Source of the DNA: Escherichia coli
GTDB lineage: Bacteria > Pseudomonadota > Gammaproteobacteria > Enterobacterales > Enterobacteriaceae
Length of the DNA: 64,000 nt
Reading direction: 5' to 3' (one strand)
Assembly (NCBI GenBank): GCA_025544715.1
Contig: GCA_025544715.1_4109.1
Shown here: piece by piece, positions 1 to 64,000 of the stretch
Layout of the letters: every line of letters starts with the position of its first letter
Position numbering within the stretch: position 1 is the first letter of the stretch
The notes under the pieces: model-generated
The model's database searches: none
The model's input: only the letters and a program-made list of their open reading frames with translations
What the model was told of the DNA's origin: nothing
Made by a program: the position numbers and the translations under genes

Positions 1-1773
1 CTAGAAATATAATCACCAAATGAATTCATTTTTTCTTCAAAATAATTATTAACTTTTTCTGCACCATCGGTAACAGAATTGTTTTCTACTTTTACTTTGT
101 CGTCTGAACCACCAAACCAACCTTTAACAGAATCCCAAAGTTTACCAGGAAGATCCATTAGGTTATTCATAAAGCTATCAAATGCTTCTGAAACTTTATT
201 ATATCCACTACCAAAAATTTCAGTACCTAACCCTTCTAACCACTGCTCAAACTCACCACCAATCCTATCCAAATACGCAACTGCATCTTTCGCAATAGGA
301 ACCAAACCAAAACCATCAAGTGCTAACTCTCCGATAAATTCCCATGCACCATCAGTACGGTCTGCAATATCAGTAAGGTAATCCGCAATAGAATTTTGTG
401 TATCTGCATACATTTTATTAAATGGTTCAGTAAATTCTTTACTAATCCATCTATTGAATCTATCAGTGAATTGTGTTAGTTTATCTGCTGGTTGACTCTT
501 AGGATCATTAATCGCAGCTTCCATATCAAGTAGCTGTTGGTTGAAGGTTGCTGCCGTAGTATTTCCTAATTGTATCTGATTTAATAAATCTTGCTTTATT
601 AGTTCTTTGTTCTTTTTAACAAATTCCAATTGTTGACGGCGAATTTCTTGTGAATCAGTAACGCCACTACGTACCAAGTTCTCACCTAAATCAGCAAATT
701 GGTTCAGTACTGGAGTCAATAAATCATCTGGTACTCCACCAATAGTTAAACGATGTGAAATTAAACGTAGAAAATCTGCACCAGCATCACCCATACTGGC
801 AGCAGCTTCGTTAAATGCTTTTGATGTTGCAACTGCTGCTTTACTAGATAATCCAGAATAGTTTTGTAATGCGATTTGCATTGAACGTGTGTCTAATGAT
901 TTATCTAAGTTTTGTGTTTTATTTAATAGTGCATCAACTGACTCACCCATACTTTTACTGAACTTAGTCATGCTCATGATAAACTGTTCAGTACTTTTTG
1001 CTTGATCCATACTACGTAACATTTCTCTTCCACCAAATTGCTTTTGGAATTTAATATTACGTGCAGTTAAATCAGTTAATGTTTTTTGTGAAACACCATA
1101 TAAACCTAATTGATTTTGTGCTTGTTGCACAGTACCCAATAATTTACCAAATGTAGAAACACCATCACCATATGCACCATCTAATTGTGCAACAACGGCA
1201 CTATGAGTTTGTAATGCTTCACCAAATGCATCAATACTCATCATTGATGCACCAGCACCTTTTAATATGGAGCCGTAACCTTCAGATAGAGCGACACCAG
1301 CACTGTTTATTCTATTATAAACTTCAAGCTGTGCATTTAACACATTATAAACTGCTAAACCAGCGTCAGCAACCAATTTGAAGGCAGATGCTGCTGCACC
1401 AACTGGACCTGGGATCATTGCTAATGAACCAGCAAATGAAGATGCACTCATTCCTAGTGAGTTTACAACATTGCTAACGTTTGCAGACGTACTCATCATA
1501 GTTTTGCCGACATTCGATACTTCAGATGATAATGATTTAAATATTTTTCCAAATTCTTTACCATCATCAGCTTTGTTATTTGTTCGAGAGCCACGGTTTC
1601 CAGTACTTGATGAATTACTTCCATTACGTTTTCCACTTTTAGAACCGGATTTCTTTCTATCATTTTTTATATTTTCAGCCAATAACTCACGTATAGCACT
1701 CAAACTATCGTTGTTATCTTTAGTTTGATTAACCAACTGCTGGAGTAGGTAATCACTTGTATTTCCAGCCATA
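1..1773 (-). CDS. Large tail structural protein, partial (tape-measure / tail-length-determinator-like); N-terminal ~590 aa in window, C-terminus beyond window start
   Basis: Minus-strand frame is open from ATG at 1771-1773 to the window edge by manual translation (MAGNTSDYLLQQLVNQTKDNNDS...), no stop in ~590 codons. Gly/Ala/Ser-rich and helical segments resemble tape-measure proteins. Absent from ORF track because it has no in-window stop. Confidence 0.5.
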
Positions 1774-1860
1774 ACATTCCCTTTTAATAGATGTATTATA
1801 GAAATATTTATGAAACTATAGAGAATATAAAAATTAGTTTAATTTAATCTTTTTTGGTCT

Positions 1861-1868
1861 TATAAATA
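1861..1868 (+). promoter_or_regulatory. T4-type late promoter motif TATAAATA
   Basis: Exact TATAAATA about 35 nt upstream of ATG 1903. Confidence 0.55.
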
Positions 1869-1902
1869 CTAAAACACATTTATTACATGGAGATTTAATA
1901 AA

Positions 1903-2739
1903 ATGGCTATGAATCCACTTGCTAAGTACACTAAAATTGAAGAGATCAGTACTAAGTTAGTTACAAACGGCGTTATTCCTTATAAAGAAGGAGTTCTAGG
2001 TCCAAAAGGTGTCAAATGTGGAGTTTGTGCACGTAGTGCACGTGATGAAATGACACTTAATACCCCCGATATGTTACTAAACGGAGATGCAGTATCCCGT
2101 GTTATTGAAAACTGTGTTCCTAATGTAATTGACGCTGATGAGTTGTATGTAAATGACGTTGAAATGCTTCTTATTGCTATTAAAGTTGCTTCTAAAGAAG
2201 AAACATATGATATTAACGTTGTATGTCCTGAATGTGAAAAAGAAGGTCGATTTGAACGTAATCTATCATATCTTCTTGAAACTGCACAAGCATTTGAAGA
2301 AATCCCATCAATTGATTTAGATAATGGGCTACGTTTGGAATTTAGACCACTGACATGGAAAGAATATTCATCGTTTGCTGAACGCATGTTCAGTGAGCAG
2401 CAGAAGACTAAGTTTCTTGAAACTGCTGATATTGATAAAGATGAAAAAGTAAAAATATTTTCTGAAGTATTTGAAAACATGGCTCAACTTAACTTCGATA
2501 TGATTGGTGGAGTTATTGCAAAAATTATAACACCAGATGGTGATGAAGTAGTTGAAAAAGAATTTATTAATGAATGGCTTGGACAACAATCGAAGGGAGT
2601 ACTTAAACTAATTCGTGAAAAAATGGATGAAGTACTTGAAATTGGAGTATCACATAGTATGGAAGTAGAATGTGATGGATGTAATCATCAATGGGAAATT
2701 GATGGACTAAAATATGATCCTAGTCATTTTTTCGAGTAA
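1903..2739 (+). CDS. Hypothetical protein with three CxxC pairs (zinc-ribbon-like), late-expressed
   Basis: 278 aa ORF; GGAG 10 nt upstream of ATG; exact TATAAATA at 1861-1868; motifs CGVC, CPEC, CDGC. Confidence 0.6.
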   Translation: MAMNPLAKYTKIEEISTKLVTNGVIPYKEGVLGPKGVKCGVCARSARDEMTLNTPDMLLNGDAVSRVIENCVPNVIDADELYVNDVEMLLIAIKVASKEETYDINVVCPECEKEGRFERNLSYLLETAQAFEEIPSIDLDNGLRLEFRPLTWKEYSSFAERMFSEQQKTKFLETADIDKDEKVKIFSEVFENMAQLNFDMIGGVIAKIITPDGDEVVEKEFINEWLGQQSKGVLKLIREKMDEVLEIGVSHSMEVECDGCNHQWEIDGLKYDPSHFFE

Positions 2740-2948
2740 TGCTTCTCCAGTCATCTCCTGAAGAAATACAAGAAGTACTGAAGGAGATAGAACTGAATAA
2801 GTCAGAAATCAAAAATGCACTAATGGAATGTTCTGTATATATGGATAACATTGACTATGGAACACTCCTTAATATGCCATTAATAGATAGAGACTTATTA
2901 GTTAAGTCTTTTAATAAAAAAATTAAAAAACAAAACGAGAAGCACTAA
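2739..2948 (+). CDS. Small hypothetical protein (69 aa), translationally coupled to upstream gene
   Basis: ATG overlaps the upstream TAA stop (TAATG); followed by a hairpin plus T8 terminator. Confidence 0.45.
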   Translation: MLLQSSPEEIQEVLKEIELNKSEIKNALMECSVYMDNIDYGTLLNMPLIDRDLLVKSFNKKIKKQNEKH

Positions 2949-2959
2949 TTTTCATATAG

Positions 2960-2985
2960 CCAGCACATTGTTGCTGGTTTTTTTT
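2960..2985 (+). terminator. Rho-independent terminator
   Basis: Hairpin CCAGCA-cattgt-TGCTGG followed by T8. Confidence 0.7.
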
Positions 2986-3159
2986 GGTTTTAAACTACAG
3001 AATTATTTGAATTGAATTATGAAAGGATTAATTTTAATATTATTGGATTCATCTAACTCATTTCATTCGTTAGCTGAAGAATATTCGTTACTACGTAACT
3101 CATATTCATTTAATTAAATTAATTATAAAGAACTTTAAAAGATTTAATACTTGACGGGA

Positions 3160-3620
3160 TTTGTTGAGGACATTTTCATCCCCCCGCAGGGGAATGAAGA
3201 CAATAAAAAAGAGACAATGAAGTCTCTATTTCTTGACGCTGATGGTTTCAGCATTTATTGTATTGCGAATTTCTTAAAAATATATTAAGAACGAAAGCGG
3301 GTTGCTCTGTTTCTCTCTATCGCAGTCATGTGCAACGGTCGTCAGTCTTAATCATCCTGACACTCACCTGAAAGTCTATACAATCAAACTTCAGGCTGTT
3401 TATTAAAATCACTTAATAAACTCCCTTAGCAAATCTGGTAAGGTGCGATCCTTATATGTCTATCGAGGAACTCTCTGTATGCTTATCGGAGTTCTTTATT
3501 GAGCCGCATTGCCGTGAGGGGTTCAAACTATGCCCACATCTAACGGGTTTCTTTTGCTCATCGCACTGTTGAACTGCTCATCTGCCATCTACATTTTCGA
3601 TAGGATCAGGTTCTAATTTA
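3160..3620. other. Structured ORF-free segment; candidate non-coding RNA or regulatory region
   Basis: No ORF of 60 aa or more between 2949 and 3784; locally higher GC than flanks; several dyad symmetries (e.g. AGAGAC-AATGAA-GTCTCT at 3209-3226; AGGAACTC...GAGTTCTT around 3468-3502). No tRNA cloverleaf recognised. Confidence 0.25.
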
Positions 3621-3784
3621 TATGCATTTCTGCATTCAACAGGATTGTCATTACTACAACAAACATTATAGCACAAACTTTAAAGTTGTCTCACTATTTT
3701 TATAAAAATATTCATTAAGTACTTAAAATATTGCAAATAACTAATCCATAAATATTTTGATAACAAATAGTTTGGTGAGGAATT

Positions 3785-4276
3785 ATGAAAAAAAGATTAA
3801 AAGATAGTAAGGATGCTGCAAACTATCGAAACGAATTGCTAAAGAAACAAAATGGAATAGATCCTATAATTAACGAACCAATAACTAAACCAGTACTGGA
3901 TCACTACCACTATGGTAACCAACATTGTAGACAAGTTCTTCAAAATGAAGTCAATGCTTGGGAAGGAAAGGTGCAAAACAGCTTCAATCGATATATGAAG
4001 CACTTAACTGATAAACCATTATATGAGGTACTCAGAAATCTTGCTGATTACCTAGAGCGTAATAACAGCATTCCTGACGATGAACAAGTTATACATCACA
4101 CTGCACTAACTGTTGATGTTAATAAGTTTAAAAGGCTCCCAGCAACACAGCAAAACGCGATTCTGGAAGGGTTAGGAGTTGTCCCTGGTAGCAACACTAC
4201 TGCTCGTGTAAAGCAAGCTAGAAAGCTGATTAAAGACGGTAAATTAAATATGGTTGATATAAAAAAAGGGAGCTAA
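3785..4276 (+). CDS. HNH / endonuclease VII-like domain protein (zinc-binding cysteines not conserved)
   Basis: 163 aa ORF with GAGGAA RBS; segment LDHYHYGNQHCRQVLQNEVNAWEG aligns by eye to the endonuclease VII core (DHDH...RGLLCxxCNxxEG) with Cys positions replaced. Confidence 0.45.
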   Translation: MKKRLKDSKDAANYRNELLKKQNGIDPIINEPITKPVLDHYHYGNQHCRQVLQNEVNAWEGKVQNSFNRYMKHLTDKPLYEVLRNLADYLERNNSIPDDEQVIHHTALTVDVNKFKRLPATQQNAILEGLGVVPGSNTTARVKQARKLIKDGKLNMVDIKKGS

Positions 4277-4292
4277 GGCTCCCTTTATCTTT
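4268..4292. terminator. Bidirectional Rho-independent terminator between convergent genes
   Basis: GGGAGC-taag-GCTCCC with A7 upstream and TTTATCTTT downstream; the plus-gene stop codon lies in the loop. Confidence 0.75.
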
Positions 4293-4294
4293 AA

Positions 4295-6442
4295 TTAGAA
4301 AACATCATCAAGAGTTGCATATTCAACAGTACTGAAACCGTCTTCTTTAACAACTTTGAGGATTTTTTCAGTCTTAGAAAGTAACTCTTCTCTATGGGAA
4401 ATAGCATAAACGTTCTTACCACGTACAGCAGCCATATCTTGGAAGATAGACCACACACGTAGAACACCACTTGAGTCAAGACCTTGGTCAATCATCTCAT
4501 CAATGATAAGAATATTAATACTTTGGTATAATGACTCATATGTATCACGGAAAGCACAAGATAATGCGATGTTTACCCTTGTACGCTCACCTCTACTAAG
4601 CTGTTTATAGTCAAAGTACTGCCCACTCTTCTCAATTTCAACACTCAAATCATTCAAAAACACAACATTATGCTCAGAACCGCACATATCGATATAGTAC
4701 TGAAGTCGTGTATTCAAATATGAGATATTTTGCTCAATAATACGTTTACGGACATAAGAATCCTTGTTTAAAAGTAATTTAACCAAGAAATCTTGGTGAT
4801 TTGACATTTTATCAAGATTATTATAGTCGCTATAATCGATTGGTACTAAAGAATCAGTCTTCAGAGTATTAATTTGGCTAATAAATGTGTTAGTAGTCTT
4901 CAATTCACGATCTAATTGCTGTGATAATGAATTTACAGTCATTTCTAACTCTTTAACTTCATATTTGTTTAATGTATCTGGAACTTCCATTAGTTCATAT
5001 GAGTTAAGTTCATCATATGATGACATAAGTTCATTTGCATAGATGTTTATTGGTTCTTCTTCACTCTTTCTGACCAATTCTTGAAGCTTATGTTCATGCA
5101 TTTGTGCTTCCGAAAGTGTATTATAATATGTCACAGGTTTAGGTGGCATATCAAAAATCTCAATACTATCAATTTCTTGAAGTAATGTTTCAATTTCAGA
5201 AGAAGAACTATCAATTTTAGCTTGAAGATCATTAATAGTACTTTGGATTTTGTCTTTAATTGAAGAAGTATGTTCGTTATGTTCCAATTCAGACATACAA
5301 AGTGGACATTTGCTGTTTTCAACTGTTGATAATTTGTCAATTTCAGCATTAATTGAACATTCATATCCTTTTAAAGCTATTTTTAGTGAGTTTAGTTTTT
5401 GTTCTTTGAAACGTTTTTGGTTATTATTCTCTTTTAGAATACCCTCTAACTGTTTCCATATCTCCAACTCATTATGATTTTCCAATTCTGCACTAATATC
5501 AATAGTTTTTAGCTTATCAATGCTTAGATTTAATGCTCTTTTAGATCTTTCAAGTTCACGGTCATATGCATCAAATTTTAAAGCCAACTCTTGTACACGG
5601 CGTTCAATTTCACCACGCTTTGCGTTATGAATAAGAGCTTTCTCTTTTATGTCAGCAGCTTCATAGAGGTCATTAAAGTCTAAAGTTTTATATATATTCA
5701 ACTCTTCATTTAACTTAGATACTCTATTATTTTTATCAATTTCAAACTGGTTTGCCTGTTCTTGTAGTGCCTCAATACTTTTTTGAATACGTTCATTACT
5801 TGCAGCTACAGTTTCATTTTTGAACTTTTCTTGTTCGGCTAAACGTTTAGTATCCTTATACATCTCCTTTAGCATTTCAGCTTTTTCCGTCAACTGTGTT
5901 ATTCCAAGAAGTTCTTCTATCATATCACGTTGTTTTTGTGTGGATAAAGCTAAGAAAGGTTCAACGTTAGCATTCAGTACTACAATATGTTCAAATAATA
6001 ATTGAGATATACCAAGAATTTCATTCAAATCTTCTTGTGTGTCTTTCTTTTCTCCCCTTGATTCATCTTCAATTTTATTATCTTTCCCTAAAGTAACAAA
6101 ATTGAAATACGTGGGACTTCTCCCACGTTCAACCAAATATTGTACACCATCTTTTTCAAACTCTACAACTACTTCACAATTTTTTCCATTAGTTTTATTG
6201 ACTAGGTTAGGAATTTTAATATCGTTACCAATACTTTTACCAAATAATCCAAAAACTAATCCTTGAATAATAGCACTTTTCCCTACACCATTTCGACGTC
6301 CGGTACTGTCACCACCTTCAATAACTGCATCATTATTTTGACCCAGTACTAATGAAATGTCGGAACCATTCAAGTCAATTGATTGTGGTGCATTACCAAA
6401 TGAAAAGAAGTTCCTCATAGATATACGTGTAATGTTTAGCAT
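4295..6442 (-). CDS. Rad50/SbcC-like recombination ATPase (T4 gp46-like)
   Basis: 715 aa; Walker A RNGVGKSA, long coiled-coil middle with CPLC zinc-hook, signature LSRGE, Walker B LIIDE. Confidence 0.85.
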   Translation of the reverse strand: MLNITRISMRNFFSFGNAPQSIDLNGSDISLVLGQNNDAVIEGGDSTGRRNGVGKSAIIQGLVFGLFGKSIGNDIKIPNLVNKTNGKNCEVVVEFEKDGVQYLVERGRSPTYFNFVTLGKDNKIEDESRGEKKDTQEDLNEILGISQLLFEHIVVLNANVEPFLALSTQKQRDMIEELLGITQLTEKAEMLKEMYKDTKRLAEQEKFKNETVAASNERIQKSIEALQEQANQFEIDKNNRVSKLNEELNIYKTLDFNDLYEAADIKEKALIHNAKRGEIERRVQELALKFDAYDRELERSKRALNLSIDKLKTIDISAELENHNELEIWKQLEGILKENNNQKRFKEQKLNSLKIALKGYECSINAEIDKLSTVENSKCPLCMSELEHNEHTSSIKDKIQSTINDLQAKIDSSSSEIETLLQEIDSIEIFDMPPKPVTYYNTLSEAQMHEHKLQELVRKSEEEPINIYANELMSSYDELNSYELMEVPDTLNKYEVKELEMTVNSLSQQLDRELKTTNTFISQINTLKTDSLVPIDYSDYNNLDKMSNHQDFLVKLLLNKDSYVRKRIIEQNISYLNTRLQYYIDMCGSEHNVVFLNDLSVEIEKSGQYFDYKQLSRGERTRVNIALSCAFRDTYESLYQSINILIIDEMIDQGLDSSGVLRVWSIFQDMAAVRGKNVYAISHREELLSKTEKILKVVKEDGFSTVEYATLDDVF

Positions 6443-6450
6443 ATAGTCCC

Positions 6451-7500
6451 TTATAACGATCTGTAAATTTGGATTAGAAGATTTTTATCAAACATTGGTG
6501 AATCAATTTCCATAATTTGCTGCAAAACTATCTCATCAACTGATTCAGTACTTTCAAAACTAACACCATCTTCGATTAATTCTGAAATACTTTGCTTGCT
6601 TGTCACAACATTAAACTCTCTAATGTTATAAAGTTTAGTAAATGTATCACGAATAAAACTAATCTCATCAGTTGTTATTGATATATCAACTTGAACTTTT
6701 GATATTGTGTTATCTTGTAGATAATAGCTTGGATCAGTCAACAATTCAGAAAGTGTGAATGTTCTATATTTTGGTGCATTATCCCATGACTTGAAAATAG
6801 GTTCTTTGCCATGTTCAAGAATCATCACACCTCTTGCATCATCCCATGTATCGGAAAAATTATGTGGAAAACAATTACCAGTATAAACTACACGAGTTCC
6901 TTTTGAAGTTGTTTTTGACTGTCGTTTATGAAAATGTCCACTAAAAACATACTCACATCCACCAAAAGAACCTTCTGTTTCTTTTCCATGATCAGGCATT
7001 TCTACCATCTTGTTAAGTAAGTAACCTGGTAACTCTAAGTGACCAAAAACATACTTACTTTTTAGTTGAGGTAACAACTTATATTCATCTTCAATCATAA
7101 ATGGAATGAAAGTACAATCATCAAAGGTTGTAATTTCATTAATGAATTCTATATTTTCATAAACTTGAGCCATATTGATACTTGTTATATCACGTTTGTT
7201 TTTATGATACATATCATGGTTGCCTACTAAAAAATATACTTTTTCAAAATTATCATTTAATAATTGAAGAATTTGTAAACCATAGTTTAGTGTTTGAATA
7301 TTGATATTACTTCTATTATGAAAATAATCTCCCATAAAAACACAAACTTTGATATTATTTTTTTTAGCTACATCAATCATGAATTTAATGAAGTTTAAAC
7401 AATCTTCATTGTGTTGCTTGCTGTTATTCTTTAAACCTAAGTGAATATCAGTGAATGTAATTGCTTTATCAAACAGAGCCATCTTCATTTTTCCTTTCAA
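6451..7500 (-). CDS. Mre11/SbcD-like nuclease (T4 gp47-like)
   Basis: 349 aa; phosphoesterase motifs DIHLG, GDYFH, GNHD, GHLE, GHFH; directly upstream of the Rad50-like gene. Confidence 0.85.
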   Translation of the reverse strand: MKGKMKMALFDKAITFTDIHLGLKNNSKQHNEDCLNFIKFMIDVAKKNNIKVCVFMGDYFHNRSNINIQTLNYGLQILQLLNDNFEKVYFLVGNHDMYHKNKRDITSINMAQVYENIEFINEITTFDDCTFIPFMIEDEYKLLPQLKSKYVFGHLELPGYLLNKMVEMPDHGKETEGSFGGCEYVFSGHFHKRQSKTTSKGTRVVYTGNCFPHNFSDTWDDARGVMILEHGKEPIFKSWDNAPKYRTFTLSELLTDPSYYLQDNTISKVQVDISITTDEISFIRDTFTKLYNIREFNVVTSKQSISELIEDGVSFESTESVDEIVLQQIMEIDSPMFDKNLLIQIYRSL

Positions 7501-8308
7501 TCATGTTCAATTCAATTTCAATTTGACGTGTATGTGATGGCGTAAAGCCATGCATTTCAAGTAAATCATCACGTATATTTCGAACATTTTTCTCACTATT
7601 CAATATAGAACGAAAACTATTGTTTACGAATGATGTATAGTAAGAGAAAGGATTTAGCTGAACTGCTGGTTTATCTTTTTTATAAAGAATGCTCTCTTTA
7701 AAGAGAAGTGCGTTTTTAACTAATTGTATTCTTGCATCACCCATCATTTCATCTAAGTATGTATAGTTTCTGTAATTAGATTTATGAGAGATTTCCTCAG
7801 CAAGTTTAATGAACATCTTCCCTAGTTCATTTGTAATTTTACCATGAACAGTACTGAATTCACCAGTTTCAAGATCTCCTTTCCAATGAGAACGACATAC
7901 TTCATAGAGAATTCCTTCATTATCTACAATGTAATGCTTGAATGGTTCAAAGTTAACTCTAGTGTCGGGTGGAATATGTTCATCAGTGATAACACGAATA
8001 ACAACTTCATCGATTGGAACATCAGTGATAACTAAATTATTTTCATCTGCATATTCTTTAGCTTTTTTAGCACTCATACTTTCCTTTTCACGAATACTAT
8101 CAAGCATTTCATTGTTTAGTCGTTTGATTCGTGCTGCTTTGGCTTTTTCAAGTAACTCAGCAGTAATTTCTGACTCATGAAAAACAATATAATCATACAT
8201 ACTATATGATTTGTCTAATAACCAGCAGTATGAAATCTTACTTTTTTGTATTTCACGAAGTAAATCAGCATTATTGAGATACTTTTTACGCTTTGGCCTA
8301 TTTGTCAT
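7469..8308 (-). CDS. Late-transcription sigma factor, T4 gp55-like (with insertions)
   Basis: 279 aa; N-terminal KYLNNADLLREI and C-terminal NPFSYYTSFVNNSFRSILNSEKN resemble T4 gp55 segments as recalled from memory; supported by exact TATAAATA motifs upstream of structural genes. Overlaps the Mre11-like gene by about 30 nt. Confidence 0.55.
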   Translation of the reverse strand: MTNRPKRKKYLNNADLLREIQKSKISYCWLLDKSYSMYDYIVFHESEITAELLEKAKAARIKRLNNEMLDSIREKESMSAKKAKEYADENNLVITDVPIDEVVIRVITDEHIPPDTRVNFEPFKHYIVDNEGILYEVCRSHWKGDLETGEFSTVHGKITNELGKMFIKLAEEISHKSNYRNYTYLDEMMGDARIQLVKNALLFKESILYKKDKPAVQLNPFSYYTSFVNNSFRSILNSEKNVRNIRDDLLEMHGFTPSHTRQIEIELNMIERKNEDGSV

Positions 8309-8396
8309 TGTATTTTACTCTCCATGTTTAAATCCAATAGGTACAATCCTTGTACCATCAATGTTATTATAGCACCAAAAAGCATTTTGTCCCACG

Positions 8397-8404
8397 TATA
8401 AATA
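8397..8404 (+). promoter_or_regulatory. T4-type late promoter motif TATAAATA
   Basis: Exact TATAAATA 36 nt upstream of ATG 8440. Confidence 0.55.
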
Positions 8405-8439
8405 CATCAAATGTTCCCTTATTATGGAGAATCAAAAAG

Positions 8440-9171
8440 ATGATTGATCGTAGAATTCGATTACGACCTAAAGCCGCAGGTGCTAACTATGTATATGGTG
8501 ATTTCGGAGATAGCTCCGAACCAACACTACTTTCGTTTCTGCGTCCAACTAATGGGTTGGTTTGGACTGTAACACCAACAATTACTGAACAAAGGTCAAT
8601 TCAGTATGAAACACAGTCTCCTATACATACCAACAGTAACTATAACAACTATAAGAACACTACTAATACAGTTTTCACGATTCAGGGTGAATTTTATGCA
8701 AATACAGCAGCAGAAGCTATGTATGCATTGGCATGTGTTCATTTTATACGTTCTGTTTCATTGATGGATTTTGGTAGACAAGCTGCTTCGGCTAATAACC
8801 CCGAACTCGCAATTGCGGGTGCACCACCACCAATCTTACTTCTAAGTGGATATGGTCGTTATACATATAATGATATTCCTGTTATTTTAAAATCTTATAA
8901 TTTTACTTACCCAAATGATGTTTCTTATATTCAAGTTCCGTTGAATAGTAGCGATAGTACTTTTAATTTATCCGACATGGATAGTAGAAAATTCTTCGAA
9001 CAACTTAGAAGTACTGGGTACATGAATCCACAAGATGAAGTTTGGGTTCCACAAAAAATTTCAGTTATGTTACAACTTGAAGAACAACCTACATCTGATT
9101 ATATGACTAAAACGTTCAACCTAAATGCATTTAAACGTGGTGAACTATTACGTAAAGGAGGATTTATTTAA
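8440..9171 (+). CDS. Putative baseplate/tail protein (late gene)
   Basis: ORF track starts at TTG 8350, but the exact late promoter TATAAATA at 8397-8404 lies inside that extension; ATG 8440 with GGAG RBS is taken as the start. Confidence 0.5.
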   Translation: MIDRRIRLRPKAAGANYVYGDFGDSSEPTLLSFLRPTNGLVWTVTPTITEQRSIQYETQSPIHTNSNYNNYKNTTNTVFTIQGEFYANTAAEAMYALACVHFIRSVSLMDFGRQAASANNPELAIAGAPPPILLLSGYGRYTYNDIPVILKSYNFTYPNDVSYIQVPLNSSDSTFNLSDMDSRKFFEQLRSTGYMNPQDEVWVPQKISVMLQLEEQPTSDYMTKTFNLNAFKRGELLRKGGFI

Positions 9172-9485
9172 TGTCCAACTATAGTCAATACTCACCTTAC
9201 GCTAAGGTGAAACAAACATGGTATCTTGGGTATAATTTACCACGTGATATTGTTCCGGCTGATACTGATGATTTTTATGAGATCCCATTGAAATATGAAT
9301 ATCAACCTTGGCGTTTAGCATACGAAATGTATGGTAATGAACGCTTATATTATATTTTCGCATTGTTAAATCCAGACATACTAGGAGAAGATCCTATATA
9401 TAATTTTAAAAGTGGAGTAACAATTAGAATACCAGCAAATCAAAGAGTACAAAATTATCTTAATGGTACTCGAAACATAGGCTAA
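9171..9485 (+). CDS. LysM-like small baseplate protein (P2 gpX / T4 gp53 LysM-like)
   Basis: 104 aa; start overlaps upstream stop (TAATG) with AGGAGG RBS; C-terminal pattern ...NPDILGEDPIYNFKSGVTIRIP resembles the LysM-like tail protein X fold. Confidence 0.45.
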   Translation: MSNYSQYSPYAKVKQTWYLGYNLPRDIVPADTDDFYEIPLKYEYQPWRLAYEMYGNERLYYIFALLNPDILGEDPIYNFKSGVTIRIPANQRVQNYLNGTRNIG

Positions 9486-9496
9486 TGGAGTAACGT

Positions 9497-11746
9497 ATGG
9501 CAGATTTACGAAGTACAGTTGATAATTTTCAAAATGATATTACAAGTATTACTGGTAAGGCTAAAACCACCACATCTAATGCACTTGATAGTTTGAAAGC
9601 TACAGCAAATACATTACAAAATGATGTAAAAACTATTACAAAAAATAATTACAAAGCAAATGTAAGTAATGTAGTATCATTACCAAAACAAAGTGCTAGT
9701 GTCGATCAAGTTTATGAAGATCTAGATTTAAGTCAGTTTGTAATACCGTATGACAATAAATTATTGAAATATGATAATCCAACATGGCACTTTTGTTTAT
9801 TTGCCTTAGATAAAGATGATTTTAAAAACTTTTGGCTTTACCCAGATGCAGAAGTGCAACGACATGTAATATCAGAAAGTGGTGTTACTGGCAAATATAA
9901 TATCACTAGTGTACAAATGACACAAGCTGGCCCGTCAACACCAGGAATGACAACAAACTATTGCTTTAATACAGCAGTACTTAATATGTCTGAAAATAAT
10001 AGTATGAGTCTATATGACGAATTAATTTCGTTAAGTAACAAACTTAGATATCATAAATTCATGGACTTGCCATTGATCTTGGAATTAAAGTTTATTGGCT
10101 TTAATAAAAATGGAATACCTGAAATTATCCCAGAAACAACAAGACGCTGGTCAGTTAAAATTAATAGTGTTACTGCAAGTGCTTCACAAAGTGGTAGTAC
10201 TATGATGTATACTATGAACTTAGTTCATAATAGAGCAGCTTTAGTTGATAACATTGAATGGACATTAAAAGAACCATTCAATTGTACTGCTGAAAACTTT
10301 GGTGACTTCTGTTTTGATTTAGAAGATAAATTAAATCAGATGGCTGACCAACAATATGGTTATCTTAGATATAAATTTGGTGAATTATCCGAAGGTAAAT
10401 TTTTCGAATTTAAAGTAGCTCCTGATTTGCAAGATTTGTTTATAAACTATGATTCTAAACAAATGGCAGAGGCTGGAACAACTAAAAGTGGTGCACAAGG
10501 TTCTAAAAACTTTTCATGGAACCCAAGTACTCCTATATCTCGAATTATTGATGACGTTATTGATACATGTACTGTACAAGCAGATGATAGTACTAGTGTG
10601 CGTCAATTTGTAAACATTATACCAGTTAAACAATACGTTGGTTTTGATAATTATCGTAATACTTCTGTTTATAAAGTAATTTTTTACATTGTTAGATTTA
10701 AAATAGGTGATATTGTTCATGAATCTGATTTACAACCTGAAAATTTCACATTTGAGTACTTTTTTGAGAACGCAGAAAAATACGTAGATCCTAATGATCA
10801 AAAACCAAAAATAAACATGAAAACTTATAATTATCAATTTAGTGGGCTTAATAGTGAGATACTTGATTTGGATTTGAAATTTGATCAGCAATTTTTCGTA
10901 GCCACTACACGTAACCCTGGTCCGATACAAGATGTAGCGAACCATGCAGGTACACATACATCCCAAGAACTCAATATTCAAGGTGTACAATACAATAGTA
11001 TACCAGACGCATGGGCAAAAACAAGTGATTTACGTGTAACTCGTGATTTAGGAGGGATGTTAACACAAGCCCAACAACAATTGTTAACTGAAGTTGAAAC
11101 TTTAGCAAAAAATCAAATGCAGGTTGGTAACGCAGAAGAACAAGACCGTTATAATAACTATCAAGTCAATGTTTTACCTCAATATATTGAAGATTATGTA
11201 ACCACTTATGAAGAAAACGATGGCGGTACTGATGGTGTTGGTCACCGTTATGGTGAAGTGTTCACAATGCCAACCGAAGCAACTAACAATGAAACAACGT
11301 TATCCGCTTCGTTAAACGATAACAGCAGCACATATGAAATGGATAGACGTAAAATACGTGACAACTATTACAATAGACCTTTTTTGTGTAAACTCGATAT
11401 GCGTGTAGTAGGCGACCCGTACTGGTTAGGGTGGAGTGATTACTCTTACTTACAATATCTAGAACAAGTAATTAATGGTGAAGATATGGAAATTAACCCA
11501 GATGATTATCATGTAGCAAATTATATAACATCTGAAGCGTATCTATTACTAAAATTACAACCAGTAATATCAATAAATGATAACACTGGTGTTTTGGATA
11601 TTAATACACCAACTACATTTAACCAAACAATTTATCGTGTTAATAAAATTGTTCATGATTTTGGTGCAGGTGGTTCTTTTACACAACAAATTCAAGCTGC
11701 AATTGTAATTCGTGCACTCAAACGTCACGATAGTATAGTTGATTAA
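9497..11746 (+). CDS. Structural protein, candidate baseplate hub component
   Basis: 749 aa ORF immediately upstream of the central spike gene, same operon; helical N-terminus. Function assigned by position only. Confidence 0.45.
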   Translation: MADLRSTVDNFQNDITSITGKAKTTTSNALDSLKATANTLQNDVKTITKNNYKANVSNVVSLPKQSASVDQVYEDLDLSQFVIPYDNKLLKYDNPTWHFCLFALDKDDFKNFWLYPDAEVQRHVISESGVTGKYNITSVQMTQAGPSTPGMTTNYCFNTAVLNMSENNSMSLYDELISLSNKLRYHKFMDLPLILELKFIGFNKNGIPEIIPETTRRWSVKINSVTASASQSGSTMMYTMNLVHNRAALVDNIEWTLKEPFNCTAENFGDFCFDLEDKLNQMADQQYGYLRYKFGELSEGKFFEFKVAPDLQDLFINYDSKQMAEAGTTKSGAQGSKNFSWNPSTPISRIIDDVIDTCTVQADDSTSVRQFVNIIPVKQYVGFDNYRNTSVYKVIFYIVRFKIGDIVHESDLQPENFTFEYFFENAEKYVDPNDQKPKINMKTYNYQFSGLNSEILDLDLKFDQQFFVATTRNPGPIQDVANHAGTHTSQELNIQGVQYNSIPDAWAKTSDLRVTRDLGGMLTQAQQQLLTEVETLAKNQMQVGNAEEQDRYNNYQVNVLPQYIEDYVTTYEENDGGTDGVGHRYGEVFTMPTEATNNETTLSASLNDNSSTYEMDRRKIRDNYYNRPFLCKLDMRVVGDPYWLGWSDYSYLQYLEQVINGEDMEINPDDYHVANYITSEAYLLLKLQPVISINDNTGVLDINTPTTFNQTIYRVNKIVHDFGAGGSFTQQIQAAIVIRALKRHDSIVD

Positions 11747-11759
11747 GGAATAAAATATT

Positions 11760-14423
11760 ATGGCAGATACAAGTAAAAAGTATGCACAACAGCAGTTGGG
11801 TCGTTTTGACCCATCTTATCCGCAGTTAGCAACTGTTATGGATAACAGAGATCCAACTAAATCAGGAAAACTGAAAGTTTGGATACAAGGTTCACAGAGT
11901 GATAAAAACTCAAAAGAATCATGGATAGAAGCATCTTACATGTCTCCTTTTGCTGGCAAAACACCAGGCATTCCAAGTGCTGATGCATATGGTCAATATC
12001 CAAAAGGATACGGTTTTTGGGCAGTACCACCAGATGTAGGGTGTACAGTTGTTGTAATTTTTGCACAAGCCCGTACATTCCAAGCATATTGGATTGGTTG
12101 TGTATATGACCAGCGTATGAATACTATGGTTCCAGGTATGGCAACTGAAGTAAGTAATTATGGTGGAACTGATATGCCACTTCCTGTTACTGACTATGAT
12201 CGTAACACTATCACTACCGATATGCAAGACAAATATGCTAACGTTCCAATCATCGCAGGTCTTAAAAAGCAAAACCTTTTATATGACGAAGAAGCTGGGT
12301 TGGCGAATCGTAGTAGTACTCGACAAACCACAAGTACTGTATATGGGATGTCATCACCGCGTGGAAATAGTTTCATTATTGATGATGGATATACTGAAGA
12401 GGAATTAACTGCACCCACATGGGATCAAGACCCAGATGGATATCAAGATACGCAATTTAATAACCCAGTAAACGATACCCGTGTTGGTTCTCGTAAAAAT
12501 GAAGGTGTTGTAATAAAAACACGTAGTGGTGCACAACTTCTTTTATCAGAAGCAACTGGTGATGTTCTTTTAATTAACCGTGACGGTACTGCACGTATTA
12601 AATTCACTGGTGAAGGTGATATTGACATGCATTGTGACAAGAATATCAATATTCGTGCAGGACAAGATATTAATATTACGGCTGGACGTTCATACAACAT
12701 TGAAACCGGACAAGATTTCAATGCACGCGTTGGTGCAAATACTAAATTAGATCTAATTGGTGCTCTTGATGCAAAAGTTGGTGGACAAGTGGTGGTTAAT
12801 TCAGGTGCTGACCTTCGTTTAGTTACGGCTGCATCATTGCGTATGCAAAGTGGTAGCAGTACTGATATTACTGCTGGTTCAAATGCGTCTATTTCTGCTT
12901 CTACATCTGCAAACTTAATTGGTTCATCTTCAGCAATTGTTAGTGGTGGAGGTCAAACATTAACAGTTAATAGTGGTGGTAATAGCGGTACTGCTGAATT
13001 TACTGCACCAAATTTCAGAACACCATCTGCTGGTCTTAATGAACACATTCATGATATTGCCGCTTGGGTTAATGCTGAAAATCATGGTAGTTATGTTGAA
13101 CCACCAAGACAAGGTGGGGGGAGTGGCTCAAGTGAATCACCAGTTCAACCCCAGCCAGCAAACGATGTATCACCAGAACTACCAGTTGCACAAGATACAG
13201 AAGCTGTTCAGTTTGTAAACTATACATCAGAAACTGAACAAGTGCAATCTCAAGATTTAATGACATCTGACCCTGGAATGACTGGATATAGTATTACATA
13301 TGAAGGTTTACATATGTTCATGCCATGTAGTGGTACTATTCGCCAATATGGTTATTGGGGGAAAGGTGTTCCAACACAAAGTGGTGGGAAGTCAGATCGT
13401 TCTGGATGGGAAATACAATGTAAAGGTGACATAGTTGCACCCGATGGTGGTGTAATAGTAATTACTAATGGTGCACTGTTAATACAACATAAGTCAGGAT
13501 ATAAATCTGTATTTTATAATATTCAATCTGATTTATTAAACAAAGATGTTGTTCAAAAAGGACAAGTTGTTGGTAAAGCAAATGGTGTTATACAGTTTGA
13601 AATACGTGTTACATCAGCTAACGTGCTTGGTTTTAGCGGTTCAGTTGATCCTGGTCTATTTTATGCATCTCAAACTGGTACTGGTTCTGACGCAGCCAAT
13701 AAAACATTAATTGCAGGAAAAGCAACCAATCAATCTGCACCTCAAGCAGTAGTGCAACCTTCTGTTGATAGTGATGAATTAGTAGTTACTACAAAAATTA
13801 AAACAATTGGTACAGGTTATTCACAACGTGGTTCACGACATGTTCCTCGTCGAAGAAGAACACAAAGAAGTGGTGTTTCAACTACGCCAGTTGAGCAACC
13901 AACTTATAATATAGGTAATGTTGATAAAACAGCCATAGATTGGAAAGTTGTTCCAGGTGATGCTCAGTTTATTTCTGAATTAAAAGAATATGAGGGTACA
14001 TTACAATATCAACAAGCAAAGGGATATTATCGTAATGGTAAGTTCTGGCGTTATTTAGACAGTCGTGGATATCCAACTATTGGTTACGGTCACTTAATTG
14101 TTAGCGGTGAAAACTTCTCTGATGGAATAACTGAACAACAAGCAAATGATATGTTAGTTCGTGATAGTAGTAAAGCAATTTATGATGCCAAATCAATTTA
14201 TGCTTCATATAACATGAAAACTCCTTATCTTGCTCAACAAGTACTATGCCAAATGGTATTTCAGATGGGTAAAGGTGGTGTATTGAAATTTAAAACTATG
14301 TTATCAGAAATGGCAAAAGGTAATTATAAACAAGCAGCGGCACAAATTCGTAATTCTGCTTGGTATCGCCAAACCACACGCCGTGCGGAGTTAATGGCTC
14401 GTCGTTTGGAGGCATGTCAATAA
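11760..14423 (+). CDS. Central baseplate spike (gpV/gp5/VgrG-like) with beta-helix, degenerate M23-like domain and C-terminal GH24 lysozyme
   Basis: 887 aa. N-terminal OB-like region (GKLKVWIQG...GFWAVPPDVGCTVVVIF...YWIGCVY); repeat-rich beta-helix-like stretch (NINIRAGQDINITAGRSYNIETGQDFNARVG...); Gly/Ser/Pro linker; LytM-like segment lacking the HxxxD and HxH zinc ligands; C-terminal lysozyme (EYEGT...YLDSRGYPTIGYGH). Confidence 0.8.
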   Translation: MADTSKKYAQQQLGRFDPSYPQLATVMDNRDPTKSGKLKVWIQGSQSDKNSKESWIEASYMSPFAGKTPGIPSADAYGQYPKGYGFWAVPPDVGCTVVVIFAQARTFQAYWIGCVYDQRMNTMVPGMATEVSNYGGTDMPLPVTDYDRNTITTDMQDKYANVPIIAGLKKQNLLYDEEAGLANRSSTRQTTSTVYGMSSPRGNSFIIDDGYTEEELTAPTWDQDPDGYQDTQFNNPVNDTRVGSRKNEGVVIKTRSGAQLLLSEATGDVLLINRDGTARIKFTGEGDIDMHCDKNINIRAGQDINITAGRSYNIETGQDFNARVGANTKLDLIGALDAKVGGQVVVNSGADLRLVTAASLRMQSGSSTDITAGSNASISASTSANLIGSSSAIVSGGGQTLTVNSGGNSGTAEFTAPNFRTPSAGLNEHIHDIAAWVNAENHGSYVEPPRQGGGSGSSESPVQPQPANDVSPELPVAQDTEAVQFVNYTSETEQVQSQDLMTSDPGMTGYSITYEGLHMFMPCSGTIRQYGYWGKGVPTQSGGKSDRSGWEIQCKGDIVAPDGGVIVITNGALLIQHKSGYKSVFYNIQSDLLNKDVVQKGQVVGKANGVIQFEIRVTSANVLGFSGSVDPGLFYASQTGTGSDAANKTLIAGKATNQSAPQAVVQPSVDSDELVVTTKIKTIGTGYSQRGSRHVPRRRRTQRSGVSTTPVEQPTYNIGNVDKTAIDWKVVPGDAQFISELKEYEGTLQYQQAKGYYRNGKFWRYLDSRGYPTIGYGHLIVSGENFSDGITEQQANDMLVRDSSKAIYDAKSIYASYNMKTPYLAQQVLCQMVFQMGKGGVLKFKTMLSEMAKGNYKQAAAQIRNSAWYRQTTRRAELMARRLEACQ

Positions 14424-14435
14424 ATATTTTAGCAC

Positions 14436-14443
14436 TATAAATA
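14436..14443 (+). promoter_or_regulatory. T4-type late promoter motif TATAAATA
   Basis: Exact TATAAATA 17 nt upstream of the lysozyme ATG at 14460. Confidence 0.5.
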
Positions 14444-14459
14444 AAACGAGGATATCTTT

Positions 14460-14948
14460 ATGAGTAAATGGGAAATTAAAAATACAGATGAGCAATTTTT
14501 TAAGGAAATTAAAGAATTTGAAGGAACTATTGCTTATCAGAAAAAACTTGGTTATTTTAAAAATGATAAGTTTTGGGTATATAAAGACAGTTTAGGTCTT
14601 GATACTATTGGTTATGGTCATCTAGTTCTTCCTGGTGAAAATTTCAAGAATGGTTTGACCGAAGCTCAAGCTGACCAACTTCTTCTCAAAGATGCTCAAA
14701 CTGCGTACAATGATGCAAAATCAATTTATGAACAATTCGGTATGACCGCACCAGTACAGGTACAACGTGTATTATGGTTAATGGTATTCCAAATGGGAAA
14801 AACCAAAGTTTTGAAATTTAAAAAAGCAATGACCGCATTAGGTAAAGCTGATTACAAAACTGCTGGTAAAGAATTGCGTGATAGTACATGGTATAAACAA
14901 ACCACTTCACGAGCGGAAAAGATGGCACGTATCGTTGAATCCGTATAA
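14460..14948 (+). CDS. Lysozyme, glycoside hydrolase family 24 (T4/P22 type); probable endolysin
   Basis: 162 aa; EFEGT...YKDSLGLDTIGYGH catalytic region; paralogous to the C-terminal domain of the spike; TATAAATA at 14436-14443 and GAGG RBS upstream. Confidence 0.85.
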   Translation: MSKWEIKNTDEQFFKEIKEFEGTIAYQKKLGYFKNDKFWVYKDSLGLDTIGYGHLVLPGENFKNGLTEAQADQLLLKDAQTAYNDAKSIYEQFGMTAPVQVQRVLWLMVFQMGKTKVLKFKKAMTALGKADYKTAGKELRDSTWYKQTTSRAEKMARIVESV

Positions 14949-14963
14949 TAAAGGAAATAGACA

Positions 14964-15359
14964 ATGGCAGTTGTTTTTAAAGGGTTTTCTACCCCTGTAG
15001 TTGGTAGAACTGAAACATTGTATGATAGTGAATTGGTTCGCCAAGATTTAATGAATCATTTCAATACAAAAAAAGGTGAACGAGCATTTGATGCTGACTA
15101 TGGGTTTATTGCATGGGATTTGCTATTTGAATTGGAAGGTTATAATACTATCAACCTTTTAGAAGCAGATGCCCGTAGAATAATTAGCTTAGACCCACGT
15201 TTAAATCTTAAAAAATTACAAATTTCAAGAATAGAATATGGATACCAAATGAATATTGTATTACAGTACGTAGTATTGGACACATTAGAAGAACTTACTA
15301 TAGTATTTGATGCAAGAAGTAATAATCGAATGGCAACATATTCAGTTTCGTCTTTATAA
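14964..15359 (+). CDS. Baseplate wedge protein, gp25 / P2 gpW-like
   Basis: 131 aa; segment TKKGERAFDADYGFIAWDLLFE resembles the gp25 family core (RKGSRPFDPEFG...LFE, recalled from memory); sits between spike and gp6/J-like gene as in P2 (V-W-J). Confidence 0.65.
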   Translation: MAVVFKGFSTPVVGRTETLYDSELVRQDLMNHFNTKKGERAFDADYGFIAWDLLFELEGYNTINLLEADARRIISLDPRLNLKKLQISRIEYGYQMNIVLQYVVLDTLEELTIVFDARSNNRMATYSVSSL

Positions 15360-15365
15360 TTATAA

Positions 15366-15393
15366 AAGCACTCTTCGGAGTGCTTTTCTTTTT
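15366..15393 (+). terminator. Rho-independent terminator
   Basis: AAGCACTC-ttcg-GAGTGCTT followed by TTCTTTTT. Confidence 0.8.
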
Positions 15394-15460
15394 GAATAAA
15401 TATTTCTATATATAATTCCCAGTACTGAACTAGTACTTTACTGATTTAAAGGAATAAATT

Positions 15461-18400
15461 ATGTCACAACAAAAAAGGCAATCAAATTTATACGCTGGTG
15501 AGGATTGGACTCAAGTATATGAAAGTTTTTATAAAATCAATCTAACAGCTTATGATTTCGATACTATCCGTCAGAGTATGATTGATTATCTACGTGCAAC
15601 TTACCCAGACTCATTCAACGACTGGATCGAAAACGACCAGTTTATTTTTATTTTAGATACGATTTCTATGCTAGGTCAGAACTTGGCATTTCGTATGGAT
15701 TTGAACACACGTGAAAACTTTTTAGATACTGCAACTCGTCGTGCATCAGTACTAAAACTAGCTAAAATGATTTCTTACTCACCACGCCGCTCATATCCAG
15801 GTCGTGCAGTTGCTAAATTAACCGAAATTAAAACAAACCAAGATGTTCGTAATAGTTTTAATGAATCATTAAAAGATAAAATCATTCGTTGGAATGACCC
15901 GATGGATGCTAACTGGTATGAAAACTTTATTCTAGTAATGAACAGTTCATTTGTCAGTACTAACCAATTTGGTAATCCAGTCAAGCGTATTGATGTTAAT
16001 GGTGTCTCCCGTCAACTATATCGAATGAACACCATCCCAATGACAGCACCCAGTATTCCATTTATTGCAACTGTCAATGGTGAATCTATGACATTTGAAG
16101 TAGTGAATCCTGACATTACGTCTGTTGGTGTTGAAGAACGACATCCAGAACCACAAGAGCAAAAATATATTGTTTATCAAAATGATGGTAATGGATTTAG
16201 CTCACCAAATACTGGGTTTTTTGTATATTTCGTACAAGGTACATTAACATATCAAGATTATCAATATGCTATCCGTGAAGAGAACCGTATACAAGATATT
16301 AACGTTGATAATATCAACGAAACTGATGTATGGGTTCAAGAAATAAATGAAGATGGTATTGTTCGTACCAAATGGACAAAAGTTCCATCAATGGAAAGTA
16401 TTGCATATAACACTGTTAATCGTCAATTAAAAACAATTTTTGCTGTTACTACTCGTGATAAAGACCAAATAACAATTAAGTACCCAGACTCAAGAAGTGG
16501 TGTTGTTCCCCGTGGGACGTTCCGTGTATGGTATCGTGTTAGTAATGGTAAAACATATAACATTAAAACTTCTGAAATTCAAAACAAAAGCGTAAAATAT
16601 ACATATCGCACAAAAACACAGTCAAGTTATGAATCTAGTACATTGGATATACGTTTTTCATTACAATATGAGTCTGACCGTGCACAAAGTGCCGAAACTA
16701 TTGAGCAAATTAAAGCACGTGCACCACAAATGTACTATACCCAAAACCGTTTTGTCAATGGTGAAGATTATAATATAGCACCACTTAGTTTAGGAAATAC
16801 TGTACTTAAATCTAAAGCTATTAATAGAATTTATAGTGGTCAATCAAGGTTCATTGATATCAATGATCCTACGGGTAAGTATCAGAATACCGACGTTTTT
16901 AGTGATGATGGTGCATTATATCAAGAAAACACGCAATTTAATAGATCGTTATTGCTCCCAACTACAAAAACAAATGCTAGTATTGTTATTGACAATATTC
17001 AACCATTGATTGGGGAAAATGCAGTAATACAACGTTACCAAGCGTATCCATCCAATACAATTGGTATTGAAATACAACAAGCATGGACTCCTGTGTACAA
17101 TTCAAATTACACAACCAATACATATGGCAGAATTTTGGGTTCGTCTGGAACAGTGTATGGTTCGTATCAGGTAGGTACTCTTATTAAATTTTCTAATTCT
17201 GGTACTACGATATGGGCAAGTGTTGTAAGTGTGTTAGATAATGGTTTTTATGTACTAAGCACATCTGTTCCTAGTGGAATGCAAGCAATAGAGTACATAT
17301 TACCATATAGAACTAGATTTAACACAGTTGAAGTTCAGTCTATTTCTGCTATGTTGGATAAAAAAACCGATTTTGTAATTGTACATGATAAAGAAACAAC
17401 TTCATGGGTTCCAATCGAAGCAAGTACTAATGACGATACTATTGTGTATAATGGTAATGAAGTTTTAATTATAATAAATGTAAAATATACTGCTGAAACT
17501 TGGGAATTTGATGCTAATGGTATTGAATATATATTTGTGGGTGGGGATAAAGTAAGATTTTATTTTGTATCATCTAAAAAAATCACTGATATAAGTACTG
17601 GTACAGTTCAAAGTGATAAGATTGAAATTTTATCATCTAACACTACTAGTAGTAGTAATTCAGGATTGACAAGTAATATAGATTTTCAAATTTATGACAC
17701 AATTCAACAAGAGAATGGCTATCTAGATGGTTCTCGTGTTATTGTTACATCTAGAAAAGTAGATAGTAATGGTATACCGTTGGAACCAAACCAATTTAAA
17801 GAAATTGTTCCTACCTGGACAGGAACTGATGCATTAAAATATGGTGGTATTTTGGTATTTCAGGAAAATAGTGATTTCACTATATCAGTACTGTCTTTAC
17901 CAAATGATACCTTCACACTTCTTGATTCATCGTGGTCTTATACAATGGAACAAGCCTTGGCAGAGCCGAATGCATATAAAAGAACTGAATTTGTTAGAAA
18001 TAACGCAATTCGTTCAACCACATTGAGTGGATTATATAGTAAAGGTTCTGGATTTTTAGTTGGTTTTAACTATGATGGTAAATATTATTTTATTGAACAA
18101 ACAGTTGGCAATAACAATGATCGTTTGGGACAACTAATTAGTAATTTAACTTATTCCGATGATACTGGCACTGTTAGTCCTGAATTGGCTTTTTATCGTG
18201 CAATTAATAACATGGGAACTAATGCTGACGAGAATCAGAAGCTAGATTATTATGGATACAAAGATGTTACTTCACAGTACACTGTTAAAACTAATGCACG
18301 TACTAGTATAGACTTCCATTGGAAACACTATGCACCTGACGACAATAGAATTGATCCTAGTAGAACAAACTTAATTGATATGTATGTATTAACCAATTCA

Positions 18401-18922
18401 TATAAAACTGAAGTTGACGTTTGGTTGAAAAATAATGCTGTTGGTAGTATTCCTAAACCACCAACATCGGTTGAATTGAAAGATATGTTCAAAGATGTTG
18501 AACAAAAAATAGTCATTAGTGATAGTATCATTTGGCATAGTGCTGAGTACTTACCTTTATTTGGAAACAGTGCTGCTGAAGATTACAAAGCTGATTTTAA
18601 AGTAGTGAAATTACCAAACAGCACAATGAGTGATGATGAAATTCGTCAAAATGTCATAGCATTAACTAATGAATACTTCAATGTTGATAACTGGGATTTC
18701 GGTGAAAGTTTCTATTATACTGATTTGTGTACTTACATACACTCACAGTTAGGTAGACATATTAGTACTATTGTTATAGTTGCACAAAATCCAAATTCAA
18801 AATTTGGCTCTCTATTTGAAATCCCTTCACGTTCAGACCAAATATTCTTGAGTACTGCATCTGTTGAAAATGTTCAAATTGTTAACTCACTAGCTAAAAG
18901 TAATATTAATATCGGTTCTTAA
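15461..18922 (+). CDS. Large baseplate wedge protein, candidate gp6 / P2 gpJ-like
   Basis: 1153 aa ORF with AAGGA RBS; follows the gp25/W-like gene; strong terminator downstream. Confidence 0.5.
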   Translation: MSQQKRQSNLYAGEDWTQVYESFYKINLTAYDFDTIRQSMIDYLRATYPDSFNDWIENDQFIFILDTISMLGQNLAFRMDLNTRENFLDTATRRASVLKLAKMISYSPRRSYPGRAVAKLTEIKTNQDVRNSFNESLKDKIIRWNDPMDANWYENFILVMNSSFVSTNQFGNPVKRIDVNGVSRQLYRMNTIPMTAPSIPFIATVNGESMTFEVVNPDITSVGVEERHPEPQEQKYIVYQNDGNGFSSPNTGFFVYFVQGTLTYQDYQYAIREENRIQDINVDNINETDVWVQEINEDGIVRTKWTKVPSMESIAYNTVNRQLKTIFAVTTRDKDQITIKYPDSRSGVVPRGTFRVWYRVSNGKTYNIKTSEIQNKSVKYTYRTKTQSSYESSTLDIRFSLQYESDRAQSAETIEQIKARAPQMYYTQNRFVNGEDYNIAPLSLGNTVLKSKAINRIYSGQSRFIDINDPTGKYQNTDVFSDDGALYQENTQFNRSLLLPTTKTNASIVIDNIQPLIGENAVIQRYQAYPSNTIGIEIQQAWTPVYNSNYTTNTYGRILGSSGTVYGSYQVGTLIKFSNSGTTIWASVVSVLDNGFYVLSTSVPSGMQAIEYILPYRTRFNTVEVQSISAMLDKKTDFVIVHDKETTSWVPIEASTNDDTIVYNGNEVLIIINVKYTAETWEFDANGIEYIFVGGDKVRFYFVSSKKITDISTGTVQSDKIEILSSNTTSSSNSGLTSNIDFQIYDTIQQENGYLDGSRVIVTSRKVDSNGIPLEPNQFKEIVPTWTGTDALKYGGILVFQENSDFTISVLSLPNDTFTLLDSSWSYTMEQALAEPNAYKRTEFVRNNAIRSTTLSGLYSKGSGFLVGFNYDGKYYFIEQTVGNNNDRLGQLISNLTYSDDTGTVSPELAFYRAINNMGTNADENQKLDYYGYKDVTSQYTVKTNARTSIDFHWKHYAPDDNRIDPSRTNLIDMYVLTNSYKTEVDVWLKNNAVGSIPKPPTSVELKDMFKDVEQKIVISDSIIWHSAEYLPLFGNSAAEDYKADFKVVKLPNSTMSDDEIRQNVIALTNEYFNVDNWDFGESFYYTDLCTYIHSQLGRHISTIVIVAQNPNSKFGSLFEIPSRSDQIFLSTASVENVQIVNSLAKSNINIGS

Positions 18923-18929
18923 TATAACG

Positions 18930-18955
18930 GGCGTTCTTCGGAACGCCTTTTTTAT
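18930..18955 (+). terminator. Rho-independent terminator
   Basis: GGCGTTC-ttcg-GAACGCC followed by TTTTTTAT. Confidence 0.85.
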
Positions 18956-19001
18956 ATCATAAATAAATCAAATGAATGAACGAATTATATGGAGTCCAAA
19001 A

Positions 19002-22000
19002 ATGACTAATAATTTTAAGTTTCAACCTACACAGATGGCTGAAGCAGTACAGAAGAAGCTTTTTATTAAAAGATTGCCTGAGTGGATGCAAGGCTTAGAA
19101 GATATTCAAAAAGTCAGTGATGATGTTATTCAACAATGGTTTAATCCGGCTGAAAACGAATTAGTTGACGGCTATATTGGTGATATGGGTTCTCCTGCCG
19201 CTGCTGGTAATATCTTCTTACATGAAAGTACTGTAGCACGTCAACTTTATCAGTTGTCCACTGCTTACGTCTCAAAAAATGATGATTCGACAATTCGTTC
19301 AATTCAATTTTATGATGATCTAGTTGGATACATGAATCATTATGGAGCACTAACCGATAATGAAAGCCGTTTGTTCAACGGTAAGTTTTATGCATGGACT
19401 CCAGCTATTAACCCAAATAAAATGAACAATTTTAGCTCATATCTTTGGGACACTAAAAACTCTTATAATATTACTTCACCTGATTACATTGTAATGGAAC
19501 GTGGAGCACTTAATGGTAATACATGGTCACTACAAAACTTTTGGTATACTTTAGGTGAAACTTTAGAAGATGGTTCAATTTTAACTGAAGAATTAATGCA
19601 AGATTCTCGCTTTATTCGTGCCCGTGCTCCAATTATCGAATATAATAAAAATATTGAACTAATTAACTACGGTACAAAATTCCGTGGAACTGTCGATCTA
19701 TTCTCAGATATAATCAAACCTGAAGATATCGTACAAAAAGATATTAATAGTGGCATCCGTATTGATGGTATTATTCCACAAGATGGTATGCGTATTCTAT
19801 TCACCAGTATTGGTAACAATGGTGAAAATAATAGAATTTATAATGTATATGTCAAAAAAATGCAGGATGGTACTCGTGTTTATGGTTTGGCATTAGATCC
19901 AGAAGAAGAAACCGAATCACGCCCAAGTGGTGAACCTCAAGATGGTGATGTTGTTCTAATCACCAAAGGTAATGAGTATGGTAACAGTTCTATGTACTGG
20001 AATGGTTCTTTGTGGGTTCGTGCACAATCAAAAACTAGTGTTAACGTATTCCCTAAATTCCAACTTTATGATCGTAATGGTATCAAACTTGACAACAGTA
20101 CTACATATCCATCCAGTAACTTCAACGGTTCACAATTGTTTGGATTTAAAATAAATTACAACTATGCAACTGATAGTGTATATGGATATAACATCGAACT
20201 TGGTGATTACAATTATTACATGTATGAAAACTTTTTACAATCACAACGTTATACCTATGACCATCTTGGAATTGAAGTTGAAATTGATGGTTTATACTAT
20301 TATAATATTATTGATGAAAATAATGAAATGAATCTCCAAACTGATTGGGTTCGTTCAGAAGAGTACTCTAAACAATATGTAAAACAAACACCACAAGTAC
20401 AACGTACTGACATGTATCGTGTGTTCAGCACTGTTTATGATATGGAAGTTTTTAAAGAACCTGTTGATGGTATGTATGCATATGTTGTTGAAGTTGATAG
20501 AACCTATCAGTACTATAAAGCAGACCGCGAAACTTATCTAGACTGGCATCCAATCACTGGTGATGGTGTTCAGATTGTAAAATATGACCACACATTCGAA
20601 TTAGCACAAAAAGTTTTAGATAATGATTCTGACATAATTGAAGTTGTTGTTGATGGTGTTGATGTATCAAAATATACCAAAAATGTATCAAAAGGTCAAG
20701 TTCAAAGTATCACCTTAGATAGCACTGTAGATTTGGATGAAGATTCAGTTATTCAAATTAGAACTTATAGCAGTACTGTAACTCCTAATAAAGAATTAGG
20801 TGCATATGAAGTTCCAATTAACTTACAAAATAACCCATACAATTCCAATATTATATACATTAACCAAGGAGACTACACTCTACATTTTCAGGATATTATT
20901 CAAAAGAACATTACAAGTGGTTCATCTGACGATTTTAATGATTATGAAGAACGTTTAGCGAAAGGATTGGTTAATAATGGTGTTGGCACTAAAATTATCC
21001 AAAATGAAGCATCTATGCTTCCATTGATGGCACATACTGCAAATGAAGACATTGATTTGTTTGAAGCAACTATGTTTATGCAATCTGAATATTTTAGATT
21101 TATTAATAAGTTTAATACTCAAATGCTTCGTATGTATGATGAAAATCCATCAGATTTTTTGCAAAATAGTGCTGCAAATATTGTTGATTCTATTTTAACT
21201 ACTATCAATATGGGGCGTGATAGTTCATTCCCATTCTATTATGATAATGTTGGGAGTACTTCTGGATTTATTCGTGCATTTATACCACCAACACCACAGT
21301 TCTTGGGTATTCTACAAGCATATGTTCCAGAAAAAGCGACATTCCTTACTGCTGGTAGTAAACCAAGCTGTTATAACATCAGTCATACTGGTATTATTTC
21401 GAAAGCATATCGTGTCATCAATGGTGTTGATAAAATGGATGATGTTGTATATGAATTAGAAAATAGAATTTTTAATAGTATCGATAATAAATTCAAAGAT
21501 GTTGATTATGTTCCAGTTTTGAACAGTGATGATCTTTTTCCTACACCATATTTCACAAAAACCGAATATAGTGCAGAAGAGAAACAAACGCTATTGTTAC
21601 GTGGTTATATTAACTTTACTGCATCTAATGGTATCAGTAATAGTACACATGATTATGATCCTAATAATTGGAGAACTTGGAACTATACCGGAACCTATTA
21701 TGTAGTTAATGGTCAAAGTACTGAAATTCCTGCTCGTGGTTCATGGCGTGCAATTTATACTGACCAATATGGTACATATCGCCCTGCAACACATCCGTGG
21801 GAAATGTTTGGCTTTTCACAGCGTCCAACTTGGTGGAACCAAGAATATGAACCAACTGCTGTTCAAGTTGGTGAGCGTGATAGTGATGTGGTATATGTAT
21901 ATGAAGCACTTGTTATGAATGAACAAGGAGATTTAGTTCCTAGTGGTCTATGGGATATCGACGGCACTATCGGAGATAGTAGTACTGGTACTATTTTGTC

Positions 22001-25000
22001 TGGTGATCGCCGTGGACAGTATGACAAATATAAAAGATTTGGTGTACAGCCATTTAAAATCACAAAAACTGGTAATAAAACATCTTCCGGTATTGATATT
22101 TGTGTTGTTGAATATATTGCACCTGAAATTTTAGGTTTAGTGTCTGGTTCTTTAAATCATAGAGCAGAACCTTGGGCATATGGTGACATGGGTGACATGG
22201 AATTTACATACATGAACACTACATTGTTTGCATATGACCAAATGCTACTTTTGTATAAAGCTAAACCTGCACAATTTGCTAACTATTTTTGGGATACCCG
22301 AAATGACAATTTAAAAGAAGTATTCACTGATGGTTCACAATTCCTTTATGGTGATACACGTAAGCGTATTAATTTTGATAAAAACACTGTAGTTCATGGT
22401 GAAAATAACACAAGAACAATTGGTTATCAAATGTTTGTTAGTGATTATTTGATGTATCAAAATAAAAACATTACAACCAAATATGGGGATGTAGTTCGTT
22501 CTTCTTATATAAATGTTGGTCATAAAATTGGTGGTTTTACTAAAGCAGATCAGCTAACATTCAATGCTAAATCATTTGGTCTTATTTCACAAGAAAACCA
22601 AACTATTGGTCTTGTTCGCTCGAATAATATTCGTGATGAACAAATGAGTGCTATCAAAATTACTTGGAATGGTAGTGCATATCAGATTGATGGATATGAT
22701 TTAGTTGGTGCTAAATTCAAATATAAACTGCCAGTGAAAAATGGTAGAAAAGTAACTCTTAAATTAGAAAACCGCAATGTTGTTCATTATAACGAATGGA
22801 AATCTGAAGCTTCCATTGAATATGGTAAAGTTTTTAATAGTTACCAAGAAGTTTATACTTTTATTTGTGGTTATGGTGAATATCTTAAAGAACATGGCTG
22901 GATTTTTGAAGATGTAAATGATAGTGGTGCTCAACAAGATTGGAACACTATTGCTAAAGATTTTGTGATCTGGAGTCAGAATTCTCTGGTAACGGGTGAA
23001 TTTATTTCTTGTACACCAAGTGCAGCAAATGCTAAATTTGGTGCAGACTTTGGTTCAGTTCAATCTATTACACAAAATAACGGTGGTGTGTGGTCATTAC
23101 TTGATGATAACAACCAAGGTATACGTCAATATGAAATTGAAACTTCTCGTATTGGTAATATCTTTACTGTTAGAACTTTAGAATCCAATAAACGTATAGC
23201 ATTAATTCGTTTAAGTTTGTGTTCATATGAACATGCTGTTATTTTTGATGATAAGACTATTTTTGGTGATTATATCTATCAGCCAACTTATGGTTCTATT
23301 CAAGAATTAATTAAAATGTATGGCTACATTACTGGTTCATGGACTGGTCGTCTACAAGCTCCTGGATTTATTATCTTGGAAGCTGGAACACTACCATCAT
23401 TTGAAAAATTAGTGTCGGATTTCCAACATTATTATGATAGTGAAACTCCAGTAAGTGATGTACAATTACAAGAGTTGTCAAACCATTTGATTGGTTATCA
23501 ATCTCGTGATTATCTACAGCGTATGATTAGTAGTGATGTTAGTCGTGTTGATTTCTATAAAGGATTCATTCATGATAAAGGTACTAACCAAGTTTTAGAA
23601 CGTGTACTTCGTGTTTCTAAATCATATGACACTGATGAATATAAAGCATTACAAGAATGGGCATTTAAAATTGGTACATATGGTAATATTGATGGTAAGA
23701 AAAATCTTCAATTTAAATTGATTAATGACCAATTTAAACAACAACCTCAAATGGTTTCTTTTGATGTAAATGCAACTTCAAATGGTAATGGTAATCATAT
23801 TGTATACTTTGGTGAGCAGGGTAAAGATCCTCGTTGGATTACACGTCCAAATGGTAAGTTCTCATTCCCAATGCGTAGTGGAAGAAGTGAAAATATCCAA
23901 CTTCCAGATATTGGTCCAGTAACATTGGATGAAGTATCGTACACAACAAAAGATTTCAGTACTGCATATAATGACCGCATAACTTATACTAATGGTAAAG
24001 GTGAAAATCCTGAATCTGTGTGGATGTTTAAAGACGGTAATGGCTTGTGGAACATTTTTGAATTGGTTGATACTAATGTGCAAATGGTTTCTATAACACC
24101 TATTGAAAATACCGATGTGTATGCTGAACAATTTTGTAAAGTAACTTTAACTGATAATGTACCACTTGAAGATGGTGATTATTATTATTTTGTTGATGAA
24201 ACTAACTTTATGCCAGATACTTTAACAGTAGAAAGTCAATATTATACTGCTGGTTCTGATCCTAAAGTTATGGTAGTTCCATTTGACACTTCTATTGATA
24301 TTGAATTTACTGATCCAGATACACGCCCACGTTTGTATCGTTATGTATCACGTTTTGTCAGTACTGATGAACGTCAAGCTTACATTGACAAGAAATATAG
24401 TTTTAAAGCACCACAAAGTACTTTATTTGATCGTCCAACAACATATGACGAACGTACTAACATTACTGAGCTATATCTAAACGTTTATGACCCAATTAAT
24501 GGTGTTATTCCAGGTGCGGCTATGCAAAACGTAACATATACTTCACCAGTTGATCCTGCACAGTATAATAGTAATGGAGAGTTAATCCAAGCTTGGGGTG
24601 CTGATAAAGTTGGTCAAGTATGGTGGAACACTAGCACTGCATTTTATTTGGATTATACTCGTGCAATTTATGACGCAGACGGTAATGTTGACATTGATGC
24701 AACAAATGAATACAAACGTTACAACTGGGGTCGTTTATTACCACATAGTACAATTGATGTGTTAGAGTGGGTTTGTTCACCAGTTGAGCCATATAACTGG
24801 GACAAATACTGTAAAGATGTTGCTAAGAAAAACAAAAATAATACTATGTATCTACCAAGTGGAACTGCACTTGAAGATAATTATAGTACATTTTTGGAAT
24901 ATGATAGTTCAACTGATAGTTATGTGACAAAATACTATTTCTGGGTACGTGATACAATTTATGTACCACCACTACATACCAGAACAAAATCATGTACTGA

Positions 25001-28000
25001 CATTGCTCGTATTATTAAAGATCCAACACAGCTAAACATTCCTTGGTTCGCTCCAATCAATGAAAACTCGTTTATTCTTAGTAATATGCAATTTAAAGTT
25101 AATGATGATACCAGTATTTTAACTGTTTCTTATTACATGGATAGTACTGAAGTTGTTAAACATGACCAGTATCAACTATGTAAAGAAGGTGACAGCTATA
25201 ACTTTAACCCACTAATTTGGGATTCAATGTGGAACTCACTAATTGGTCAAGAAACAACTGAATCAGGTTCTGTGATTAATTTATTATATCCAGATGTTGA
25301 TAACGGTTTAGGATCAAACAAAACTTGGTTCCAAAATGTTATAGAAGCTCGTAGAAACTTTGTAGAAAGTGCTAATAATTATTATAGGTCACAAAACATA
25401 ACCACTAATAGTGTTGTTATGGAAGATGTGTTTAATGTTAAAACCACTGAAGTTAACCCGAATGAAGTTTCTTTCCGTGTATTGTCTTACAATAATGAAT
25501 TAGTTATTGCAGTTGAAAGTGATAAATTTAAAGAAAATGACGCTGTTATTTTAAGTACTAGTGGATATCTACCAAATCCATTAACTTCTAGTGCTGTTTA
25601 TTTTATTCACTTCGACGAAAATGGATATATTCAGTTAATGAATAGTCCAGCAAACGCGGGTAGTGTTGTTACTATAACGTTAGAGAACAAAGGTGAGGGT
25701 CAACATAAAATGATTAAACAATCTGATTATGTTGAATCACTAGGAACTTCATTGGACATGACTCAGTACTGGTCATATGCTGATTGGTATGATGTTGGGT
25801 ATGATAGTAACACGACTTATACTCAAGAGTCAAGCTTAGAAGATGCTAATACTAAAAACTACCAAGTTGGTGATATTATCAGAGTTACCGATAGTGAAAA
25901 CATTTGGACATTGTATATTAAATCACAATCACGCGATTCAATTTATTGGAAAGCGATTGGTCGTGAAAACAGTACAGTTGAACTCAATGATATGCTTTAC
26001 GCAGATTATAGTGTTCATAATGATAATGGTTCACTAAGCAATCGTGAAATCAACGTTCGTAAAGCACTCGCTTTACTCAAAAATTCTTTCGATTTACATC
26101 AAAGCGAAATTGTTTTTGATATGGTCAAATATGTACATGTTGAACAAAGTGTTGTGGATTGGGTATTTAAAACATCATATATCTATATTGTTGGTTTGGA
26201 ACAATCATTAGTTCAAAACTATTCAAACGATAATTTGATTAATCAAATTGTTGAATATTTTGAAGAAGTTAAACCTTATAGAACTAAAATTCGTTCACAA
26301 ATAGAGCAAAAGACATCTGATGATGATTTAATAAAAGGTCTGTGTAATGATTTAGATCCTAATGGATATATTTTCGTTGACGGTTCTTGGGTCAAAACTG
26401 AAAAAGATATTTGGGATTATGAGTACGCTCAATTTAATGAAATTACCCAAAAATGGGAACAGGTAGGTTCACTACCAAGCGATTTCATTACACCAAATAG
26501 AAGATTCCAAGAAATTGATATTATTATGCATTACGATAACATTCAATGTAAACCAAATGCAGATTTGGCAAGCATAAATGAATTAGTAAGTGTTAATAAC
26601 AAATATCAATCCAATGAAAAGGATGCTGTTAGTAACTATGAATTACAACGTTATATATATTCTTTCCCAGAATATAGTGAAGAAACTTTCGATCTTCTTA
26701 TTGCTTATCAAATGCAAATCTACTATCCAGAATTGGATGTAACACTAGGAACAGCATATGGCGTTAACCAGTGGTATAAAGACCATGCGGAAGATTTAGA
26801 AGCAACTGATGAATTTACTGCTACATTGGAGCGTGTTTATAAAGAATCAACGCAGAACGATATGTTTACTGACCTTAGACAATATGTTCAGTATAACACA
26901 TTGGCAAACCGTTTGAAACTTTATAAAGATATAAGTGATGAGAAAATTCACGATGAAGTTGGTTGTGGATTTAGTGGACTTACTTATAATGACAATCCTA
27001 GTACTAGACTTCCATTAGGCTTTTCTTCTAGTAATGATTATAACTATGGATATTTTGAAATAAGCAGTGAACTGTATCAAAAATATATTTCATTAATTAA
27101 AGATAAAAATCCTGACGCATCAGACTATGAAGTAAAAGTTAAACTTGAAGTTGAGTATGGTGTATATGTTTATCGTTATGATGAAGTCGGTGGTGATACC
27201 CGTTTCTATACTGATGCTATTCACGTATTAGCAGGTATGAGAGGGTTATTCGACAAAGACGCTACTGATAAGTACGAAAAAGCTGAAGAGATTCTTAGTA
27301 AAACCCCAATTGATATCTATGCAATTACAATGATTCCAAGAAAATATGTTTACTTAAATGTTAACGGTGTATATCAAAGTATACCTGATGAACAAAGTAT
27401 TGATGATTTCATGGAAGATTATTTTATCACAAATGGTGAAATGATTGAACTAGCTGAAATAAATCTAGATGATTTACCACTAGATCAAAATAACCCAATG
27501 TATTCAGATTATCAATATATACTTGATAGTATTACTGAAGCTAAGTACTTCAATGATATGAATGCATTTGATAACCTAGCATTAGAATCTCAAACTTCTT
27601 CAATAAAATGGGAAGTTAAAGATGATGAAGTTGATCCTTATATTGTGGATATATCTGATATAAACCCTTCTGGGCGTGATGTTGGTCAAATTAGATTTAC
27701 AGTTGATGGATATGGGTTTGACAATGTATCTCTTGTACAACTACGTGATAACAGCAGATATCAAACTGAAGGTATGGCAATTATCAATCCATATAAACAT
27801 ACAGAAGCAATTGTTAGTATTCCTTCATATGCTAAGATTGAAAATGATATTAATAAAACAACATCGAAGTTTGATGAAAAATATTTCTATCGTGTGAGAT
27901 CTATTAATAGCTTAACTGAAGCAGAAATAGTTGACAATGACCTATCTGATGGTGATAAGGTGATGATTTTCACTCCTGATGGTGAAGATTTTGTGAGATA

Positions 28001-28973
28001 TCAAAATCACACATGGGAAACAATCTTGCGTGTATCTAATATCAAAAACAATACAACTCCGATCCTATTCACTGTAAGAAATACAGGTAAAGAAACGATT
28101 GAATTGATTGATGAGAGTACTGGTGCAGTTCTCCGTTATGATAATATCACTCTTGCACAACAAAATGAGCCAGTACAGCCTCTTGCATTGAACATTGTTC
28201 GTGTTAGAACATTTGCTGACCCAGAATTTGTGAAGAATGGTATCAAATTGTACGAACAAAATAGAAATTACACAATTGATGTAATTAATTATGATGTTTT
28301 CTACGATACTACTTTAAATGGTGGTAAGTACAATGACGGAATAACACCAGATGACGTTGACGTTTGGGTAATCTCTAACGAAATATTTGATGTTGATGGA
28401 ATTACTATCGACAACGGTTATAACCTACCAATTACTGGTGCGGGAGTTCTTAGTGAATTAGCAAGAACTAAAATGACTGATAGTTTAGAAATCAACGTTA
28501 TTGAATATGATTCAAGTGTTATTCAACCGTTTAGAAATAATGAAGGTATATGGGTTTATGGATATCCAATGGTTGACGGTATGTACATCGGTGTTGTTGG
28601 TGGTACGGTTACTAACATCACAACCATTAGTGAAGAAAATACAACCTATGTTTCTCAACCTAAATCAATAAGTCCTTATAGTATTAGAAATAATGTTTTA
28701 TCCGGTTCAGCCGCGAACATGAATGATATTATATCGATTGGATATGAAAAAGTTGAAGTTAGAAATGCAAATAATTTACTTCGTGGAGTAATGTATAGTG
28801 CAGAACATGATTTTAAACTTAATACTACATATTCATTCAATGGAATTAATTTAGGTAATTATGATATGTTAAAACGTTACACACAAAATAGTTACACTAT
28901 AGATCTTTCAGTATACACTGATAGTCTACAAGTTAGTGGTAATGATATTAAAAATATATTATTAGTTAAGTAA
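19002..28973 (+). CDS. Giant virion structural protein (~3,323 aa), candidate expanded baseplate/host-recognition protein
   Basis: Uninterrupted ORF; ATG 19002 has a GGAG RBS 7 nt upstream (ATG 18972 has none); bounded by strong terminators. Confidence 0.7.
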   Translation: MTNNFKFQPTQMAEAVQKKLFIKRLPEWMQGLEDIQKVSDDVIQQWFNPAENELVDGYIGDMGSPAAAGNIFLHESTVARQLYQLSTAYVSKNDDSTIRSIQFYDDLVGYMNHYGALTDNESRLFNGKFYAWTPAINPNKMNNFSSYLWDTKNSYNITSPDYIVMERGALNGNTWSLQNFWYTLGETLEDGSILTEELMQDSRFIRARAPIIEYNKNIELINYGTKFRGTVDLFSDIIKPEDIVQKDINSGIRIDGIIPQDGMRILFTSIGNNGENNRIYNVYVKKMQDGTRVYGLALDPEEETESRPSGEPQDGDVVLITKGNEYGNSSMYWNGSLWVRAQSKTSVNVFPKFQLYDRNGIKLDNSTTYPSSNFNGSQLFGFKINYNYATDSVYGYNIELGDYNYYMYENFLQSQRYTYDHLGIEVEIDGLYYYNIIDENNEMNLQTDWVRSEEYSKQYVKQTPQVQRTDMYRVFSTVYDMEVFKEPVDGMYAYVVEVDRTYQYYKADRETYLDWHPITGDGVQIVKYDHTFELAQKVLDNDSDIIEVVVDGVDVSKYTKNVSKGQVQSITLDSTVDLDEDSVIQIRTYSSTVTPNKELGAYEVPINLQNNPYNSNIIYINQGDYTLHFQDIIQKNITSGSSDDFNDYEERLAKGLVNNGVGTKIIQNEASMLPLMAHTANEDIDLFEATMFMQSEYFRFINKFNTQMLRMYDENPSDFLQNSAANIVDSILTTINMGRDSSFPFYYDNVGSTSGFIRAFIPPTPQFLGILQAYVPEKATFLTAGSKPSCYNISHTGIISKAYRVINGVDKMDDVVYELENRIFNSIDNKFKDVDYVPVLNSDDLFPTPYFTKTEYSAEEKQTLLLRGYINFTASNGISNSTHDYDPNNWRTWNYTGTYYVVNGQSTEIPARGSWRAIYTDQYGTYRPATHPWEMFGFSQRPTWWNQEYEPTAVQVGERDSDVVYVYEALVMNEQGDLVPSGLWDIDGTIGDSSTGTILSGDRRGQYDKYKRFGVQPFKITKTGNKTSSGIDICVVEYIAPEILGLVSGSLNHRAEPWAYGDMGDMEFTYMNTTLFAYDQMLLLYKAKPAQFANYFWDTRNDNLKEVFTDGSQFLYGDTRKRINFDKNTVVHGENNTRTIGYQMFVSDYLMYQNKNITTKYGDVVRSSYINVGHKIGGFTKADQLTFNAKSFGLISQENQTIGLVRSNNIRDEQMSAIKITWNGSAYQIDGYDLVGAKFKYKLPVKNGRKVTLKLENRNVVHYNEWKSEASIEYGKVFNSYQEVYTFICGYGEYLKEHGWIFEDVNDSGAQQDWNTIAKDFVIWSQNSLVTGEFISCTPSAANAKFGADFGSVQSITQNNGGVWSLLDDNNQGIRQYEIETSRIGNIFTVRTLESNKRIALIRLSLCSYEHAVIFDDKTIFGDYIYQPTYGSIQELIKMYGYITGSWTGRLQAPGFIILEAGTLPSFEKLVSDFQHYYDSETPVSDVQLQELSNHLIGYQSRDYLQRMISSDVSRVDFYKGFIHDKGTNQVLERVLRVSKSYDTDEYKALQEWAFKIGTYGNIDGKKNLQFKLINDQFKQQPQMVSFDVNATSNGNGNHIVYFGEQGKDPRWITRPNGKFSFPMRSGRSENIQLPDIGPVTLDEVSYTTKDFSTAYNDRITYTNGKGENPESVWMFKDGNGLWNIFELVDTNVQMVSITPIENTDVYAEQFCKVTLTDNVPLEDGDYYYFVDETNFMPDTLTVESQYYTAGSDPKVMVVPFDTSIDIEFTDPDTRPRLYRYVSRFVSTDERQAYIDKKYSFKAPQSTLFDRPTTYDERTNITELYLNVYDPINGVIPGAAMQNVTYTSPVDPAQYNSNGELIQAWGADKVGQVWWNTSTAFYLDYTRAIYDADGNVDIDATNEYKRYNWGRLLPHSTIDVLEWVCSPVEPYNWDKYCKDVAKKNKNNTMYLPSGTALEDNYSTFLEYDSSTDSYVTKYYFWVRDTIYVPPLHTRTKSCTDIARIIKDPTQLNIPWFAPINENSFILSNMQFKVNDDTSILTVSYYMDSTEVVKHDQYQLCKEGDSYNFNPLIWDSMWNSLIGQETTESGSVINLLYPDVDNGLGSNKTWFQNVIEARRNFVESANNYYRSQNITTNSVVMEDVFNVKTTEVNPNEVSFRVLSYNNELVIAVESDKFKENDAVILSTSGYLPNPLTSSAVYFIHFDENGYIQLMNSPANAGSVVTITLENKGEGQHKMIKQSDYVESLGTSLDMTQYWSYADWYDVGYDSNTTYTQESSLEDANTKNYQVGDIIRVTDSENIWTLYIKSQSRDSIYWKAIGRENSTVELNDMLYADYSVHNDNGSLSNREINVRKALALLKNSFDLHQSEIVFDMVKYVHVEQSVVDWVFKTSYIYIVGLEQSLVQNYSNDNLINQIVEYFEEVKPYRTKIRSQIEQKTSDDDLIKGLCNDLDPNGYIFVDGSWVKTEKDIWDYEYAQFNEITQKWEQVGSLPSDFITPNRRFQEIDIIMHYDNIQCKPNADLASINELVSVNNKYQSNEKDAVSNYELQRYIYSFPEYSEETFDLLIAYQMQIYYPELDVTLGTAYGVNQWYKDHAEDLEATDEFTATLERVYKESTQNDMFTDLRQYVQYNTLANRLKLYKDISDEKIHDEVGCGFSGLTYNDNPSTRLPLGFSSSNDYNYGYFEISSELYQKYISLIKDKNPDASDYEVKVKLEVEYGVYVYRYDEVGGDTRFYTDAIHVLAGMRGLFDKDATDKYEKAEEILSKTPIDIYAITMIPRKYVYLNVNGVYQSIPDEQSIDDFMEDYFITNGEMIELAEINLDDLPLDQNNPMYSDYQYILDSITEAKYFNDMNAFDNLALESQTSSIKWEVKDDEVDPYIVDISDINPSGRDVGQIRFTVDGYGFDNVSLVQLRDNSRYQTEGMAIINPYKHTEAIVSIPSYAKIENDINKTTSKFDEKYFYRVRSINSLTEAEIVDNDLSDGDKVMIFTPDGEDFVRYQNHTWETILRVSNIKNNTTPILFTVRNTGKETIELIDESTGAVLRYDNITLAQQNEPVQPLALNIVRVRTFADPEFVKNGIKLYEQNRNYTIDVINYDVFYDTTLNGGKYNDGITPDDVDVWVISNEIFDVDGITIDNGYNLPITGAGVLSELARTKMTDSLEINVIEYDSSVIQPFRNNEGIWVYGYPMVDGMYIGVVGGTVTNITTISEENTTYVSQPKSISPYSIRNNVLSGSAANMNDIISIGYEKVEVRNANNLLRGVMYSAEHDFKLNTTYSFNGINLGNYDMLKRYTQNSYTIDLSVYTDSLQVSGNDIKNILLVK

Positions 28974-28974
28974 T

Positions 28975-29011
28975 AAAAAAGGAGAGCATATTGCTCTCCT
29001 TTTCTTTTTTT
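28975..29011. terminator. Bidirectional terminator between the giant structural gene and the ClpA-like gene
   Basis: A6 then GGAGAGC-atatt-GCTCTCC then TTTTCTTTTTTT. Confidence 0.85.
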
Positions 29012-31298
29012 ATGCCAGTGCTTTATCTACAGCTTTGGAACGTTTCGGTTTAATACCGATTTTACCATCAATAACATCAAATGTAATGTTACCACCATTC
29101 ACAAGTGAACCACACAACATTTCTTTAGCTAGTGGTACACGAATGTTTTGTTCAATGGTACGTTTCATTGGACGTGCACCCATGCCAACTTTTACCCCAT
29201 TTTTCGCAAGCCATTCACGTGCAGCTTTTGTCAATGTAACTTTAACATTGCGGTCTTTGACTTGTTCATTCAAACTGCCCATGAACTTATCAATGATGCT
29301 GTCAATAGCTTCACTGCTTAGGTCTTTAAACGTAACGATACTATCAATACGGTTAATGAACTCTGGTGGCAAGAATGCTTTAATTGCCTTGTCTTGTGCA
29401 GTATCACTACCGCTCATACCAATGCTACGCTTCGTTGAATCTGCCGCACCAAGGTTTGTAGTCATAATAACAGTTACGTTATTAAAATATACAGTTTTAC
29501 CTTGTGAACCAGTCAGGCGACCTTCATCCAAAACCTGTAGGAAGGTTAGTAGTACTTTACGATCTGCTTTTTCAATTTCATCAAGTAACAGTACTGCATT
29601 AGGGAACTGCTCAATTTTATCCAACAGTAAACCGTTACCAGAATCATGACCAACATAACCTGGAGGTGAACCAATTAGTTTAGAAACAGTATGTTCTTGA
29701 GAAAATTCTGACATATCAAAGCGAATCAGTTCCGCACCAGTTGCATCTGCTAATGCTTTGGTAATTTCTGTTTTACCAGTACCAGATGGTCCAACAAACA
29801 TAAATGCACCCTGAACACTAGATTTGTCACGCAGTCCTGCACGAGCTACCATCACGTTATCAACTAATTTTTGAATAGCTTCCTCTTGACCGTATACACG
29901 TGAGCGTAGTGCATCTGGTAGATTACGCATACGATCACTTTCAGTACATGCAACCACGTTGATATCCAAATTGGCAATGCCAGCAACAACTTCTTGAATC
30001 AAATTGGCAGTAATAAGCTTACTATTGTTGTCACGTGAACGAACTTTAGCAGCAGCAGCGTCCATTAGATCAATCGCTTTATCTGGGAAGTGCTTATTCT
30101 TCAGGAATTTATCACTGAGAGAAATTACAGCATCCATTGCATCAGTTGTGAACTCAACATTATGGAATTTTTCATAAGTTGGTTTCAAACCATTAACAAT
30201 TGCACGAGTTTCATCAATTGTCGGCTCAACTACATCAATTTTCATAAAACGACGAGTTAATGCACTATCTTTCTCGATATTTTTACGATATTCATCATAT
30301 GTTGTTGCACCAATTACACGAATCTCACCACGTGAAAGTGCTGGCTTAAGCATATTGCTCATGTCCATAGAACCATTACTTGCGGAACCAGCCCCAACCA
30401 TAATATGAATTTCATCAATGAAAACAATAGTATTTTCACGTTTCTTTAGTTCTTTTAGCAAATTGTCGATACGTTCTTCAAACTCACCACGATACTTAGT
30501 ACCAGCAGTCAATGCACCAACATTTAGTGAAAGAATTTCAACGTCTTTCAGGTGTTCAGGTACGTTGCCGTCAGCAATAGCTTGTGCAAGACCGTCGATG
30601 ATTTGTGTTTTACCTACACCAGCTTCACCAGTGAGAATAGCATTCTTTTTGGTCTTGCGAGCAAGAGTCTCAATCAATGCAGACAATTCTTTCTGGCGAC
30701 CAATCATAGGATCTAGTTTGCCTTCTTTTGCAAGAGCAGTTAGATTCGTTGTATAGTCTTCCAAACCTTTTTGTTTAGATGATTGCTGCTGTTGGGCCAC
30801 TTTTTTATCTCCAATCGGTTCGTCATTAATGCTTTGTAAGTTGATACCCTTATCAAGTGACTCAACGTGTTTTTGTAATGCACGTGCAGCTTCAGTACAG
30901 CTAACACCTTCTTCTTTTAACGCAGCTTCTAGTGCTGTGTTAGGGAAAGACAGACATTCGAATAGAACAAAATATGCATCAATCGAAAAATCATCACTTT
31001 TTAGTTGTTCAATAACTGATTTTTTAGAAAGCTCATGTACAACGCGATTCACTAGAAGTGAAGTACGATTCGCGTCTTCATCTTTAACACTTTTTGGTGC
31101 ATGTGGAACTGTTGTATTTTTAAGATAGTTCATCAGGCGGTTGTGCAGTTTGTCTGCATCAATGTTCATATCTTCAAATACGTTCTTGATGCTATCAATA
31201 GTCAGTACTGTGGCACTTACGTGGTCAATAGTCAAGAATGTATGACCTAGAGATGTTGCCAGTTCGTCGCTTTTTTTGAACAATTGAGTAAGATTCAT
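29010..31298 (-). CDS. clpA: ClpA-like two-ring AAA+ unfoldase (Clp N-domain, D1 and D2)
   Basis: 762 aa; D1 Walker A GEAGVGKT, Walker B IVFIDEIH; D2 Walker A GPSGTGKT, Walker [10 protein letters not shown]; collinear similarity to E. coli ClpA (recalled); IGM tripeptide (SIGMSGSD) at the position of the ClpA IGL ClpP-docking loop. Start taken as ATG 31298 with AGGAG RBS; ORF track GTG 31319 overlaps the RBS. Confidence 0.85.
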
Positions 31299-31338
31299 GT
31301 ATTCTCCTATGTGATTCACGTCACTCTAATTAATAAAC

Positions 31339-31366
31339 ATTATATCACATTCTTACGGTTTGTCTA
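31339..31366 (-). promoter_or_regulatory. Sigma70-like promoter (-35 TAGACA, 16 nt spacer, -10 TATAAT with upstream TGTGA) for the ClpA-like gene
   Basis: Minus-strand reading: TAGACA-aaccgtaagaatgtga-TATAAT; about 40 nt upstream of ClpA ATG 31298. Confidence 0.6.
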
Positions 31367-31408
31367 CAAGGTAAATAAAGATATACCCGATTTATTTTGG
31401 AGACAAAC

Positions 31409-32902
31409 ATGACATATAGAATGTGGAAAAAAGGTAGAACCAATGATTACAAGTTCATTGATTCTGCCATTGCTGAACAATACAACATTGGTGGAGTTGA
31501 CATGTGGCTTTATGCATATGTCGGTCCAAAACAAGTTGCTGACAACACTGACTTATCCTATGGAGGTGATTATACATCTTCAGGATCAGTTGTGTCAAGT
31601 ATTGGCGATTTAATTTTTGGTGACACACCAAACAGAAACTACAACCTTGAAGCTATCACACTTAGTTGTGTCTATCAAGTTCAAGAAGCAACTCCAGACT
31701 TGAAAATCCCAGGATTGTTCTTTAATTTCAACACTATGGACATCACAATCCATTATAATACAATGATGCAGCGTTTAGGTAGAAAAATCATGCCAGGGGA
31801 TGTGATAGAACTACCAAATTTACGTGATTTTGATGTATTGGGTAAAGATACAGGTCTAAACCGCTTCTATGTCGTCCAAGATGCATTTCGTACATCTGAG
31901 GGATACTCGGTTACGTGGCAACATCACATTTATAAACTTAGAGTTAAACCGCTAACCGACTCACCTGAGTACTCCGATTTACTCGGTAACAATAATTATC
32001 CTGATAATCCAGATGACCCTAATAATGGTAATGGAAATACCGATGATGGTTCGTCGGAAAACAGTAACTATGACAATGAAATGGATATCATGAACCGTAT
32101 CATCATGCAAGCTGATGATGAAGTACCCTACATTCATTTTACAAATGAACATTTGTATGATGATCGACCTGATACTGTAGATTTATCAAAATATATGCTT
32201 AATGGTTATGATTTCCCAGAAGAACCTGCCGATGGAATGTATTTTTTGAAAAAAACATACCCAGTACTCAAAGAGTTTGTTAATGATACATGGATTTCTG
32301 TGGAAGTCAAGCGTGGAACTATCTTTCCCAGAAAACCAATGGATGGTGACTTCTTCTTTAAAGAAAATGACGCAGATGTGACAGGTTATACGTTGTATCA
32401 ATATGATAAAAGTGCTAAAAAATGGTTAAATTGTGATGTAGAATATACTACCAGTGATGTTCCACCAGAAGATGTGGAAGATTTTTGTATTTTTTATAAA
32501 GAACCACACATTTATCAGTATAATGATGACAAGTGGGGGGAACCAAAGGTAACTTATGTCAATGAACCATTCACGTCCAATTGTGTATATGGTAATATTG
32601 ATTCCCAACAAGATTATCGTCCTAAAATTCCACCAGCACGAGGTACTGTCCCTGAAGGAAATATGTTCCCGACTGATGCAGTAGATGGTGACTATTTCTA
32701 TCGTACCGATTATACCCCAGTTACGTTATGGGAATTCAATGCAACTAAGAATTCATGGGTTATTTTTGATTATGGTGGAAGAAAACCGTGGGAAGGTGCA
32801 GACCTAGCACTTACACAGTTTGTAAATAGTGATAACAAAGTTCCATTACATGACGCAGTTAAACCTAATACTGTTTATCGCATACATAAGGACACAGAAT
32901 GA
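31409..32902 (+). CDS. Hypothetical protein (497 aa), probable virion/baseplate component
   Basis: ORF with GGAG RBS 6 nt upstream of ATG 31409 (ORF track begins at TTG 31397). Confidence 0.5.
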   Translation: MTYRMWKKGRTNDYKFIDSAIAEQYNIGGVDMWLYAYVGPKQVADNTDLSYGGDYTSSGSVVSSIGDLIFGDTPNRNYNLEAITLSCVYQVQEATPDLKIPGLFFNFNTMDITIHYNTMMQRLGRKIMPGDVIELPNLRDFDVLGKDTGLNRFYVVQDAFRTSEGYSVTWQHHIYKLRVKPLTDSPEYSDLLGNNNYPDNPDDPNNGNGNTDDGSSENSNYDNEMDIMNRIIMQADDEVPYIHFTNEHLYDDRPDTVDLSKYMLNGYDFPEEPADGMYFLKKTYPVLKEFVNDTWISVEVKRGTIFPRKPMDGDFFFKENDADVTGYTLYQYDKSAKKWLNCDVEYTTSDVPPEDVEDFCIFYKEPHIYQYNDDKWGEPKVTYVNEPFTSNCVYGNIDSQQDYRPKIPPARGTVPEGNMFPTDAVDGDYFYRTDYTPVTLWEFNATKNSWVIFDYGGRKPWEGADLALTQFVNSDNKVPLHDAVKPNTVYRIHKDTE

Positions 32903-34242
32903 AAATAGATTATTATTATGACGGTCAATTTCGCAGAGTACTGAAACATCTTATCAGAGTTTTTGGTGAATTTCAAGTACAAAATGGTGTTGATGCTAAT
33001 GGAAACCCAAAATACAAAAAGGTTCCATGTCGCTATGCCGATATTTCAAGAATGGCAGCAGCAATTATAAATGGGAATAGTGAAAATGTTCTCCCATCAG
33101 CACCTATAATGACCATAAGTGTTAATCAACTAAAGTTGGATCGTAAAAATATTCGTTCTAATGCCAACGAAACTATAGTAATGGGGTCTAACAAGACCCC
33201 TGCTATTAATGAGTACACAAAAGAACTTGACACACAATACAAAATTGTAAGACATAACCCAGTACCTTGGACTTTTACGTTTGATTTGAATATTTGGGTA
33301 ACTCAAACTCAAACTAAAATGGAATTATTCGAACAAATCTCAACTTTGTTTGCACCTAGTATACAACTTCAATTATCTGATAACCCGTTAGATTGGACAT
33401 CGCTTAGTGATGTTGAACTAATAGATTGTCAGTTTTCTACTCGTGGTTTTCCACAAGGAACTGACCCAGATTTGGATATAATGGTTTTAACATTTGAAAC
33501 GACAATATGGTTTTCTTTACCAGCTATTGTTGAAAAACCAAAATTAATTCAACAGATTACTACAAATATTAAAGGTGCTCGTGACGAATTTGATTTTGAA
33601 ATGGGAAATTATTCAGATATAATAACAGATGTTTTTACACCAAAGAACTTATGTATTAAAGTTGAAGAAATTACTAATTCCAAGTATAATTTACCTGATA
33701 CATACCAACTTACCTTGGTTAGCCAATCGCTATCTGCGGTTTCTCCCAACGGTGGAATATATTCATGGGAAAAATATCTTAAATATCTAGAACCAAATTT
33801 TGATGATAAAAAAGTAGGGATTAAATTTCAACAATCTATTGAAGAAGACAACCCACTAAAAGGTCATATAGCGTCGTATGGTGAAAATGAAGATGCCAAC
33901 AAAATTATAGTACAGCTTGATAATACAAATTATACTGTTGATTATACTATACATGGGTTTGTGCAGAAAGATTCAGTACTTTCAAATGCATTACCTGAAC
34001 AATATTATGTAAATAACAGTATACATAACATCATTTATAAAGAAACCGAAATCCCATCAAATTATTTGTTTAAAATTACAAATGATGGTGCACAATTAAT
34101 TGAACCATCTACTGTACGAAATTACATTTATAATAAAGAAGACAATGGTTATTATAGATATAATGACAAATTTAAATGGCATAAAAGTATAATGCCTGTG
34201 TATCGTCAGGGATATTGGAAAATAACTTTCACTGACAAATAA
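32899..34242 (+). CDS. Hypothetical protein (447 aa), probable virion component
   Basis: Start overlaps upstream stop (ATGA), indicating translational coupling. Confidence 0.5.
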   Translation: MKIDYYYDGQFRRVLKHLIRVFGEFQVQNGVDANGNPKYKKVPCRYADISRMAAAIINGNSENVLPSAPIMTISVNQLKLDRKNIRSNANETIVMGSNKTPAINEYTKELDTQYKIVRHNPVPWTFTFDLNIWVTQTQTKMELFEQISTLFAPSIQLQLSDNPLDWTSLSDVELIDCQFSTRGFPQGTDPDLDIMVLTFETTIWFSLPAIVEKPKLIQQITTNIKGARDEFDFEMGNYSDIITDVFTPKNLCIKVEEITNSKYNLPDTYQLTLVSQSLSAVSPNGGIYSWEKYLKYLEPNFDDKKVGIKFQQSIEEDNPLKGHIASYGENEDANKIIVQLDNTNYTVDYTIHGFVQKDSVLSNALPEQYYVNNSIHNIIYKETEIPSNYLFKITNDGAQLIEPSTVRNYIYNKEDNGYYRYNDKFKWHKSIMPVYRQGYWKITFTDK

Positions 34243-34255
34243 AGGAGGTGTTGTT

Positions 34256-34720
34256 ATGAATGAAGCGGTTGGTGCTATATTTTTATCAAAAAGTACTGGA
34301 CATATGATGTTAAACTTGCGTTCTGAAAGAAGTACCTATTCTAACAACTGGGCATTTGTTGGTGGAAAGCTTGAACATAACGAAACACCATTACAAGGTC
34401 TGATGAGAGAAATTAAAGAAGAGTTGGGCAACTCAATACCTAACATTATTGATATTATACCGTTTGATGTATTTTGTACAAAAAATGGTAAATTTAAATA
34501 TTATTCATTTGTTATTGTAGTTGAGAATGAATTTGTACCGACTTTAAATCATGAAAGCTCTGGTTATGCTTGGGTTAGAATTGGTTCTTGGCCTAAACCA
34601 TTACACCCTGGTGCTAAAAATACTTTACTTAACACAAACTTAATGAAAGATTTTTACTCACTATGGGAAAGTATACGTGAAGGTACACAGTTTGTCAACA
34701 GTTTACCATATAGATATTAA
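34256..34720 (+). CDS. Nudix hydrolase
   Basis: 154 aa; exact Nudix box GGKLEHNETPLQGLMREIKEELG (Gx5Ex7REUxEExGU); AGGAGG RBS. Confidence 0.8.
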   Translation: MNEAVGAIFLSKSTGHMMLNLRSERSTYSNNWAFVGGKLEHNETPLQGLMREIKEELGNSIPNIIDIIPFDVFCTKNGKFKYYSFVIVVENEFVPTLNHESSGYAWVRIGSWPKPLHPGAKNTLLNTNLMKDFYSLWESIREGTQFVNSLPYRY

Positions 34721-34723
34721 AAC

Positions 34724-34752
34724 AAAAAGGAGCCGTGTGGCTCCTTTTTTTA
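34724..34752. terminator. Bidirectional terminator between the Nudix gene and the minus-strand cassette
   Basis: A5 then GGAGCC-gtgt-GGCTCC then T7. Confidence 0.85.
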
Positions 34753-35850
34753 TACTCCAATAATCGGAATACCTGTAATATTTAACAACACGGATGCTTG
34801 TAGTTTAACGGATTCACCAGCAGTTAGATTACTAATGCTACCATCAACTCGAAAACCTAAATTTTTATTTGAGTTTAGAGAATTGATAACCCAATTTTCA
34901 TAATCAGCTTTAGATGTTCCATTAGGATTTGGAATAGATGGATCTACACCATTAATAACAATATTTACGTCCCAGTTTGGGCGACTACTGGTAATAACAT
35001 CTTTTATGGATTCTAATTGTGTAATCCTACGTGGGTCTGGCATTTGACTTGCCCCAACCGAACCAGGAACAAAAGTTCCTTGATTATCTACATAGAATTG
35101 CCCTTTTATAAAAAAGGTTTTTGAATTATAGGGAAGAGAAACTATCTCACCAGAAGAATCATTTACTTCTCTAATCATAATTTTTAATTCATAGAAATAG
35201 TTGCTACCAAATTCAAATACACCAGTACCATTAGTTAATGTTGTCCAGTTATTTGTATCTACTTGTGAAGTACCACCTAAGTTAAAATACGCAATTGGTT
35301 TAGTACTGTTACTTTGTGTGAACTCTATATATTTTTTACCATTATCATAGTTAATATCTAATAATGATGAATACTCTTTGTTTTCTGGTCTAGATGTTTG
35401 AATTTCACGCCATTCTTTGTTTTTCATTAACACACGAAGAGAATCACCGTTACTAGTTAATACCATACGACCCATAACACTATTTTCACCATCAGGTACT
35501 GTGTTAAAAACAGTAATCATAGGTATAGACGCCCATTCAGCTTCAGTTACAATATCAGCAGGTTGTCTAGCATTATCAACTAATGATATCAATAACTCAC
35601 CAGTACTACCAGTGTTTCTATACCAAAGTTGACCATTGACGTTACCACGTGGTGCAGATGCTGAACTGAAATTTTCAACTAAATGTAAAAAGTTTTCGTT
35701 CCATGCTTGACCATAACTTACTTTGTTTCTACCAACTAAATTTAACGGAACTGGGTTACTTCCTGGCTGGTTTGGTCCTAAAATAACATTATTTGGAATG
35801 GTAGCATAAACACTACCATTACTTCTATAAATTGTATAATTAACACTCAT
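34750..35850 (-). CDS. Hypothetical protein (366 aa)
   Basis: First gene read into the 34724-34752 bidirectional terminator; part of a three-gene minus-strand cassette. Confidence 0.5.
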   Translation of the reverse strand: MSVNYTIYRSNGSVYATIPNNVILGPNQPGSNPVPLNLVGRNKVSYGQAWNENFLHLVENFSSASAPRGNVNGQLWYRNTGSTGELLISLVDNARQPADIVTEAEWASIPMITVFNTVPDGENSVMGRMVLTSNGDSLRVLMKNKEWREIQTSRPENKEYSSLLDINYDNGKKYIEFTQSNSTKPIAYFNLGGTSQVDTNNWTTLTNGTGVFEFGSNYFYELKIMIREVNDSSGEIVSLPYNSKTFFIKGQFYVDNQGTFVPGSVGASQMPDPRRITQLESIKDVITSSRPNWDVNIVINGVDPSIPNPNGTSKADYENWVINSLNSNKNLGFRVDGSISNLTAGESVKLQASVLLNITGIPIIGV

Positions 35851-35862
35851 TATATGTCCCCA

Positions 35863-36471
35863 TTATTGTAATTGTACACGAACTGTGTATTTAATTTGTA
35901 AGACACGGTTTGCACTTTTCTCAACTGGGTGAAAAATGATATGGGTTAAAGGAATACCACTATCTCCATCCGTGTACAATCCCAATTCATCAAATACATA
36001 AGTTCCATCCATGCTTGTCCCTGAGCTTACACCTTGGTCGGATGGTTCACCTAACCCTAGAGTACAAATACATACAATATCAGTATAGGACTGACCTGGT
36101 ATATGTACAGTTGTAATATTATTGTATTGTGAATCAATACCTGCCGTAATTCGTGGGTTGATTTTTTTCAAATATGTTTGTGAATACAAACCACCAAATG
36201 ATGTAACACGTGGTTTTTTATAAGTAACACGCCCAGTACTTAAAACTACTGTACCACCATTACCAAAACGCATCTCGCTAATAGAACCAATAGGAATACC
36301 AGTACTGTCTTGATTATATGCTAACGCATTAGCAATGGCAGTACTCATATTTTCAGGGTGAATAGCGTTAGATTTATCTAAAACGATTTTTTGATTTGAT
36401 GGATCAGTAACGTCAGTAATTAGGACATGACCTTTAACAAATAGTTTTGGTTGTTCTGTTTCTAATTTCAT
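35863..36471 (-). CDS. Hypothetical protein (202 aa)
   Basis: Tightly packed ORF in the minus-strand cassette. Confidence 0.5.
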   Translation of the reverse strand: MKLETEQPKLFVKGHVLITDVTDPSNQKIVLDKSNAIHPENMSTAIANALAYNQDSTGIPIGSISEMRFGNGGTVVLSTGRVTYKKPRVTSFGGLYSQTYLKKINPRITAGIDSQYNNITTVHIPGQSYTDIVCICTLGLGEPSDQGVSSGTSMDGTYVFDELGLYTDGDSGIPLTHIIFHPVEKSANRVLQIKYTVRVQLQ

Positions 36472-36480
36472 TTCTAATCC

Positions 36481-36978
36481 TTAGTAGTTAATTAAAATTT
36501 GTTCTAACTTCCCAGCTAAACTTTTTTGGACATCTGATGGATACTTACTAATATAATCACGGTCTATACCAACTTTAAGGTAAGTAAAATTACCAGTTAC
36601 TGTTTCAGCAAATGTTCCGGTAGTTCCTTGTTGTCTAATTAAATCCCCACCATTTGGATTTAAAATAACCATATCAGTAAATTCAAGATAATAATTACAA
36701 CTTTCAGTGAATTTAATTGGAAACCAATCATCATCAGTAGGATTACTAGCTAATGTAGCTAACACATAAATTCTACCAATAAAATTACGTAGTGTAAATG
36801 AAATCGTATGTAAACCTGTAGTACAGCCATAGTAGCCACCACTAGCAAGTGGTAACGTTTGTTCATTCCAGTGATAATCCAAGTTAGCTGGATACCAGCT
36901 ATCAGATTCAGGAAAATCTTGCCATGAACCATCTTTTGTTTTTCTTCTGAAGAGAAAGTCTTTTGATCTTAATGCCAT
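36481..36978 (-). CDS. Hypothetical protein (165 aa)
   Basis: First ORF of the minus-strand cassette; divergent from the fibre gene at 37089. Confidence 0.5.
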   Translation of the reverse strand: MALRSKDFLFRRKTKDGSWQDFPESDSWYPANLDYHWNEQTLPLASGGYYGCTTGLHTISFTLRNFIGRIYVLATLASNPTDDDWFPIKFTESCNYYLEFTDMVILNPNGGDLIRQQGTTGTFAETVTGNFTYLKVGIDRDYISKYPSDVQKSLAGKLEQILINY

Positions 36979-37088
36979 TGTTTAAGCCCTTTTAGTAGTG
37001 AACTTTCATTTATTTATTAATGATAACGAAATGTATTTTGTACTGATAAATATTGGTATATGACATTAACTCATACAAGGGAAATATT

Positions 37089-38204
37089 ATGACAATTTCA
37101 TTTAATGGTTCATGTAATAACTCCGGCATCAAAAGTCTAGTTATTAATGGTGCTGGGCATTTAATTGTAACCTATGCAGATAACACAATTCAAGATTTAG
37201 GTCTTGTTGTAGGACAGAATGGCGAGAATGGTAAAAACTTTTATCCTAATGAGATTGGTTTTGAAATTCCTTCCGAACAATTTAAAGTTGGTGAACCACT
37301 TGGGTGGTGCTACTTAAGCTTGGCTAACAACACCAGTACTCTATACTTTAAATCAAACGATGCACAAGATCCGACAAGTACATGGATTAGTGTTGAGTTT
37401 GGTAAAGGTGATACTGGTGAAGCGGGTAAGCCGTTCCACATTGATAGTGCTGGGACTTCTTTCCCAACAACTGGTCTTTTTAATAACTATACATTTTATA
37501 ATACTCAAGATGGTAAGCTTTATTTCTATCAAAGTGTAACTGCCACTTGGAGTGATGGTATCCCTTTCCGTGGTGAACAAGGTCCGCGTGGTCGTTTCCA
37601 TATTGATAGCAGTGGTGATCAATTTCCAAGTATTGAAAATCTTCCAGTTGATTATTGTTTTTATAACAACACTGATGGAAAACTATATTATGTTGATGAA
37701 GTAACTACAACTACCCCTCCTTCAAAAGAGTGGAGTGATGGTATTCTATTCCGTGGTAAAGAAGGTCAGCAAGGTATTCAAGGTATACAAGGCGAACCAG
37801 GTGCACCAGGTAAAGATACAATTTCTATTAGAAATACCATAGATAGCTCATGGACTAACGCACTATTAGTTATTGGTACATGTCCTGCTGGATATGTAGT
37901 TTCTAATATTGATGTAAACGTTATACAACCTTATTCTCTTCCTGTAACTGATATGTTTGTACGTTTTGGTGGTGAAGCACAAGAAGATATTGGCGGGACG
38001 GTAATTGCACCAACTTCCTACTTTGATATCAATCGTCAGATGCGTTTTATTGTTAATGAAACTAATCATGCAGCATCCGATGTTGATGAAATTATTTCAT
38101 GTGTATTCAACGATTCTGTTAACAACAGTCCTTATGGAAAAATGGAAATTATTTGTACTCTTTCATGGCAAGCTCCTATCCAACCGATTCAAGATAATAT
38201 TTAA
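37089..38204 (+). CDS. Tail fibre-like protein with short collagen-like (Gly-X-Y) stretch and internal duplications
   Basis: ATG 37089 with AAGGGA RBS (ORF track TTG 37053); GKEGQQGIQGIQGEPGAPGKD; duplicated FHIDS(A/S)G...DGKLY(F/Y)...WSDGI(P/L)FRG units. Confidence 0.55.
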   Translation: MTISFNGSCNNSGIKSLVINGAGHLIVTYADNTIQDLGLVVGQNGENGKNFYPNEIGFEIPSEQFKVGEPLGWCYLSLANNTSTLYFKSNDAQDPTSTWISVEFGKGDTGEAGKPFHIDSAGTSFPTTGLFNNYTFYNTQDGKLYFYQSVTATWSDGIPFRGEQGPRGRFHIDSSGDQFPSIENLPVDYCFYNNTDGKLYYVDEVTTTTPPSKEWSDGILFRGKEGQQGIQGIQGEPGAPGKDTISIRNTIDSSWTNALLVIGTCPAGYVVSNIDVNVIQPYSLPVTDMFVRFGGEAQEDIGGTVIAPTSYFDINRQMRFIVNETNHAASDVDEIISCVFNDSVNNSPYGKMEIICTLSWQAPIQPIQDNI

Positions 38205-38218
38205 GGGAGGATGTCATA

Positions 38219-40360
38219 ATGGCAGTATTTTCTAATTTTGAAGGAACTATGCAGCCCAAATTCATATTGGGGAAAAAAGGTGCTTCAATAAATTTTATCA
38301 ATGATTCAGTTTCTATAAAAGATTATCTAGGAGAACAGTTCCTGCCACTTAAGGTAGGAACTTCATCTGATCCTAATTCAGCAGTTAACGTAAAATATCT
38401 TGAAGATAATCCTAATGCATTATTTGGTGTTGTACCACCTACCGATGATATAGGAAAGAACAATAATACGTATTTTCAAATTGATGAAGATGGTATTGTT
38501 GATATTTTTGCAAAAAGCAATGGTACATGGGTAAAATCATTATACATTAATAAAAAAGTTCTATCCAGTAAAAATGGTGGAGATTTCATCGGACTTATTA
38601 CTGGAGGTACAGTTCAACAGGCACAGTTTTATATAACACCAGAAGAATTTGGTGCTAAAGGTGATGGTGAAACTGATGACACTGCTGCTGTAAATTTATG
38701 TGCTGCTTATGCTAAAGAAAATAAAATCCAAATTCAGGCTGGTGGTAATTACCGTATCAAAACTGCAATATATCTGGAAGATGTAACTTGGTTTGGGGGA
38801 ACTATTACTGGTAACGGTGGTACTATGGTATCCGTTATTAATTCCCAAATACAATTTGCAACACTTACTGGATGTTATTTAAAATTCTTCGGTGGCGATG
38901 GTAAGTTTTATTTTAATAAATTTATAAACATCACAAGTACTGCTGCATTTTTAATGCAAGGCATGACACAACCAGGTACAATAGATTTTTGCTTTAATGA
39001 AATGACCCAATGTAAGTATGGTGTTCTTCAACAAGGTACTGGTGAGAAAATGAAGGTTGGTAGATATTCATATAACCACATACATGATATATATGGTGAT
39101 GCAATTGAACTAAACGTAATTAACTCACACTATCCTGATGGTTTTGTTATTGAAGGGAACATAATTGAAAACGTTGATGGTTCTAACGCTCCAATCCCAC
39201 TTTCAAACTGGGGTATTGGTATTGGTGTTGCTGGTTCTGGTCCTTATGGTTTAGATGCACCAGATACACAATATGTCAGAAACTTTGTTATTAAAAATAA
39301 CAGACTATATAATGTTAGACAATGTATCCACGTTGAATTAGGCATGGACTTTAAAATACTTAATAATGAAGTTTATCCATCATCTTTAGTTTCTGTTGGT
39401 ACTGGATTAACCACTGCTGGTGTTATAACTTATGGTTCAAAGGAATTCATTATTGATGGATTGACTGGTCATTTGCTTAATGATCCTTCTATCACAAATA
39501 GAATGGTTTCAATAAACTGGGGTGTAACTTCTGGTCGTTTTGCTGGACCACCTAGAAACTTTAAAATTTCTAATCTCTATATTCCAGAGTCTTCTATACT
39601 TGTTTATACTTCCGGTTCTGACAATTGGTTAAATAATACAGAATTGAGCAATATCACCTGTTCTAAAATTCTTTGGCGTGGTTTACCATCATCATCTAAA
39701 TTTAGTGATATTAGAACTAAAGAATTAGATGTAATTGGTCAACATCTCTCTACAGAAGGCGAAGGTGGTGGTATCTATACTCGCTCTAAATATACTTATA
39801 CTAATTGGACTAACTGTGTTGTTCAAGATGATTGTAATGTTTCAAAATATAGTTTTTCTAAAATGTATGTAGACAGAATAGACCAATCATCTAATAACTT
39901 TAAAGTTACAACTGCAATCGATGGTACAGGTCACCGTGGCCCAGTACTGATACCTGTAGTTGAGCAATATTATATTCCATACGATACTTTTCCTGGGGGA
40001 CGCTATTTCTCTGAAGGTACGATTATTCATAAACAATCGGGTGGAAAATATATTGTAACTGTTGGTGGTTCTTTTTTCGGAAAATATGACACAATTAGAC
40101 AAACGGTAGCAGGACAAACATACATAGAAGCATTGGGTGTGTCATGGGGTGAAAACCAATATGCAAAAGCTGCTGGTACTGAGATTATTATATCTGGTGC
40201 TGGTGAAAATGGTGGTGATTTGAGAACGTATATAACTCGTGCAGTGTATGTTGTAAACAACGTATATAGAATTGATATTGCAGATCCTATCATAACAGCA
40301 ACTGCCGCTGGTGCAGCATTAAAAGCCGCCCAACCCGTAACTTACATAACCCTACCATAA
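38219..40360 (+). CDS. Tailspike with pectate-lyase-like right-handed beta-helix (putative polysaccharide depolymerase)
   Basis: 713 aa; conserved N-terminal anchor (MAVFSNFEGTM...) followed by FGAKGDGETDDTAAV, a hallmark of pectate-lyase-fold tailspikes. Confidence 0.7.
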   Translation: MAVFSNFEGTMQPKFILGKKGASINFINDSVSIKDYLGEQFLPLKVGTSSDPNSAVNVKYLEDNPNALFGVVPPTDDIGKNNNTYFQIDEDGIVDIFAKSNGTWVKSLYINKKVLSSKNGGDFIGLITGGTVQQAQFYITPEEFGAKGDGETDDTAAVNLCAAYAKENKIQIQAGGNYRIKTAIYLEDVTWFGGTITGNGGTMVSVINSQIQFATLTGCYLKFFGGDGKFYFNKFINITSTAAFLMQGMTQPGTIDFCFNEMTQCKYGVLQQGTGEKMKVGRYSYNHIHDIYGDAIELNVINSHYPDGFVIEGNIIENVDGSNAPIPLSNWGIGIGVAGSGPYGLDAPDTQYVRNFVIKNNRLYNVRQCIHVELGMDFKILNNEVYPSSLVSVGTGLTTAGVITYGSKEFIIDGLTGHLLNDPSITNRMVSINWGVTSGRFAGPPRNFKISNLYIPESSILVYTSGSDNWLNNTELSNITCSKILWRGLPSSSKFSDIRTKELDVIGQHLSTEGEGGGIYTRSKYTYTNWTNCVVQDDCNVSKYSFSKMYVDRIDQSSNNFKVTTAIDGTGHRGPVLIPVVEQYYIPYDTFPGGRYFSEGTIIHKQSGGKYIVTVGGSFFGKYDTIRQTVAGQTYIEALGVSWGENQYAKAAGTEIIISGAGENGGDLRTYITRAVYVVNNVYRIDIADPIITATAAGAALKAAQPVTYITLP

Positions 40361-40376
40361 AGGAGATTATATTAAA

Positions 40377-41273
40377 ATGGCAGTTTTTTCTAATTTAGAA
40401 GGAACCATGAAGAAGTCCTTCATTCTTGGGAAGAATGGTGCACAGATTACCACAAATGGTAGTGTTGTGCAAATTCAAAACTACTCAGGAACACAACTTC
40501 TTCCAATTTCAGCAGGTGAACCAACTGCAAACACACACTTGGTTACATTGGGATATTTAAACGCACACAGTGGTGGTGGTAGTTCTGGTATCTTACGTGG
40601 AACAACAGCACCATCCGATTCTATTGGCCTAGATGGTGACGTTTACTTTTTGGTTGATAGTACTAATGTTCTTCAAATTTATATTAAAGATCTTGGTATT
40701 TGGAAACCATTTAAAGGTAGCTCACCTGGAACTGATAGCTCATATGTAACTACTGAAATAGTTCCTGTTTCTGCATTTACATTAGTACCAGATACTACTG
40801 ATCATTATACTTACACACTACCAGAATCAGTTCATGGTAGAGGTTCTGATATTATGATTCAACTACAAGGTGACCCAGGTAATGTTGCATTGGAATCAGT
40901 ATTCCAAACCACAGTAACAGTTAGTGGTATTGGGGATATAACAATTGATGTGATTGGTCAAATCACAGATTATGCAAGTGTTAAAGTAAACATTATAGGA
41001 GCAACCACAATGACAGTACCTTATAGTAAATTAGTAAACCAAGCAGATTGGGTTTCTAGTGCTGGTGATTTCACAATCACTATTCCAGCATCCGAACACA
41101 ATCAAACCCCAGATAATTTGTATATTTCAATTTATGCAAATAAAACACCTGGAAGTGTTGCGTCATCTCCATTCGAGTTGGTAGTGACTGATACACAAAT
41201 TAGTAGTACTGGTGATGTAATCTTCACTTCTGATATTTCTTTCAGTGGTAAGATTGTCATCTCCGGTAAGTAA
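40377..41273 (+). CDS. Tail fibre/spike protein sharing the N-terminal anchor of the preceding tailspike
   Basis: 298 aa; N-terminus MAVFSNLEGTMKKSFILGKNGAQ... is homologous to the 38219 gene, C-terminus unrelated; strong terminator downstream. Confidence 0.55.
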   Translation: MAVFSNLEGTMKKSFILGKNGAQITTNGSVVQIQNYSGTQLLPISAGEPTANTHLVTLGYLNAHSGGGSSGILRGTTAPSDSIGLDGDVYFLVDSTNVLQIYIKDLGIWKPFKGSSPGTDSSYVTTEIVPVSAFTLVPDTTDHYTYTLPESVHGRGSDIMIQLQGDPGNVALESVFQTTVTVSGIGDITIDVIGQITDYASVKVNIIGATTMTVPYSKLVNQADWVSSAGDFTITIPASEHNQTPDNLYISIYANKTPGSVASSPFELVVTDTQISSTGDVIFTSDISFSGKIVISGK

Positions 41274-41280
41274 AAAATTA

Positions 41281-41315
41281 ACCAGACTTGTTCTAAATAA
41301 GTCTGGTTTTTTATT
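41281..41315 (+). terminator. Rho-independent terminator
   Basis: ACCAGACTT-(9 nt loop)-AAGTCTGGT followed by TTTTTATT. Confidence 0.8.
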
Positions 41316-41410
41316 ATATTTGCTTTTGTCAAATAATGTATTAATTGTTGGATAACAGCATAATAAAACTAAATATATACATATTAACAAGGTTATAATG
41401 GAGGGTATAA

Positions 41411-44400
41411 ATGTACTCAATAAAAACTGACTTAGATATTACTGGTGCTGGTACGGTTGGTAAGGATCTTTTAGTCAAAGGAAATGCTGTTTTCAATAAT
41501 AACCTAACTGTAAATGGTACTGTAACTTTTGCAAATGCAACTTTTACTGCCATTGAATCATCAACTGCCAACATTACATCTACTTTAGATGTTGGTGGCA
41601 AAGCAACACTTTCTGGTGGTCTTGGTGTTGAGGGTAATACTACAATCGGTAGTGCAGTTGTCGGGTCTGATACAGCAACAATTAATTCAAACGCTACCTT
41701 TAACGGTACTGTATCAGTTGGTTCTGATTTTACACAAACTGCTGGTACAACCACTCTACAAGCAACTAAAGTTAAAAACTTAGAAGTTGCTGAAACAACA
41801 GCATTTAAAGGTAATATTACTGCTGATGTTGGCACTACTGCTGCATTTGATAAAATTACTGCTAATACCGCAGAAATTACTAATGTAAGTACAACCGATA
41901 TTAGTAGTACTGGAACTGCTACTTTTAAAGATGTAACCATTAGTGGTACATTAGGTGGTCAGTTTAATCTTTCTGACTTAAATGCAGTAACATTGAACGT
42001 TTCTGGTGCATCTAACCAACAAGGTGCAGTAACTTTCGGTGCTAACGTAACTGGTATTAACAGTACTGCTACTTTTAAAGACATTCGTATTGGTTCTAAC
42101 TCTGAATCACAAACCTTCAGATTAAGCTTCCCTTACACTGCTCCTGGTAAACGCCCAACTGTTATTCTACAAAACGAAATTCAGTCCGAGCTAATGTCAC
42201 CTGCAAACTTGACAGTATTGACCTCTGCTTCTTTTGGTAATGCGTCATTATCTTCTTATGGTATTACTGGTAATGGTCTAAACAAATTGGATTATCTAAC
42301 AGTTTCTGGTAACAACACACAATCTCCAGACACACCACTATTAGAAGTTCAAAAAGGCAAAACCAAAGTTGCTGACTTTGAAGTAACCGGAACTGCAACT
42401 ATTCCAAATATTGAAAGTACTGGGACTGCTAATTTTAATAACATTAATGTTTCTGGTCTTCTTGGTGGATCATTCCAACTAGACGATATTAATGCAGTAT
42501 CATTGAACGTTACTGGTGCAACTTCATTAGTTGGTGGTGTTACTCTTGGTTCTAATATTACTGGTTATAACAGTACTGCATCCTTTAAATCTATCAGCTT
42601 AGGCCAAAATAGTCAAGATGCGGCAGTGAAACTAGGTTTTGGATATACTGCACCTGGTCAACGTCCAACAGTTATTCTACCTAACGAAGTTCAATCAGAA
42701 GTCGTTTCTCCTTCTACATTGAACGTTCTTAAAACAGCAACTTTCGGTAACGCTTCGCTTTCCACTTATGGTATTACTGGTAACGGTCTAAACAAACTAG
42801 ATTATCTAACTATTACTGGTAACGAAACACAAGCTCCAGGTACACCATTCCTACAAGTTGGTGGTAAAGCAATTCTTAATGATGTTGATTTTACTGGTAC
42901 AGTAACTGGACTAACTGTTGATGTTAGTGGTCAGGATCTAACACCTAATTCTGTTGTCGCGGCAGCAAATATTAAAGGTGCAACACTTGAAAGTACTGGT
43001 AACACTACTGTGGGTGCTAAACTAACTGTTACTGGTGATATTGCTGGTACAACTGCAACTCTTTCTGGTGCATTATCTGCTGGTTCAGTAAGTTCTGGTA
43101 CTATTACTGGTACAACTTCAGTTTCAGCACCAACAATTAGTGCATCTACTGAAGTAACTGCTCCTACTATCACTGCTAGTGGAACTTTAAGTGGTCAAAC
43201 CATTAACGGAACTAATATTAGTGCAACAACTCTTACTGCACCAACTATTAGTGGTAATACAAACTTTACAGAAAATGTTGATATTACTGGAAATCTAACA
43301 GTTACTGGTACAGTAACCCCAGGTACAATTGATTTGAGTACTACTGATGTTAGTGCTAAATCAATCACTACTACCGCTGGTGCAAATATTGGTGGCGATC
43401 TTGTGGTTCAAGGTTCTTTTGATTTATCAGCAGCAGACATTAACGTTAAATCACTAACTTCTTCTGGTATTGTTAAAAGTAATGACCTTGTTAATGCTAA
43501 CGTACTTCCAGTACTTAATAGTACAACAGTCACATCAACAACTGTTAATGCTGATGATATAACTGTTACTGGTTCTGCAACTCTTGGAACTGTATATGCA
43601 AGTACATCTGTTCTAGTTGGGTCAACTTTAACTGTAACTGGTGAAACTACAACTGCATCTTTGGTTACCCCAACCATTTCAAATGCAAGTGGTGTCACTA
43701 TTTCCAATAATACAAATGTAACTGGTGATCTAACCGTTACTGGTGCAGTTATTCCAGGCTCTATCGATCTAGCAACAACTGATGTAAGTGCGAAATCTAT
43801 TACTACTACTGCTGGTGCGACTATTGGTGGTAACCTAACTGTTAATGGTACAGTAGATCTTACTACTGCTGATGTTACTGTCAAATCTTTAACTAGTACT
43901 GGTGCAATTGTTAGTAATGAATCCACAATTAGTAGTGTTCTACCTAAACTTCAAAGTACTGATGCAACTATTGCAACCCTTGGTTCAACAACTGCAAATA
44001 TTACTAATTTGAATGTTACTGGTGCATCTACCGTAGCTGACGTAACTTCTTCAGGTAAAGTTAAAGCAGTTTCTGTAGAAACCCCAACAATTAGTAACGT
44101 TGATGGTGTATCTATTTCCAATAATACATCTATTACTGGTGACCTAACAGTTTCTGGTACAGTAACCCCAGGTGCGATTGATTTGAGCACAACTGATGTA
44201 AGTGCGAAATCTATTACTACTACCGCTGGTGCAAATATTGGTGGTGATCTTGTTGTTTCTGGTACAGTTGATTTAAGTGGTGCTGATGTATCTGTTAAAT
44301 CTCTAACAAGTACTGGTATTATTACAGTTAGTAGTGCAGAAGGTATTAACGTTCTACCTAAAGTTCAAAGTACTGAAGTTACAGTGTCTGCTCTAAATGC

Positions 44401-47390
44401 AACAAATGCAGTAGTTTCTGGTGATGTTTCAGCAGCAACAGCTTCAATCTCAGGTGCAATTACTGGTGGTTCAGCAACACTATCTGGTGCTGGAACTGCT
44501 CTAAATGTAACTAATAATGCAACTGTCGGTGGTACACTTACTGTTGGTTCTATTACTTCAGCGGCAGAAAATGTATCCATTACTAAAAATACCGCTGTCA
44601 CTGGTAATTTAGCAGTATCTGGAACTCTAACTGCTGGTGTTATTGATTTGAGCACAACTGATGTTTCTGTGAAAACTTTAACTTCTCTTGGTGACGCAAC
44701 AGTTCGTGGTAACTTAACTGTTGATGGTTCTATTGACCTAAGTTCCGCAAACATCGTTGGTGTAACACTAGAAAGTACTGGCTCCACTACCGTAGGTACT
44801 GATTTGATACTAACTACTGGTAACATTACAGGTAGTCCATCTATTTCTGGTAACTTAGGTGTAACTGGAACTACAACTTTAACTGGTGCAACAACAGTTT
44901 CAAACACATTGAATACTGCTGGTAAACTAACAGTTAATGCTGGGGGAATTCAGGTTGTTGCAGGTGATATACAAGTTGATTCTGGAACTATTAATGCTCC
45001 TAGTGCTAATATTTCTGGTAGTTCAACACTTAATAGTGCTACTGTAACCACTACACTCGGTGTTACTGGGGCAGCAAGTATGAATGGTGGTTTAACTGCT
45101 TCTACTTTGGATGTAACAGGTGATAGTACAGTACAAAAACTAACTGTTAAAGGTGTATTTGTTCCTGAAGGTGGTTTGGACCTTTCCGGTGCTGATCTTA
45201 ACGTGAATAGCGTAACTGCTGCAACCACATTAAGTGTTACTGGTGCTAGTACTCTGACTGGTGGTGTTTCCACTTCAACAGTATCTGCATCCGGTAAGGT
45301 AACCGCACAAGAACTAAGTACTGGTACATTGGATGTAACCACAAATGGAACTGTTGGTGGAACTTTAGGTGTAACTGGTAAAGCAACTGTTGGCTCACTA
45401 GATTCAGGTGCAATATCTGCTACATCTGGTACATTTAGTACTACACTGGATGTAACTGGAGCAGCAACATTTGGTAATAATGTTAATATTACTGGCACAT
45501 TAACACCAGGTGCATTGGATTTAACTAGTACTGATGTAGTTGCTAACAGTCTTTCTGTTGCATCAACCCTACATTCAGATGGCAATGCAACAATTGGTGG
45601 TACATTAGGTGTAACTAGTGCAGTAACTGCTCCATCAATCGCTCTTAATGGTGAAGGTACTGCGTTGGCAGTTACTAATAACGCAACCATTGGTGGTACA
45701 TTAGGCGTAACTGGTAAAGCAACTGTTGGATCACTAGATACAGGTGCAATCTCTGCAACATCTGGTACATTTAGTACTACATTAGATGTGACTGGTGCAG
45801 CAACCTTTGGTAATAATGTTAATATTACTGGCACATTAACACCAGGTGCATTGGATTTAACTNNNNNNNNNNNNNNNNNNNNNNNNNNNNNNNNNNNNNN
45901 NNNNNNNNNNNNNNNNNNNNNNNNNNNNNNNNNNNNNNNNNNNNNNNNNNNNNNNNNNAACTAGTACTGATGTAGTTGCTAACAGTCTTTCTGTAGCTAC
46001 AACTCTACATTCAAATGGTAACGCAACCATTGGTGGAACATTAGGCGTAACTGGTGCAGTAACTGCTCCATCAATCGCTCTTAATGGTGAAGGTACTGCA
46101 TTAGCAGTTACTAATGACACAACGATTGGTGGTACATTAGGCGTAACTGGTGCTACAACTTTAGGTTCTCTAACAACCTCTGGTGCAGTTAAAACTGGTG
46201 CTAATGTTATTATCGGTACTAAAATTGGTGAACAACCAGAGACAGTTCAGATTTTCCCTAATACTTACATTGCAGGCTCCTTGCGTGTAGATGGTGGTAT
46301 CAACGCTGATATTGACGTTAGTGGTCAAACAATTGAACCTTATGCAGTTGTTGCGGCTGACACTATTAGTGCAGCGGGTAATATTACTTCTGGTGCAGAG
46401 TTGATTTCCAAATCAGCAACTATTGGTGATGTTGGTTCACAAAACAACAACTTAACAATCAATGGTAACGTAGTTAACAACGGTAACTTTACAGTAACTG
46501 GTCTACTAAACGCAACACTAAACCAAGCAAACTCTGACGTGGCTGTTAAATCATTAACTGCAACCAACAGTGTTGCTGCTGGTACTAGTATTACCGCAGG
46601 TACAAGTATTACTGCAACTGGTCTACTAAAAGGGAACACCCTTGAAGTAACTACTACTGGTTCATTTGGTGGTGCAGTAACAATGTCAAGTGGTGCTAAC
46701 ATTACTGGAACCGTTGGAATTACTTCTGGTAACCTAACTGTTGGTGGTGATATTTCTGCAACAGGTACTGCAACCCTAGCAGCAACTTCAGTAACTACCA
46801 TTACTACTTCTGGTGCAGCAACACTTGCTAGTGCATCTGTTACTGGAGCAGCAACAATCGGTGGTACTTTAACTGTTACTGGTTTAATGACTGCAAATGG
46901 TAGTGTTGTTTTAGGTGACGCTGCTGCTGATACATTAACTGTCAATGCAACATCTTCTTTCAAAGAAAATGCAGTATTTGATAAAGATGTAACTGTAACT
47001 GGTCAATTAACAACTACTAATGCTGACCTAACTACTACAACAGTAACTACTAAAAAATATGATGTTATTCCTAATCAAGTAACTTCTTCTGTTATCGCAC
47101 CAACTGGTACTTGGACCCCAGACGGTACTAGCAACGTATACTTTATCACTCTAGATCAAGATACCACTCTAGCACCAATCACTGGTCTAATCGGTGGTGG
47201 TAAAGCATCTTCAGTATACATTTATGTGAAACAAGATGCAACAGGTAATAGAAACTTTACTACTGATGGTACTTATGCGGTTGTTGATGGCACACTGAAC
47301 AAAACTGCAAACTCTGTAACTATCTACCAAGTCATTTATGACGGTGTGAGTCCAGTAACAGATATGTTTATTGCACAACGTACTGCTTAA
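41411..47390 (+). CDS. Giant repetitive tail fibre protein (about 2,000 aa or more), interrupted by an assembly gap
   Basis: ORF track splits this into 41411..45964 and 46281..47390, but the stop after the N-run is a frame artefact: sequence after the gap continues the same repeat in an open frame (TSTDVVANSLSV...). Thr/Gly/Val-rich beta-strand repeats of about 112, 140 and 155 aa. Confidence 0.65.
45377..46150 (+). repeat. Tandem 336 bp (112 aa) near-identical repeat units within the fibre gene, copy number unresolved
   Basis: Unit starting GGTAAAGCAACTGTTGG at 45377 recurs at 45713, and a third partial copy follows the gap. Confidence 0.8.
45863..45958. other. Assembly gap (96 N) inside the tandem-repeat region of the giant fibre gene
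   Basis: Run of N; flanking sequence is the same position in consecutive 336 bp repeat units (pre-gap ends ...GGATTTAACT, post-gap begins AACTAGTACT...). Confidence 0.95.
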
Positions 47391-47406
47391 TAATTATAAT
47401 AATAAA

Positions 47407-47431
47407 GGTGTCACTCATTTTGGGTGACACC
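47407..47431 (+). terminator. Stem-loop after the giant fibre gene (no clear U-tract)
   Basis: GGTGTCAC-(9 nt)-GTGACACC; downstream sequence is not T-rich. Confidence 0.35.
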
Positions 47432-47454
47432 ATCATAACAAGTGAGGTAGTTAT

Positions 47455-48234
47455 ATGTTCACATATGTGAAAGGAAATTCAAAAGAAAATTATGAATTGG
47501 GAAACATTATTTCCAATCCAATTGGTGTAAAAGGACTCAAAGAACGTCCTGGTGCAACACCAGAAGATCCACAAACCTATCGTTATCTTTATAGTGATAT
47601 TAGAACTCTTTATGGTATTTCAAGTAAAGATGGTTCACCAGTAGAACCAAATGATGCTGTTAGAAAAGAAGAAGGTTTTTGGTGGTTAGTGTATAAAAAT
47701 GTTGGAAATGTTAATGCTATTGAACAACCGTTGGAGTTTATTAAATTAAAAGATGAAAATCAACCTATTGTTGAATTTTTTGAAGATGCCACAGAAGAAT
47801 ATAAAGCACTAACTGTTCTTAAAACATATCATTATATTGATATACCAATAGCAGATGTTAAAGCTGATTTAAAAGCAAGAACTATTTCAGAACGTACAAA
47901 TCGTATGAATTCTGGTTATATGTTCAATGGTCATCGTTACAGTACTGATATGTCTGGTCGTCAAATGCTTCTTAATTATTATACACAAGTCACTTCAGGT
48001 TCTGAAAGTGTTTCTATTTTTCTTGATGACGCAATTGTAAAATTATCTGCTGCTGAAATGACACAACTATACACTGAAGCCTTTGCTATGATTGAGCAAT
48101 TGTTTACAGAATGTGACAATCAGTGTGCTGCAATTGACGCAGTTGATGATTTAGATCCTGATGCAATTTATAAGGCACAACAAGCTGCAACTTGGGTATA
48201 TGAAGGTGTTGATATTCCTGAACGTATACGTTAA
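47455..48234 (+). CDS. Hypothetical protein (259 aa), possibly fibre-associated (assembly/chaperone?)
   Basis: ORF with GAGGT RBS between two fibre genes; function assigned by position only. Confidence 0.45.
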   Translation: MFTYVKGNSKENYELGNIISNPIGVKGLKERPGATPEDPQTYRYLYSDIRTLYGISSKDGSPVEPNDAVRKEEGFWWLVYKNVGNVNAIEQPLEFIKLKDENQPIVEFFEDATEEYKALTVLKTYHYIDIPIADVKADLKARTISERTNRMNSGYMFNGHRYSTDMSGRQMLLNYYTQVTSGSESVSIFLDDAIVKLSAAEMTQLYTEAFAMIEQLFTECDNQCAAIDAVDDLDPDAIYKAQQAATWVYEGVDIPERIR

Positions 48235-48242
48235 TTAATAAT

Positions 48243-48275
48243 AAAGGTCAACTATGGTTGGCCTTTATTTGTTTC
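48243..48275 (+). terminator. Rho-independent terminator (AAGGTCAA...TTGGCCTT family)
   Basis: AAAGGTCAAC-tatg-GTTGGCCTTT (one G-U pair) followed by ATTTGTTT. Confidence 0.7.
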
Positions 48276-48291
48276 AATATAAGGAAAATAT

Positions 48292-49905
48292 ATGTATAAT
48301 ATAAGAACAGATATTATTGTAAATGGTGATATCAGCTATGACGGTGATCTAATAGGTAAGATTCCAGTACCTGATATTAGTTCTAAAAATAAAAATATTT
48401 TAATTCATGAAAGTGATGGTTTATATGTTCCAGATAACACTATTAACTATCAAGGTGGTACTGGTATATCAATATCCTCTAATTTAATATCTACAAAAAT
48501 CAGTTCAACTGAAGGTAATATCCTTAGTAATGATTCTAACGGGTTGTATGTTCCTGATAATACGGCAAGCTACATAGCTGGAAATGGTATCAATGTTAAT
48601 ACAAATGTTATATCTGCTAAAGTGAGTTTAAATTCTGGAAACATTCTGATTTCTGATACTAATGGTCTGTATGTTCCTAATACATCAATTGTGTATTCTG
48701 AGGGAACTGGTGTAGAAATAAGTAATAATACTATTTCAGCTAAAATAAGTACATCTCCTAATAACATAGTTACTATTGCAGAAGGTGGTTTATATGTCCC
48801 TGATAATACAGTAACATATACAGGTAGTGACAGTATTAAAATAGATAATAATATTATATCATCAAAAGTAAGCACATCTTTAGGAAATATCCTTACAACT
48901 GATAGTACGGGTCTATTCGTACCTGATAATTCGATAACGTACAATGCGGGTAATGGGATTGTAATTAGTGATGAAGTGATTAGTGTTGAGGTTGACCCTA
49001 CGCCAGAAAATATATTATCTTCTACTAGCAATGGTTTATTTGTTCCTAACAATACTGTAACTTATAATGCTGGCAACGGAATTTCAATTAACTCTGATAT
49101 AATAAGTGCTAAAATTAGTTCTACTTCTGGTAATATACTATCTACTGACAGTACTGGATTGTTTGTGCCTAATACAAGAATAAATTACGTTGGTGGTACT
49201 GGTATATCAATTAGTTCAGAAACAATTTCAACCAAAATAAGCACAACACCAGGAAATACTTTAACAACTGACGTAAATGGGTTATATGTACCGACTGGTC
49301 CATCCTCATATACTGCTGGAAATGGTATAACTATTGACAGTAATGTTATTTCGTCTAAAATAAGTAATACCTCTGGTAATATATTAACATCAGATAGTTC
49401 TGGATTATTTGTTAATGGTAATAATACTACTAACCTAGTTCGTAGAAAAAGAGAATTATATTATTCAAACTTAAATATACAATTCACAGATGGAATTGAA
49501 CAGAATTTAATTCAAATACTTAAATCATTGACCCCCACTAGTGGAACACTAGATAGTTTCTTCAATACAACAAGTAATAAGCTAAATGTTTATAATTTCA
49601 ATTCATCTCTAAATTTCAAATTAAATATATACGGTACATGGACTACTAGTTCATCTAATATGAGTTTTGCTATTAATTTTACAAATACTCAATTTAATAA
49701 TATTAACCAAGTTAGAACACCAACAATCACAGTTGATACTATTTCATTTAATACATTTTTAAGTGTTGATGAAAATGGTAACCTAGTAACTAATGGAACA
49801 CCTATTACGTTAATGTCACATGGTGGCAAGTTTACAGTCACTAATTTATTATTAATTGCTGAGCAAATCGTTCCACCTTCAATGAGTGGGGTTTCTGTAG
49901 TGTAA
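48292..49905 (+). CDS. Tail fibre-like protein with about nine tandem ~40 aa repeats
   Basis: 537 aa; repeated unit ...S(D/N)GLYVPDNT..Y.(A/G)GNGI.I..N.IS.K(I/V)S...GNIL...; N-terminus MYNIRTD... resembles the giant fibre N-terminus MYSIKTD.... Confidence 0.55.
   Translation: MYNIRTDIIVNGDISYDGDLIGKIPVPDISSKNKNILIHESDGLYVPDNTINYQGGTGISISSNLISTKISSTEGNILSNDSNGLYVPDNTASYIAGNGINVNTNVISAKVSLNSGNILISDTNGLYVPNTSIVYSEGTGVEISNNTISAKISTSPNNIVTIAEGGLYVPDNTVTYTGSDSIKIDNNIISSKVSTSLGNILTTDSTGLFVPDNSITYNAGNGIVISDEVISVEVDPTPENILSSTSNGLFVPNNTVTYNAGNGISINSDIISAKISSTSGNILSTDSTGLFVPNTRINYVGGTGISISSETISTKISTTPGNTLTTDVNGLYVPTGPSSYTAGNGITIDSNVISSKISNTSGNILTSDSSGLFVNGNNTTNLVRRKRELYYSNLNIQFTDGIEQNLIQILKSLTPTSGTLDSFFNTTSNKLNVYNFNSSLNFKLNIYGTWTTSSSNMSFAINFTNTQFNNINQVRTPTITVDTISFNTFLSVDENGNLVTNGTPITLMSHGGKFTVTNLLLIAEQIVPPSMSGVSVV
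48409..49420 (+). repeat. About nine tandem ~120 bp coding repeats (approximate bounds)
   Basis: Recurring GLYVPDNT / GLFVPDN-containing units in the translated ORF. Confidence 0.6.
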
Positions 49906-49914
49906 TAACATATT

Positions 49915-49946
49915 AAGGTCAAGCCTATGCTTGGCCTTTTCTTTTA
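49915..49946 (+). terminator. Rho-independent terminator (same family as 48243)
   Basis: AAGGTCAAGC-ctat-GCTTGGCCTT followed by TTCTTTT. Confidence 0.75.
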
Positions 49947-49992
49947 ACTAAAATAAATACATCATATAAATCTATTCTGAGGAAATATTTAA

Positions 49993-51957
49993 ATGAGTAT
50001 AAATCGAATTAGAGGTGATGGTGGTGTAATTATCGATAGTAAATCTTTTTTAGAGTTACCGAAAGCACCATCAAAAGAAACCGCTGATGTAATAAGATCA
50101 GGGATGATTAGATACAATAAGGAATGGAAATCATTTGAAGGTGTTCTGGATTTTGAAGATGGTACTATGGCATATCGCCGCTTTGCAAACTTAGATGCAA
50201 ATGGTAAACTTCTTACTTCCCAATTACCAGATTCAGTAACTAGTGGTTTACAGTTTGTTGGTACATACAATCCTATCCCAGATGATATTGATCCACCTTT
50301 AGCACAAACACCACTACCAGCACCAGCAGCATCACTAAATGGTGATTATTATGTTGTTCGTGGTATTATGGATGCAGCACAAGCACACTTTGAAGCAAAT
50401 AACCCACAAACAAGTCCGGTTACATTTACACCTACGAACCCAACTGGTCAAGGTAATTGGATTGAAATTTTATATTATATTGACTCCAATCCAAATATAT
50501 CTGGTGCTAAACTTGTAACATACGCTTTTGCAAGAATTATTACTGCATCTATTCCTAGTACTGGTCATGAAGGTCTTGAAAATTTAGCAACTGATGCTGA
50601 CTTAACTAAACCATTTGCTTCTGGCGTTCCAATGAACCAGACCGCACTATCAGATGGTGATTGGATCATTATAACTGAAGATAAAAACATACGTCTACGC
50701 CAGTCAAGAACAAGCATTTCTGCTGCTTCTGTATTATATGACAATACAGTAATGATTGCAAACCATCGTCAATTTAGAACGAACGCAGGAACCGTACAAA
50801 CATCCATAGATAACGTTGTGATTGAATGTTTGCGTAGAACTGGCGATTCCATGTATAATGATGGAACAAGCGGCTCAGGGCGTTTTGGTGTGGTCTATGG
50901 TAGTGCAGCAGCACCAGCATTGACATTTAATAACAATCCATTTGATCCAACCAATAACCCAGGTAATGATCCTACCAAATGGTCAGACGCTAATACTGGT
51001 ATATTTCATCCAGCAGATGATGCAATTGGTTTCAGTACTGCTGGAACTGAACGTATTAGAATTAATAATTCAACATTAACATTATACCAAACAACTTCAA
51101 CCCCAGCATCAACCCCAGTACTAAGATTTGATAATGCAACCAATACTAATGTTGGACTAAGTGCTAGTAGTAATATTATTTCATTTAGTTCAATGAATAA
51201 AGTACAAGTTGAATTTAAAAATGGTGAAAGTGCGTTTCATGGTAATATTGTGGTTGATGGTACAAGCACATTGACTGGTGATACATCAGCTAGTAATATC
51301 ACTGCTAGTGGTAATTTGAACATTCAAGGTAATACCATATTAGGCGATGCTGCATCAGATACAATTACAGTTAATGGAGTTAGTACGTTTACAGCAAACA
51401 CCAATTTCAATGGAACAACTAATAAATTTAAAAATATAAATCTATTAGCTAATGGTATAATTACATTAGAAAGTACTACTAACCAAAGTACAATCCAATT
51501 AGTTAGTTCTGATTTAAAACTATCAATGGGTAATTATGCTGATGTAAGTATCTATGATAATGGAACTATAAGAGCACGTTTTAATAGATATGGTATCCAA
51601 TTACCAGTACTAGCTACTATTGATAACTCTGTTGGCGTTGATGGTATGATTGCATACTCCAATACCGAGCGTACTTCAATGCAAAAAGTTCAAGGTCAAT
51701 GGGTTCCAATTGGTTCAGGTTCAGTGAGAACCGATGCTTTTACCATTTCATCTTGGGTATTAAGTGGTAACTACTACACCCTTACTGTAACAGCCTCAAA
51801 CATCGTCACAGCAGAGATACAGGAACAGGTTAGTCCTGGTGTCTATACTCGTGTTGAGGTCGATAGCGTTACGTTTAACGGCACTAACGTAGTGTTTAGT
51901 ATACCTTCAACTCCTGATGTACGTTTCGACGGAAGAACATTGGTAACAATTAGATAA
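49993..51957 (+). CDS. Tail fibre protein (654 aa)
   Basis: Last gene of the plus-strand fibre block; Thr/Ser/Asn/Gly-rich C-terminal half; strong bidirectional terminator downstream. Confidence 0.5.
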   Translation: MSINRIRGDGGVIIDSKSFLELPKAPSKETADVIRSGMIRYNKEWKSFEGVLDFEDGTMAYRRFANLDANGKLLTSQLPDSVTSGLQFVGTYNPIPDDIDPPLAQTPLPAPAASLNGDYYVVRGIMDAAQAHFEANNPQTSPVTFTPTNPTGQGNWIEILYYIDSNPNISGAKLVTYAFARIITASIPSTGHEGLENLATDADLTKPFASGVPMNQTALSDGDWIIITEDKNIRLRQSRTSISAASVLYDNTVMIANHRQFRTNAGTVQTSIDNVVIECLRRTGDSMYNDGTSGSGRFGVVYGSAAAPALTFNNNPFDPTNNPGNDPTKWSDANTGIFHPADDAIGFSTAGTERIRINNSTLTLYQTTSTPASTPVLRFDNATNTNVGLSASSNIISFSSMNKVQVEFKNGESAFHGNIVVDGTSTLTGDTSASNITASGNLNIQGNTILGDAASDTITVNGVSTFTANTNFNGTTNKFKNINLLANGIITLESTTNQSTIQLVSSDLKLSMGNYADVSIYDNGTIRARFNRYGIQLPVLATIDNSVGVDGMIAYSNTERTSMQKVQGQWVPIGSGSVRTDAFTISSWVLSGNYYTLTVTASNIVTAEIQEQVSPGVYTRVEVDSVTFNGTNVVFSIPSTPDVRFDGRTLVTIR

Positions 51958-51995
51958 TAAAAAAGGGAGAACATTAGTTCTCCCTTTTCGTTTAT
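51958..51995. terminator. Bidirectional terminator between the last fibre gene and thyA
   Basis: A-run then GGGAGAAC-atta-GTTCTCCC then TTTTCGTTT. Confidence 0.85.
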
Positions 51996-52921
51996 ACAGC
52001 CATAGGTGCTTTAATTGTTGGCATTGGGTTGTAATTCACTAATTTGAAAGAATCCATTGTGAAATCTTCAATATTAGTAATTGTAGGATCAAGCCACAAT
52101 TCAGGTAATTCACGAGGTTTTCGCTGTAGTTGTTCTTTTACTTGTTCAACGTGGTTTTTATAAATGTGACAATCACCACCATTCCAAATAAATTCACCAA
52201 CATCTAAACCAGTAATTTGTGCAATCATATGAGTTAGTAGTGAGTAACTACTGATATTAAATGGAACTCCCAAAAATAGATCAGCGGAGCGTTGATGTAG
52301 AATGCAGCTTAGTTTCCCTTGTACTACACAAAATTGCACAAAGCTATGACAAGGTGGCAACGTCATATCATCAAGCTCACCAACGTTCCAGGCACTTAGA
52401 ATGTGGCGACGACCATATGGATCGGAATGTATACCTTTGATTAGTTCTTGTAATTGGTCAGTTGTACGTTTCATAACAACACCATGTGAACCAGTATAAT
52501 CGATAACTTTGTATCCTTTATCTTTTAATTCTTGAATTTCTTCAGTACTGGAACTAAATTTATAATCTTCCCATTCACGCCATTGCTTACCATACACTGG
52601 ACCCAATTCACCATCAGTATAACCAAGAGCAACGCCTTGATTTAGGTAATTATCTGTCCAAATTGTTTTCTTTTCAGTATCACGAGTTCCATGCAAAATT
52701 TCACAAAGGCGACGCTCATCATGGGAACCTTCAATAAACCATAGTAATTCTGAAGTCATTGCTTTCCAAGCTAGACGTTTTGTCGTCACTGCTGGGAAAC
52801 CATCGTTAAGGTCGAAACGCATTTGTTGACCGATAAGTTTGATTGTCCCAACACCAGTACGGTCAACGCTTTCTACGCCTTCATCTAGAATTTTTTGATA
52901 TAGTTCTTGTAGTTGTTTCAT
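51992..52921 (-). CDS. thyA: Thymidylate synthase (ThyA family)
   Basis: 309 aa; catalytic LPPCH, HQRSADLFLGVPFNISSYSLL, GGDCHIYKNH, C-terminal IKAPMAV; Asn in the PFNI motif implies a uracil-type substrate. Confidence 0.9.
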   Translation of the reverse strand: MKQLQELYQKILDEGVESVDRTGVGTIKLIGQQMRFDLNDGFPAVTTKRLAWKAMTSELLWFIEGSHDERRLCEILHGTRDTEKKTIWTDNYLNQGVALGYTDGELGPVYGKQWREWEDYKFSSSTEEIQELKDKGYKVIDYTGSHGVVMKRTTDQLQELIKGIHSDPYGRRHILSAWNVGELDDMTLPPCHSFVQFCVVQGKLSCILHQRSADLFLGVPFNISSYSLLTHMIAQITGLDVGEFIWNGGDCHIYKNHVEQVKEQLQRKPRELPELWLDPTITNIEDFTMDSFKLVNYNPMPTIKAPMAV

Positions 52922-53514
52922 TATACTTCCTTGAAAAATGTAATAAAATGTTCCATATGTTTTTCTGTGGCATTGCGTGAACCAATACCAGTCCAGTTTC
53001 CATGTGGAGGTGGAACCACGAATGATTGTTGGAACTCTTTCAGTACTGTATCGAAATAAAATACTGAACGTGAATTCATATCATAACAATAAATTTCAGG
53101 ATTTTCAACTGAATCCATATACATCTGTACTGCCCATGCAGTACCACCACTTACCTTAGTTGGTGATGTGATATTTGCAATACAATATATTCTTTCTGTA
53201 TTAAGTATCTGATAACTATTCCTTGCAAGTAAGTTGTAAACATAAGAACCAGGCTTCGGTACTTTTCGCTGTAACGAGTAACATGCAATGTTTAGTTGAT
53301 TTAATATAGAAATATCAGATAGAATATTGGATGGTATTTCTAATATAGTACTTTCATCTACACTATGCTCATGACCTTTGAATGAAAAATTAATAACTTC
53401 AAATCCATTATTTTTTGCATAGATAGAAAAAAGGCGGTCAGCACCTGCTGCCCCGCCACTAAAACATACATTAGATAAACCTTTTATTGCTTCATCTAAT
53501 TCATTCTTTTTCAT
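52921..53514 (-). CDS. Hypothetical Rossmann-like protein with SGGAAGAD loop (SLOG/DprA/YpsA-like?)
   Basis: 197 aa; stop overlaps the thyA start (TAATG); Gly-rich loop FSGGAAGADRLFS resembles the DprA/YpsA/LOG nucleotide-binding loop. Family assignment is a guess. Confidence 0.5.
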   Translation of the reverse strand: MKKNELDEAIKGLSNVCFSGGAAGADRLFSIYAKNNGFEVINFSFKGHEHSVDESTILEIPSNILSDISILNQLNIACYSLQRKVPKPGSYVYNLLARNSYQILNTERIYCIANITSPTKVSGGTAWAVQMYMDSVENPEIYCYDMNSRSVFYFDTVLKEFQQSFVVPPPHGNWTGIGSRNATEKHMEHFITFFKEV

Positions 53515-53517
53515 ATT

Positions 53518-54174
53518 TTATTTTGCTTTACGTTCTGCAAATAGTTGTTTTACTTTCTCAATAGCTTTAGTCTGTGAAATACCTTCTGGAATTTCTAGAT
53601 AAATTGTTTTACTATCTTTCGGTTGTTCAACAACTTGTGTTTGTGGACGCAAACTTGGCTCTAAATTATATGCACGTTCATAATGTTCTTTAGCCAGTTT
53701 TTCATATTTTTGTGCATCAGTGAGAAGTTGTTCTACAATAGTAGCTTCTTCTACTTTAGTGTCAGCTTCTTGTGGATTGAATGGGTTAAAGTCTTTTACT
53801 TTACCATCTTCTTGTACTTTTGCTTGATTTTCATCTAATGCTTTGTTTAGAACATCAAGAGAAATTTTATTATTACCACCAGTGTGCATATCAATGTCAC
53901 AAGTACGAACGCGACGTAGATGCTGCATATTGTGTAGAACATCTAGCATTTTGCGTCCATCGAGATAACCAATTTTATGCATTACTTCCCACAAATCAAT
54001 ATTAGATTGACCATGACCCATAACAATATCAGTTACTGCGTGAACATATGCTTCTGGTAGTGAATCACGATAAACAATAAGGCAGTGTTCAGGATCATCT
54101 GGTAGTGAACGCCAAACAACAAAAACACGAGAACCTGTATTACGCATTACACCAACATGACGAATAGCTGCCAT
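53518..54174 (-). CDS. Hypothetical protein (218 aa)
   Basis: Tightly packed in the same minus-strand operon. Confidence 0.5.
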   Translation of the reverse strand: MAAIRHVGVMRNTGSRVFVVWRSLPDDPEHCLIVYRDSLPEAYVHAVTDIVMGHGQSNIDLWEVMHKIGYLDGRKMLDVLHNMQHLRRVRTCDIDMHTGGNNKISLDVLNKALDENQAKVQEDGKVKDFNPFNPQEADTKVEEATIVEQLLTDAQKYEKLAKEHYERAYNLEPSLRPQTQVVEQPKDSKTIYLEIPEGISQTKAIEKVKQLFAERKAK

Positions 54175-54176
54175 AA

Positions 54177-54437
54177 TTATTCTCCTTTATCTTCTTGAGT
54201 TTCACTATCTTGTGATTCAGCTTCTTCTTTAGCTGCATCTTCTTGTGCTTTAATATCTTCAAGAGCTACATTTGCAAAAGAAACAAATTTAGATACAACT
54301 GGAGCAACCTCAACAAGTTCTTCAACTTTAAAGGTGTTTCGTGCAACAGCAGCTTCCATAATTTTTGCAGCATTGATTAGGTCTAGAAGGGTTAGTTGAA
54401 TTTGATTATTTTCTTGTTCCATTTTAATACTCTCCAT
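54177..54437 (-). CDS. Small acidic hypothetical protein (86 aa; may start at internal Met, 54422)
   Basis: Second ATG has a GGAGAG RBS; sigma70-like promoter immediately upstream. Confidence 0.4.
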   Translation of the reverse strand: MESIKMEQENNQIQLTLLDLINAAKIMEAAVARNTFKVEELVEVAPVVSKFVSFANVALEDIKAQEDAAKEEAESQDSETQEDKGE

Positions 54438-54445
54438 GTATATTG

Positions 54446-54473
54446 GTACATTAACTATTATATCATATTTTTA
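54446..54473 (-). promoter_or_regulatory. Sigma70-like promoter (-35 GGGACA, 16 nt, -10 TATAAT), same family
   Basis: Minus-strand reading: GGGACA-acttataaaaatatga-TATAAT; just upstream of the 86 aa gene and downstream of a minus-strand terminator. Confidence 0.5.
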
Positions 54474-54486
54474 TAAGTTGTCCCAC

Positions 54487-54520
54487 TTATAAAAAGAAGA
54501 GAACGGAAAATTCCGTTCTC
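54487..54520 (-). terminator. Rho-independent terminator (minus strand) after the vWA gene
   Basis: Minus-strand reading: GAGAACGG-aatttt-CCGTTCTC followed by TTCTTTTTATAA. Confidence 0.7.
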
Positions 54521-54532
54521 ATTATTTAGTAC

Positions 54533-55957
54533 TTAACTACGTTGACGCTTTTTATCAGCTTCATATTCGTAGTGTACAGTCTCACCAAATGGTGCAACTT
54601 TATTTGGGTTACTGTGAATCACGAACAGTGTTTTACAGTAGTTTGGATCACCCCACGACTGCCACGGTTCACCATCTGTAAACATTACAAGCTGTTTAGG
54701 CTTGTAGTTGTCGTTCTTCATATGAACCCATACTGCTTCAAAGTCAGTACCACCACCACCTTTTACTGGATATTCCAGAATCTTACGTTCTTCGCCAGTT
54801 TTGTAATCCTTTACAGTATAAACTTCAGTATCAAAAGTCATGATACGAATCTTAAACTGTTTGAATTGTTTAGTGATACCTAGAACTTCACTAATGAAAT
54901 CACGAAGCATATCTTCAGAAATAGATCCAGAAGCATCTAGTGCAATCGCAATATCAATGTCATCATCTGGTTTCATCCCTGGGTAAATTGGATTACCATA
55001 GAATGAACCATTAGAACCAAAACCTGCACCCCAAGAACGACGATTCGGATTTTGATATGTTGCATCAGACTTCAACCAACTACGAAGTGTGCGTTGAAGT
55101 TTTGAACGCCAGTCAATCTTTGGTTCTTTAAAGTTGTTAATCATACGAGCGATTTCTGCTGGTGTACCACCTGCACGAGCAGCATTCATCATTGCTGTTT
55201 TGAAATCATCCATGTAATCACGTTTTTGTTTCTCACTTGAACCACCCTCTTGACCTTCTTGTGGAACGTCATGCTGGTCAATTGTAGTACCTTTTGGTTT
55301 ACCCTTACCATCTTTAATATCGCCAAAAGTACCGCGATTTTTACCTTCACCTTCGCTACCACCACTTTGTGGTTGACCTTCACCTTCACCATCTTCTTTT
55401 TGTTCTTCTTCTTCAAGAAGAATGTAAATCTCTTCTGCGGTCATACCTTCATATTTTTTATCATACAACCATGAACTTTGGATTTTTCCAATTTTCTCAC
55501 GAACGATGATTTGGTTAATGGCATAATCCGCTGCACGGTTATAACGTTGTGGATCACGCATACCACGACGAAGGAAGTGATCGTAAGCACAGTGTAGAAT
55601 TTCATGACAAATTACAGCAATAAGGTTTTCATCAGTCAAACCTTCAGTCATTTCTTTTAATTGTTCGTCTGTAACTTCAGGGTGCTTTTCACGAATAGCT
55701 TCTTCATATTCTTTCTTTTTAGATGGGTCTTGAATGCCCATTACAAATTCTACGTTGTAGAATAGATGTTTACCATCCACTGCTAGAGTACGACACCATG
55801 TATTATTAGGAACTGGACGTAAACGTGAAGCGAGTACGCCAAAGAATGGTGCAGTTAACATCAAAGATGTACGAGCCAGAACCAGACGATCTTGACATTC
55901 TTTCTGAAGTGCAGGAGATACTTCATTGAATATGGAAGTAGATTTGTTATCTGACAT
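54533..55957 (-). CDS. vWA-domain protein with N-terminal zincin-like metallopeptidase motif (DUF2201-vWA type)
   Basis: 474 aa; HEILH (HExxH) in N-terminal half; vWA MIDAS motif DASGS in C-terminal half; acidic Gly-rich linker. Confidence 0.75.
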   Translation of the reverse strand: MSDNKSTSIFNEVSPALQKECQDRLVLARTSLMLTAPFFGVLASRLRPVPNNTWCRTLAVDGKHLFYNVEFVMGIQDPSKKKEYEEAIREKHPEVTDEQLKEMTEGLTDENLIAVICHEILHCAYDHFLRRGMRDPQRYNRAADYAINQIIVREKIGKIQSSWLYDKKYEGMTAEEIYILLEEEEQKEDGEGEGQPQSGGSEGEGKNRGTFGDIKDGKGKPKGTTIDQHDVPQEGQEGGSSEKQKRDYMDDFKTAMMNAARAGGTPAEIARMINNFKEPKIDWRSKLQRTLRSWLKSDATYQNPNRRSWGAGFGSNGSFYGNPIYPGMKPDDDIDIAIALDASGSISEDMLRDFISEVLGITKQFKQFKIRIMTFDTEVYTVKDYKTGEERKILEYPVKGGGGTDFEAVWVHMKNDNYKPKQLVMFTDGEPWQSWGDPNYCKTLFVIHSNPNKVAPFGETVHYEYEADKKRQRS

Positions 55958-56031
55958 GTATATTTCCTCGTTTAGTTAAGATAAAAGAAGGATACCATTA
56001 GGCATCCTTCTTGTCAACAACTCTTTGTTAA

Positions 56032-57357
56032 TTAGCCAAGAGAGCGTGCTTTACGTACAAGTTCAGAGTACTTAGCGATGAAATCTTTAAACGCTGGTAC
56101 ATCTTTAATGGAAATCGCAACCTTATGAAGCGTGATGGTACGAATTGCCAGTACTGCCAGTTCTGCTTGAGTTGCAGAGAAGTTATGGTCTAGGAAGGTG
56201 ATGAAGTTGTTACACAGTTTACCCCATTCTTCCACTGGTAGACGTTGTTCTTGCTTCTCATTGAACAGGTCGATAATTTTATAAACCAAGTTCAGAGTGA
56301 TAAAGTAGTTCGCAGAAATATCCAGCGTTGCGTCGATTTCTTTGATTTCACCAGACAGAATAGACATAGTATCTGGTAGTTTAGCAACGTTCTCAACGTA
56401 CTCAATGTATTCAGTCGCAACACCTTCACCAACACGACCAGCAATCATTGCACGGAACACTTCTTTATCAATTGTCTTATTTTTCTTGAGATCTTCGTAG
56501 CGTGCTACTGCTTCCCATGAACGTGGAGAAGTACCACCGCTGTGAGAAGGATCTTGTGGGCTAAGTGTGTTAAAGTACTTAGAACCAGTGTTGTTGATGA
56601 ACGCAACAGTTGCTGGGTTCAAACGTTTTGCAATCGCATAATCGTTAATCCAATCTTGATGATAAGGAATCATCTCAATGTGAGTCATACGGTCACGCAG
56701 TGGTGTAGCAAGAGAGAACGTTACACCGCCATCAGTTTCACGGTTACCTGCTGCAAGAATCAGTGCAGTCTTAGGTAGCTTCATCTCACCAACACAACGG
56801 TCGAGGATTAGCTGATAAGACGCTGCCTGAACAATAGGCATTGCAGAGTTAATTTCGTCAAACAGAATAACACCTTTCCAATCTTCGGACAATTTCAGTA
56901 CTTTAGGTGCAGCCCATACTACCGCTGTTTCAGCTACATAATCTTTTGCTTCGGCAAGCTCAGATTCTTTCAGAAGAGAACCGTCAGTTTTACGGAAAAG
57001 CTTCTCTGGAACTGGAATACCGCGAAGGTCACTTGGTTCAATTTGAGACAAACGGAAATCGATAAAGTTAGTATCTTGGTCGATTAGTTTTGCTTCAAAT
57101 GCAGCCAGTTCACGGCGTAGCTGATCAGCATTTTCAGGGTCAGCTTCGATTTGTTGTTTCATGAACTCGATTTTAGCTACGTTATCTTTACGCAGTGGGT
57201 AATTTTCATCAGCATATTGACGAGCGATAGCAGACTTACCGATACCTGGGCTACCCCAAATCATCAGGCTATCTTGAATCATGTCAGCCAGTGCCATTGC
57301 TTCTTTAGCTTTCTTTGGAGTCAGTTTAACGTTCAGGATATCGTTTTGAGTAGTCAT
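56032..57357 (-). CDS. MoxR/CbbQ/CobS-like AAA+ ATPase (AAA_5 type)
   Basis: 441 aa; Walker A GSPGIGKS, Walker B ILFDEINS; AGGAAA RBS; immediately upstream of the vWA gene. Confidence 0.8.
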   Translation of the reverse strand: MTTQNDILNVKLTPKKAKEAMALADMIQDSLMIWGSPGIGKSAIARQYADENYPLRKDNVAKIEFMKQQIEADPENADQLRRELAAFEAKLIDQDTNFIDFRLSQIEPSDLRGIPVPEKLFRKTDGSLLKESELAEAKDYVAETAVVWAAPKVLKLSEDWKGVILFDEINSAMPIVQAASYQLILDRCVGEMKLPKTALILAAGNRETDGGVTFSLATPLRDRMTHIEMIPYHQDWINDYAIAKRLNPATVAFINNTGSKYFNTLSPQDPSHSGGTSPRSWEAVARYEDLKKNKTIDKEVFRAMIAGRVGEGVATEYIEYVENVAKLPDTMSILSGEIKEIDATLDISANYFITLNLVYKIIDLFNEKQEQRLPVEEWGKLCNNFITFLDHNFSATQAELAVLAIRTITLHKVAISIKDVPAFKDFIAKYSELVRKARSLG

Positions 57358-57526
57358 GTATATATTTCCTTTTGTTGGATAAAATCGTTTAAGTTTCTAT
57401 TATAGCCAATCCGTGGGCAAAAGTAAAGGAACTGTGTTAAAATAATTTAACTTATCAGTTCCTTTGTTACTTCATGAATCATCCGTGTGTTTAAAAGGTA
57501 AATCTCTTTGCTGTCTTGATGTGAAC

Positions 57527-57554
57527 ATTATATCACATCGTTTCAACTTGTCAA
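57527..57554 (-). promoter_or_regulatory. Sigma70 consensus promoter (-35 TTGACA, 16 nt, -10 TATAAT), proximal copy
   Basis: Minus-strand reading: TTGACA-agttgaaacgatgtga-TATAAT; about 170 nt upstream of the AAA+ ATPase start. Confidence 0.65.
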
Positions 57555-57621
57555 TCACTTTTTTTCTTTTTTTTTTCAAACTCACATCTTGTGACGCTTG
57601 AAAACTTTATGTATGATGCTT

Positions 57622-57649
57622 ATTATATCACATCATTCTATCTTGTCAA
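57622..57649 (-). promoter_or_regulatory. Sigma70 consensus promoter (-35 TTGACA, 16 nt, -10 TATAAT), distal tandem copy
   Basis: Minus-strand reading: TTGACA-agatagaatgatgtga-TATAAT; 95 bp upstream of the proximal copy. Confidence 0.65.
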
Positions 57650-57672
57650 CATTTATTTTTAATTCATTTTTC

Positions 57673-58053
57673 TTACATATGAATAGAAAATAACTGTTTA
57701 AAATCATCACAACACAATGTTAATTCAGTTATTATCATTGCATCTGTCAGATATATGTACTGACCTTCAACATAGTAAGGTGAAGTACATATTCTGTCAA
57801 GTGATGTAAACATTATAGAACTTTTAAATTCTCTTTGCAAGGGGATTTTTGTAAATTCATAAAGATTATTTTCTTTACAAATTCCATATCCAAACTTACT
57901 AAGACGTAAACCACCGCCAGTTCTGAAATTTTCAAAAATTGACATCAGAAGCATACGGTCTGTTATTTCTGAATCTGATTCATGTACTTCCCTAACTTTG
58001 GAAAGTACATTATTTTGATATTCAGTACTGTTATGTGATGGTTCTGGAAACAT
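57673..58053 (-). CDS. Hypothetical protein (126 aa)
   Basis: ORF in the minus-strand cluster. Confidence 0.45.
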   Translation of the reverse strand: MFPEPSHNSTEYQNNVLSKVREVHESDSEITDRMLLMSIFENFRTGGGLRLSKFGYGICKENNLYEFTKIPLQREFKSSIMFTSLDRICTSPYYVEGQYIYLTDAMIITELTLCCDDFKQLFSIHM

Positions 58054-58056
58054 ATA

Positions 58057-58452
58057 TTAGTCTCCAACAAAACCTTGACGTGCAGCATAAGATGGTGCAC
58101 CAGGTTCATTATAGTGTTGTACACCTTCTTTGTCAATTGTTGGTCCCATACCTTCAGTACCAAAACAACCTGCAATGGCTTCCAACACTTCATCATCAGC
58201 AACTTCAGTACTTTCATCATTATATCGAATGTCAGACAAAATGTCACAGGCTTTTTGTAGTTTATCTACAATTTCTTTTTGGTCTTCACCAGATTTAATC
58301 TTATCAACAATGTTAATAAGACATTTGGTAATATCCTTAAGAACATCAACTGCTACAACATCGGATTCAACTTCAACTGAAAAACTTTCGTCTTCATCTC
58401 TTCCGGTAATTTCGTCTAACGCTTCAACTAGTTCACGATAATTATATTGCAT
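58057..58452 (-). CDS. Hypothetical acidic protein (131 aa)
   Basis: ORF in the minus-strand cluster; Asp/Glu-rich. Confidence 0.45.
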   Translation of the reverse strand: MQYNYRELVEALDEITGRDEDESFSVEVESDVVAVDVLKDITKCLINIVDKIKSGEDQKEIVDKLQKACDILSDIRYNDESTEVADDEVLEAIAGCFGTEGMGPTIDKEGVQHYNEPGAPSYAARQGFVGD

Positions 58453-58453
58453 A

Positions 58454-59434
58454 TTATTTGTCTCCTAAAAATTTCTTGTATTTTTCTTGGAGACTTTCAA
58501 AAATATCTTCTACTTCTTCATCAGAATCATCTTCCAAGTCAATGTTACCTTCAGGTGAATCATCTTCTTCACTTTCATTAACATTTAGTGGGTTATCTCC
58601 TAATGCAGTGCCTGGGAATTTTGGTTCAAATTTATGAACACGATTTTCGTTCCCTTCATTATCATAATACTCAGGTTCTGGACGATTGTCAAGATCTTCA
58701 TCTACAACACGTCTCCAATAAAACTGATTGCCTTTTGCAATTACAACAAAATGGTCACCTTCAACACCATTAGTCTTTAGTTGACCATCACGAACTGCAT
58801 CAGCTTCTGTTCCATATGGACCGTAATCAGTACTGTTAGATGGTTCTTCATCTTCAGAGATACTTAGATCTGGTAGAAATTGGGTATCTTTCATTTCTTT
58901 ATCGGTGGCAGGATTACCCTCTACGGAAAAATCTTCGTCTTCTTCTTCGTTAATACCAGCAAGGGATAGCATACGACTAAAATCGAATTCTTCTTCAATA
59001 ATTTCTTCTTCTTCCTCATCGTCTTCTTCAACTGATTCTAGTTGAGGTTGACCACTAAGGTCAAGAGAAAAATCTTCTTCACCTTCTACACCTGGTTCTG
59101 AAAATTCAGCATCCATACTAACTTCATCTGAGTCAGCACCAAAATCACCAACATCAGCGGAAAGATCATCAACTGCCGCTGCTAGTGGGTCTTCAACTGA
59201 AGTTTCAATTCCACCAATTTCTTCTTCAGCACCAATAGAATCTAGATCTAGTGGAGCAATAGGTGGAAGAGATGGAGTCATAGACCCCATTGATGGTACT
59301 GGAGCAGCAACAACTGGGTCTTGACGTTCAGCTTGACCAGCAAGTGCTAACATACGTGATAGTGTTTCCAAATCATCAGATTCTAAACCTGCGATATCGA
59401 TTTTAACTTGTGCTTCATTAATTTTTTTAGCCAT
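58454..59434 (-). CDS. Highly acidic hypothetical protein (326 aa) with repeated RML(A/S)LAG motif
   Basis: Long Asp/Glu runs (EEDDEEEEEIIEEE); two copies of SRMLALAG / SRMLSLAG. Confidence 0.5.
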   Translation of the reverse strand: MAKKINEAQVKIDIAGLESDDLETLSRMLALAGQAERQDPVVAAPVPSMGSMTPSLPPIAPLDLDSIGAEEEIGGIETSVEDPLAAAVDDLSADVGDFGADSDEVSMDAEFSEPGVEGEEDFSLDLSGQPQLESVEEDDEEEEEIIEEEFDFSRMLSLAGINEEEDEDFSVEGNPATDKEMKDTQFLPDLSISEDEEPSNSTDYGPYGTEADAVRDGQLKTNGVEGDHFVVIAKGNQFYWRRVVDEDLDNRPEPEYYDNEGNENRVHKFEPKFPGTALGDNPLNVNESEEDDSPEGNIDLEDDSDEEVEDIFESLQEKYKKFLGDK

Positions 59435-59456
59435 TTTAAATAAATCCTTTTAGTTA

Positions 59457-60962
59457 TCAATCATTATTATTTAATGATTTTAAAATTTGCACTGTTTCAT
59501 CCTTTTTACCTGAAAGTAAAATGTCAGCAGCAAGTAGAGAAACCTCATCACCACGAGTTAGAAGTACTGTGATTTTTTTAGCATAAGGTGACTCTTTAAT
59601 TTTAGAAGCTAATGATTGTACGTCATCACCAGCAATTGTTTCAGATTTAGTTTCTGGTTCGGAAACTTCGTCTGGTTTTTCTTCAGACTCTGGTTCTTTC
59701 TTAGGTTCTTCTTTTGATTGAATTTGATCAGTACTAGAATCATCTGGTTTTACATCATCTTTATCTTCTTCATACTTAGCAAGTAATTTAGCTGCGGTTG
59801 CTTTCGGAATAAATTTACCATCAGCACTAATGAATCGGTCACCACCAACATAAAAATATTCTTTGCCTTGTTTGGATTTAACTTTTGTTCCAATTTTCAT
59901 AGCACCAGAATTGTTATGACGGAAAATGTCACGTTGGGCTGCTCTTTCAACACTTTTAGAAGCACTCGTGTTAAGTTGCTTTTTACTTTCAATATCATAC
60001 CACAAGTTATTTTTCTTAGTGTATGTTTTTCCTTTAGAAGAAGTCATTCTATAACCATCAGGTACTGTAATACTTTCAAATTCTTCAATTTCTTCATCTG
60101 CTTCATTAATTGATTCTTTGGTTGCAAATACAGGCTGTTTAACAGGTTGTGTTGATTGTTGTGGCTTTTCACCTGATCCAAAACGCTGTTCACTGTGTTC
60201 TTGTTCACCAGTTAAGGTAGGAAAATCACTTGGGTTGTTCTTCACAAATTGCTGATATGCATTAATAATGGAATGTGCACTTTGTTCAGGAATTACAACG
60301 TTGCCATCATTATCACAAAATTCTTTACCATTCCACTCACAACGGGTATTGCCTTGAACTAATGTTGATTTGATTGGAATTAATTTATTTTTTGAAGCCA
60401 ACTGACGAGCAATACGCATACCTTCATCGGAAAGCTTACGAGTCATTGCTGGATCAACTGGTCGGCCTGATTTTATATCAACAAAACGATGATTCTTTGG
60501 AATAAATTTAAAACCACTAACTTCCATACCTGCTGGAATTGAAATATCATCAGCATATGGTGGAAGAATATAGAATTTTAGTGCATTCCATTCTTTTTGA
60601 AGTGTTTCTTTCGAAACATTATATACTCGATGGTCATCAGCCATTAATTCTGTGATGAATTCACTTTCTGTTAATAGAATTCCATCTTTTGAGTTGAAAC
60701 GGTTTTCACCAATAAATGTACACTCTTTACCTTCAACAATATATTTGTTACCAATTTTATATTCATTTGAAGCTAGATTGTGCTCGACAATCTGTTGTCG
60801 AGCACTTGCGTACATGGATGGGTATTTTCTAGGGTCTACCATTAACATATTACAGTCATTGAACCAGAATCCTTCAAGAAATACATATTTTGCACCAGTA
60901 TGTGACGTATATACATATCCATTAGGAACGGTGGTAGTTTCAGTACTGAAAAAATTATCCAT
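59457..60962 (-). CDS. Hypothetical protein (501 aa) with internal duplication and acidic C-terminal region
   Basis: Two similar modules (VPNGYVYTSHTGAKY / VPDGYRMTSSKGKTY; YKIGNKYIVEGKE...DGILL / MKIGTKVKSKQGKE...DGKFI). Confidence 0.55.
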   Translation of the reverse strand: MDNFFSTETTTVPNGYVYTSHTGAKYVFLEGFWFNDCNMLMVDPRKYPSMYASARQQIVEHNLASNEYKIGNKYIVEGKECTFIGENRFNSKDGILLTESEFITELMADDHRVYNVSKETLQKEWNALKFYILPPYADDISIPAGMEVSGFKFIPKNHRFVDIKSGRPVDPAMTRKLSDEGMRIARQLASKNKLIPIKSTLVQGNTRCEWNGKEFCDNDGNVVIPEQSAHSIINAYQQFVKNNPSDFPTLTGEQEHSEQRFGSGEKPQQSTQPVKQPVFATKESINEADEEIEEFESITVPDGYRMTSSKGKTYTKKNNLWYDIESKKQLNTSASKSVERAAQRDIFRHNNSGAMKIGTKVKSKQGKEYFYVGGDRFISADGKFIPKATAAKLLAKYEEDKDDVKPDDSSTDQIQSKEEPKKEPESEEKPDEVSEPETKSETIAGDDVQSLASKIKESPYAKKITVLLTRGDEVSLLAADILLSGKKDETVQILKSLNNND

Positions 60963-60975
60963 GTGTTGATTCTCC

Positions 60976-61518
60976 TTAAGAAAGCATACGTAACAGTTGG
61001 TCGCGTTGCTCTGGACTTAATTTTTGTAGAGCATCAGGGATACTGGAACCTTGTGCTTTTGGTTGTTCTTGTTGTGCTGGTTGCTCTGGTGCATTTGTTT
61101 GTGACTGTTGTGGTTCGGAACGTTCTTCTTCCCCTTGTTGGTCACGGTAATCATTCATTAAATCACGAGCCGCATTTAATAGAGCACTACCTACATCTTT
61201 TGGTGTAAAAGAACGACGAGGATTGTTCCCTAAATGTTTAATATCAAGATTGTTACCTTTAAAAAACTGTGCAACATCAGCGTAAGGCACTGATGGTTGA
61301 GCTTTACCATATTTACGTCCAACATATCGTTTAAACTCGGCCCACAATCGGTTAGCTTCAGCACCAACCTCTTGTGCACCTTGTTCTATCTGTCCACTAC
61401 CAAAAAAGCCTTTTACTTTTCCTTTTGCACTATCAACTGCACTTTGTGAACGACTATAAGGACGAGCTTCATTTAACTCATTGTCTTCATAATCTAACAT
61501 TTCATTAAGTATACTCAT
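60976..61518 (-). CDS. Hypothetical protein (180 aa)
   Basis: ORF; Gln/Pro/Glu-rich C-terminal tail ending LLRMLS. Confidence 0.5.
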   Translation of the reverse strand: MSILNEMLDYEDNELNEARPYSRSQSAVDSAKGKVKGFFGSGQIEQGAQEVGAEANRLWAEFKRYVGRKYGKAQPSVPYADVAQFFKGNNLDIKHLGNNPRRSFTPKDVGSALLNAARDLMNDYRDQQGEEERSEPQQSQTNAPEQPAQQEQPKAQGSSIPDALQKLSPEQRDQLLRMLS

Positions 61519-61521
61519 GTG

Positions 61522-62058
61522 TTAATCCTTTTTACCAAAACCAGCACTCATATATTGAGAGTATTTATTGTCTTTTTTAGATGCTTCAATTGCATCATCA
61601 ACTGCTGTTTCAGCACGTTGTTGACCAGCTAAATCATAACTGTCTTCTGGTTTACCAAAATCTACACCAATAATTGGCTCATCAACATCATCAAAATCGA
61701 TATCATCTTCTAGGTCAGTCATTTCAATTTGACGAGGTTCATCTTTACTGCGTACACGAATCAGTGCTTCGGTCATACTTAGTAAATTACCGATTTCATA
61801 CATTAGTACGTTTGATTGAACACCACGATGACATTTAAAATCAAACATCCAAATTTCACCACAATCTAATTCATAGAAATCTAATGGTTTTTCCATAAAA
61901 ATTGTTTTCTTAAGTGCACCAATTTCAAATGCATCATAGCGGTCCATTAGTCGCTGTGTTACTTTACTAAGTTGTTCCGGTGATGGTTCAACTGCAAACT
62001 TAACTCGGTATTCATAAACTGGTTTTTTTTCAGTTAGGATTTGTTGTAATCTATTCAT
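61522..62058 (-). CDS. Hypothetical protein (178 aa)
   Basis: ORF in the minus-strand cluster. Confidence 0.5.
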   Translation of the reverse strand: MNRLQQILTEKKPVYEYRVKFAVEPSPEQLSKVTQRLMDRYDAFEIGALKKTIFMEKPLDFYELDCGEIWMFDFKCHRGVQSNVLMYEIGNLLSMTEALIRVRSKDEPRQIEMTDLEDDIDFDDVDEPIIGVDFGKPEDSYDLAGQQRAETAVDDAIEASKKDNKYSQYMSAGFGKKD

Positions 62059-62085
62059 TTTAATAACTCCATAAGGTCGTTTAAG

Positions 62086-64000
<1,915 letters not shown>

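Follow-up and report, generated by a model that had tools for sequence, protein, structure and literature searches.

The window analysed here (the whole stretch of DNA, 64 kb) carries a very large tail-fibre gene interrupted by the window's only run of N (n=1), an assembly or scaffold gap of 96 N at 45863-45958 to which no strand applies; all other features described below lie on the + strand. The gene occupies a conserved position between the gene for a 298-aa structural protein (40377-41273), closed by a terminator-like hairpin and T run (41280-41308; a 13-pair stem, then TTTTATTATA), and that for a 259-aa virion protein with a DUF4376 domain (47455-48234; PF14301, E 1.1e-9), whose place next to the fibre gene is shown by synteny to be conserved and which may be a partner of the fibre or help to assemble it. 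Read from the sequence, a Shine-Dalgarno-like GGAGGG (41400-41405) stands 5 nt 5' of the ATG at 41411, and an 8-bp GC-rich hairpin without a T run (47407-47431) lies right after the stop codon. The annotation of phage UE-S1 marks terminators in the equivalent intergenic spacers. The 5' part of the coding sequence (41411-45862, codons 1-1484, no stop) begins with MYSIKTDL, as does every orthologue, and the 3' part (45960-47390) consists of 476 codons and a TAA at 47388-47390. Both pieces match one profile, PHROG 4549 (tail fiber), the N-terminal piece at positions 1-220 in its best stretch (E 2e-153) and the C-terminal piece at positions 725-869 (E 3.3e-78).

Taken literally, the gap breaks this gene in two. 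A TAG at 45962-45964 stops the upstream frame when this is read through the 96 N, the open frame on the other side of the gap (45960-47390) lies one base off the upstream frame, and the mechanical list of open reading frames accordingly cuts the gene into 41411-45964 and 46281-47390. With the two frames one base apart, an intact gene rules out 96 as the real length of the gap. The contig before the gap ends ...GGATTTAACT and the contig after it starts AACTAGTACTG..., the AACT at 45959-45962 duplicating that at 45859-45862 as a 4-nt overlap of both ends. Deletion of the Ns and of one AACT gives 5,880 nt in frame, with a single terminal stop and 1,959 aa, in agreement with the preliminary description, which had proposed one gene split at the gap, with its frame continuing, that encodes a protein of about 2,000 aa. 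The same description held that a 336 bp repeat runs on across the gap through the AACT overlap, and this too is borne out: repeat pair D8 has a spacing of 336, so that the periodicity continues past the gap, and pair D6 a spacing of 436, i.e. 336 + 96 N + 4. We estimate that two independent breaks would fall within ~4 nt of the same 336-nt phase with a chance of ~3%, which argues that repeat continuity over the gap is not fortuitous. Real sequence of exactly 96 nt in the gap was rejected: it would disrupt the frame, and also the phase of the repeat, since 100 is no multiple of 336.

Several repeat families make up the shaft, as had been suggested, but their copies are not perfect. A 170-aa module is present in two copies (41921-42931; aa 171-340 and 342-507, 58% identical; pairs D7 and D11, spacing 510), and is followed by four copies of a 131-139-aa module (43220-44896, at 43220-43612, 43646-44062, 44072-44488 and 44534-44896), which share 39-58% protein identity and lie 138-155 aa apart from start to start (pairs D2, D4 and D10; spacings 435, 414 and 465 nt). 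The third family is the 112-aa (336-nt) unit, of which unit 1 occupies 45353-45688 (pair D8) and unit 2, interrupted by the gap, spans 45689-46124 (174 nt at 45689-45862 plus 162 nt at 45963-46124, making 336 nt); the array amounts to two full units and ~20 aa of a third. 'Long perfect tandem repeats', in the words of the preliminary description, is wrong for this array, since its two full units are identical at 91.4% of DNA and 93.8% of protein positions and their longest exact run, also the longest exact intragenic repeat, measures 89 nt. The first copy of that run lies at 45470-45558 and the second (45806-45994) consists of 45806-45862 and 45963-45994 with the assembly gap inside it. The 336-nt array was not called by Tandem Repeats Finder, and whole-protein self-BLAST gave the identity match alone, the module repeats coming from chunked queries. 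The shaft is rich in Thr, Gly, Ser, Val and Ala.

By sequence comparison, the gene is the orthologue of 121Q gp571 (AIT14461) and phAPEC6 Gp256 (QDF13883), the tail fibre of Asteriusvirus, i.e. of 121Q/PBECO4-type jumbo myoviruses of E. coli; it is an already known gene, and the gap is a routine assembly artefact. Protein identity to these two orthologues is 97.7% over 1,841 aligned residues, the 3' part (45960-47390) is 98.8% identical in DNA to the 121Q group, and start, stop and flanking genes agree. Synteny is likewise identical to that of the relatives (colanic-acid-degradation-like protein, structural protein, fibre, DUF4376 protein), and in complete orthologues (121Q, phAPEC6, UB and others) the fibre is a single CDS in this same neighbourhood. 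The 121Q and phAPEC6 genes differ from the present one in being 5,526 nt rather than 5,880 nt long, in having one 112-aa unit rather than two and in lacking the residues TGTVTP (6 aa) of the first 140-aa module. The gene of phage UB (AXC36801), in contrast, has the 5,880 nt, 1,959 aa and two units of the seamless join and aligns to it with zero indels, while the overall identity of the UB, PBECO4 and SD-6_S16 genes is lower than that of the 121Q group (96.1% in protein for UB, about 92-94% in DNA). The PBECO4 record was linearised within the fibre gene and is mis-annotated; its ends overlap by ~650 nt at 98.3%, and removal of this redundancy leaves 5,881 nt, the one-base difference being due to end error. 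Joining these ends naively would give 6,543 nt, or about two extra units, and was rejected for that redundancy. For SD-6_S16, collinearity with the join extends over merged positions 1-4,896, where the record breaks off within the gene. Mass spectrometry of phAPEC6 virions identified Gp256 from 15 unique peptides, the protein is listed among three putative tail-fibre proteins, and the virions show baseplate fibres and 'hairy' whiskers (PMC7247149). A search of the fibre protein for homologues at the level of 90% clusters gave four weak matches only, and the literature on phAPEC6, CBB, fEgEco12 and JP4 offered nothing on a receptor or on the 112-aa repeat.

Repeat copy number does vary among isolates, as the preliminary description had expected. 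One 112-aa unit is found in 121Q, phAPEC6, ph0011 and UE-S1 and two in UB, PBECO4, JP4 and fEgEco12 g316; three units are absent from ~18 related genomes, all of which carry one or two. By coordinates, the gene is 5,526 nt long in eleven 121Q-group phages (12 records). The 170-aa module, present twice here, occurs three times in phage JP4, and fEgEco12-type phages have two separate tandem fibre paralogues, each with its own MYSIK N-terminus and C-terminal domain. Although the gene in the window has two units, its nearest overall relatives are the one-unit phages of the 121Q group. The single unit of 121Q is a mosaic of the two units seen here, with no clean unit 1/unit 2 crossover, and the half-units that flank the gap also give mosaic patterns at the sites diagnostic of unit 1 and unit 2 in UB, PBECO4 and JP4, patterns which probably arose by gene conversion. 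The TNDTT variant that follows unit 2 supplied a 56-nt isolate-specific probe, which had zero matches in viral, genome and metagenome contig collections and so brought to light no ungapped copy of the strain.

We consider that the locus holds a single intact Asteriusvirus tail-fibre gene, encoding a protein of ~200 kDa, and that the gap marks an assembly break within an internal repeat; we would put the probability of this at about 85%. It is likely, if somewhat less assured, that the true sequence is the seamless join itself, 5,880 nt and 1,959 aa with two units and nothing missing. The two 336-nt shaft units share the 89-nt exact stretch, and the assembler would have stopped inside its second copy; a repeat of this kind is sufficient alone to account for a break in a short-read assembly. 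The preliminary description took the opposite view, reading the gap 'most likely' as a sign of collapsed tandem repeats, and we now regard this view as unlikely. It would give the gene at least three units, at least 6,216 nt and at least 2,071 aa. Both flanks lie in one repeat phase, so that any integer number n of extra 336-nt units in the gap keeps phase and frame alike; tandem units with long stretches of exact identity do get collapsed by assemblers, and 89 nt is identical here; unit number varies within the family; and the gap as scaffolded, 96 N, has a positive size and is not an overlap; if it is a paired-end estimate, this size falls between -4 and +332. Against this, the resolved units are only 91% identical, so reads can tell them apart, the join already has the length of the UB/PBECO4 allele, with which it is collinear, none of ~18 sequenced relatives has more than two units, and the 89-nt repeat explains the break.

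Two further explanations bear on the state of the gene and of the stock. A phage stock of mixed genomes differing in unit number (one and two, or two and three), in which conflicting read paths broke the assembly, would be in keeping with the occurrence of both one-unit and two-unit alleles in closely related phages, with the nearness of this two-unit gene to the one-unit 121Q group and with the mosaic nature of the 121Q unit, as recombination between units would give. We think it very improbable, since the 89-nt exact repeat explains the break sufficiently and since two further records, PBECO4 and SD-6_S16, likewise have a terminus inside this gene and at a distance of a few hundred nt from the repeat, which would be in line with a generic assembly problem. 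It is scarcely credible that the missing stretch contains a stop codon or a frameshift, or unrelated inserted DNA (a homing-endonuclease gene, for example), which would make the locus two genes or a pseudogene: the literal 96 N does put the halves out of frame, with the TAG at 45962, and fEgEco12-type phages do have two tandem fibre paralogues, but here the piece after the gap begins mid-unit with neither start nor anchor, unlike those paralogues, every close relative carries a single unbroken CDS at this locus, and the 4-nt overlap restores phase and frame exactly.

With the gene read as a single seamless join, the protein plan would comprise an N-terminal anchor, a shaft of nested modules (2 x 170, 4 x ~140 and 2 x 112 aa) and a C-terminal beta-sandwich. 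Unequal homologous recombination between units may add or remove whole in-frame modules, and such recombination would leave both one-unit and two-unit alleles in nature; one 112-aa unit may correspond to ~7 nm, scaled from the fibre of phage phiTE. A bolder proposal is that the 112-aa unit is a naturally switching length module operating through the 89-nt stretch, so that stocks mix one-, two- and possibly three-unit fibres, the allele of this isolate (three or more units, or a mixture) is new to complete genomes and reach is tuned in ~7 nm steps to the thickness of the host capsule or O-antigen; this we hold to be distinctly unlikely. What can be said is that whole 112-aa and 170-aa modules come and go between fibres that are otherwise 96-98% identical, a tidy case of fibre-length evolution, presumably by unequal recombination, that leaves current understanding unchanged. 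The practical consequence lies in annotation. Automated annotation of this gene would yield a pair of fragments, of which one contains 32 X residues and a false stop, and at least two public records, PBECO4 and SD-6_S16, have the same gene at their ends. A correct gene model is needed to compare receptor-binding proteins and predict host range among Asteriusvirus therapy candidates.

The MYSIKTDL-type N-terminus, common to Rak2-like jumbo-phage fibres and conserved across these phages, presumably acts as the anchor. The C-terminal beta-sandwich domain (47073-47387, ~105 aa) was modelled by AlphaFold2 with a pLDDT of 93.6 and a pTM of 0.84; it stands at the C-terminus of ~35 cluster representatives, is conserved at the very end of many phage fibres 500-2,120 aa long, and may bind a receptor or dock another fibre component. 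The shaft, modelled as an AlphaFold2 monomer (pLDDT 73.5), has almost no intrachain strands, and an intertwined oligomer therefore fits better than a self-contained solenoid. A bactofilin (PF04519) type of single-chain beta-helix was rejected, the scores of 19.8 and 18.0 bits lying below the Pfam gathering cutoff of 27.9, as was the YadA-like adhesin label of the 3' fragment in PBECO4, there being no match to the YadA head, stalk or anchor in Pfam at E <= 1. No curated fibre family or domain in Pfam or NCBIfam matched the fibre protein.

The sole solved structure detectable by sequence is the long tail fibre of phiTE, a Pectobacterium phage of the Vequintavirinae (PDB 9CUY and 9MJN, chain g, 793 aa). 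This fibre, of the phiTE/rV5 type, is a trimer whose shaft is predicted to form an extended beta-helix measuring 512 A (PMC11972413). The shaft of our N-terminal piece aligns to chain residues 205-447, i.e. to shaft only (E 3.5e-17), and the C-terminal domain, about 105-120 aa ending ...DVFIAQR, is common to both fibres (E 8e-13 for this domain together with shaft; alignment to 9CUY_g 540-792). By analogy with its phiTE homologue, the shaft probably forms an intertwined trimeric beta-structure. The phiTE protein is less than half as long and differs in its N-terminal attachment region: the MYSIKTDL-type N-terminus is shared with jumbo-phage fibres instead, and the baseplate-attachment region of phiTE (9CUY_g 14-171, a helical bundle and a globular domain) has no counterpart in the alignment of the N-terminal piece. 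Residues 14-171 are also the only part modelled experimentally, and the homologous C-terminal domain lies outside the experimental structure. The database label 'long tail fiber proximal subunit', given to 121Q gp571, originates from T4 gp34, which, like the present protein, is a fibrous virion component of a phage with a contractile tail, very long and internally repetitive; as a statement of homology the label is unsupported, since searches of PDB, Pfam and NCBIfam gave no gp34 match and a phmmer comparison with every PDB chain (E <= 1) yielded the phiTE fibre alone. Shaft-repeat number varies in other viral fibres, e.g. in the adenovirus fibre shaft. There, too, whole in-frame modules are gained or lost and length changes with the anchor and tip domains unchanged, but the adenovirus fibre belongs to an unrelated family and fold, and the units of the fibre described here are of 112-170 aa in one to three copies.

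The plus-strand fibre gene that is cut by the assembly gap (41411-47390) is an already known gene. DNA searches assigned the window, which is AT-rich (34.7% G+C), to the genus Asteriusvirus, E. coli jumbo myoviruses of ~350 kb (types 121Q and PBECO4). In these searches, the pre-gap piece of the gene showed 95.3% identity to 121Q, phAPEC6, E9.1 and others and 92-94% to PBECO4 and UB, the post-gap piece 98.8% identity to the 121Q group, and the 16.6 kb downstream 96-98% identity to the same phages. The 121Q counterpart is a single CDS of 5,526 nt, gp571, flanked there as in the window by a tail protein, a colanic-acid-degradation/pectate-lyase-like protein and a 298-aa structural protein upstream and by a 259-aa DUF4376 protein downstream. 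Its label, 'long tail fiber proximal subunit', is that of T4 gp34, for which sequence searches provided no backing. The phAPEC6 orthologue, Gp256 (180 kDa), is one of three putative tail-fibre proteins listed for that phage; 15 unique peptides identified it in virions after purification, and the same report ties it to no particular visible fibre (PMC7247149).

Two neighbouring genes are also of note. The 713-aa 'colanic acid degradation' protein (38219-40360, plus strand; phrog_6117), which has a weak pectate-lyase-like match under the Pfam threshold, is probably a depolymerase tailspike of the same receptor-binding cluster as the fibre. Two genes downstream of the fibre, a 537-aa ORF (48292-49905, plus strand) has a tail-needle-knob domain of the Sf6 type (PF16532, E 6.7e-28; phrog_1030); it is replaced by an 85-nt spacer in 121Q, measures 455 aa in UB and PBECO4, and looks like a variable receptor-binding cassette.

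The fibre ORF starts at ATG 41411, preceded on the same strand by GGAGGG (41400-41405) and a terminator-like hairpin (41280-41308), and continues without a stop for 1,484 codons until it reaches the only run of Ns in the window (45863-45958, 96 N). Translated literally through the Ns, this frame stops at TAG 45962-45964, and the open frame after the gap (45960 to TAA 47388-47390, plus strand, 476 codons) differs from it. The contig ends before the gap with ...GGATTTAACT and resumes with AACTAGTACTG...; deletion of the Ns and of one duplicated AACT yields 5,880 nt in a single frame, encoding 1,959 aa, with one stop, which is terminal. The real gap therefore cannot be 96 nt long if the gene is intact. 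The 96 Ns and the 4-nt duplication (45863-45962) add up to exactly 100, which may hint at a nominal 100-N gap, partly filled. The preliminary description had proposed a single gene continuing across the gap, and the joined ORF bears this out, as does the finding that its two halves match opposite ends of a single PHROG tail-fibre profile.

A repeat finder paired 45329-45526 with 45665-45862 (spacing 336 nt, 89% identity) and 45523-45736 with 45959-46172 (spacing 436 nt, 89%). As 436 = 336 + 96 + 4, the 336-nt periodicity runs on exactly across the gap, so that the proposed continuation of repeat and reading frame through the AACT overlap also holds. The joined gene has two complete 336-nt (112-aa) units on the plus strand, at 45353-45688 and at 45689-45862 plus 45963-46124, and a degenerate third of ~20 codons comes after them. 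The repeats had been described as perfect, which they are not: the two units share 91.4% DNA and 93.8% protein identity, and TRF called no array of 336-nt units. The protein further contains two copies of a 170-aa module (aa 171-340 and 342-507; 58% identity) and four modules measuring 131-139 aa, which start 138-155 aa apart and are 39-58% identical; all lie on a background of pervasive low complexity (T 19%, G 12%, S 11%, V 10%, A 10%) with a weak 6/12-residue periodicity. Opposite the gene lie minus-strand ORFs of 172-294 aa (41341-41940, 43408-43926, 44365-44907 and 44950-45834), which are side effects of the gene's repetitive sequence and biased composition; the PBECO4 record annotates comparable antisense ORFs (97-348 aa) as genes.

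Within the gene, the longest stretch to be repeated exactly measures 89 nt (45470-45558 and 45806-45862 plus 45963-45994), and the gap falls 57 nt into its second copy. Such a repeat is enough to halt a short-read assembler, and a 4-nt overlap is too short to be merged by a scaffolder or gap-closer. The gap is a routine repeat-induced assembly gap within one known tail-fibre gene.

An intact gene permits gap lengths of -4 + n x 336, a series that includes additional 336-nt units, and the preliminary description had regarded collapsed repeats as the likeliest state. That view is not favoured by protein alignment, in which the joined gene is collinear with the two-unit gene of UB (AXC36801, 5,880 nt) with zero indels and 96.1% identity, and the 121Q/phAPEC6 protein (97.7% identity) is without exactly one 112-aa unit and a further 6 aa elsewhere. 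The fibre gene of Salmonella phage SD-6_S16 likewise matches the join collinearly until its record ends. In a census of relatives by gene length and unit count, one unit was found in eleven genes of 5,526 nt and in ph0011 and UE-S1, two units in UB, PBECO4, SD-6_S16, JP4, the fEgEco12 paralogue g316 and, by similarity, CRJP21, and three units in none. On the strength of the collinearity with UB, PBECO4 and SD-6_S16 and of this census, we put the probability that nothing is missing from the gene at roughly 0.7-0.75. Extra units hidden in the gap are unlikely, and a stop codon, an insertion and a mixed stock are, even taken jointly, less probable still. In two attempts to decide between these states from unit-diagnostic SNPs, the units proved to be mosaics of each other, and the same strain did not turn up when three public collections were scanned with an exact probe.

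Several database records are themselves broken at this gene. That of PBECO4 (KC295538) is linearised inside it, and the two record ends share ~650 nt at 98.3% identity and differ by indels. The gene at first seems longer; with the redundancy removed, it has the two-unit structure and a length of 5,881 nt, the single surplus base coming from an error where the record ends. In place of the real plus-strand gene, which has no annotation there, the record shows three 'hypothetical proteins' on the minus strand and a fragment of the 3' end named 'YadA domain protein'. The SD-6_S16 record (OR699182, 3001-7885) ends within the gene at the same position as that of PBECO4, and small indels truncate its annotated CDS; the SD-2_S15 record begins within the 3' end of the gene.

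The sole solved structure found by sequence was the phage phiTE long tail fibre (9CUY/9MJN chain g; E 3.5e-17 for the pre-gap and 8e-13 for the post-gap piece). This fibre is a trimer of which only residues 14-171 were built, the remainder being a predicted extended beta-helix with a length of 512 A for 793 aa (PMC11972413). At the ~0.65 A per residue that follows from this figure, a 112-aa unit would contribute ~7 nm and the complete fibre would be ~125 nm long. AlphaFold2 modelling of 194 shaft residues as a monomer (pLDDT 73.5, moderate) gave essentially zero intrachain strands; the predicted shaft therefore fits an intertwined oligomer, and a self-contained bactofilin-like solenoid, for which Pfam bactofilin matches fell below threshold, is disfavoured. 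The C-terminal 135 residues, modelled with 28 homologues, form a confident beta-sandwich (pLDDT 93.6, pTM 0.84) with weak structural neighbours (best Foldseek E-value 2.7e-3); this domain may be a tip that binds a receptor or glycan, or it may serve as the platform on which a further fibre component docks.

The suggestion that copy number varies among isolates was correct, and the variation is modest: fibres that are near-identical in other respects have one or two copies of the 112-aa unit and two copies of the 170-aa module, or three in JP4. The JP4 fibre (PQ330092, 1765-8154; 2,129 aa) owes its length to this third copy of the N-terminal module, besides its two 112-aa units. In phages of the fEgEco12 (PP777464, 3163-13967), CMSTMSU and BF17 type, the whole fibre gene is tandemly duplicated (products of 1,644 and 1,906 aa), each paralogue carrying its own anchor and its own C-terminal domain. 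Cluster representatives with both the MYSIKTDL N-terminus and the C-terminal domain measure 1,159 to 2,120 aa, in agreement with evolution of the shaft via in-frame gain and loss of modules, probably through unequal homologous recombination.

Follow-up and report, generated by a model that had tools for sequence, protein, structure and literature searches.

A four-gene cassette of a Rak2-like jumbo coliphage encodes a predicted canonical thymidylate synthase and an orphan SLOG-fold protein

We analyzed a four-gene cassette in a 64,000-nucleotide stretch of phage DNA, here called the window. Overall, the cassette combines what appears to be an ordinary thymidylate synthase (ThyA) with a member of a modestly interesting orphan SLOG family. 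In our best explanation, it would be an early-type operon of a Rak2-like jumbo phage, driven by the host RNA polymerase, in which three unrelated things share one promoter. These would be a canonical ThyA, a SLOG protein acting in nucleotide metabolism and a separate two-gene module. We favor this reading of the operon as a whole with moderate confidence.

The window belongs to an Asteriusvirus (121Q/PBECO4/G17-like, Rak2-like) jumbo coliphage, with 98.5% nucleotide identity to 121Q, G17 and PBECO4. The cassette is located on the minus strand and is composed of four tightly packed open reading frames, in the order 86 aa, 218 aa, 197 aa and thyA. The stop codon of the 197 aa frame and the start codon of thyA have base 52921 in common in GTATAATGAAA (TAATG). 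The remaining junctions are gaps of 3 and 2 nt. The four frames, the TAATG overlap and an SGGAAGAD loop in the 197 aa protein had been described in a sequence-only reading of this DNA, and all of them are confirmed here.

The cassette is bounded by a terminator and a sigma70-like extended -10 promoter on one side and by a strong terminator on the other. The upstream terminator-like hairpin (54499..54520, minus strand) has a 9-bp palindromic stem, scored on both strands, and closes the preceding ATPase-vWA unit. A terminator is annotated here in G17, and an equivalent hairpin is kept in Rak2-like relatives. The promoter (54457..54484, minus strand) contains GGGACA, a 16-nt spacer, TATAAT and the TG of an extended -10, with 10 of 12 matches. 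Across the region, promoter-like sites show no overall enrichment, with 12 found where 11.5 are expected. This one is more than a chance match, because the same arrangement of the terminator, the -35-like hexamer and TGnTATAAT recurs ahead of the homologous cassettes of RaK2, CBB and 13 metagenomic (IMG/VR) Rak2-like loci. At the other end, an intrinsic terminator with a 13-bp stem and a T-run (51960..51989, minus strand), also annotated in G17, ends the cassette. It sits between thyA and a convergent structural gene ending at 51957. The terminator/promoter layout is kept across Rak2-like genera. Judged from these signals, the four genes very probably form a single sigma70-driven transcription unit, in agreement with the previous claim that they are co-transcribed behind an early promoter. 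The early timing is suggested by the promoter type.

The first ATG of the 86 aa frame, at 54437, falls within a conserved leader, ACATGGAG(T/A)GTAT. The GGAG in this leader is likely a Shine-Dalgarno sequence. The true start of the first gene is probably the ATG at 54422, which gives an 81 aa protein and matches the annotation of phage G17.

The last gene (51992..52921, minus strand) encodes a 309 aa ThyA, a long form with an insert at the small-domain position of the L. casei enzyme. Pfam and NCBIfam models bear out that it belongs to the thymidylate synthase (TS) family. It scores 338.3 bits against the Pfam TS model PF00303 (cut-off 24.3, E 3e-101), and exceeds the NCBIfam equivalog cut-offs with 340.8 bits for NF002497 (327) and 324.8 bits for TIGR03284 (108.35). 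The top match in the PDB is E. coli ThyA (E 1e-79). The protein is 52.3% identical to E. coli ThyA, compared to 19.5% for SPO1 gp29, 22.2% for the SenALZ1 ViI-like enzyme and 25.1% for T4 gp42. Alignment indicated that Cys146, Asn177, the phosphate-binding residues R21/R126/R127/R166/S167, and E58, Y94, H147, D169, H207 and Y209 (E. coli numbering) are retained. In TS, hydride transfer is allowed by I79/W80, L143, F176 and the C-terminal KAPxA[IV]; these folate-closing elements are all found in the alignment, the last as KAPMAV. Asn177, which specifies dUMP, is the dUMP/dCMP switch (PMC8670742). Wherever hydroxymethylases differ from TS, at L143, H147, Q165, R127, I79/W80 and the C-terminal KAPMAV, the phage protein has the TS residue. 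It is predicted to be an ordinary canonical thymidylate synthase, because it passes the equivalog cut-offs, shows 52% rather than 19-25% identity and carries TS residues at the discriminating positions. It had been thought that sequence cannot tell a dUMP hydroxymethylase from a TS, but here these scores, identities and residues separate the two. ThyA would convert dUMP to dTMP using methylene-tetrahydrofolate, with the release of dihydrofolate. It would thereby supply thymidylate to a genome of 33-38% G+C that replicates in a host of about 51% G+C.

These observations bear directly on an alternative raised in the sequence-only reading, in which the ThyA homologue hydroxymethylates dUMP and thereby initiates thymidine hypermodification, and the SLOG protein and the unknowns are nucleotide- or DNA-modifying partners. 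Such pathways do begin with TS-family enzymes in SPO1, ViI, M6 and PhiW-14 (PMC8989533), and the cassette holds three proteins with no assigned activity. However, the ThyA passes the TS equivalog cut-offs, is at most 25% identical to hydroxymethylases compared to 52% to E. coli ThyA, and has the TS-state residues L143, H147, Q165, R127, W80 and KAPMAV. DHFR recycles the dihydrofolate made by TS, whereas hydroxymethylases leave folate unoxidized. The related phage RaK2 is reported to encode a DHFR (gp148), along with dCMP deaminase, thymidine kinase and dNMP kinase (PMC3622015). Neither DHFR nor dNMP kinase is found in the 64-kb window. RaK2 DNA is reportedly cut by certain enzymes only, but the authors of that study ascribe the restriction pattern to methyltransferases/methylation (PMC3622015). 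In addition, the linkage between SLOG and ThyA is limited to one lineage, the Rak2-like phages.

Companions of hypermodification include 5-hmU DNA kinase (P-loop), aGPT-Pplase/amino-acid:DNA transferase, PLP or radical-SAM tailoring enzymes and dTTPase/dTMPase (PMC8989533). Our search for them covered the cassette and its flanks in a genome of about 350 kb, and none was found with Pfam, PHROGs and NCBIfam among the cassette proteins and two upstream genes. With a ThyA that is canonical by sequence and no signature gene (5-hmU DNA kinase, aGPT-Pplase) in the cassette, the hypermodification proposal is already largely refuted, and we consider it extremely improbable. The operon appears to be no thymidine-hypermodification pathway. 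Because its thymidylate synthase seems ordinary, the locus gives no ground to expect hypermodified thymidine in 121Q-like phages. This is a useful negative, with relevance to restriction-enzyme choice, sequencing chemistry and phage-therapy characterization.

The first two genes of the cassette encode proteins described previously as unknowns, and this description is borne out. The 86 aa frame (54177..54437, minus strand; probably 81 aa) encodes a small acidic helical protein with a pI of 4.2 that belongs to phrog_13789. The 218 aa protein (53518..54174, minus strand) contains an N-terminal SH3/KOW-like barrel (residues ~1-120), an acidic linker and C-terminal helices. A BFVD fold search with its model found uncharacterized viral proteins only. 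In Atu_ph07, PA5oct and Phosso, the three isolate lineages from which the wider gene context of the 218 aa family is taken, the gene immediately upstream of the 218 aa homologue encodes a homologue of the 86 aa protein. The pair is a separate conserved two-gene module, which in other jumbo phages occurs with neither ThyA nor SLOG, and would be the third component of the operon. The unknowns had been suggested to be ThyA partners. Their distribution does not support this: adjacency of SLOG to ThyA is restricted to Rak2-like phages, and the occurrence of the 81/218 aa pair is independent of SLOG and ThyA alike.

In Atu_ph07, the 218 aa homologue is followed by a ThyX gene at a distance of about 1 kb. 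We considered a tie between the 218 aa protein and thymidylate synthesis and rejected it. We regard the proximity as a coincidence, since Phosso and PA5oct have no TS nearby.

The 197 aa protein (52921..53514, minus strand) is predicted to have a SLOG fold, apparently circularly permuted and closest to cpYpsA/YAcAr. Its AF2 model has a pLDDT of 97.3 and shows a three-layer α/β Rossmannoid fold that matches solved SLOG members. In structural comparisons 3imk is the best match by a wide margin, and the ThsA SLOG domain is far below 3imk, DprA and LOG. The predicted structure and these matches support the previous assignment of the protein as a DprA/YpsA/LOG-like Rossmannoid. At the sequence level, the 197 aa and 218 aa proteins had only chance-level matches in the PDB, both singly and as a profile, and the 86 aa, 218 aa and 197 aa proteins had no match in NCBIfam or PADLOC. 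Four motifs are found in the 197 aa protein: SGGAAGAD (19-26), LLARNxYQ (95-102), GGTAWAVQ (123-130) and GIGSR (176-180). Among 58 diverse family sequences, S19, G20, A22, G24, D26, R98, Q102, G123, T125, A128, G176, G178 and R180 are invariant. The loops S19-G20-x-A22-x-G24-x-D26 and G123-(G124)-T125-x-x-A128 are invariant or nearly so.

The protein consists of the SLOG domain alone and belongs to a large SLOG family specific to phages, phrog_768, which comprises at least 483 clusters at 90% identity. All members found in this analysis are on contigs that are viral or virus-like. No Pfam domain is found in the extensions of the longer relatives (255-307 aa). The domain also occurs inside giant proteins, the virion RNA polymerase of the N4-like phage Pylas and a protein of the crAss-like phage cr113_1, with all motifs kept. 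Literature on cpYpsA, DUF2493 in phage and SLOG with gcADPR contained no experimental characterization of this family. DUF2493 is only mentioned there, as a domain at the C-terminus of the ICP1 helicase HelB and in the annotation of an N4-like phage.

The gene neighborhood of the family was sampled at 79 IMG/VR loci, representing 34 lineages at 60% SLOG identity; 65 of these loci are non-Rak2. ThyA neighbors SLOG in 14 loci, all of them Rak2-like and equal to two of the 34 lineages. Unbiased clustering identified the T4 gp1-type dNMP kinase as the top neighbor family (36 loci, 15 lineages), at position -1 in 32 loci. These kinases pass the Pfam DNMK cut-off. At the non-Rak2 loci, the kinase is directly upstream of SLOG in 31 of 65 and within 6 kb in 44, and no kinase is near SLOG in 18. 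The kinase-SLOG pair stays together where the sheath and gp13 genes that flank it are rearranged, and its order is swapped in two loci, L031 and L054. Further contexts include a dCMP deaminase with NadM-Nudix and NAMPT, an adenylosuccinate-synthetase-like (PurA-like) gene and NAD synthetase (NadE). In Cr30 and L046, SLOG follows the gp47/gp46 recombination nuclease genes.

The sequence-only reading had suggested that the neighbors of ThyA are nucleotide-processing partners. A nucleotide-processing role is plausible for the SLOG protein, but its recurrent partner is the dNMP kinase, not ThyA. The adjacency to the kinase could largely reflect inherited synteny in related T4-like lineages rather than functional coupling. 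The finding of no dNMP kinase in the window of this phage also speaks against such coupling.

A role in nucleotide metabolism is suggested because the T4 gp1-type dNMP kinase recurs next to SLOG, and ThyA, dCMP deaminase, PurA-like and NAD-salvage genes are found elsewhere. The SLOG protein may bind a nucleoside-monophosphate-type ligand; the glycine-rich loops of its pocket are invariant. It would act in phage (deoxy)nucleotide metabolism, either through N-glycosidase-like catalysis or by binding the ligand as a partner or regulator of other proteins. We infer this ligand and activity, and likewise any physical contact of the protein with the dNMP kinase or ThyA. A more specific proposal, which we make tentatively and regard as possible rather than probable, is that phrog_768 SLOG proteins are an unrecognized component of phage deoxynucleotide metabolism. 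Their partner might be the gp1-type dNMP kinase, joined by ThyA in Rak2-like phages, and they might act as a dNMP/NMP N-glycosidase, a base-exchange enzyme or a ligand-sensing regulatory subunit that reshapes or polices the pyrimidine dNMP pool. In some N4-like and crAss-like phages the same activity might be delivered at injection inside giant virion proteins.

The embedding in giant proteins fits immediate-early counter-defense or nucleic-acid binding at least as well as a metabolic role. In the first of these alternatives, the SLOG protein is a counter-defense factor that either cleaves NAD+/ADP-ribose-derived immune signals such as cADPR isomers or binds them in the manner of a sponge or sensor, and its adjacency to ThyA is incidental. 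Iyer et al., 2022 predicted this role for viral YpsA-like SLOG domains, which are enriched in jumbo phages (PMC9503650). The presence of the domain in the Pylas virion RNA polymerase and the cr113_1 giant protein is consistent with action at the moment of infection, and the promoter of the cassette is of the early type. NAD-salvage genes (NadM-Nudix, NAMPT, NadE) are nearby in three contexts, which fits the published ADPr hypothesis (PMC9503650) and speaks against the metabolic reading. However, no Macro or NADAR domain is fused or adjacent to SLOG in about 90 loci examined, and the dominant neighbor is the dNMP kinase rather than an ADPr-processing gene. The protein has no PADLOC match, and the ThsA SLOG domain is structurally far less similar to it than 3imk, DprA and LOG. 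We consider the counter-defense role unlikely.

The second alternative follows the PHROG-derived annotation, 'DprA-like DNA recombination-mediator protein' for phrog_768. The SLOG protein would then be an ssDNA-binding recombination mediator that loads or assists the phage recombinase. The position of the gene after gp47/gp46 in Cr30 and L046 agrees with this, although it is seen in only two of the 65 loci. Iyer et al., 2021 raised the possibility that the DprA/SLOG proteins of jumbo phages serve as additional ssDNA binders (PMC7824862). A domain that binds ssDNA would also be a good fit for a virion RNA polymerase, which reads promoters in single-stranded form. However, the Pfam DprA model is matched only weakly, by three of the 58 members. 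The protein is a bare Rossmannoid domain that lacks the flanking domains of DprA, it is mildly acidic (pI 5.95; family median 6.8), and its best structural match by a wide margin, 3imk, is not a DprA. This role is in our judgment quite improbable.

Taken as a dNMP-pool enzyme or regulator, a counter-defense factor against ADPr signals or an ssDNA binder, the SLOG protein is thus subject to three mutually exclusive hypotheses. The family is large and structurally confident and has no Pfam model, and its label as a DprA-like recombination mediator in public records rests on thin grounds. This side result has more potential than the ThyA question. The family shows a recurrent, rearrangement-resistant pairing with the dNMP kinase and is also embedded in giant proteins.

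The closest structural match of the 197 aa protein, 3imk, is a 'putative molybdenum carrier protein' from Syntrophus aciditrophicus, which we take to be a member of the Pfam cpYpsA family, a circularly permuted YpsA-like SLOG. The cpYpsA model is not matched in the family at E<=0.05. The 197 aa protein is below the gathering score of YAcAr (PF10686, formerly DUF2493), with 20.2 compared to 28.2 bits and over residues 6-44 only; sub-threshold YAcAr matches occur in 21 of the 58 family members. Unlike 3imk and YAcAr, it has an additional helical insert (residues ~60-105) that bears the invariant R98 and Q102. To our knowledge, no biochemical function is established for 3imk or YAcAr.

DprA/Smf and the Shosta antitoxin ShosA differ from the 197 aa protein in strand order. 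The GSR strand is N-terminal in DprA, whereas it is C-terminal in the 197 aa protein. The phage protein also lacks the SAM or winged-helix flanking domains of DprA, and is not basic. The Pfam DprA model (DNA_processg_A) does not match it, and the matches in three of 58 relatives have E-values of 0.006 or weaker. The LOG/PpnN phosphoribohydrolases contain a catalytic Glu in PGGxGTxxE. We presume, from its position in the fold, that this motif corresponds to the S122-G-G-T-A-W-A-V-Q130 segment, which ends in Gln130. Position 130 is Q in most family members and E in a few, and this speaks against hydrolysis by the LOG mechanism in most of them. At the sequence level, the 197 aa protein matches no LOG family.

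The hydroxymethylases SPO1 gp29, ViI-like gp and T4 gp42 have the same superfamily fold as the phage ThyA. They share with it the nucleophile Cys146 and equivalents of Glu58, Tyr94, Arg166, Asp169, His207 and Tyr209. However, they carry D at L143, T/N at H147 and M/N at Q165, where the phage protein has the TS state. The two dUMP hydroxymethylases have Q at R127 and a gap at I79/W80, whereas T4 gp42 keeps both. The KAPxAV C-terminus is absent in all three, and their C-termini are unrelated.

The E. coli and L. casei ThyA (EC 2.1.1.45) and T4 Td belong to the same family as the phage ThyA. R21, E58, W80, Y94, R126/127, L143, C146, H147, Q165-R166-S167, D169, N177, H207, Y209 and the C-terminal KAPxA[VI] are common to the phage protein and known TS. 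The DHFR gene adjoins the TS gene in T4 frd-td, whereas the thyA of the cassette is not beside a DHFR gene. Compared to E. coli ThyA, the phage protein is about 45 residues longer, in the region of the L. casei-type insert. Its alignment with the L. casei enzyme of 316 aa runs over the full length, with the insert included.

The cassette is most probably an early-type operon made up of three elements: an ordinary ThyA, an orphan SLOG protein and an unrelated pair of genes that form a module. The region (51500-55000) matches Escherichia phages 121Q, G17, PBECO4 and Sharanji at 98.5% identity over its full length in a nucleotide search. These phages belong to the genus Asteriusvirus, ~350 kb 'Rak2-like' jumbo myoviruses. 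The ORF listing returned four minus-strand ORFs at coordinates identical to those of the sequence-only reading: an 86 aa ORF (54177-54437), a 218 aa ORF (53518-54174), the 197 aa SLOG ORF (52921-53514) and thyA (51992-52921). The TAATG overlap between the last two was confirmed, and the remaining junctions are gaps of 3 and 2 nt. The Asteriusvirus records label one ORF thymidylate synthase, another 'hypothetical', 'DprA-like' or 'DUF2493', and two as hypothetical proteins. There, tail-fibre and structural genes border the cassette at one end, and genes for an AAA ATPase and a DUF2201/vWA protein at the other.

In the window, the ATPase (N4 gp24-similar) and the DUF2201 metallopeptidase-like/vWA protein (N4 gp25-similar) form a separate unit immediately upstream (54533-57357, minus strand), which closes with its own terminator. 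PHROG-derived annotations label the DUF2201/vWA protein 'HNH endonuclease', for which its Pfam domains give no support. At 34256-34720 on the plus strand, amid tail and structural genes and directly after a T4 gp15-like gene, lies the gene for a 154 aa Nudix hydrolase whose Nudix box (GKLEHNETPLQGLMREIKEELG) is intact; the 121Q annotation calls it MutT/NUDIX.

The gene order in RaK2, CBB/GAP32 and other Rak2-like genera is small protein, 218 aa protein, an optional ~100 aa ORF, SLOG, an optional ~110 aa ORF and ThyA. Since an ORF can lie between SLOG and ThyA in these genera, the overlap is specific to Asteriusvirus, and the cassette is plastic at exactly this junction. The extra ORFs, none of which is found in Asteriusvirus, are located at 3709-4014 in comparison locus L002 and at 3706-4014 and 4595-4924 in L003. 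The ~100 aa ORF precedes the SLOG gene, and the ~110 aa ORF, which is coiled-coil-like, separates SLOG from thyA in CBB/GAP32.

Upstream of the cassette, a terminator-like hairpin (54520..54499) is followed by the putative promoter GGGACA-16-TATAAT with a TG extended -10 (54484..54457), both on the minus strand. Downstream, thyA is followed by a hairpin of 13 bp and a T-run (51989..51960, minus strand). Promoter-like matches are not enriched across the region (12 versus 11.5 expected). In RaK2, CBB and 13 metagenomic Rak2-like loci, the homologous cassette is preceded by a terminator, a -35-like hexamer and TGnTATAAT arranged in this order, despite divergence of the surrounding sequence. On this basis the predicted element is accepted as a real host-type promoter. 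The leader ACATGGAG(T/A)GTAT 5' of the small ORF (54422-54450, minus strand) is conserved across genera, with equivalents in loci L002, L003 and L018-L037. It is a short inverted repeat with GGAG in the loop. The GGAG is likely the ribosome-binding site of the small ORF. The conserved leader suggests that the small acidic protein probably begins at 54422, giving 81 aa and matching the G17 annotation, rather than at 54437.

The small acidic protein and the SH3/KOW-like 218 aa protein (window 53518-54437, minus strand) form a pair that also occurs at comparison loci L098 (4269-5208), L099 (4181-5241) and L100 (4240-5127). The 218 aa family comprises 731 clusters at 50% identity (E<=0.001), with no Pfam match, no named relative and no annotation anywhere. 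In Atu_ph07, PA5oct and Phosso, a counterpart of the small acidic protein is encoded directly before each 218 aa homologue, and the 218 aa homologues are distant from the SLOG genes of those phages (95 kb in Atu_ph07). A family HMM found SLOG adjacency only in Rak2-like loci. The 81/218 aa pair is therefore an independent conserved module and no partner of ThyA, contrary to the earlier suggestion; its conservation across very different jumbo phages does not depend on SLOG or ThyA.

The 197 aa protein has a SLOG fold and belongs to a family without a curated model. The earlier structural guess was a good one, and the SGGAAGAD loop it relied on is at residues 19-26. The search found 106 relatives in databases and at least 483 clusters at 90% identity with a profile. 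Almost all are 180-300 aa without a Pfam domain, and many are on 100-580 kb contigs. The invariant positions in 58 diverse members form four motifs: SGGAxGAD (19-26), LLxRNxxQ (95-102), GGTAWA (123-128) and GIGSR (176-180). An AlphaFold2 model from the family alignment has a pLDDT of 97.3 and a pTM of 0.92. DprA has its G-S-R strand ahead of the SGxAxGID loop. In the 197 aa protein, by contrast, SGGAxGAD follows the first strand, and the final unit is made of the GIGSR strand and helix. This motif order suggests a circularly permuted fold, in keeping with the much better order-dependent structural match to 3imk, a member of the 'circularly permuted YpsA' family.

Three assignments were rejected. 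YAcAr membership falls under the Pfam threshold (20.2 versus 28.2 bits), and LOG identity conflicts with Gln130 at the position of the catalytic Glu. PHROGs assigns the protein to phrog_768, 'DprA-like DNA recombination-mediator protein'; DprA identity was dismissed because the protein has no match to the Pfam DprA model, a single domain and a pI of 5.95. A 'DprA-like' ssDNA binder is the least supported of the functional readings. The literature search found no experimental work on this SLOG family.

The three nearest genes upstream and downstream of SLOG were clustered without prior assumptions, with lineages defined at 60% SLOG identity. Outside the Rak2-like lineage, ThyA is near SLOG in none of 65 IMG/VR loci, and ThyX in one. 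The commonest neighbor is a ~214 aa family at position -1 (36 loci, 15/34 lineages), five representatives of which exceed the Pfam gathering score for T4 gp1-type dNMP kinase. In tblastn searches, 31 of the 65 loci have the kinase gene immediately upstream in the same orientation, and 44 have it no more than 6 kb away. The pair is kept when the flanking tail-sheath and gp13 genes switch side and strand, and also in L031 and L054, where its order is swapped. Such pairs, often overlapping and beside a tail-sheath gene, are found in many T4-like and Atu_ph07-like phages (IMG/VR and Logan loci L004, L010, L013, L014 and L031-L090). Other surroundings include dCMP deaminase with NadM-Nudix and NAMPT, an adenylosuccinate-synthetase-like gene, NAD synthetase with dNMP kinase in Atu_ph07, and gp47/gp46 nuclease genes in Cr30.

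SLOG domains with all four motifs are also embedded in giant proteins: the ~3800 aa virion RNA polymerase of N4-like Klebsiella phage Pylas (L006, ~6001-6492), and a >4300 aa protein of crAss-like phage cr113_1, near its C-terminus (L007, ~5001-5477). The cr113_1 record calls the entire protein 'DprA-like'. Across the 846 nt examined (L007, 4941-5786), its gene contains six in-frame TAG codons, and it stops at TAA, consistent with TAG reassignment in cr113_1.

The strongest contextual signal is the recurrent association with enzymes of the dCMP->dUMP->dTMP->dTDP route. With moderate confidence, this gene context suggests that the protein acts in (deoxy)nucleotide metabolism by binding or cleaving a ligand of the nucleoside-monophosphate type. 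However, kinase adjacency may partly reflect inherited synteny, the kinase is absent at 18 loci, and Gln usually replaces the LOG-type catalytic Glu. Viral YpsA-clade SLOG domains were instead predicted to process or sense ADP-ribose-derived immune signals (PMC9503650). NAD-salvage neighbors and the copies within giant phage proteins fit this prediction, but no Macro or NADAR association was seen among the loci examined. The nucleotide-metabolism role is favored. The SLOG family itself merits follow-up, for its dNMP-kinase linkage and its presence inside giant proteins such as the Pylas polymerase.

ThyA had been proposed as a possible dUMP hydroxymethylase initiating thymidine hypermodification, with sequence considered unable to tell. 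It matches Pfam Thymidylat_synt (E 3e-101) and exceeds the curated cut-offs of two NCBIfam equivalogs for thymidylate synthase (NF002497, 340.8 versus 327; TIGR03284, 324.8 versus 108). Among solved structures, its best matches are to E. coli ThyA (E 1e-79) and to the L. casei enzyme (316 aa). The latter aligns end to end, indicating that the ~45 extra residues are the known L. casei-type insert. Phages that hypermodify thymidine are recognisable by genes for a 5-hmU DNA kinase and aGPT-Pplase, which usually lie close to the hydroxymethylase gene (PMC8989533); Pfam, PHROGs and NCBIfam found no such genes within or beside the cassette. The authors describing the related phage RaK2 listed DHFR, dCMP deaminase, thymidine kinase and dNMP kinase, and ascribed its restriction pattern to methylation (PMC3622015). 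DHFR was not found in the 64-kb window.

An alignment compared ThyA with its E. coli counterpart, with the orthologues from RaK2 and CBB, and with three hydroxymethylases, either characterised or annotated, taken from their genomes: T4 gp42, SPO1 gp29 and the SenALZ1 ViI-like enzyme. ThyA shares 52% identity with the E. coli enzyme and 19-25% with the hydroxymethylases. It retains every catalytic residue, including Asn177, which sets dUMP over dCMP specificity (PMC8670742). Scores, identity and discriminating residues thus do separate the two activities here, and ThyA is predicted to be a canonical thymidylate synthase. These features and the lack of marker genes in or beside the cassette argue against the proposed pathway. 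Wherever all three hydroxymethylases differ from thymidylate synthases, ThyA has the synthase residue: L143, H147, Q165 and the C-terminal KAPxA[VI]. The hydroxymethylases have D at 143, T or N at 147 and M or N at 165, and lack the C-terminal motif. In the two dUMP hydroxymethylases, R127 is also replaced by Q and I79/W80 falls in a gap; T4 gp42 keeps R127 and I79/W80.

Follow-up and report, generated by a model that had tools for sequence, protein, structure and literature searches.

A MoxR-class ATPase and zincin-vWA protein pair of an Asteriusvirus jumbo coliphage, related to phage N4 gp24/gp25, as a putative ATP-driven remodeller/protease

The AAA ATPase gp24 and the vWFA protein gp25 of phage N4 belong to the set of 14 core genes shared by the N4-like phages, the Schitoviridae (PMC4193335), and have been listed without an assigned function (PMC2784036, PMC4193335). 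In T4-related jumbo phages of group 2.2, Iyer et al. (2021) recognized a MoxR AAA+ ATPase accompanied by a vWA co-chaperone with an N-terminal metallopeptidase, a description that fits the pair studied here (PMC7824862). Another viral MoxR plus vWA pair that can be likened to ours by description, p618 (MoxR) and p892 (vWA) of the archaeal Acidianus two-tailed virus, has no peptidase domain, is tied to extracellular tail development, and is invoked as the precedent for a chaperone function in viruses (PMC7824862, PMC7159879). In the cellular systems CbbQ/CbbO, NorQ/NorD, RavA/ViaA, and midasin, the vWA partners lack a zincin domain and the machines are remodellers or cofactor-insertion factors rather than proteases; their sequence similarity to the phage pair is marginal. 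CobS/CobT likewise combine an AAA+ ATPase with a vWA protein; such pairs occur in some phages, and we know of no HExxH domain in CobT. The bacterial AAA_5/DUF2201 (COG3864-type) dyads of Chromatiales share the layout of our pair, an AAA_5 ATPase of 347-359 aa lying directly upstream of a DUF2201_N plus DUF2201 protein, but they are 27-30% identical to the window protein, are devoid of the phage-specific inserts, and their ATPases pass the AAA_5 cut-off.

Here, we describe a two-gene unit within a 64-kb stretch of DNA (the window, meaning the whole stretch analysed). Judged by sequence, the window is from an Asteriusvirus jumbo coliphage (giant E. coli phage), with 98.8% identity over 3.3 kb to the Asteriusvirus genomes 121Q, PBECO4, and phAPEC6, and the unit consists of the Asteriusvirus orthologues of N4 gp24/gp25 (Table 1). 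In the N4-like phage IME11, two neighbouring genes match the window pair with BLASTP E values of 7e-26 and 1e-26, are homologous to it over most of both lengths, and have the same order, the ATPase followed immediately by the vWA protein. N4 gp24/gp25 also share with the window pair the zincin-plus-vWA architecture and the nucleotide-metabolism genes downstream, whereas the jumbo-phage proteins differ from their N4-like counterparts by two inserts in the ATPase (aa 52-93 and 123-144) and, in the partner, by a helical insert ahead of the HExxH helix and a long disordered acidic/Gly-rich stretch. Such a pair was known before as a predicted module (Iyer et al., 2021, PMC7824862), and nearly identical genes carry the GenBank notes "MoxR ATPase" and "N4 gp25-like", elsewhere "gp24-like"/"gp25-like"; the Muenster record points to N4 YP_950502 as a homologue. 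The analysis directly established the identity of the genes, their motifs and homology, the conservation of their pairing, and the anatomy of the promoters and hairpins. By analogy with the systems above, we consider it somewhat probable that this N4 gp24/gp25 module constitutes a split, two-component ATP-driven remodeller/protease, made before the late phase and attenuated in its leader.

Table 1. Features of the two-gene unit and its control region, in window coordinates
Feature	Position	Strand	Description
Zincin-vWA protein (partner), N4 gp25 orthologue by sequence	54533..55957	-	474 aa, 54.1 kDa; phrog_1314 2.9e-127
Partner zincin domain (putative)	about 55388-55915	-	HEILH at 55592-55606, residues 118-122
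Partner vWA domain	54563-54958	-	C-terminal 130 residues; MIDAS DASGS at 54923-54937, residues 341-345
Partner disordered Gly/Glu/Lys-rich stretch	aa 190-240	-	Predicted model
MoxR-class AAA+ ATPase, N4 gp24 orthologue by sequence	56032..57357	-	441 aa, 49.5 kDa; phrog_1297 2e-107
ATPase Walker A GSPGIGKS	57232-57255	-	Motif; residues 35-42
ATPase Walker B VILFDE	56854-56871	-	Motif; residues 163-168
ATPase lineage-specific insert 1	57079-57204	-	Residues 52-93; relative to ~360-aa homologues
ATPase lineage-specific insert 2	56926-56991	-	Residues 123-144; relative to ~360-aa homologues
Promoter P1	57622..57649	-	TTGACA-16-TATAAT, TGn extended -10, A/T-rich tract upstream
Stem-loop in P1 transcript, not terminator-like	57573..57604	-	Fold; sequence kept in Asteriusvirus
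Promoter P2	57527..57554	-	TTGACA-16-TATAAT with TGn; second copy of the 95-bp tandem unit
First ACGGAT motif (consensus AYGGAW)	57481..57486	-	Upstream of leader hairpin; read from sequences
Leader hairpin and T-run	57416..57465	-	Arms AAAGGAACTG/CAGTTCCTTT, inner GTTAAA/TTTAAC stem, then ACTTTTGCC
Second ACGGAT motif	57409..57414	-	Just past the T-run of the leader hairpin
Promoter-like site P3	57399..57427	-	TTTACT-17-TATAAT (10/12); -35 overlaps the leader-hairpin T-run
Intergenic terminator-like hairpin	55976..56012	-	12 bp, then TTTTATCTT; between ATPase and partner genes
Terminator hairpin	54499..54520	-	GAGAACGGAA-TTTT-CCGTTCTC, then TTCTTTTTAT; ends the two-gene unit

The preliminary description had proposed, from the sequence, adjacent genes for an AAA+ ATPase and a protein with HExxH and vWA MIDAS motifs, and both open reading frames and their motifs were confirmed, with the key residues invariant. 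The ATPase possesses the AAA+ core of the MoxR class, with Walker A and B, sensor 1, arginine finger, and sensor 2; G35, G38, K41, S42, E168, N205, R223 (within PLRDRM), and R279 (within SPR) are invariant in a family alignment of 64 relatives, the sensor or arginine finger roles of N205, R223, and R279 being assigned by motif analogy. The large insertion suggested between Walker A and B corresponds to the two lineage-specific inserts, which in the AF2 model (pLDDT 86.4) form a helical hairpin and a beta-hairpin extension. The assignment to the AAA_5 type stood only in part, since 37 of the 64 relatives match AAA_5 (best 3e-11) but the window ATPase itself falls below Pfam AAA_5: its Pfam search gave AAA at 21.3 bits (cut-off 21.2), AAA_3 below the cut-off (E 0.007), and no AAA_5 match, probably because the inserts break the profile. 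Other relatives match AAA_3 (27) and bpMoxR (13). Structurally, likeness to solved MoxR proteins was found and the closest solved structures are NorQ (254 aa) and CbbQ (267 aa), to which about 215 residues align, the C-terminal helical domain (aa ~295-441) falling beyond the aligned part; a PDB profile search also found midasin (2.5e-4) over the P-loop region only.

The partner, in turn, is on sequence grounds a zincin-type HExxH domain joined to a MIDAS vWA domain, as had been proposed. It matches Pfam DUF2201_N (PF13203) at 3e-35 and 122.4 bits (curated cut-off 23.2) and DUF2201 (PF09967) at 7e-21 and 75 bits (curated cut-off 26.4). In an alignment of 63 relatives, H118, E119, H122, D341, S343, S345, T404, and D428 are invariant, so that the catalytic Glu of HExxH is kept in 63/63 and the vWA fold carries the full MIDAS motif (DxSxS ... 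T ... D); H127 and D144, likewise invariant or almost so, are candidate third metal ligands. The HEILH motif sits on a predicted helix (109-128) preceded by three strands (47-67) modelled at a pLDDT of about 90, and the relatives match zincin families, namely Peptidase_M48 in 35/63 (best 3.8e-5), and also PhageMetallopep, DUF5700, YgjP, and SprT-like. A profile search with the N-terminal domain gave weak matches to the minigluzincin MJ1213 (E 0.044) and Ste24p (E 0.62), confined to the HExxH helix, and two fold searches with the partner returned only vWA matches, the vWA domain dominating both. Inteins in two homologues lie exactly at HEVLH|C and NMA|CDY, insertion points that in our reading mark these as critical sites. 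These findings suggest that the N-terminal half is a putative minimal zincin (HExxH) metallopeptidase domain. A match to CobS/CobT, named as a possibility in the preliminary description, was rejected: NCBIfam profiles gave zero matches to either protein at E <= 0.01, and hence none to CobS/CobT or chelatase models, and the Pfam matches listed for the window proteins and the top 25 families of their relatives include no CobS/CobT family. PADLOC defence-system models also had no match to either protein at E <= 0.01.

The partner gene starts 75 bp downstream of the ATPase gene, and the two genes are adjacent or close to each other in Rak2-like, PA5oct-like, and N4-like phages, in metagenomic phage contigs, and in bacterial chromosomes. 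The phage distributions of the two proteins are near-identical (813 and 692 records). The family to which the bacterial dyads belong is very large, with 25,294 cluster representatives at 50% identity (E <= 1e-3).

The control region holds the tandem promoters noted at the outset, two near-perfect sigma70 sites 95 bp apart. Both P1 and P2 proved to be perfect TTGACA-16-TATAAT sites with TGn, and their -35 elements start exactly 95 bp apart. Four perfect 12/12 sigma70 sites occur in the 64 kb, three of them within 57527-58136; with TG included in the pattern and at most one mismatch allowed, there were 3 matches against 0.14 expected, a number reached in 0/100 shuffles. P1 is kept in the six Asteriusvirus genomes scanned, with SP27 having three copies, the first of which scores 11/12. 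The A-run that follows the stem-loop in the P1 transcript doubles as the upstream A-tract of P2. The further claim that these promoters drive the pair to very strong early expression was not supported in that form: a leader hairpin with a T-run intervenes, P3 follows it, a terminator-like hairpin lies between the genes, and we found no expression data; the strength of P1 and P2 and the termination efficiency of the hairpins are predictions.

The leader hairpin proper (57465..57425, followed by ACTTTTG) lies between the tandem promoters and the ATPase ATG, folds with a dG of -15.2 (z -4.9), and looks like an intrinsic terminator or attenuator; in G17 it is annotated as an ARNOLD terminator. Its position is kept in five genera (Asteriusvirus, Alcyoneusvirus, 7t3, Eneladusvirus, and Mimasvirus), with compensatory stem changes from GGAACTG to GGCACTG to AGCACTG, and a motif comparable to ACGGAT precedes it in all five. 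The intergenic hairpin is more stable (dG -18.6, z -7.8), and 7t3, pEa_SNUABM_44, and GAP32 have hairpins with T-runs of unrelated sequence at the matching position. The terminator that ends the unit (dG -14.2, z -4.9) is likewise an ARNOLD terminator in G17. Only for the leader hairpin and the terminator between the genes did we find no earlier description.

It is possible, if doubtful, that P1 and P2 mainly yield a short leader RNA, about 100 nt long when started at P2 or 195 nt when started at P1, which would end at the leader hairpin, and that the ATPase mRNA would come mostly from P3, the tandem promoters not being its main drivers. The hairpin and its T-run, with their compensatory changes in five genera, lie 55-105 nt past the predicted P2 start, and P3 is present directly after the hairpin in all Asteriusvirus genomes examined; moreover, expressed non-coding RNAs are known from PA5oct, a related phage (PMC7318152). 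However, the T-run is interrupted (CTTTACTTTTG), for which reason leaky termination is predicted; neither a promoter-like site past the hairpin nor a -10 equivalent to that of P3 is present in pEa_SNUABM_44 and GAP32, whose ATPase mRNA must therefore read through the hairpin; the sequence upstream of the hairpin differs between genera; and an Rfam search of the leader gave no match.

It seems most likely that expression of the pair precedes the late phase. Late promoters of the T4 type (TATAAATA) precede plus-strand structural genes within the window, and none lies upstream of the ATPase/partner unit; transcription before the late phase would thus follow from its sigma70-type promoters, and these promoter classes are also those of CBB, a related phage (PMC5259590). 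In N4, gp24/25 belong to the middle transcripts (PMC4193335), and the promoters of the window pair differ in looking like host sigma70 sites. In the window, as in 7t3, GAP32, IME11, roseophages, and two metagenomic phages, the pair is followed after a few genes by one for thymidylate synthase, either ThyA or ThyX, which are unrelated to each other; the rV5-like phages and other contigs examined have no such neighbour, and this closeness may reflect only a shared expression module. The context as a whole points to a pre-replicative, DNA/nucleotide-metabolism programme over virion morphogenesis.

In the latter setting, proposed by Iyer et al. (2021) for exactly such a pair in group 2.2 jumbo phages (PMC7824862), the two proteins would act late as an assembly chaperone and protease that folds or assembles structural proteins and trims them, and would resemble Acidianus two-tailed virus p618/p892. 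We regard this as unlikely, even though the unit is flanked by tail-fibre genes and genes of PHROG "virion structural protein" families and the ATPase orthologue gp265c was found in purified phAPEC6 virions with 6 peptides and 19% coverage (PMC7247149). The partner gp264c was not detected in the same virions (PMC7247149), whose protein list includes abundant non-structural proteins, since thymidylate synthase, SSB, a RecA-like protein, and a topoisomerase are also in it. In the excerpt of the CBB gene table consulted, the structural/MS columns read "Yes" for CBB_213/214 and are blank for CBB_216/217. N4 gp24/25 are moreover middle genes amid replication and nucleotide-metabolism genes, and the dyad also occurs in bacterial chromosomes without phage context. 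Promoter type, N4 timing, and the neighbourhoods seen here therefore lean toward a pre-late, non-structural role, unlike the virion assembly with peptidolytic processing of that proposal. Very unlikely, in our view, is a chaperone for cofactor insertion or enzyme activation (cf. NorQ/NorD, CoxD/CoxE, CbbQ/CbbO, and the chelatases) that would, for example, mature a neighbouring nucleotide-metabolism enzyme, its HExxH domain binding metal or acting as an adaptor instead of cutting proteins: NorQ and CbbQ being the closest solved structures, the NorQ-NorD vWA complex appearing among the vWA matches, and genes for ThyA/ThyX, dCTP deaminase, or dUTPase lying near the pair in at least three phage lineages speak for it, but the invariant HExxH Glu and the inteins at the motif both fit an active peptidase, NCBIfam has no match, Mg_chelatase is matched only weakly in 12/64 ATPase relatives, and neither ThyA nor ThyX is known to require an inserted metal.

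For the split remodeller/protease that we favour, we infer complex formation, proteolysis, timing, and attenuation as follows. With CbbQ/CbbO, NorQ/NorD, and midasin as models, the ATPase would assemble into a hexameric ring. The vWA domain would dock onto this ring, or grip an acidic residue of the target through its own MIDAS metal, or both; the target would be remodelled through ATP hydrolysis and cut by the fused zincin domain. Transcription would be driven by the host sigma70-type promoters and dampened by the leader hairpin and its T-run acting as an attenuator, and the inter-gene terminator would lead to more ATPase than partner. We looked in the literature for experiments on members of this phage family and found none. 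Going further, one may speculate, though we think it improbable, that the pair represents a hitherto uncharacterized class of split ATP-dependent protease that many large virulent phages (N4-like, rV5-like, and Rak2-like) deploy before replication to destroy or process host proteins (e.g., of defence or the nucleoid) or phage proteins, its dose being set by a leader attenuator flanked by AYGGAW motifs that a phage or host factor could read.

The window itself adds little: annotated genes almost identical to these exist, and the pair has been described computationally. Genes of the gp24/gp25 type, however, are common to all N4-like phages (2/14 core genes, PMC4193335) and are found in about 700-800 sequenced phage genomes and in metagenomic protein clusters numbering tens of thousands. 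Should the pair be an early-acting, ATP-dependent, MIDAS-guided metalloprotease, its architecture would be a new one among ATP-dependent proteases, and identifying its substrate would account for a central step in how several major phage groups infect their hosts.

The preliminary description took the two adjacent genes for an AAA+ ATPase of the MoxR type that carries an insertion and for its zincin-vWA partner, and this identification is correct. The pair is most likely a two-component ATP-driven remodeller or protease. It is already known, and its novelty is low because the genes are near-identical to annotated ones and have been described before as a module. Across its 3.3 kb the region shares 98.4-98.8% identity with over 20 jumbo coliphages of the genus Asteriusvirus, such as 121Q, PBECO4, slurp01, G17, and phAPEC6. 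In phAPEC6 the genes are annotated as gp265c ("ATPase, MoxR ATPase") and gp264c ("N4 gp25-like protein"), and the records of phages K64-1 and 7t3 name them "gp24-like" and "gp25-like". Searches of NCBIfam and of the PADLOC defence models with both proteins returned zero matches, which rules out CobS/CobT naming and the known defence-system models; nor is a CobS/CobT family, anticipated as a possible objection, among the Pfam matches listed. Judged by these family searches, the pair is neither CobS/CobT nor a known defence system. The GenBank and PHROG labels "HNH endonuclease", "DNA repair ATPase", and "Zn-dependent hydrolase" were also checked, and the window protein matches no HNH or nuclease family.

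Features of the two-gene unit and its flanking signals
Feature	Coordinates	Strand	Description
P1, promoter	57649..57622	-	TTGACA-16-TATAAT with TGn extended -10
P2, promoter	57554..57527	-	TTGACA-16-TATAAT with TGn extended -10
Leader hairpin	57465..57425	-	between P2 and ATPase ATG; dG -15.2, z -4.9; followed by ACTTTTGCC
P3, promoter-like site	57427..57399	-	TTTACT-17-TATAAT; overlaps T-run; Asteriusvirus
ATPase ORF	57357..56032	-	441 aa, 49.5 kDa
Inter-gene hairpin and T-run	56012..55985	-	between ATPase and partner genes; dG -18.6
Partner ORF	55957..54533	-	474 aa, 54.1 kDa
Terminator	54520..54499	-	clean; closes the two-gene unit

In the ATPase, the residues of Walker A (GSPGIGKS, 35-42) and Walker B (VILFDE, 163-168), together with N205, R223, and R279, are invariant among its homologues (63-64 diverse sequences were aligned per protein). 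The large insertion reported for this protein is real, consisting of segments 52-93 and 123-144 that exceed the ~360-aa relatives and that appear in the AF2 model (pLDDT 86.4) as a helical hairpin plus an extended beta-hairpin. The AAA_5 type holds for the homologues, 37/64 of which match that family, with matches to AAA_3 and bpMoxR as well, but the ATPase itself matches Pfam AAA families marginally, and its strong match is to phrog_1297 (2e-107). As the margin over Hsp100-type matches is small, its MoxR-class assignment is based on all lines of evidence together. When the PDB was searched by sequence, with profiles as well as single proteins, only P-loop matches to midasin/p97 were significant, and one integrin I-domain match was marginal.

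The partner carries HEILH at residues 118-122 and DASGS at 341-345, and the HExxH and MIDAS residues, including T404 and D428, are invariant in its alignment. Its Pfam matches are DUF2201_N ("putative metallopeptidase", 3e-35) and DUF2201 ("VWA-like", 7e-21). The vWA/MIDAS and HExxH motifs of the proposed architecture are present, and the zincin assignment of the N-terminal domain is supported but not proven. Among the partner's relatives, Peptidase_M48 is matched by 35/63 (best 3.8e-5), and PhageMetallopep, DUF5700, YgjP-like, M56, and SprT-like families are matched as well. The N-domain profile matches minigluzincin MJ1213 (E 0.044) and Ste24p (E 0.62) over the HExxH helix only. The partner model places three beta-strands ahead of that helix with high confidence, and both fold searches with it were dominated by vWA domain matches. 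Inteins usually occupy catalytic motifs of important proteins. Two partner homologues, P0290 (794 aa) and P0291 (733 aa), carry inteins; their extra length had made them candidates for ATPase-partner fusions, which was rejected. One intein, with Hint and LAGLIDADG domains, directly follows the second His of HExxH (HEVLH|C...HN|C), and the other immediately precedes the invariant Asp of an NxAxD motif (D144 of the partner). These positions, equivalent to partner residues 122/123 (55589-55594) and 143/144 (55526-55531), suggest that both motifs are critical. The inteins may also explain the "HNH endonuclease" label of PHROG 1314 and many GenBank records.

Upstream of the unit, the two sigma70 promoters claimed in the preliminary description were found as described, exactly 95 bp apart, both lying on a diverged 95-bp tandem repeat. 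Perfect 12/12 sites occur only four times in 64 kb, three of them within 57527-58136, and the extended pattern with at most one mismatch gave 3 matches vs 0.14 expected by chance. Every one of the six other Asteriusvirus genomes scanned keeps the promoters; a single copy is present in the Klebsiella Alcyoneusvirus phages, and Escherichia phage SP27 (L004, 253-470) has three copies of the 95-bp unit rather than two, so that copy number varies within one species. Short inverted repeats enclose the -10 hexamers, GATGTGA-N8-TCACATC at P2 (57527-57549, minus strand) and ATGATG-N12-CATCAT at P1 (57622-57640, minus strand); they resemble operators, and TH47 and A4 have similar arms. The TGAAACG in the P2 spacer was considered as a CBB/GAP32 second-class -35 box and dismissed, since its spacing from the -10 is wrong and it is unconserved among Asteriusvirus genomes. 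Three further minus-strand sigma70 sites (58108-58136, 58219-58247, and 58664-58692; 12/12, 11/12, and 11/12) all point toward the ATPase unit from inside the reading frames of two "virion structural protein" genes with very acidic products, the first lying 55 nt upstream of a 126-aa ORF (58053..57673). The extended -10 signature (AATGTGATATAAT) recurs in another promoter, which has TAGACA as its -35 and lies at 31339-31366 (minus strand), upstream of a 762-aa gene (31298..29010).

That the pair is driven by these promoters stands only in part, for they are present but a stable hairpin with a T-run intervenes before the ATPase ATG. The G17 record annotates this hairpin as a terminator. The order of extended -10 promoter, short leader, hairpin with T-run, and ATPase start is shared by Alcyoneusvirus, Salmonella phage 7t3, Eneladusvirus, and Mimasvirus, and between genera the stem shows compensatory changes, from GGAACTG/CAGTTCC to GGCACTG/CAGTGCC to AGCACTG/CAGTGCT. 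It is possible, though we think it rather doubtful, that the tandem promoters mostly make a short leader RNA, as the position of the hairpin and the overlap of P3 with its T-run in Asteriusvirus would allow. However, Eneladusvirus and Mimasvirus have no promoter comparable to P3 downstream of the hairpin, so that their ATPase mRNA must read through it, and we therefore read the hairpin as a probable leaky terminator or attenuator. An AYGGAW motif (ACGGAT at 57409-57414 and 57481-57486, minus strand) flanks the hairpin on both sides in 5/5 phage genera compared (equivalent sites in loci L010, L016, L017, and L018) and may be recognised by a protein or an RNA. A short ORF that overlaps the hairpin and encodes MIHEVTKELIS in the window was rejected as a conserved leader peptide, because it is down to 2-7 codons or gone in A4, Muenster, pEa_SNUABM_44, GAP32, and 7t3. 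An Rfam search of 54300-58300 gave only chance-level miRNA/snoRNA matches. Hairpins of unrelated sequence occupy the inter-gene position in 7t3, pEa_SNUABM_44, and GAP32. Because of the inter-gene hairpin, the ATPase would be made in excess over the partner, which suits a hexamer served by an adaptor of lower copy number.

With regard to timing, T4-type late promoters (TATAAATA) lie upstream of plus-strand structural genes at 1903, 8440, and 14460, and the window scan found none ahead of the ATPase/partner unit. Variants occur at 18972, 3785, and 49993, and these motifs fit the gp55-like late transcription reported for phage CBB (PMC5259590). This related phage is reported to have the same three promoter classes: early genes with RpoD-like promoters that include an UP element, a TGAAACG/-10 class near DNA-synthesis genes, and late genes with ATAAATA promoters (PMC5259590). 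In GAP32 and pEa_SNUABM_44 the ATPase gene is preceded by a promoter of the TGAAAC(G/A) type. The N4 orthologues gp24 and gp25, listed as "unknown" and "vWFA domain", belong to middle transcripts (PMC4193335; PMC2784036). Taken together, the absent late promoter, the TGAAAC(G/A) promoters, and the N4 middle-gene status point to expression before the late phase.

Iyer et al., who described the pair in jumbo phages, put forward a virion-assembly role for it (PMC7824862), which we regard as unlikely. In its favor, and counting against a pre-late, non-structural view, the ATPase gp265c was detected in purified phAPEC6 virions with 6 peptides and 19% coverage (PMC7247149). However, the partner was not detected, and the same list includes thymidylate synthase, SSB, a RecA-like protein, and topoisomerase (PMC7247149); in the passages covered of the CBB supplementary gene table, neither protein has an entry in the structural columns. 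The phAPEC6 proteome also includes gp259c (thymidylate synthase, 51992-52921) and gp262c (218-aa ORF, 53518-54174) (PMC7247149), and the presence of these two products and the ATPase may mean that they are truly packaged or that abundant proteins were carried over. A cofactor-insertion role is improbable.

The pair is widespread. A tblastn search recovered the partner from 692 phage records and the ATPase from 813, the genus distributions being nearly equal. Carriers of the pair include Rak2-like and PA5oct-like jumbo phages, rV5-like phages, and N4-like Schitoviridae, where gp24 and gp25 are two of 14 core genes (PMC4193335). The N4-like phage IME11 has an adjacent homologous gene pair (7e-26 and 1e-26). 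In the rV5-like phage "nomine", the "anti-sigma factor" gene adjoining the metallopeptidase is not an ATPase homologue; its MoxR ATPase lies a few kb away on the opposite strand. Searching 1.84 billion cluster representatives with a profile retrieved 25,294 relatives of the partner, and the dyad recurs in bacterial chromosomes, where the AAA_5 ATPase gene immediately precedes the DUF2201 gene. The literature search found no experimental study of any member of these families. In several lineages (the window, L002, L016, L018, L020, and L022) a thymidylate synthase gene lies a few genes downstream; the Rak2-like group has ThyA, IME11 and two metagenomic phage contigs have ThyX, an enzyme unrelated to ThyA, and roseophages likewise have a thymidylate synthase gene. 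Genes for dCTP deaminase or dUTPase are often adjacent, and this neighborhood agrees with pre-late expression. Directly upstream of the window's thymidylate synthase, a 197-aa ORF (52921-53514, minus strand) has a DprA-like/SLOG match (phrog_768, 1.3e-26) and a Pfam YAcAr match below cut-off (5e-4), and may encode a nucleotide-processing enzyme coupled to ThyA. In a 154-kb metagenomic phage contig (L014, 1565-13113), the pair lies among ClpX-like, ClpS, and ClpP genes, a proteolysis-themed neighborhood.

As a remodeller or protease, the pair would be synthesized before the late phase, its expression trimmed by the leader attenuator and the inter-gene terminator, and the vWA/MIDAS domain of the partner would select the substrate that its zincin domain would cut.

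Follow-up and report, generated by a model that had tools for sequence, protein, structure and literature searches.

Short helices or peptides on flexible chains dock cargo or scaffold inside HK97-fold shells, and T4 gp22, the C-terminal coat-binding helix-turn-helix of P22 gp8 and the cargo-loading peptides of encapsulins are examples. DNA mimics such as Ocr, ArdA and Arn are compact folds which show charge in a DNA-like pattern. In phage T4, the internal proteins carry N-terminal targeting peptides of 10-19 residues ending in an L/I-X-E site, and the gp21 protease cuts after L/I-X-E (PMC9026906). Inner-body proteins of the phiKZ type are abundant, head-internal and trimmed after Glu by a gp21-related protease, with S/A-x-E as the phiKZ motif (PMC9026906). 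Phages 121Q and phAPEC6 also have protein mass inside the DNA, seen as a phiKZ-like signal by bubblegram, and phiKZ inner-body homologues were reported missing in their group. For group 2.2 jumbo phages a pair of MoxR and metallopeptidase-vWA proteins was described, for which Iyer et al. proposed a role in virion assembly, including the processing of structural proteins by peptidolysis (PMC7824862).

The window, meaning the whole stretch of 64,000 nucleotides that was analyzed, shares about 95.5% DNA identity with 121Q and PBECO4 and belongs to an Asteriusvirus-type jumbo coliphage. Its gene for a 326-aa protein (Table 1) matched phrog_15988, "virion structural protein", over aa 1-326 with the whole profile covered (E 3.6e-141), and 121Q gp560, annotated "structural protein", is 99.4% identical. 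Full-length sequence similarity found 102 homologues. The gp560 family is a strictly conserved core-module gene in phages with hosts from Vibrio to Xanthomonas. The 326-aa protein is thus a typical member of an already known virion family that all RaK2/121Q-like jumbo myophages possess, while the short linear motif that it carries was previously undescribed; a literature search with the motif strings found no paper.

Table 1. Features of the 326-aa protein gene and its neighbours, in window coordinates (the arrow marks the putative cut).
Feature	Residues	Position	Strand	Basis or remark
DUF2201_N metallopeptidase + vWA protein		54533-55957	-	Pfam; putative metallopeptidase; synteny
MoxR-like AAA+ ATPase		56032-57357	-	Pfam; synteny
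131-aa acidic virion protein (gp561 type, N-terminus ...ELVE↓A) and 126-aa protein (gp562 type)		57673-58452	-	Downstream, same operon
326-aa polyacidic virion protein		58454-59434	-	Orthologue of 121Q gp560, phAPEC6 gp267c, CBB_213, GAP32_207, RaK2 ORF050
Conserved C-terminal helix, VEDIFESLQEKYKKFL	aa 308-323	58466-58513	-	AlphaFold2 pLDDT ~86; conserved in alignments A1, A2
Small beta-alpha-beta-beta domain	aa 203-242	58709-58828	-	pLDDT >90; only confidently folded part
Motif copy 2, EEFDFSRMLSLAGINEE, then I-N-E site	aa 148-164	58943-58993	-	AlphaFold2 helix aa 152-158
RML[AS]LAG core, copy 2	aa 154-160	58955-58975	-	Pattern search
Disordered acidic linker	aa 37-147	58994-59326	-	pLDDT mostly <50; length and sequence variable in alignment
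Motif copy 1, DLETLSRMLALAGQAE	aa 21-36	59327-59374	-	AlphaFold2 helix aa 19-35
RML[AS]LAG core, copy 1	aa 27-33	59336-59356	-	Pattern search
N-terminal MAKKINE↓A	aa 1-8	59411-59434	-	[LIVM]-x-E-[AS] signature, T4 gp21 protease / CTS type
501-aa virion protein, 121Q gp559 orthologue, between 326-aa and 180-aa genes		59457-60962	-	phrog_16305, E 7e-227
180-aa virion protein, 121Q gp558 orthologue		60976-61518	-	phrog_16152
C-terminal tethered helix of 180-aa protein, ...LSPEQRDQLLRMLS	aa 160-180	60979-61041	-	AlphaFold2 helices aa 160-165, 169-179
gp557 type (178 aa), gp556 type (184 aa, N-terminus ...QIDE↓A), T4 gp4-like head completion protein (142 aa)		61522-63099	-	Upstream, same operon

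Orthologues of the protein were detected by whole-virion proteomics in three phages. Five peptides covered 18.9% of CBB_213, and the orthologue in RaK2 virions was seen as well. phAPEC6 gp267c was seen with a single peptide of 4.9% coverage, that is 16 aa, which can only be IDIAGLESDDLETLSR, aa 12-27. Because this sole peptide is aa 12-27, the N-terminal region up to motif copy 1 is present in mature virions, and so it is not a lost propeptide. The peptide is fully tryptic and is therefore uninformative on cleavage after Glu.

The initial annotation had described highly acidic proteins in this region, in the plural. It is matched with the 326-aa protein, in whose ORF we found the long Asp/Glu runs (e.g. 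EEDDEEEEEIIEEE), with 29.4% D+E and pI 4.05 by composition, but not with the 501-aa (pI 5.45) and 180-aa (pI 5.35) proteins. Among 121Q proteins of at least 100 aa, gp560 is the second most acidic. Most of the 326-aa protein, including its acidic parts, is predicted to be disordered, and in the family alignment the acidic parts are poorly conserved in sequence and length. The AlphaFold2 model has a pTM of only 0.27, and its motif helices are isolated and unpacked against the folded domain. In the small beta-alpha-beta-beta domain G205, P206, G223, F229 and W240 are invariant, and some homologues have two or three tandem copies of this domain. Foldseek against PDB and BFVD matched nothing beyond orthologues, and for the 326-aa protein there was no Pfam match and no sequence-profile match in PDB.

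The acidity had been taken as a sign of a DNA mimic or of a scaffold-like protein. A mimic in the sense of Ocr or ArdA is not borne out, as the acidic stretches are predicted disordered and have no fold or sequence match to solved structures. In a wider form of this idea, the protein would be a DNA mimic or polyanionic decoy that is packaged in the head, ejected with the DNA and neutralizes a host DNA-binding defence or nucleoid protein. Such a role agrees with the extreme net negative charge and the presence in virions, and T4 IPI offers a precedent, being an anti-restriction protein that is packaged and whose targeting peptide is cleaved off (PMC9026906). However, the disordered and poorly conserved acidic parts are unlike the folded mimics Ocr or ArdA, neither solved structures nor Pfam families gave a match, and strict conservation from Vibrio to Xanthomonas hosts is atypical of fast-evolving anti-defence genes. 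We consider a decoy highly improbable; it could coexist with a location inside the head, as for T4 IPI. The scaffold-like description is acceptable in a loose sense only. The phage group has its own gp22-like scaffold (121Q gp602), and scaffolds of the T4 gp22 type are elongated and helical and are missing from mature virions or left there as small fragments, unlike the 326-aa protein, which was detected in them.

Two copies of SRML(A/S)LAG had been noticed in the 326-aa protein, and both were confirmed. All six frames of the window together contain RML[AS]LAG exactly twice, both times inside this ORF. To keep out any post hoc choice, the repeat statistic counted every non-acidic 7-mer repeated with at most one mismatch; 11 of 3000 shuffled versions of the protein attained it, so the two copies exceed chance. 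Only 24 of 51 nucleotides are identical across the two motif regions. It means that conservation is at the protein level, and a recent DNA duplication was rejected as the source of the copies.

Some 100 homologues keep both copies, even where identity falls to about 30%. Copy 1 hardly varies among about 90 homologues whose overall identity is 35-45%; L31, A32, G33 and A35 are invariant, and copy 2 is kept as DDFDMxRMSSLAG[IL]xES. The general form is Phi-x-x-Phi-x-R-M-x-x-L-A-G, an amphipathic helix, and the copy number among relatives is two to four. An exhaustive phmmer search with the N-terminus showed divergent relatives with a different C-terminal domain, which keep the N-terminal block and gain extra internal copies of the motif. 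An HMM made from copy 1 of the homologues alone found copy 2 in the six-frame translation of 121Q at i-E 1e-6, and the next best match was at E=16.

The motif had been supposed to recur across proteins, a view which did not survive the HMM search. Three HMMs, one for each copy and one for the two together, found nothing outside gp560 in the full 121Q six-frame translation (348.5 kb) or in that of the window (next best E at least 5). RML(A/S)LAG is private to the gp560 family. The 121Q scaffold C-terminus, FLKELDVLSGINKK, was also considered as a copy; it is alike by eye only and went unscored by the motif HMMs.

The LLRMLS at the C-terminus of the 180-aa protein, named as a related element, is indeed present, but its relation to the motif was not upheld. 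The motif HMMs and an HMM of the 180-aa C-terminus do not cross-match, and LLRMLS was rejected as a third copy. The best local hhalign alignment pairs aa 9-30 of gp560 with aa 159-180 of gp558 at P/E = 0.02 and a probability of 2%, so that the likeness in sequence is at best marginal. In about 70 homologues the 180-aa family ends with the consensus LSxx[ED]RxxLL[RK][LM][LI]S, and LLRMLS is a separately conserved C-terminal helix of that family. In the AlphaFold2 model of the 180-aa protein, aa 44-128 form a helical core, aa 129-158 are disordered and a terminal helix follows. It has no Pfam match or PDB sequence match, and its "Hsp70" label is a mislabel. The label "HNH endonuclease" on a second neighbouring gene was not supported. 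The 501-aa protein gave no motif HMM match.

What follows the motif is also conserved. A putative site [LIVM]-x-E, of the type recognized by T4 gp21 (PMC9026906), stands 0-2 residues after the motif in 68 of 78 distinct internal instances (87%), and the background after any Gly in gp560-family proteins is 5.5%. Copy 1 of the 326-aa protein is followed by Q-A-E and not by an L/I-x-E site. Conserved Phi-x-E positions alone were rejected as evidence of cleavage: seven of them are conserved in this Glu-rich protein, and they discriminate poorly. It was proposed earlier that the motif may be a shared docking or processing signal. Docking and processing can be kept as a hypothesis given the helices and the association with [LIVM]-x-E, while "shared" cannot, as the motif is private to the family.

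The motif may also have no signalling role, its helices being conserved structural elements of one family (for instance, helices that self-associate or that pack against the C-terminal helix or the small domain), with the flanking Glu coming from the acidic composition. The family-private motif, the many frequent and conserved Phi-x-E positions and the N-terminal region retained in virions are all consistent with this. But AlphaFold2 leaves the helices unpacked, the motif copies vary from two to four and travel with different C-terminal domains, and the frequency of [LIVM]-x-E after the motif is far above the composition expectation. We regard a purely structural role as unlikely.

The N-terminus of the 326-aa protein carries a further signature, in which M1, E7 and A8 are invariant in 60 homologues. 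Using [LIVM]xE[AS] within the first 14 aa as criterion, the signature was kept in gp556 in 8 of 8 phages, in gp560 in 8 of 8 and in gp561 in 7 of 8. There were 17 genes with it among the 551 of 121Q, including scaffold, MCP, gp599 and gp600, and the T4 controls gp22, gp24, gp67 and gp21 carry it also. Seven of 13 genes in the head-core cluster and the gp560 operon together have the signature (hypergeometric P = 1e-8), as do three of seven in the gp560 operon alone (P = 4e-4 to 8e-4), in a test that was devised after seeing the data. Resemblance of the N-terminus to T4 gp22 (IAEAQKID) or gp24 (MAKINE) was not significant with the N-terminal HMM of the family, which found nothing in the T4 head-gene region (best E 0.36, in a non-coding frame).

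A gp21-like protease is encoded by the relatives. 121Q gp601 carries the annotation of such a T4 gp21-like protease and adjoins the gp22- and gp23-like genes, so 121Q encodes gp21-, gp22- and gp23-like proteins. CBB_255 was reported as 31% identical to T4 gp21 (E 2e-10; PMC5259590). The 121Q MCP has MLTE↓S at residue 43, which resembles FLTE↓A of T4 and fits the reported change from 42.2 to 37 kDa. The 121Q-colinear position of the gp21-like protease gene is just outside the window.

We tentatively favour the reading that the 326-aa protein is a T4-style head-internal or core protein whose motif helices dock and whose flanking sites are cut; head location, docking and actual cleavage are the parts that we infer. 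The N-terminal MxKKINE↓A forms a signature of the kind that T4 gp21-type prohead proteases cut and that directs T4 proteins to the capsid. Through the motif helices the acidic chain would be anchored to a partner (core, scaffold or shell) while the prohead assembles, and the gp21-like protease of the phage would trim the chain at [L/I/V/M]-x-E after each internal motif. In its favour are the detection in virions, the conserved helical motif, the [LIVM]-x-E that follows internal copies, the N-terminal signature and the protein mass which bubblegrams show inside the DNA of 121Q and phAPEC6. There is a precedent for the acidity in the T4 core protein gp67, with 44% D+E, and 121Q gp600, encoded between portal and protease, is the third most acidic 121Q protein. 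As an analogy, the T4 core and internal proteins fit the 326-aa protein better than a scaffold does. Several observations run against a head-internal protein: the gene is outside the head cluster, the sequence after copy 1 is Q-A-E, Phi-x-E is common, aa 12-27 are retained in virions, and T4 IPs, gp22, gp67 and gp68 show no homology.

The 326-aa gene is located in an operon of tail-tube and gp4-like head-completion genes, outside the cluster of portal, protease, scaffold and MCP. Gene order was compared in eight phages (121Q, GAP32, K64-1, Munch, XaC1, XbC2, Hallingskeid and Vibrio phage 2.275.O), and the conserved order is three tail tube genes, gp4-like, gp556-562, MoxR ATPase and DUF2201_N-vWA. 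The last two genes (54533-57357) are immediately downstream of the operon in all relatives. In the operon, gp561 is the sixth most acidic 121Q protein. One divergent gp560 relative adjoins a T4 gp15-like tail-completion gene. Virions of phAPEC6 contain the MoxR ATPase itself (gp265c). Operon and ATPase gene are about 315 nt apart, so their co-transcription is not evident.

It is possible, but we think rather unlikely, that the 326-aa protein is a client or adaptor of this adjacent MoxR AAA+ / metallopeptidase-vWA chaperone pair. The operon gp556-gp562 would then build a neck, tail-associated or other virion substructure, and the vWA (MIDAS) domain or the zincin-like peptidase, not the prohead protease, would recognize or cut the helices and the acidic chain. 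The order of operon, ATPase and vWA genes conserved in the eight phages, the putative metallopeptidase and vWA domains of the downstream protein, the processing proposal of Iyer et al. (PMC7824862), the ATPase in virions and the divergent relative beside the gp15-like gene are in line with it. Against it, nothing links the motif with vWA or zincin recognition and the gap stands before the ATPase gene, while the association with [LIVM]-x-E and the N-terminal signature common to head-core genes favour a serine prohead protease.

A bolder form of the head-internal reading is that the operon gp556-gp562 encodes the inner-body components of 121Q and phAPEC6, and that RMLxLAG with [L/I]-x-E is a new multivalent internal capsid-targeting and processing signal. 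The RMLxLAG helices and flanking [L/I]-x-E would load the acidic chain in the head and then release it, possibly with the virion-borne MoxR / vWA-metallopeptidase pair included. We hold this to be very unlikely.

If the favoured head-internal reading is true, RaK2/121Q-like jumbo phages bring a polyacidic, disordered chain into the head by means of short docking helices which recur and each have a protease site. It would extend the T4 capsid-targeting principle, which is used to package foreign proteins into phage heads, and would point to a definite candidate for the inner-body or internal proteins in the RaK2/121Q-like group. Both the 16-residue conserved motif and MxKKINE↓A at the N-terminus could serve as testable tags for packaging cargo into jumbo-phage capsids. 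Even if it is wrong, the results are still useful: the motif is family-private, and the two labels on the neighbouring genes are unsupported.

Compared with known systems, the 326-aa protein has strong negative charge in common with the DNA mimics Ocr, ArdA and Arn, but its acidic regions are predicted disordered (pLDDT <50) and have no fold or sequence match. With the MoxR AAA+/vWA chaperone systems of virion assembly (Acidianus two-tailed virus, group 2.2 jumbo phages) the link is the gene pair, which in all relatives is the syntenic immediate neighbour of the operon; the 326-aa protein itself is neither MoxR nor vWA, and a client relation to the pair is conjecture. For the inner-body proteins of phiKZ and 201phi2-1, the resemblance is the phiKZ-like bubblegram signal of 121Q and phAPEC6, of which the 326-aa protein would be only a candidate part; the phiKZ motif, S/A-x-E, is a different one, and no homology of the 326-aa protein to the phiKZ inner-body paralogues was found with Pfam, with PHROG beyond its own family, or with BFVD, which gave orthologues alone. 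Docking by short helices, the role proposed for RMLxLAG, is known from scaffolding proteins and encapsulin cargo peptides. Unlike scaffolding proteins, the 326-aa protein stays in the virion, has no long coiled coil and no sequence relation to them, and the phage has a separate gp22-like scaffold.

The T4 core and internal proteins (gp67, gp68, IPI-III and Alt) likewise begin with a short peptide that [L/I]-x-E-[A/S] closes, and gp67 is likewise extremely acidic. The gp21/gp22/gp23-like genes also exist in 121Q, and the 326-aa protein is likewise in the virion. Pfam and the N-terminal HMM gave no sequence homology to T4 IPs, gp22, gp67 or gp68. Different from T4 targeting peptides, the N-terminal region is retained in virions, and the gene is outside the head cluster. 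The T4 targeting peptide is N-terminal only, whereas the 326-aa protein repeats a helix motif internally, with a putative site for each repeat.

Over positions 58000-62100 the DNA is 95.5-95.7% identical to Escherichia phages 121Q, PBECO4, phAPEC6, JP4, Sharanji and others. The window therefore comes from the ~350-kb genome of a jumbo myophage of Asteriusvirus type (RaK2-like). Every gene in 57673-63764 lies on the minus strand with intergenic gaps of 1-30 nt, and therefore these genes form one operon. In 121Q the annotated genes run from the tail sheath through three tail-tube paralogues and a head completion protein like T4 gp4 to gp556-gp562, followed by a MoxR-like ATPase and a protein labelled 'HNH endonuclease'. 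The sole sizeable intergenic space of the tightly packed minus-strand block, in front of the ATPase gene, may hold a terminator or promoter.

Features of the operon, its neighbours and the 326-aa protein (window positions, unless given as residues of the 326-aa protein or as positions in L002, a stretch of the 121Q genome; a slash marks a putative cut)
Feature	Position	Strand	Description
Metallopeptidase-vWA gene	54533-55957	minus	'HNH endonuclease' in RefSeq relatives; in fact DUF2201_N putative metallopeptidase domain fused to vWA domain
MoxR-like AAA+ ATPase gene	56032-57357	minus	upstream of the DUF2201_N-vWA gene
Intergenic space	57358-57672		~315 nt, gp562-type gene end to ATPase gene start
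gp561-type, 131 aa	58057-58452	minus	starts MQYNYRELVE/A
326-aa ORF (gp560 orthologue)	58454-59434	minus	
501-aa virion protein (gp559)	59457-60962	minus	
180-aa protein (gp558)	60976-61518	minus	'Hsp70 heat shock protein' in PHROGs and RefSeq
Span initially flagged	58454-61518	minus	gp560 (326 aa), gp559 (501 aa), gp558 (180 aa)
178-aa virion protein	61522-62058	minus	
gp556-type, 184 aa	62086-62640	minus	starts MKSKPQIDE/A
Helix on motif copy 1	aa 19-35		AlphaFold2, pLDDT at best ~77
Helix on motif copy 2	aa 152-158		AlphaFold2, pLDDT at best ~77
Beta-alpha-beta-beta domain	aa 203-242		AlphaFold2, pLDDT >90
C-terminal helix	aa 308-323		AlphaFold2, pLDDT ~86
121Q gp600, 282 aa	L002 32879-33727		between portal and prohead protease; starts MANLKLLQE/A
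121Q gp602, gp22-like scaffold	L002 34438-35553		

The initial annotation had reported two copies of SRML(A/S)LAG in the 326-aa protein, and both were confirmed, SRMLALAG at residues 26-33 (copy 1) and SRMLSLAG at residues 153-160 (copy 2); RML[AS]LAG has no other match in the six frames of the window. The repeat is not due to chance. Among shuffles of the protein, 11 of 3000 reached the repeat statistic (any non-acidic 7-mer recurring with at most one mismatch), and an HMM built from copy 1 of the homologues alone recovered copy 2 with an i-E of 1e-6, the next match among the 5012 six-frame segments of the complete 121Q genome being at E=16. Between the DNA sequences of the two motif regions only 24 of 51 bases agree, and therefore their likeness is maintained at the protein level. 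The description of the flagged proteins as highly acidic holds for the 326-aa protein (Asp+Glu 29.4%, pI 4.05), whose orthologue gp560 ranks second in acidity among 121Q proteins of at least 100 aa, but the 501-aa (pI 5.45) and 180-aa (pI 5.35) proteins are mildly acidic. The proposed DNA mimicry found no support.

A search of 5.8 billion proteins identified 102 homologues of the 326-aa protein. Copy 1, D[LF]ETLSRMLALAGQAE, is nearly invariant even in homologues with 35-45% overall identity, and L31, A32, G33 and A35 are invariant in an alignment of 60 sequences. The consensus of copy 2 is DDFDMxRMSSLAG[IL]xES, and the orthologue of Vibrio phage 2.275.O carries three copies. With residues 1-45 as query, an exhaustive phmmer search of 1.84 billion representatives returned 25 proteins and no more. 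Some of these kept the N-terminal block and added further internal copies, e.g. DEIAESLRIAGVQLDE, while having another C-terminal domain and another gene neighbourhood, adjoining a T4 gp15-like gene. Judged from these sequences, the addition of copies and the change of C-terminal domain indicate modular behaviour of the motif inside a small superfamily. The motif itself appears to be undescribed in the literature.

The motif had also been thought to recur among proteins. When the complete 121Q genome was scanned in six frames with three HMMs (copy 1, copy 2 and both), no protein except gp560 scored. The related C-terminal LLRMLS noticed in the 180-aa protein does exist, as the end of a C-terminus, LSxx[ED]RxxLL[RK][LM][LI]S-COOH, strongly conserved in its own right in ~70 homologues, and AlphaFold2 placed it in a helix preceded by a 30-residue disordered linker. 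Its link to the motif was not established: the motif HMMs and the HMM of the 180-aa family C-terminus gave no cross-matches, and the best hhalign alignment of both families paired gp560 residues 9-30 with gp558 residues 159-180 at P = 0.02, so that kinship is marginal and unproven. The end of gp602, DMAFLKELDVLSGINKK, resembles copy 2 (FDFSRMLSLAGINEE) by eye, but was rejected as a motif since none of the HMMs scored it. Near the C-terminus of the 178-aa protein, [EL][LI][AG]GQxRA[ED] is conserved in eight phages and resembles the LAGQAE end of copy 1; its motif HMM score is at noise level.

Two further observations concern the neighbours. The Hsp70 label of the 180-aa protein looks like a propagated error: Pfam and PDB sequence searches gave no match, and the best fold matches of its AlphaFold2 helical core (residues 44-128) were EF-hand proteins (troponin C, calmodulin) at a non-significant E of ~0.2. 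The 501-aa protein shows by eye an internal duplication, VPNGYVYTSHTGAKYVF...W and VPDGYRMTSSKGKTYTK...W, and a second duplicated pair, KIGNKYIVEGKECTFIGENRFNSKDG and KIGTKVKSKQGKEYFYVGGDRFISADG; its C-terminus, SLLAADILLSGK..E, is kept among relatives, and its counterpart in K64-1 and Munch has only 328 aa.

AlphaFold2 prediction of the 326-aa protein from an input alignment of 60 sequences gave a mean pLDDT of 59.8, with 134 residues below 50. The small GPxxSExxA...G.F.I...G.YW domain is doubled or tripled in tandem in some homologues (metagenomic P0017, P0025 and P0088), and therefore duplication of this folded module was independent of the helix motif. Neither a family nor a fold was assignable to the 326-aa protein: there was no Pfam match, no significant hit in PDB profile searches and no Foldseek hit with E <1.9 against PDB; Foldseek against BFVD returned orthologues alone.

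The 326-aa protein is a member of a known virion family verified by mass spectrometry (MS), whose function is uncharacterised. The annotation of 121Q lists gp557-561 as structural proteins. The phAPEC6 orthologue gp267c (326 aa, 35,963 Da), which differs from our protein in two residues, was detected in purified virions (35.96 kDa, 1 unique peptide, 4.9% coverage); CBB_213 was detected with 5 peptides (18.9% coverage), and the RaK2 orthologue likewise by MS. In an in-silico tryptic digest of gp267c (15-17-residue peptides, up to two missed cleavages) the sole fitting peptide was IDIAGLESDDLETLSR, residues 12-27, 4.91% of the protein. [quoted passage not shown]

As for a shared docking or processing signal, this part of the initial annotation became the best hypothesis, though confined to one protein family. 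In 68 of 78 distinct instances an internal motif copy has [LIVM]-x-E next to it on the C-terminal side, at a distance of 0-2 residues, against a background of 5.5% for Gly residues at large in these proteins, and a divergent subfamily has fixed spacing, AG-Phi-x-[LI]-x-E (e.g. LTE, LDE, LNE, INE). T4 gp21 cuts after L/I-X-E, and N-terminal 10-19-residue peptides ending in a gp21 site target T4 internal proteins to the prohead core (PMC9026906). 121Q encodes gp21-, gp22- and gp23-like proteins, and its major capsid protein (MCP) has MLTE/S at residue 43, which fits the reported MCP change from 42.2 to 37 kDa and mirrors FLTE/A of T4. We tentatively consider, as somewhat short of probable, that the 326-aa protein would be a T4-style head-internal protein, docked within the prohead through its motif helices and perhaps cut by the gp21-like protease at the Glu sites that flank them. 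Against this, the gene sits outside the head cluster, copy 1 is followed by Q-A-E with no L/I-x-E, Phi-x-E is frequent in such a Glu-rich protein (seven positions are conserved), and the N-terminal region stays in virions. No homology to T4 head proteins was found.

A serious rival is that the 326-aa protein is a client of the adjacent MoxR/vWA-metallopeptidase pair, the chaperone pair of group 2.2 jumbo phages, for which virion assembly and peptidolytic processing were proposed by Iyer et al. (PMC7824862). The operon is in strict synteny with this pair, the gene after the ATPase carries both the metallopeptidase and the vWA domain, and the MoxR-like ATPase was found in phAPEC6 virions.

The head-internal reading draws also on the N-terminus, MAKKINE/A, of which M1, E7 and A8 are invariant in the 60-sequence alignment. 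Only 17 of 551 121Q genes have [LIVM]xE[AS] in the first 14 residues, including scaffold, MCP, gp599, the very acidic gp600 and the operon genes gp556, gp560 and gp561. By a test devised post hoc on sequences already inspected, the signature is enriched in head-core cluster plus operon (7/13 genes, P = 1e-8) and in the operon alone (3/7, P = 4e-4 to 8e-4). Across diverse phages it is kept in gp556 (8/8), gp560 (8/8) and gp561 (7/8).

A phiKZ-like inner body is visible in bubblegrams of 121Q and phAPEC6; homologues of the phiKZ inner-body proteins are not known in this phage group. The 121Q gp600, third most acidic 121Q protein, is likely analogous to the core proteins gp67/gp68 of T4. In T4, the signature is found in the head proteins gp22 (IAE/A), gp24 (LRE/S), gp67 (LIE/A) and gp21 (LIE), and gp67 has 44% Asp+Glu.
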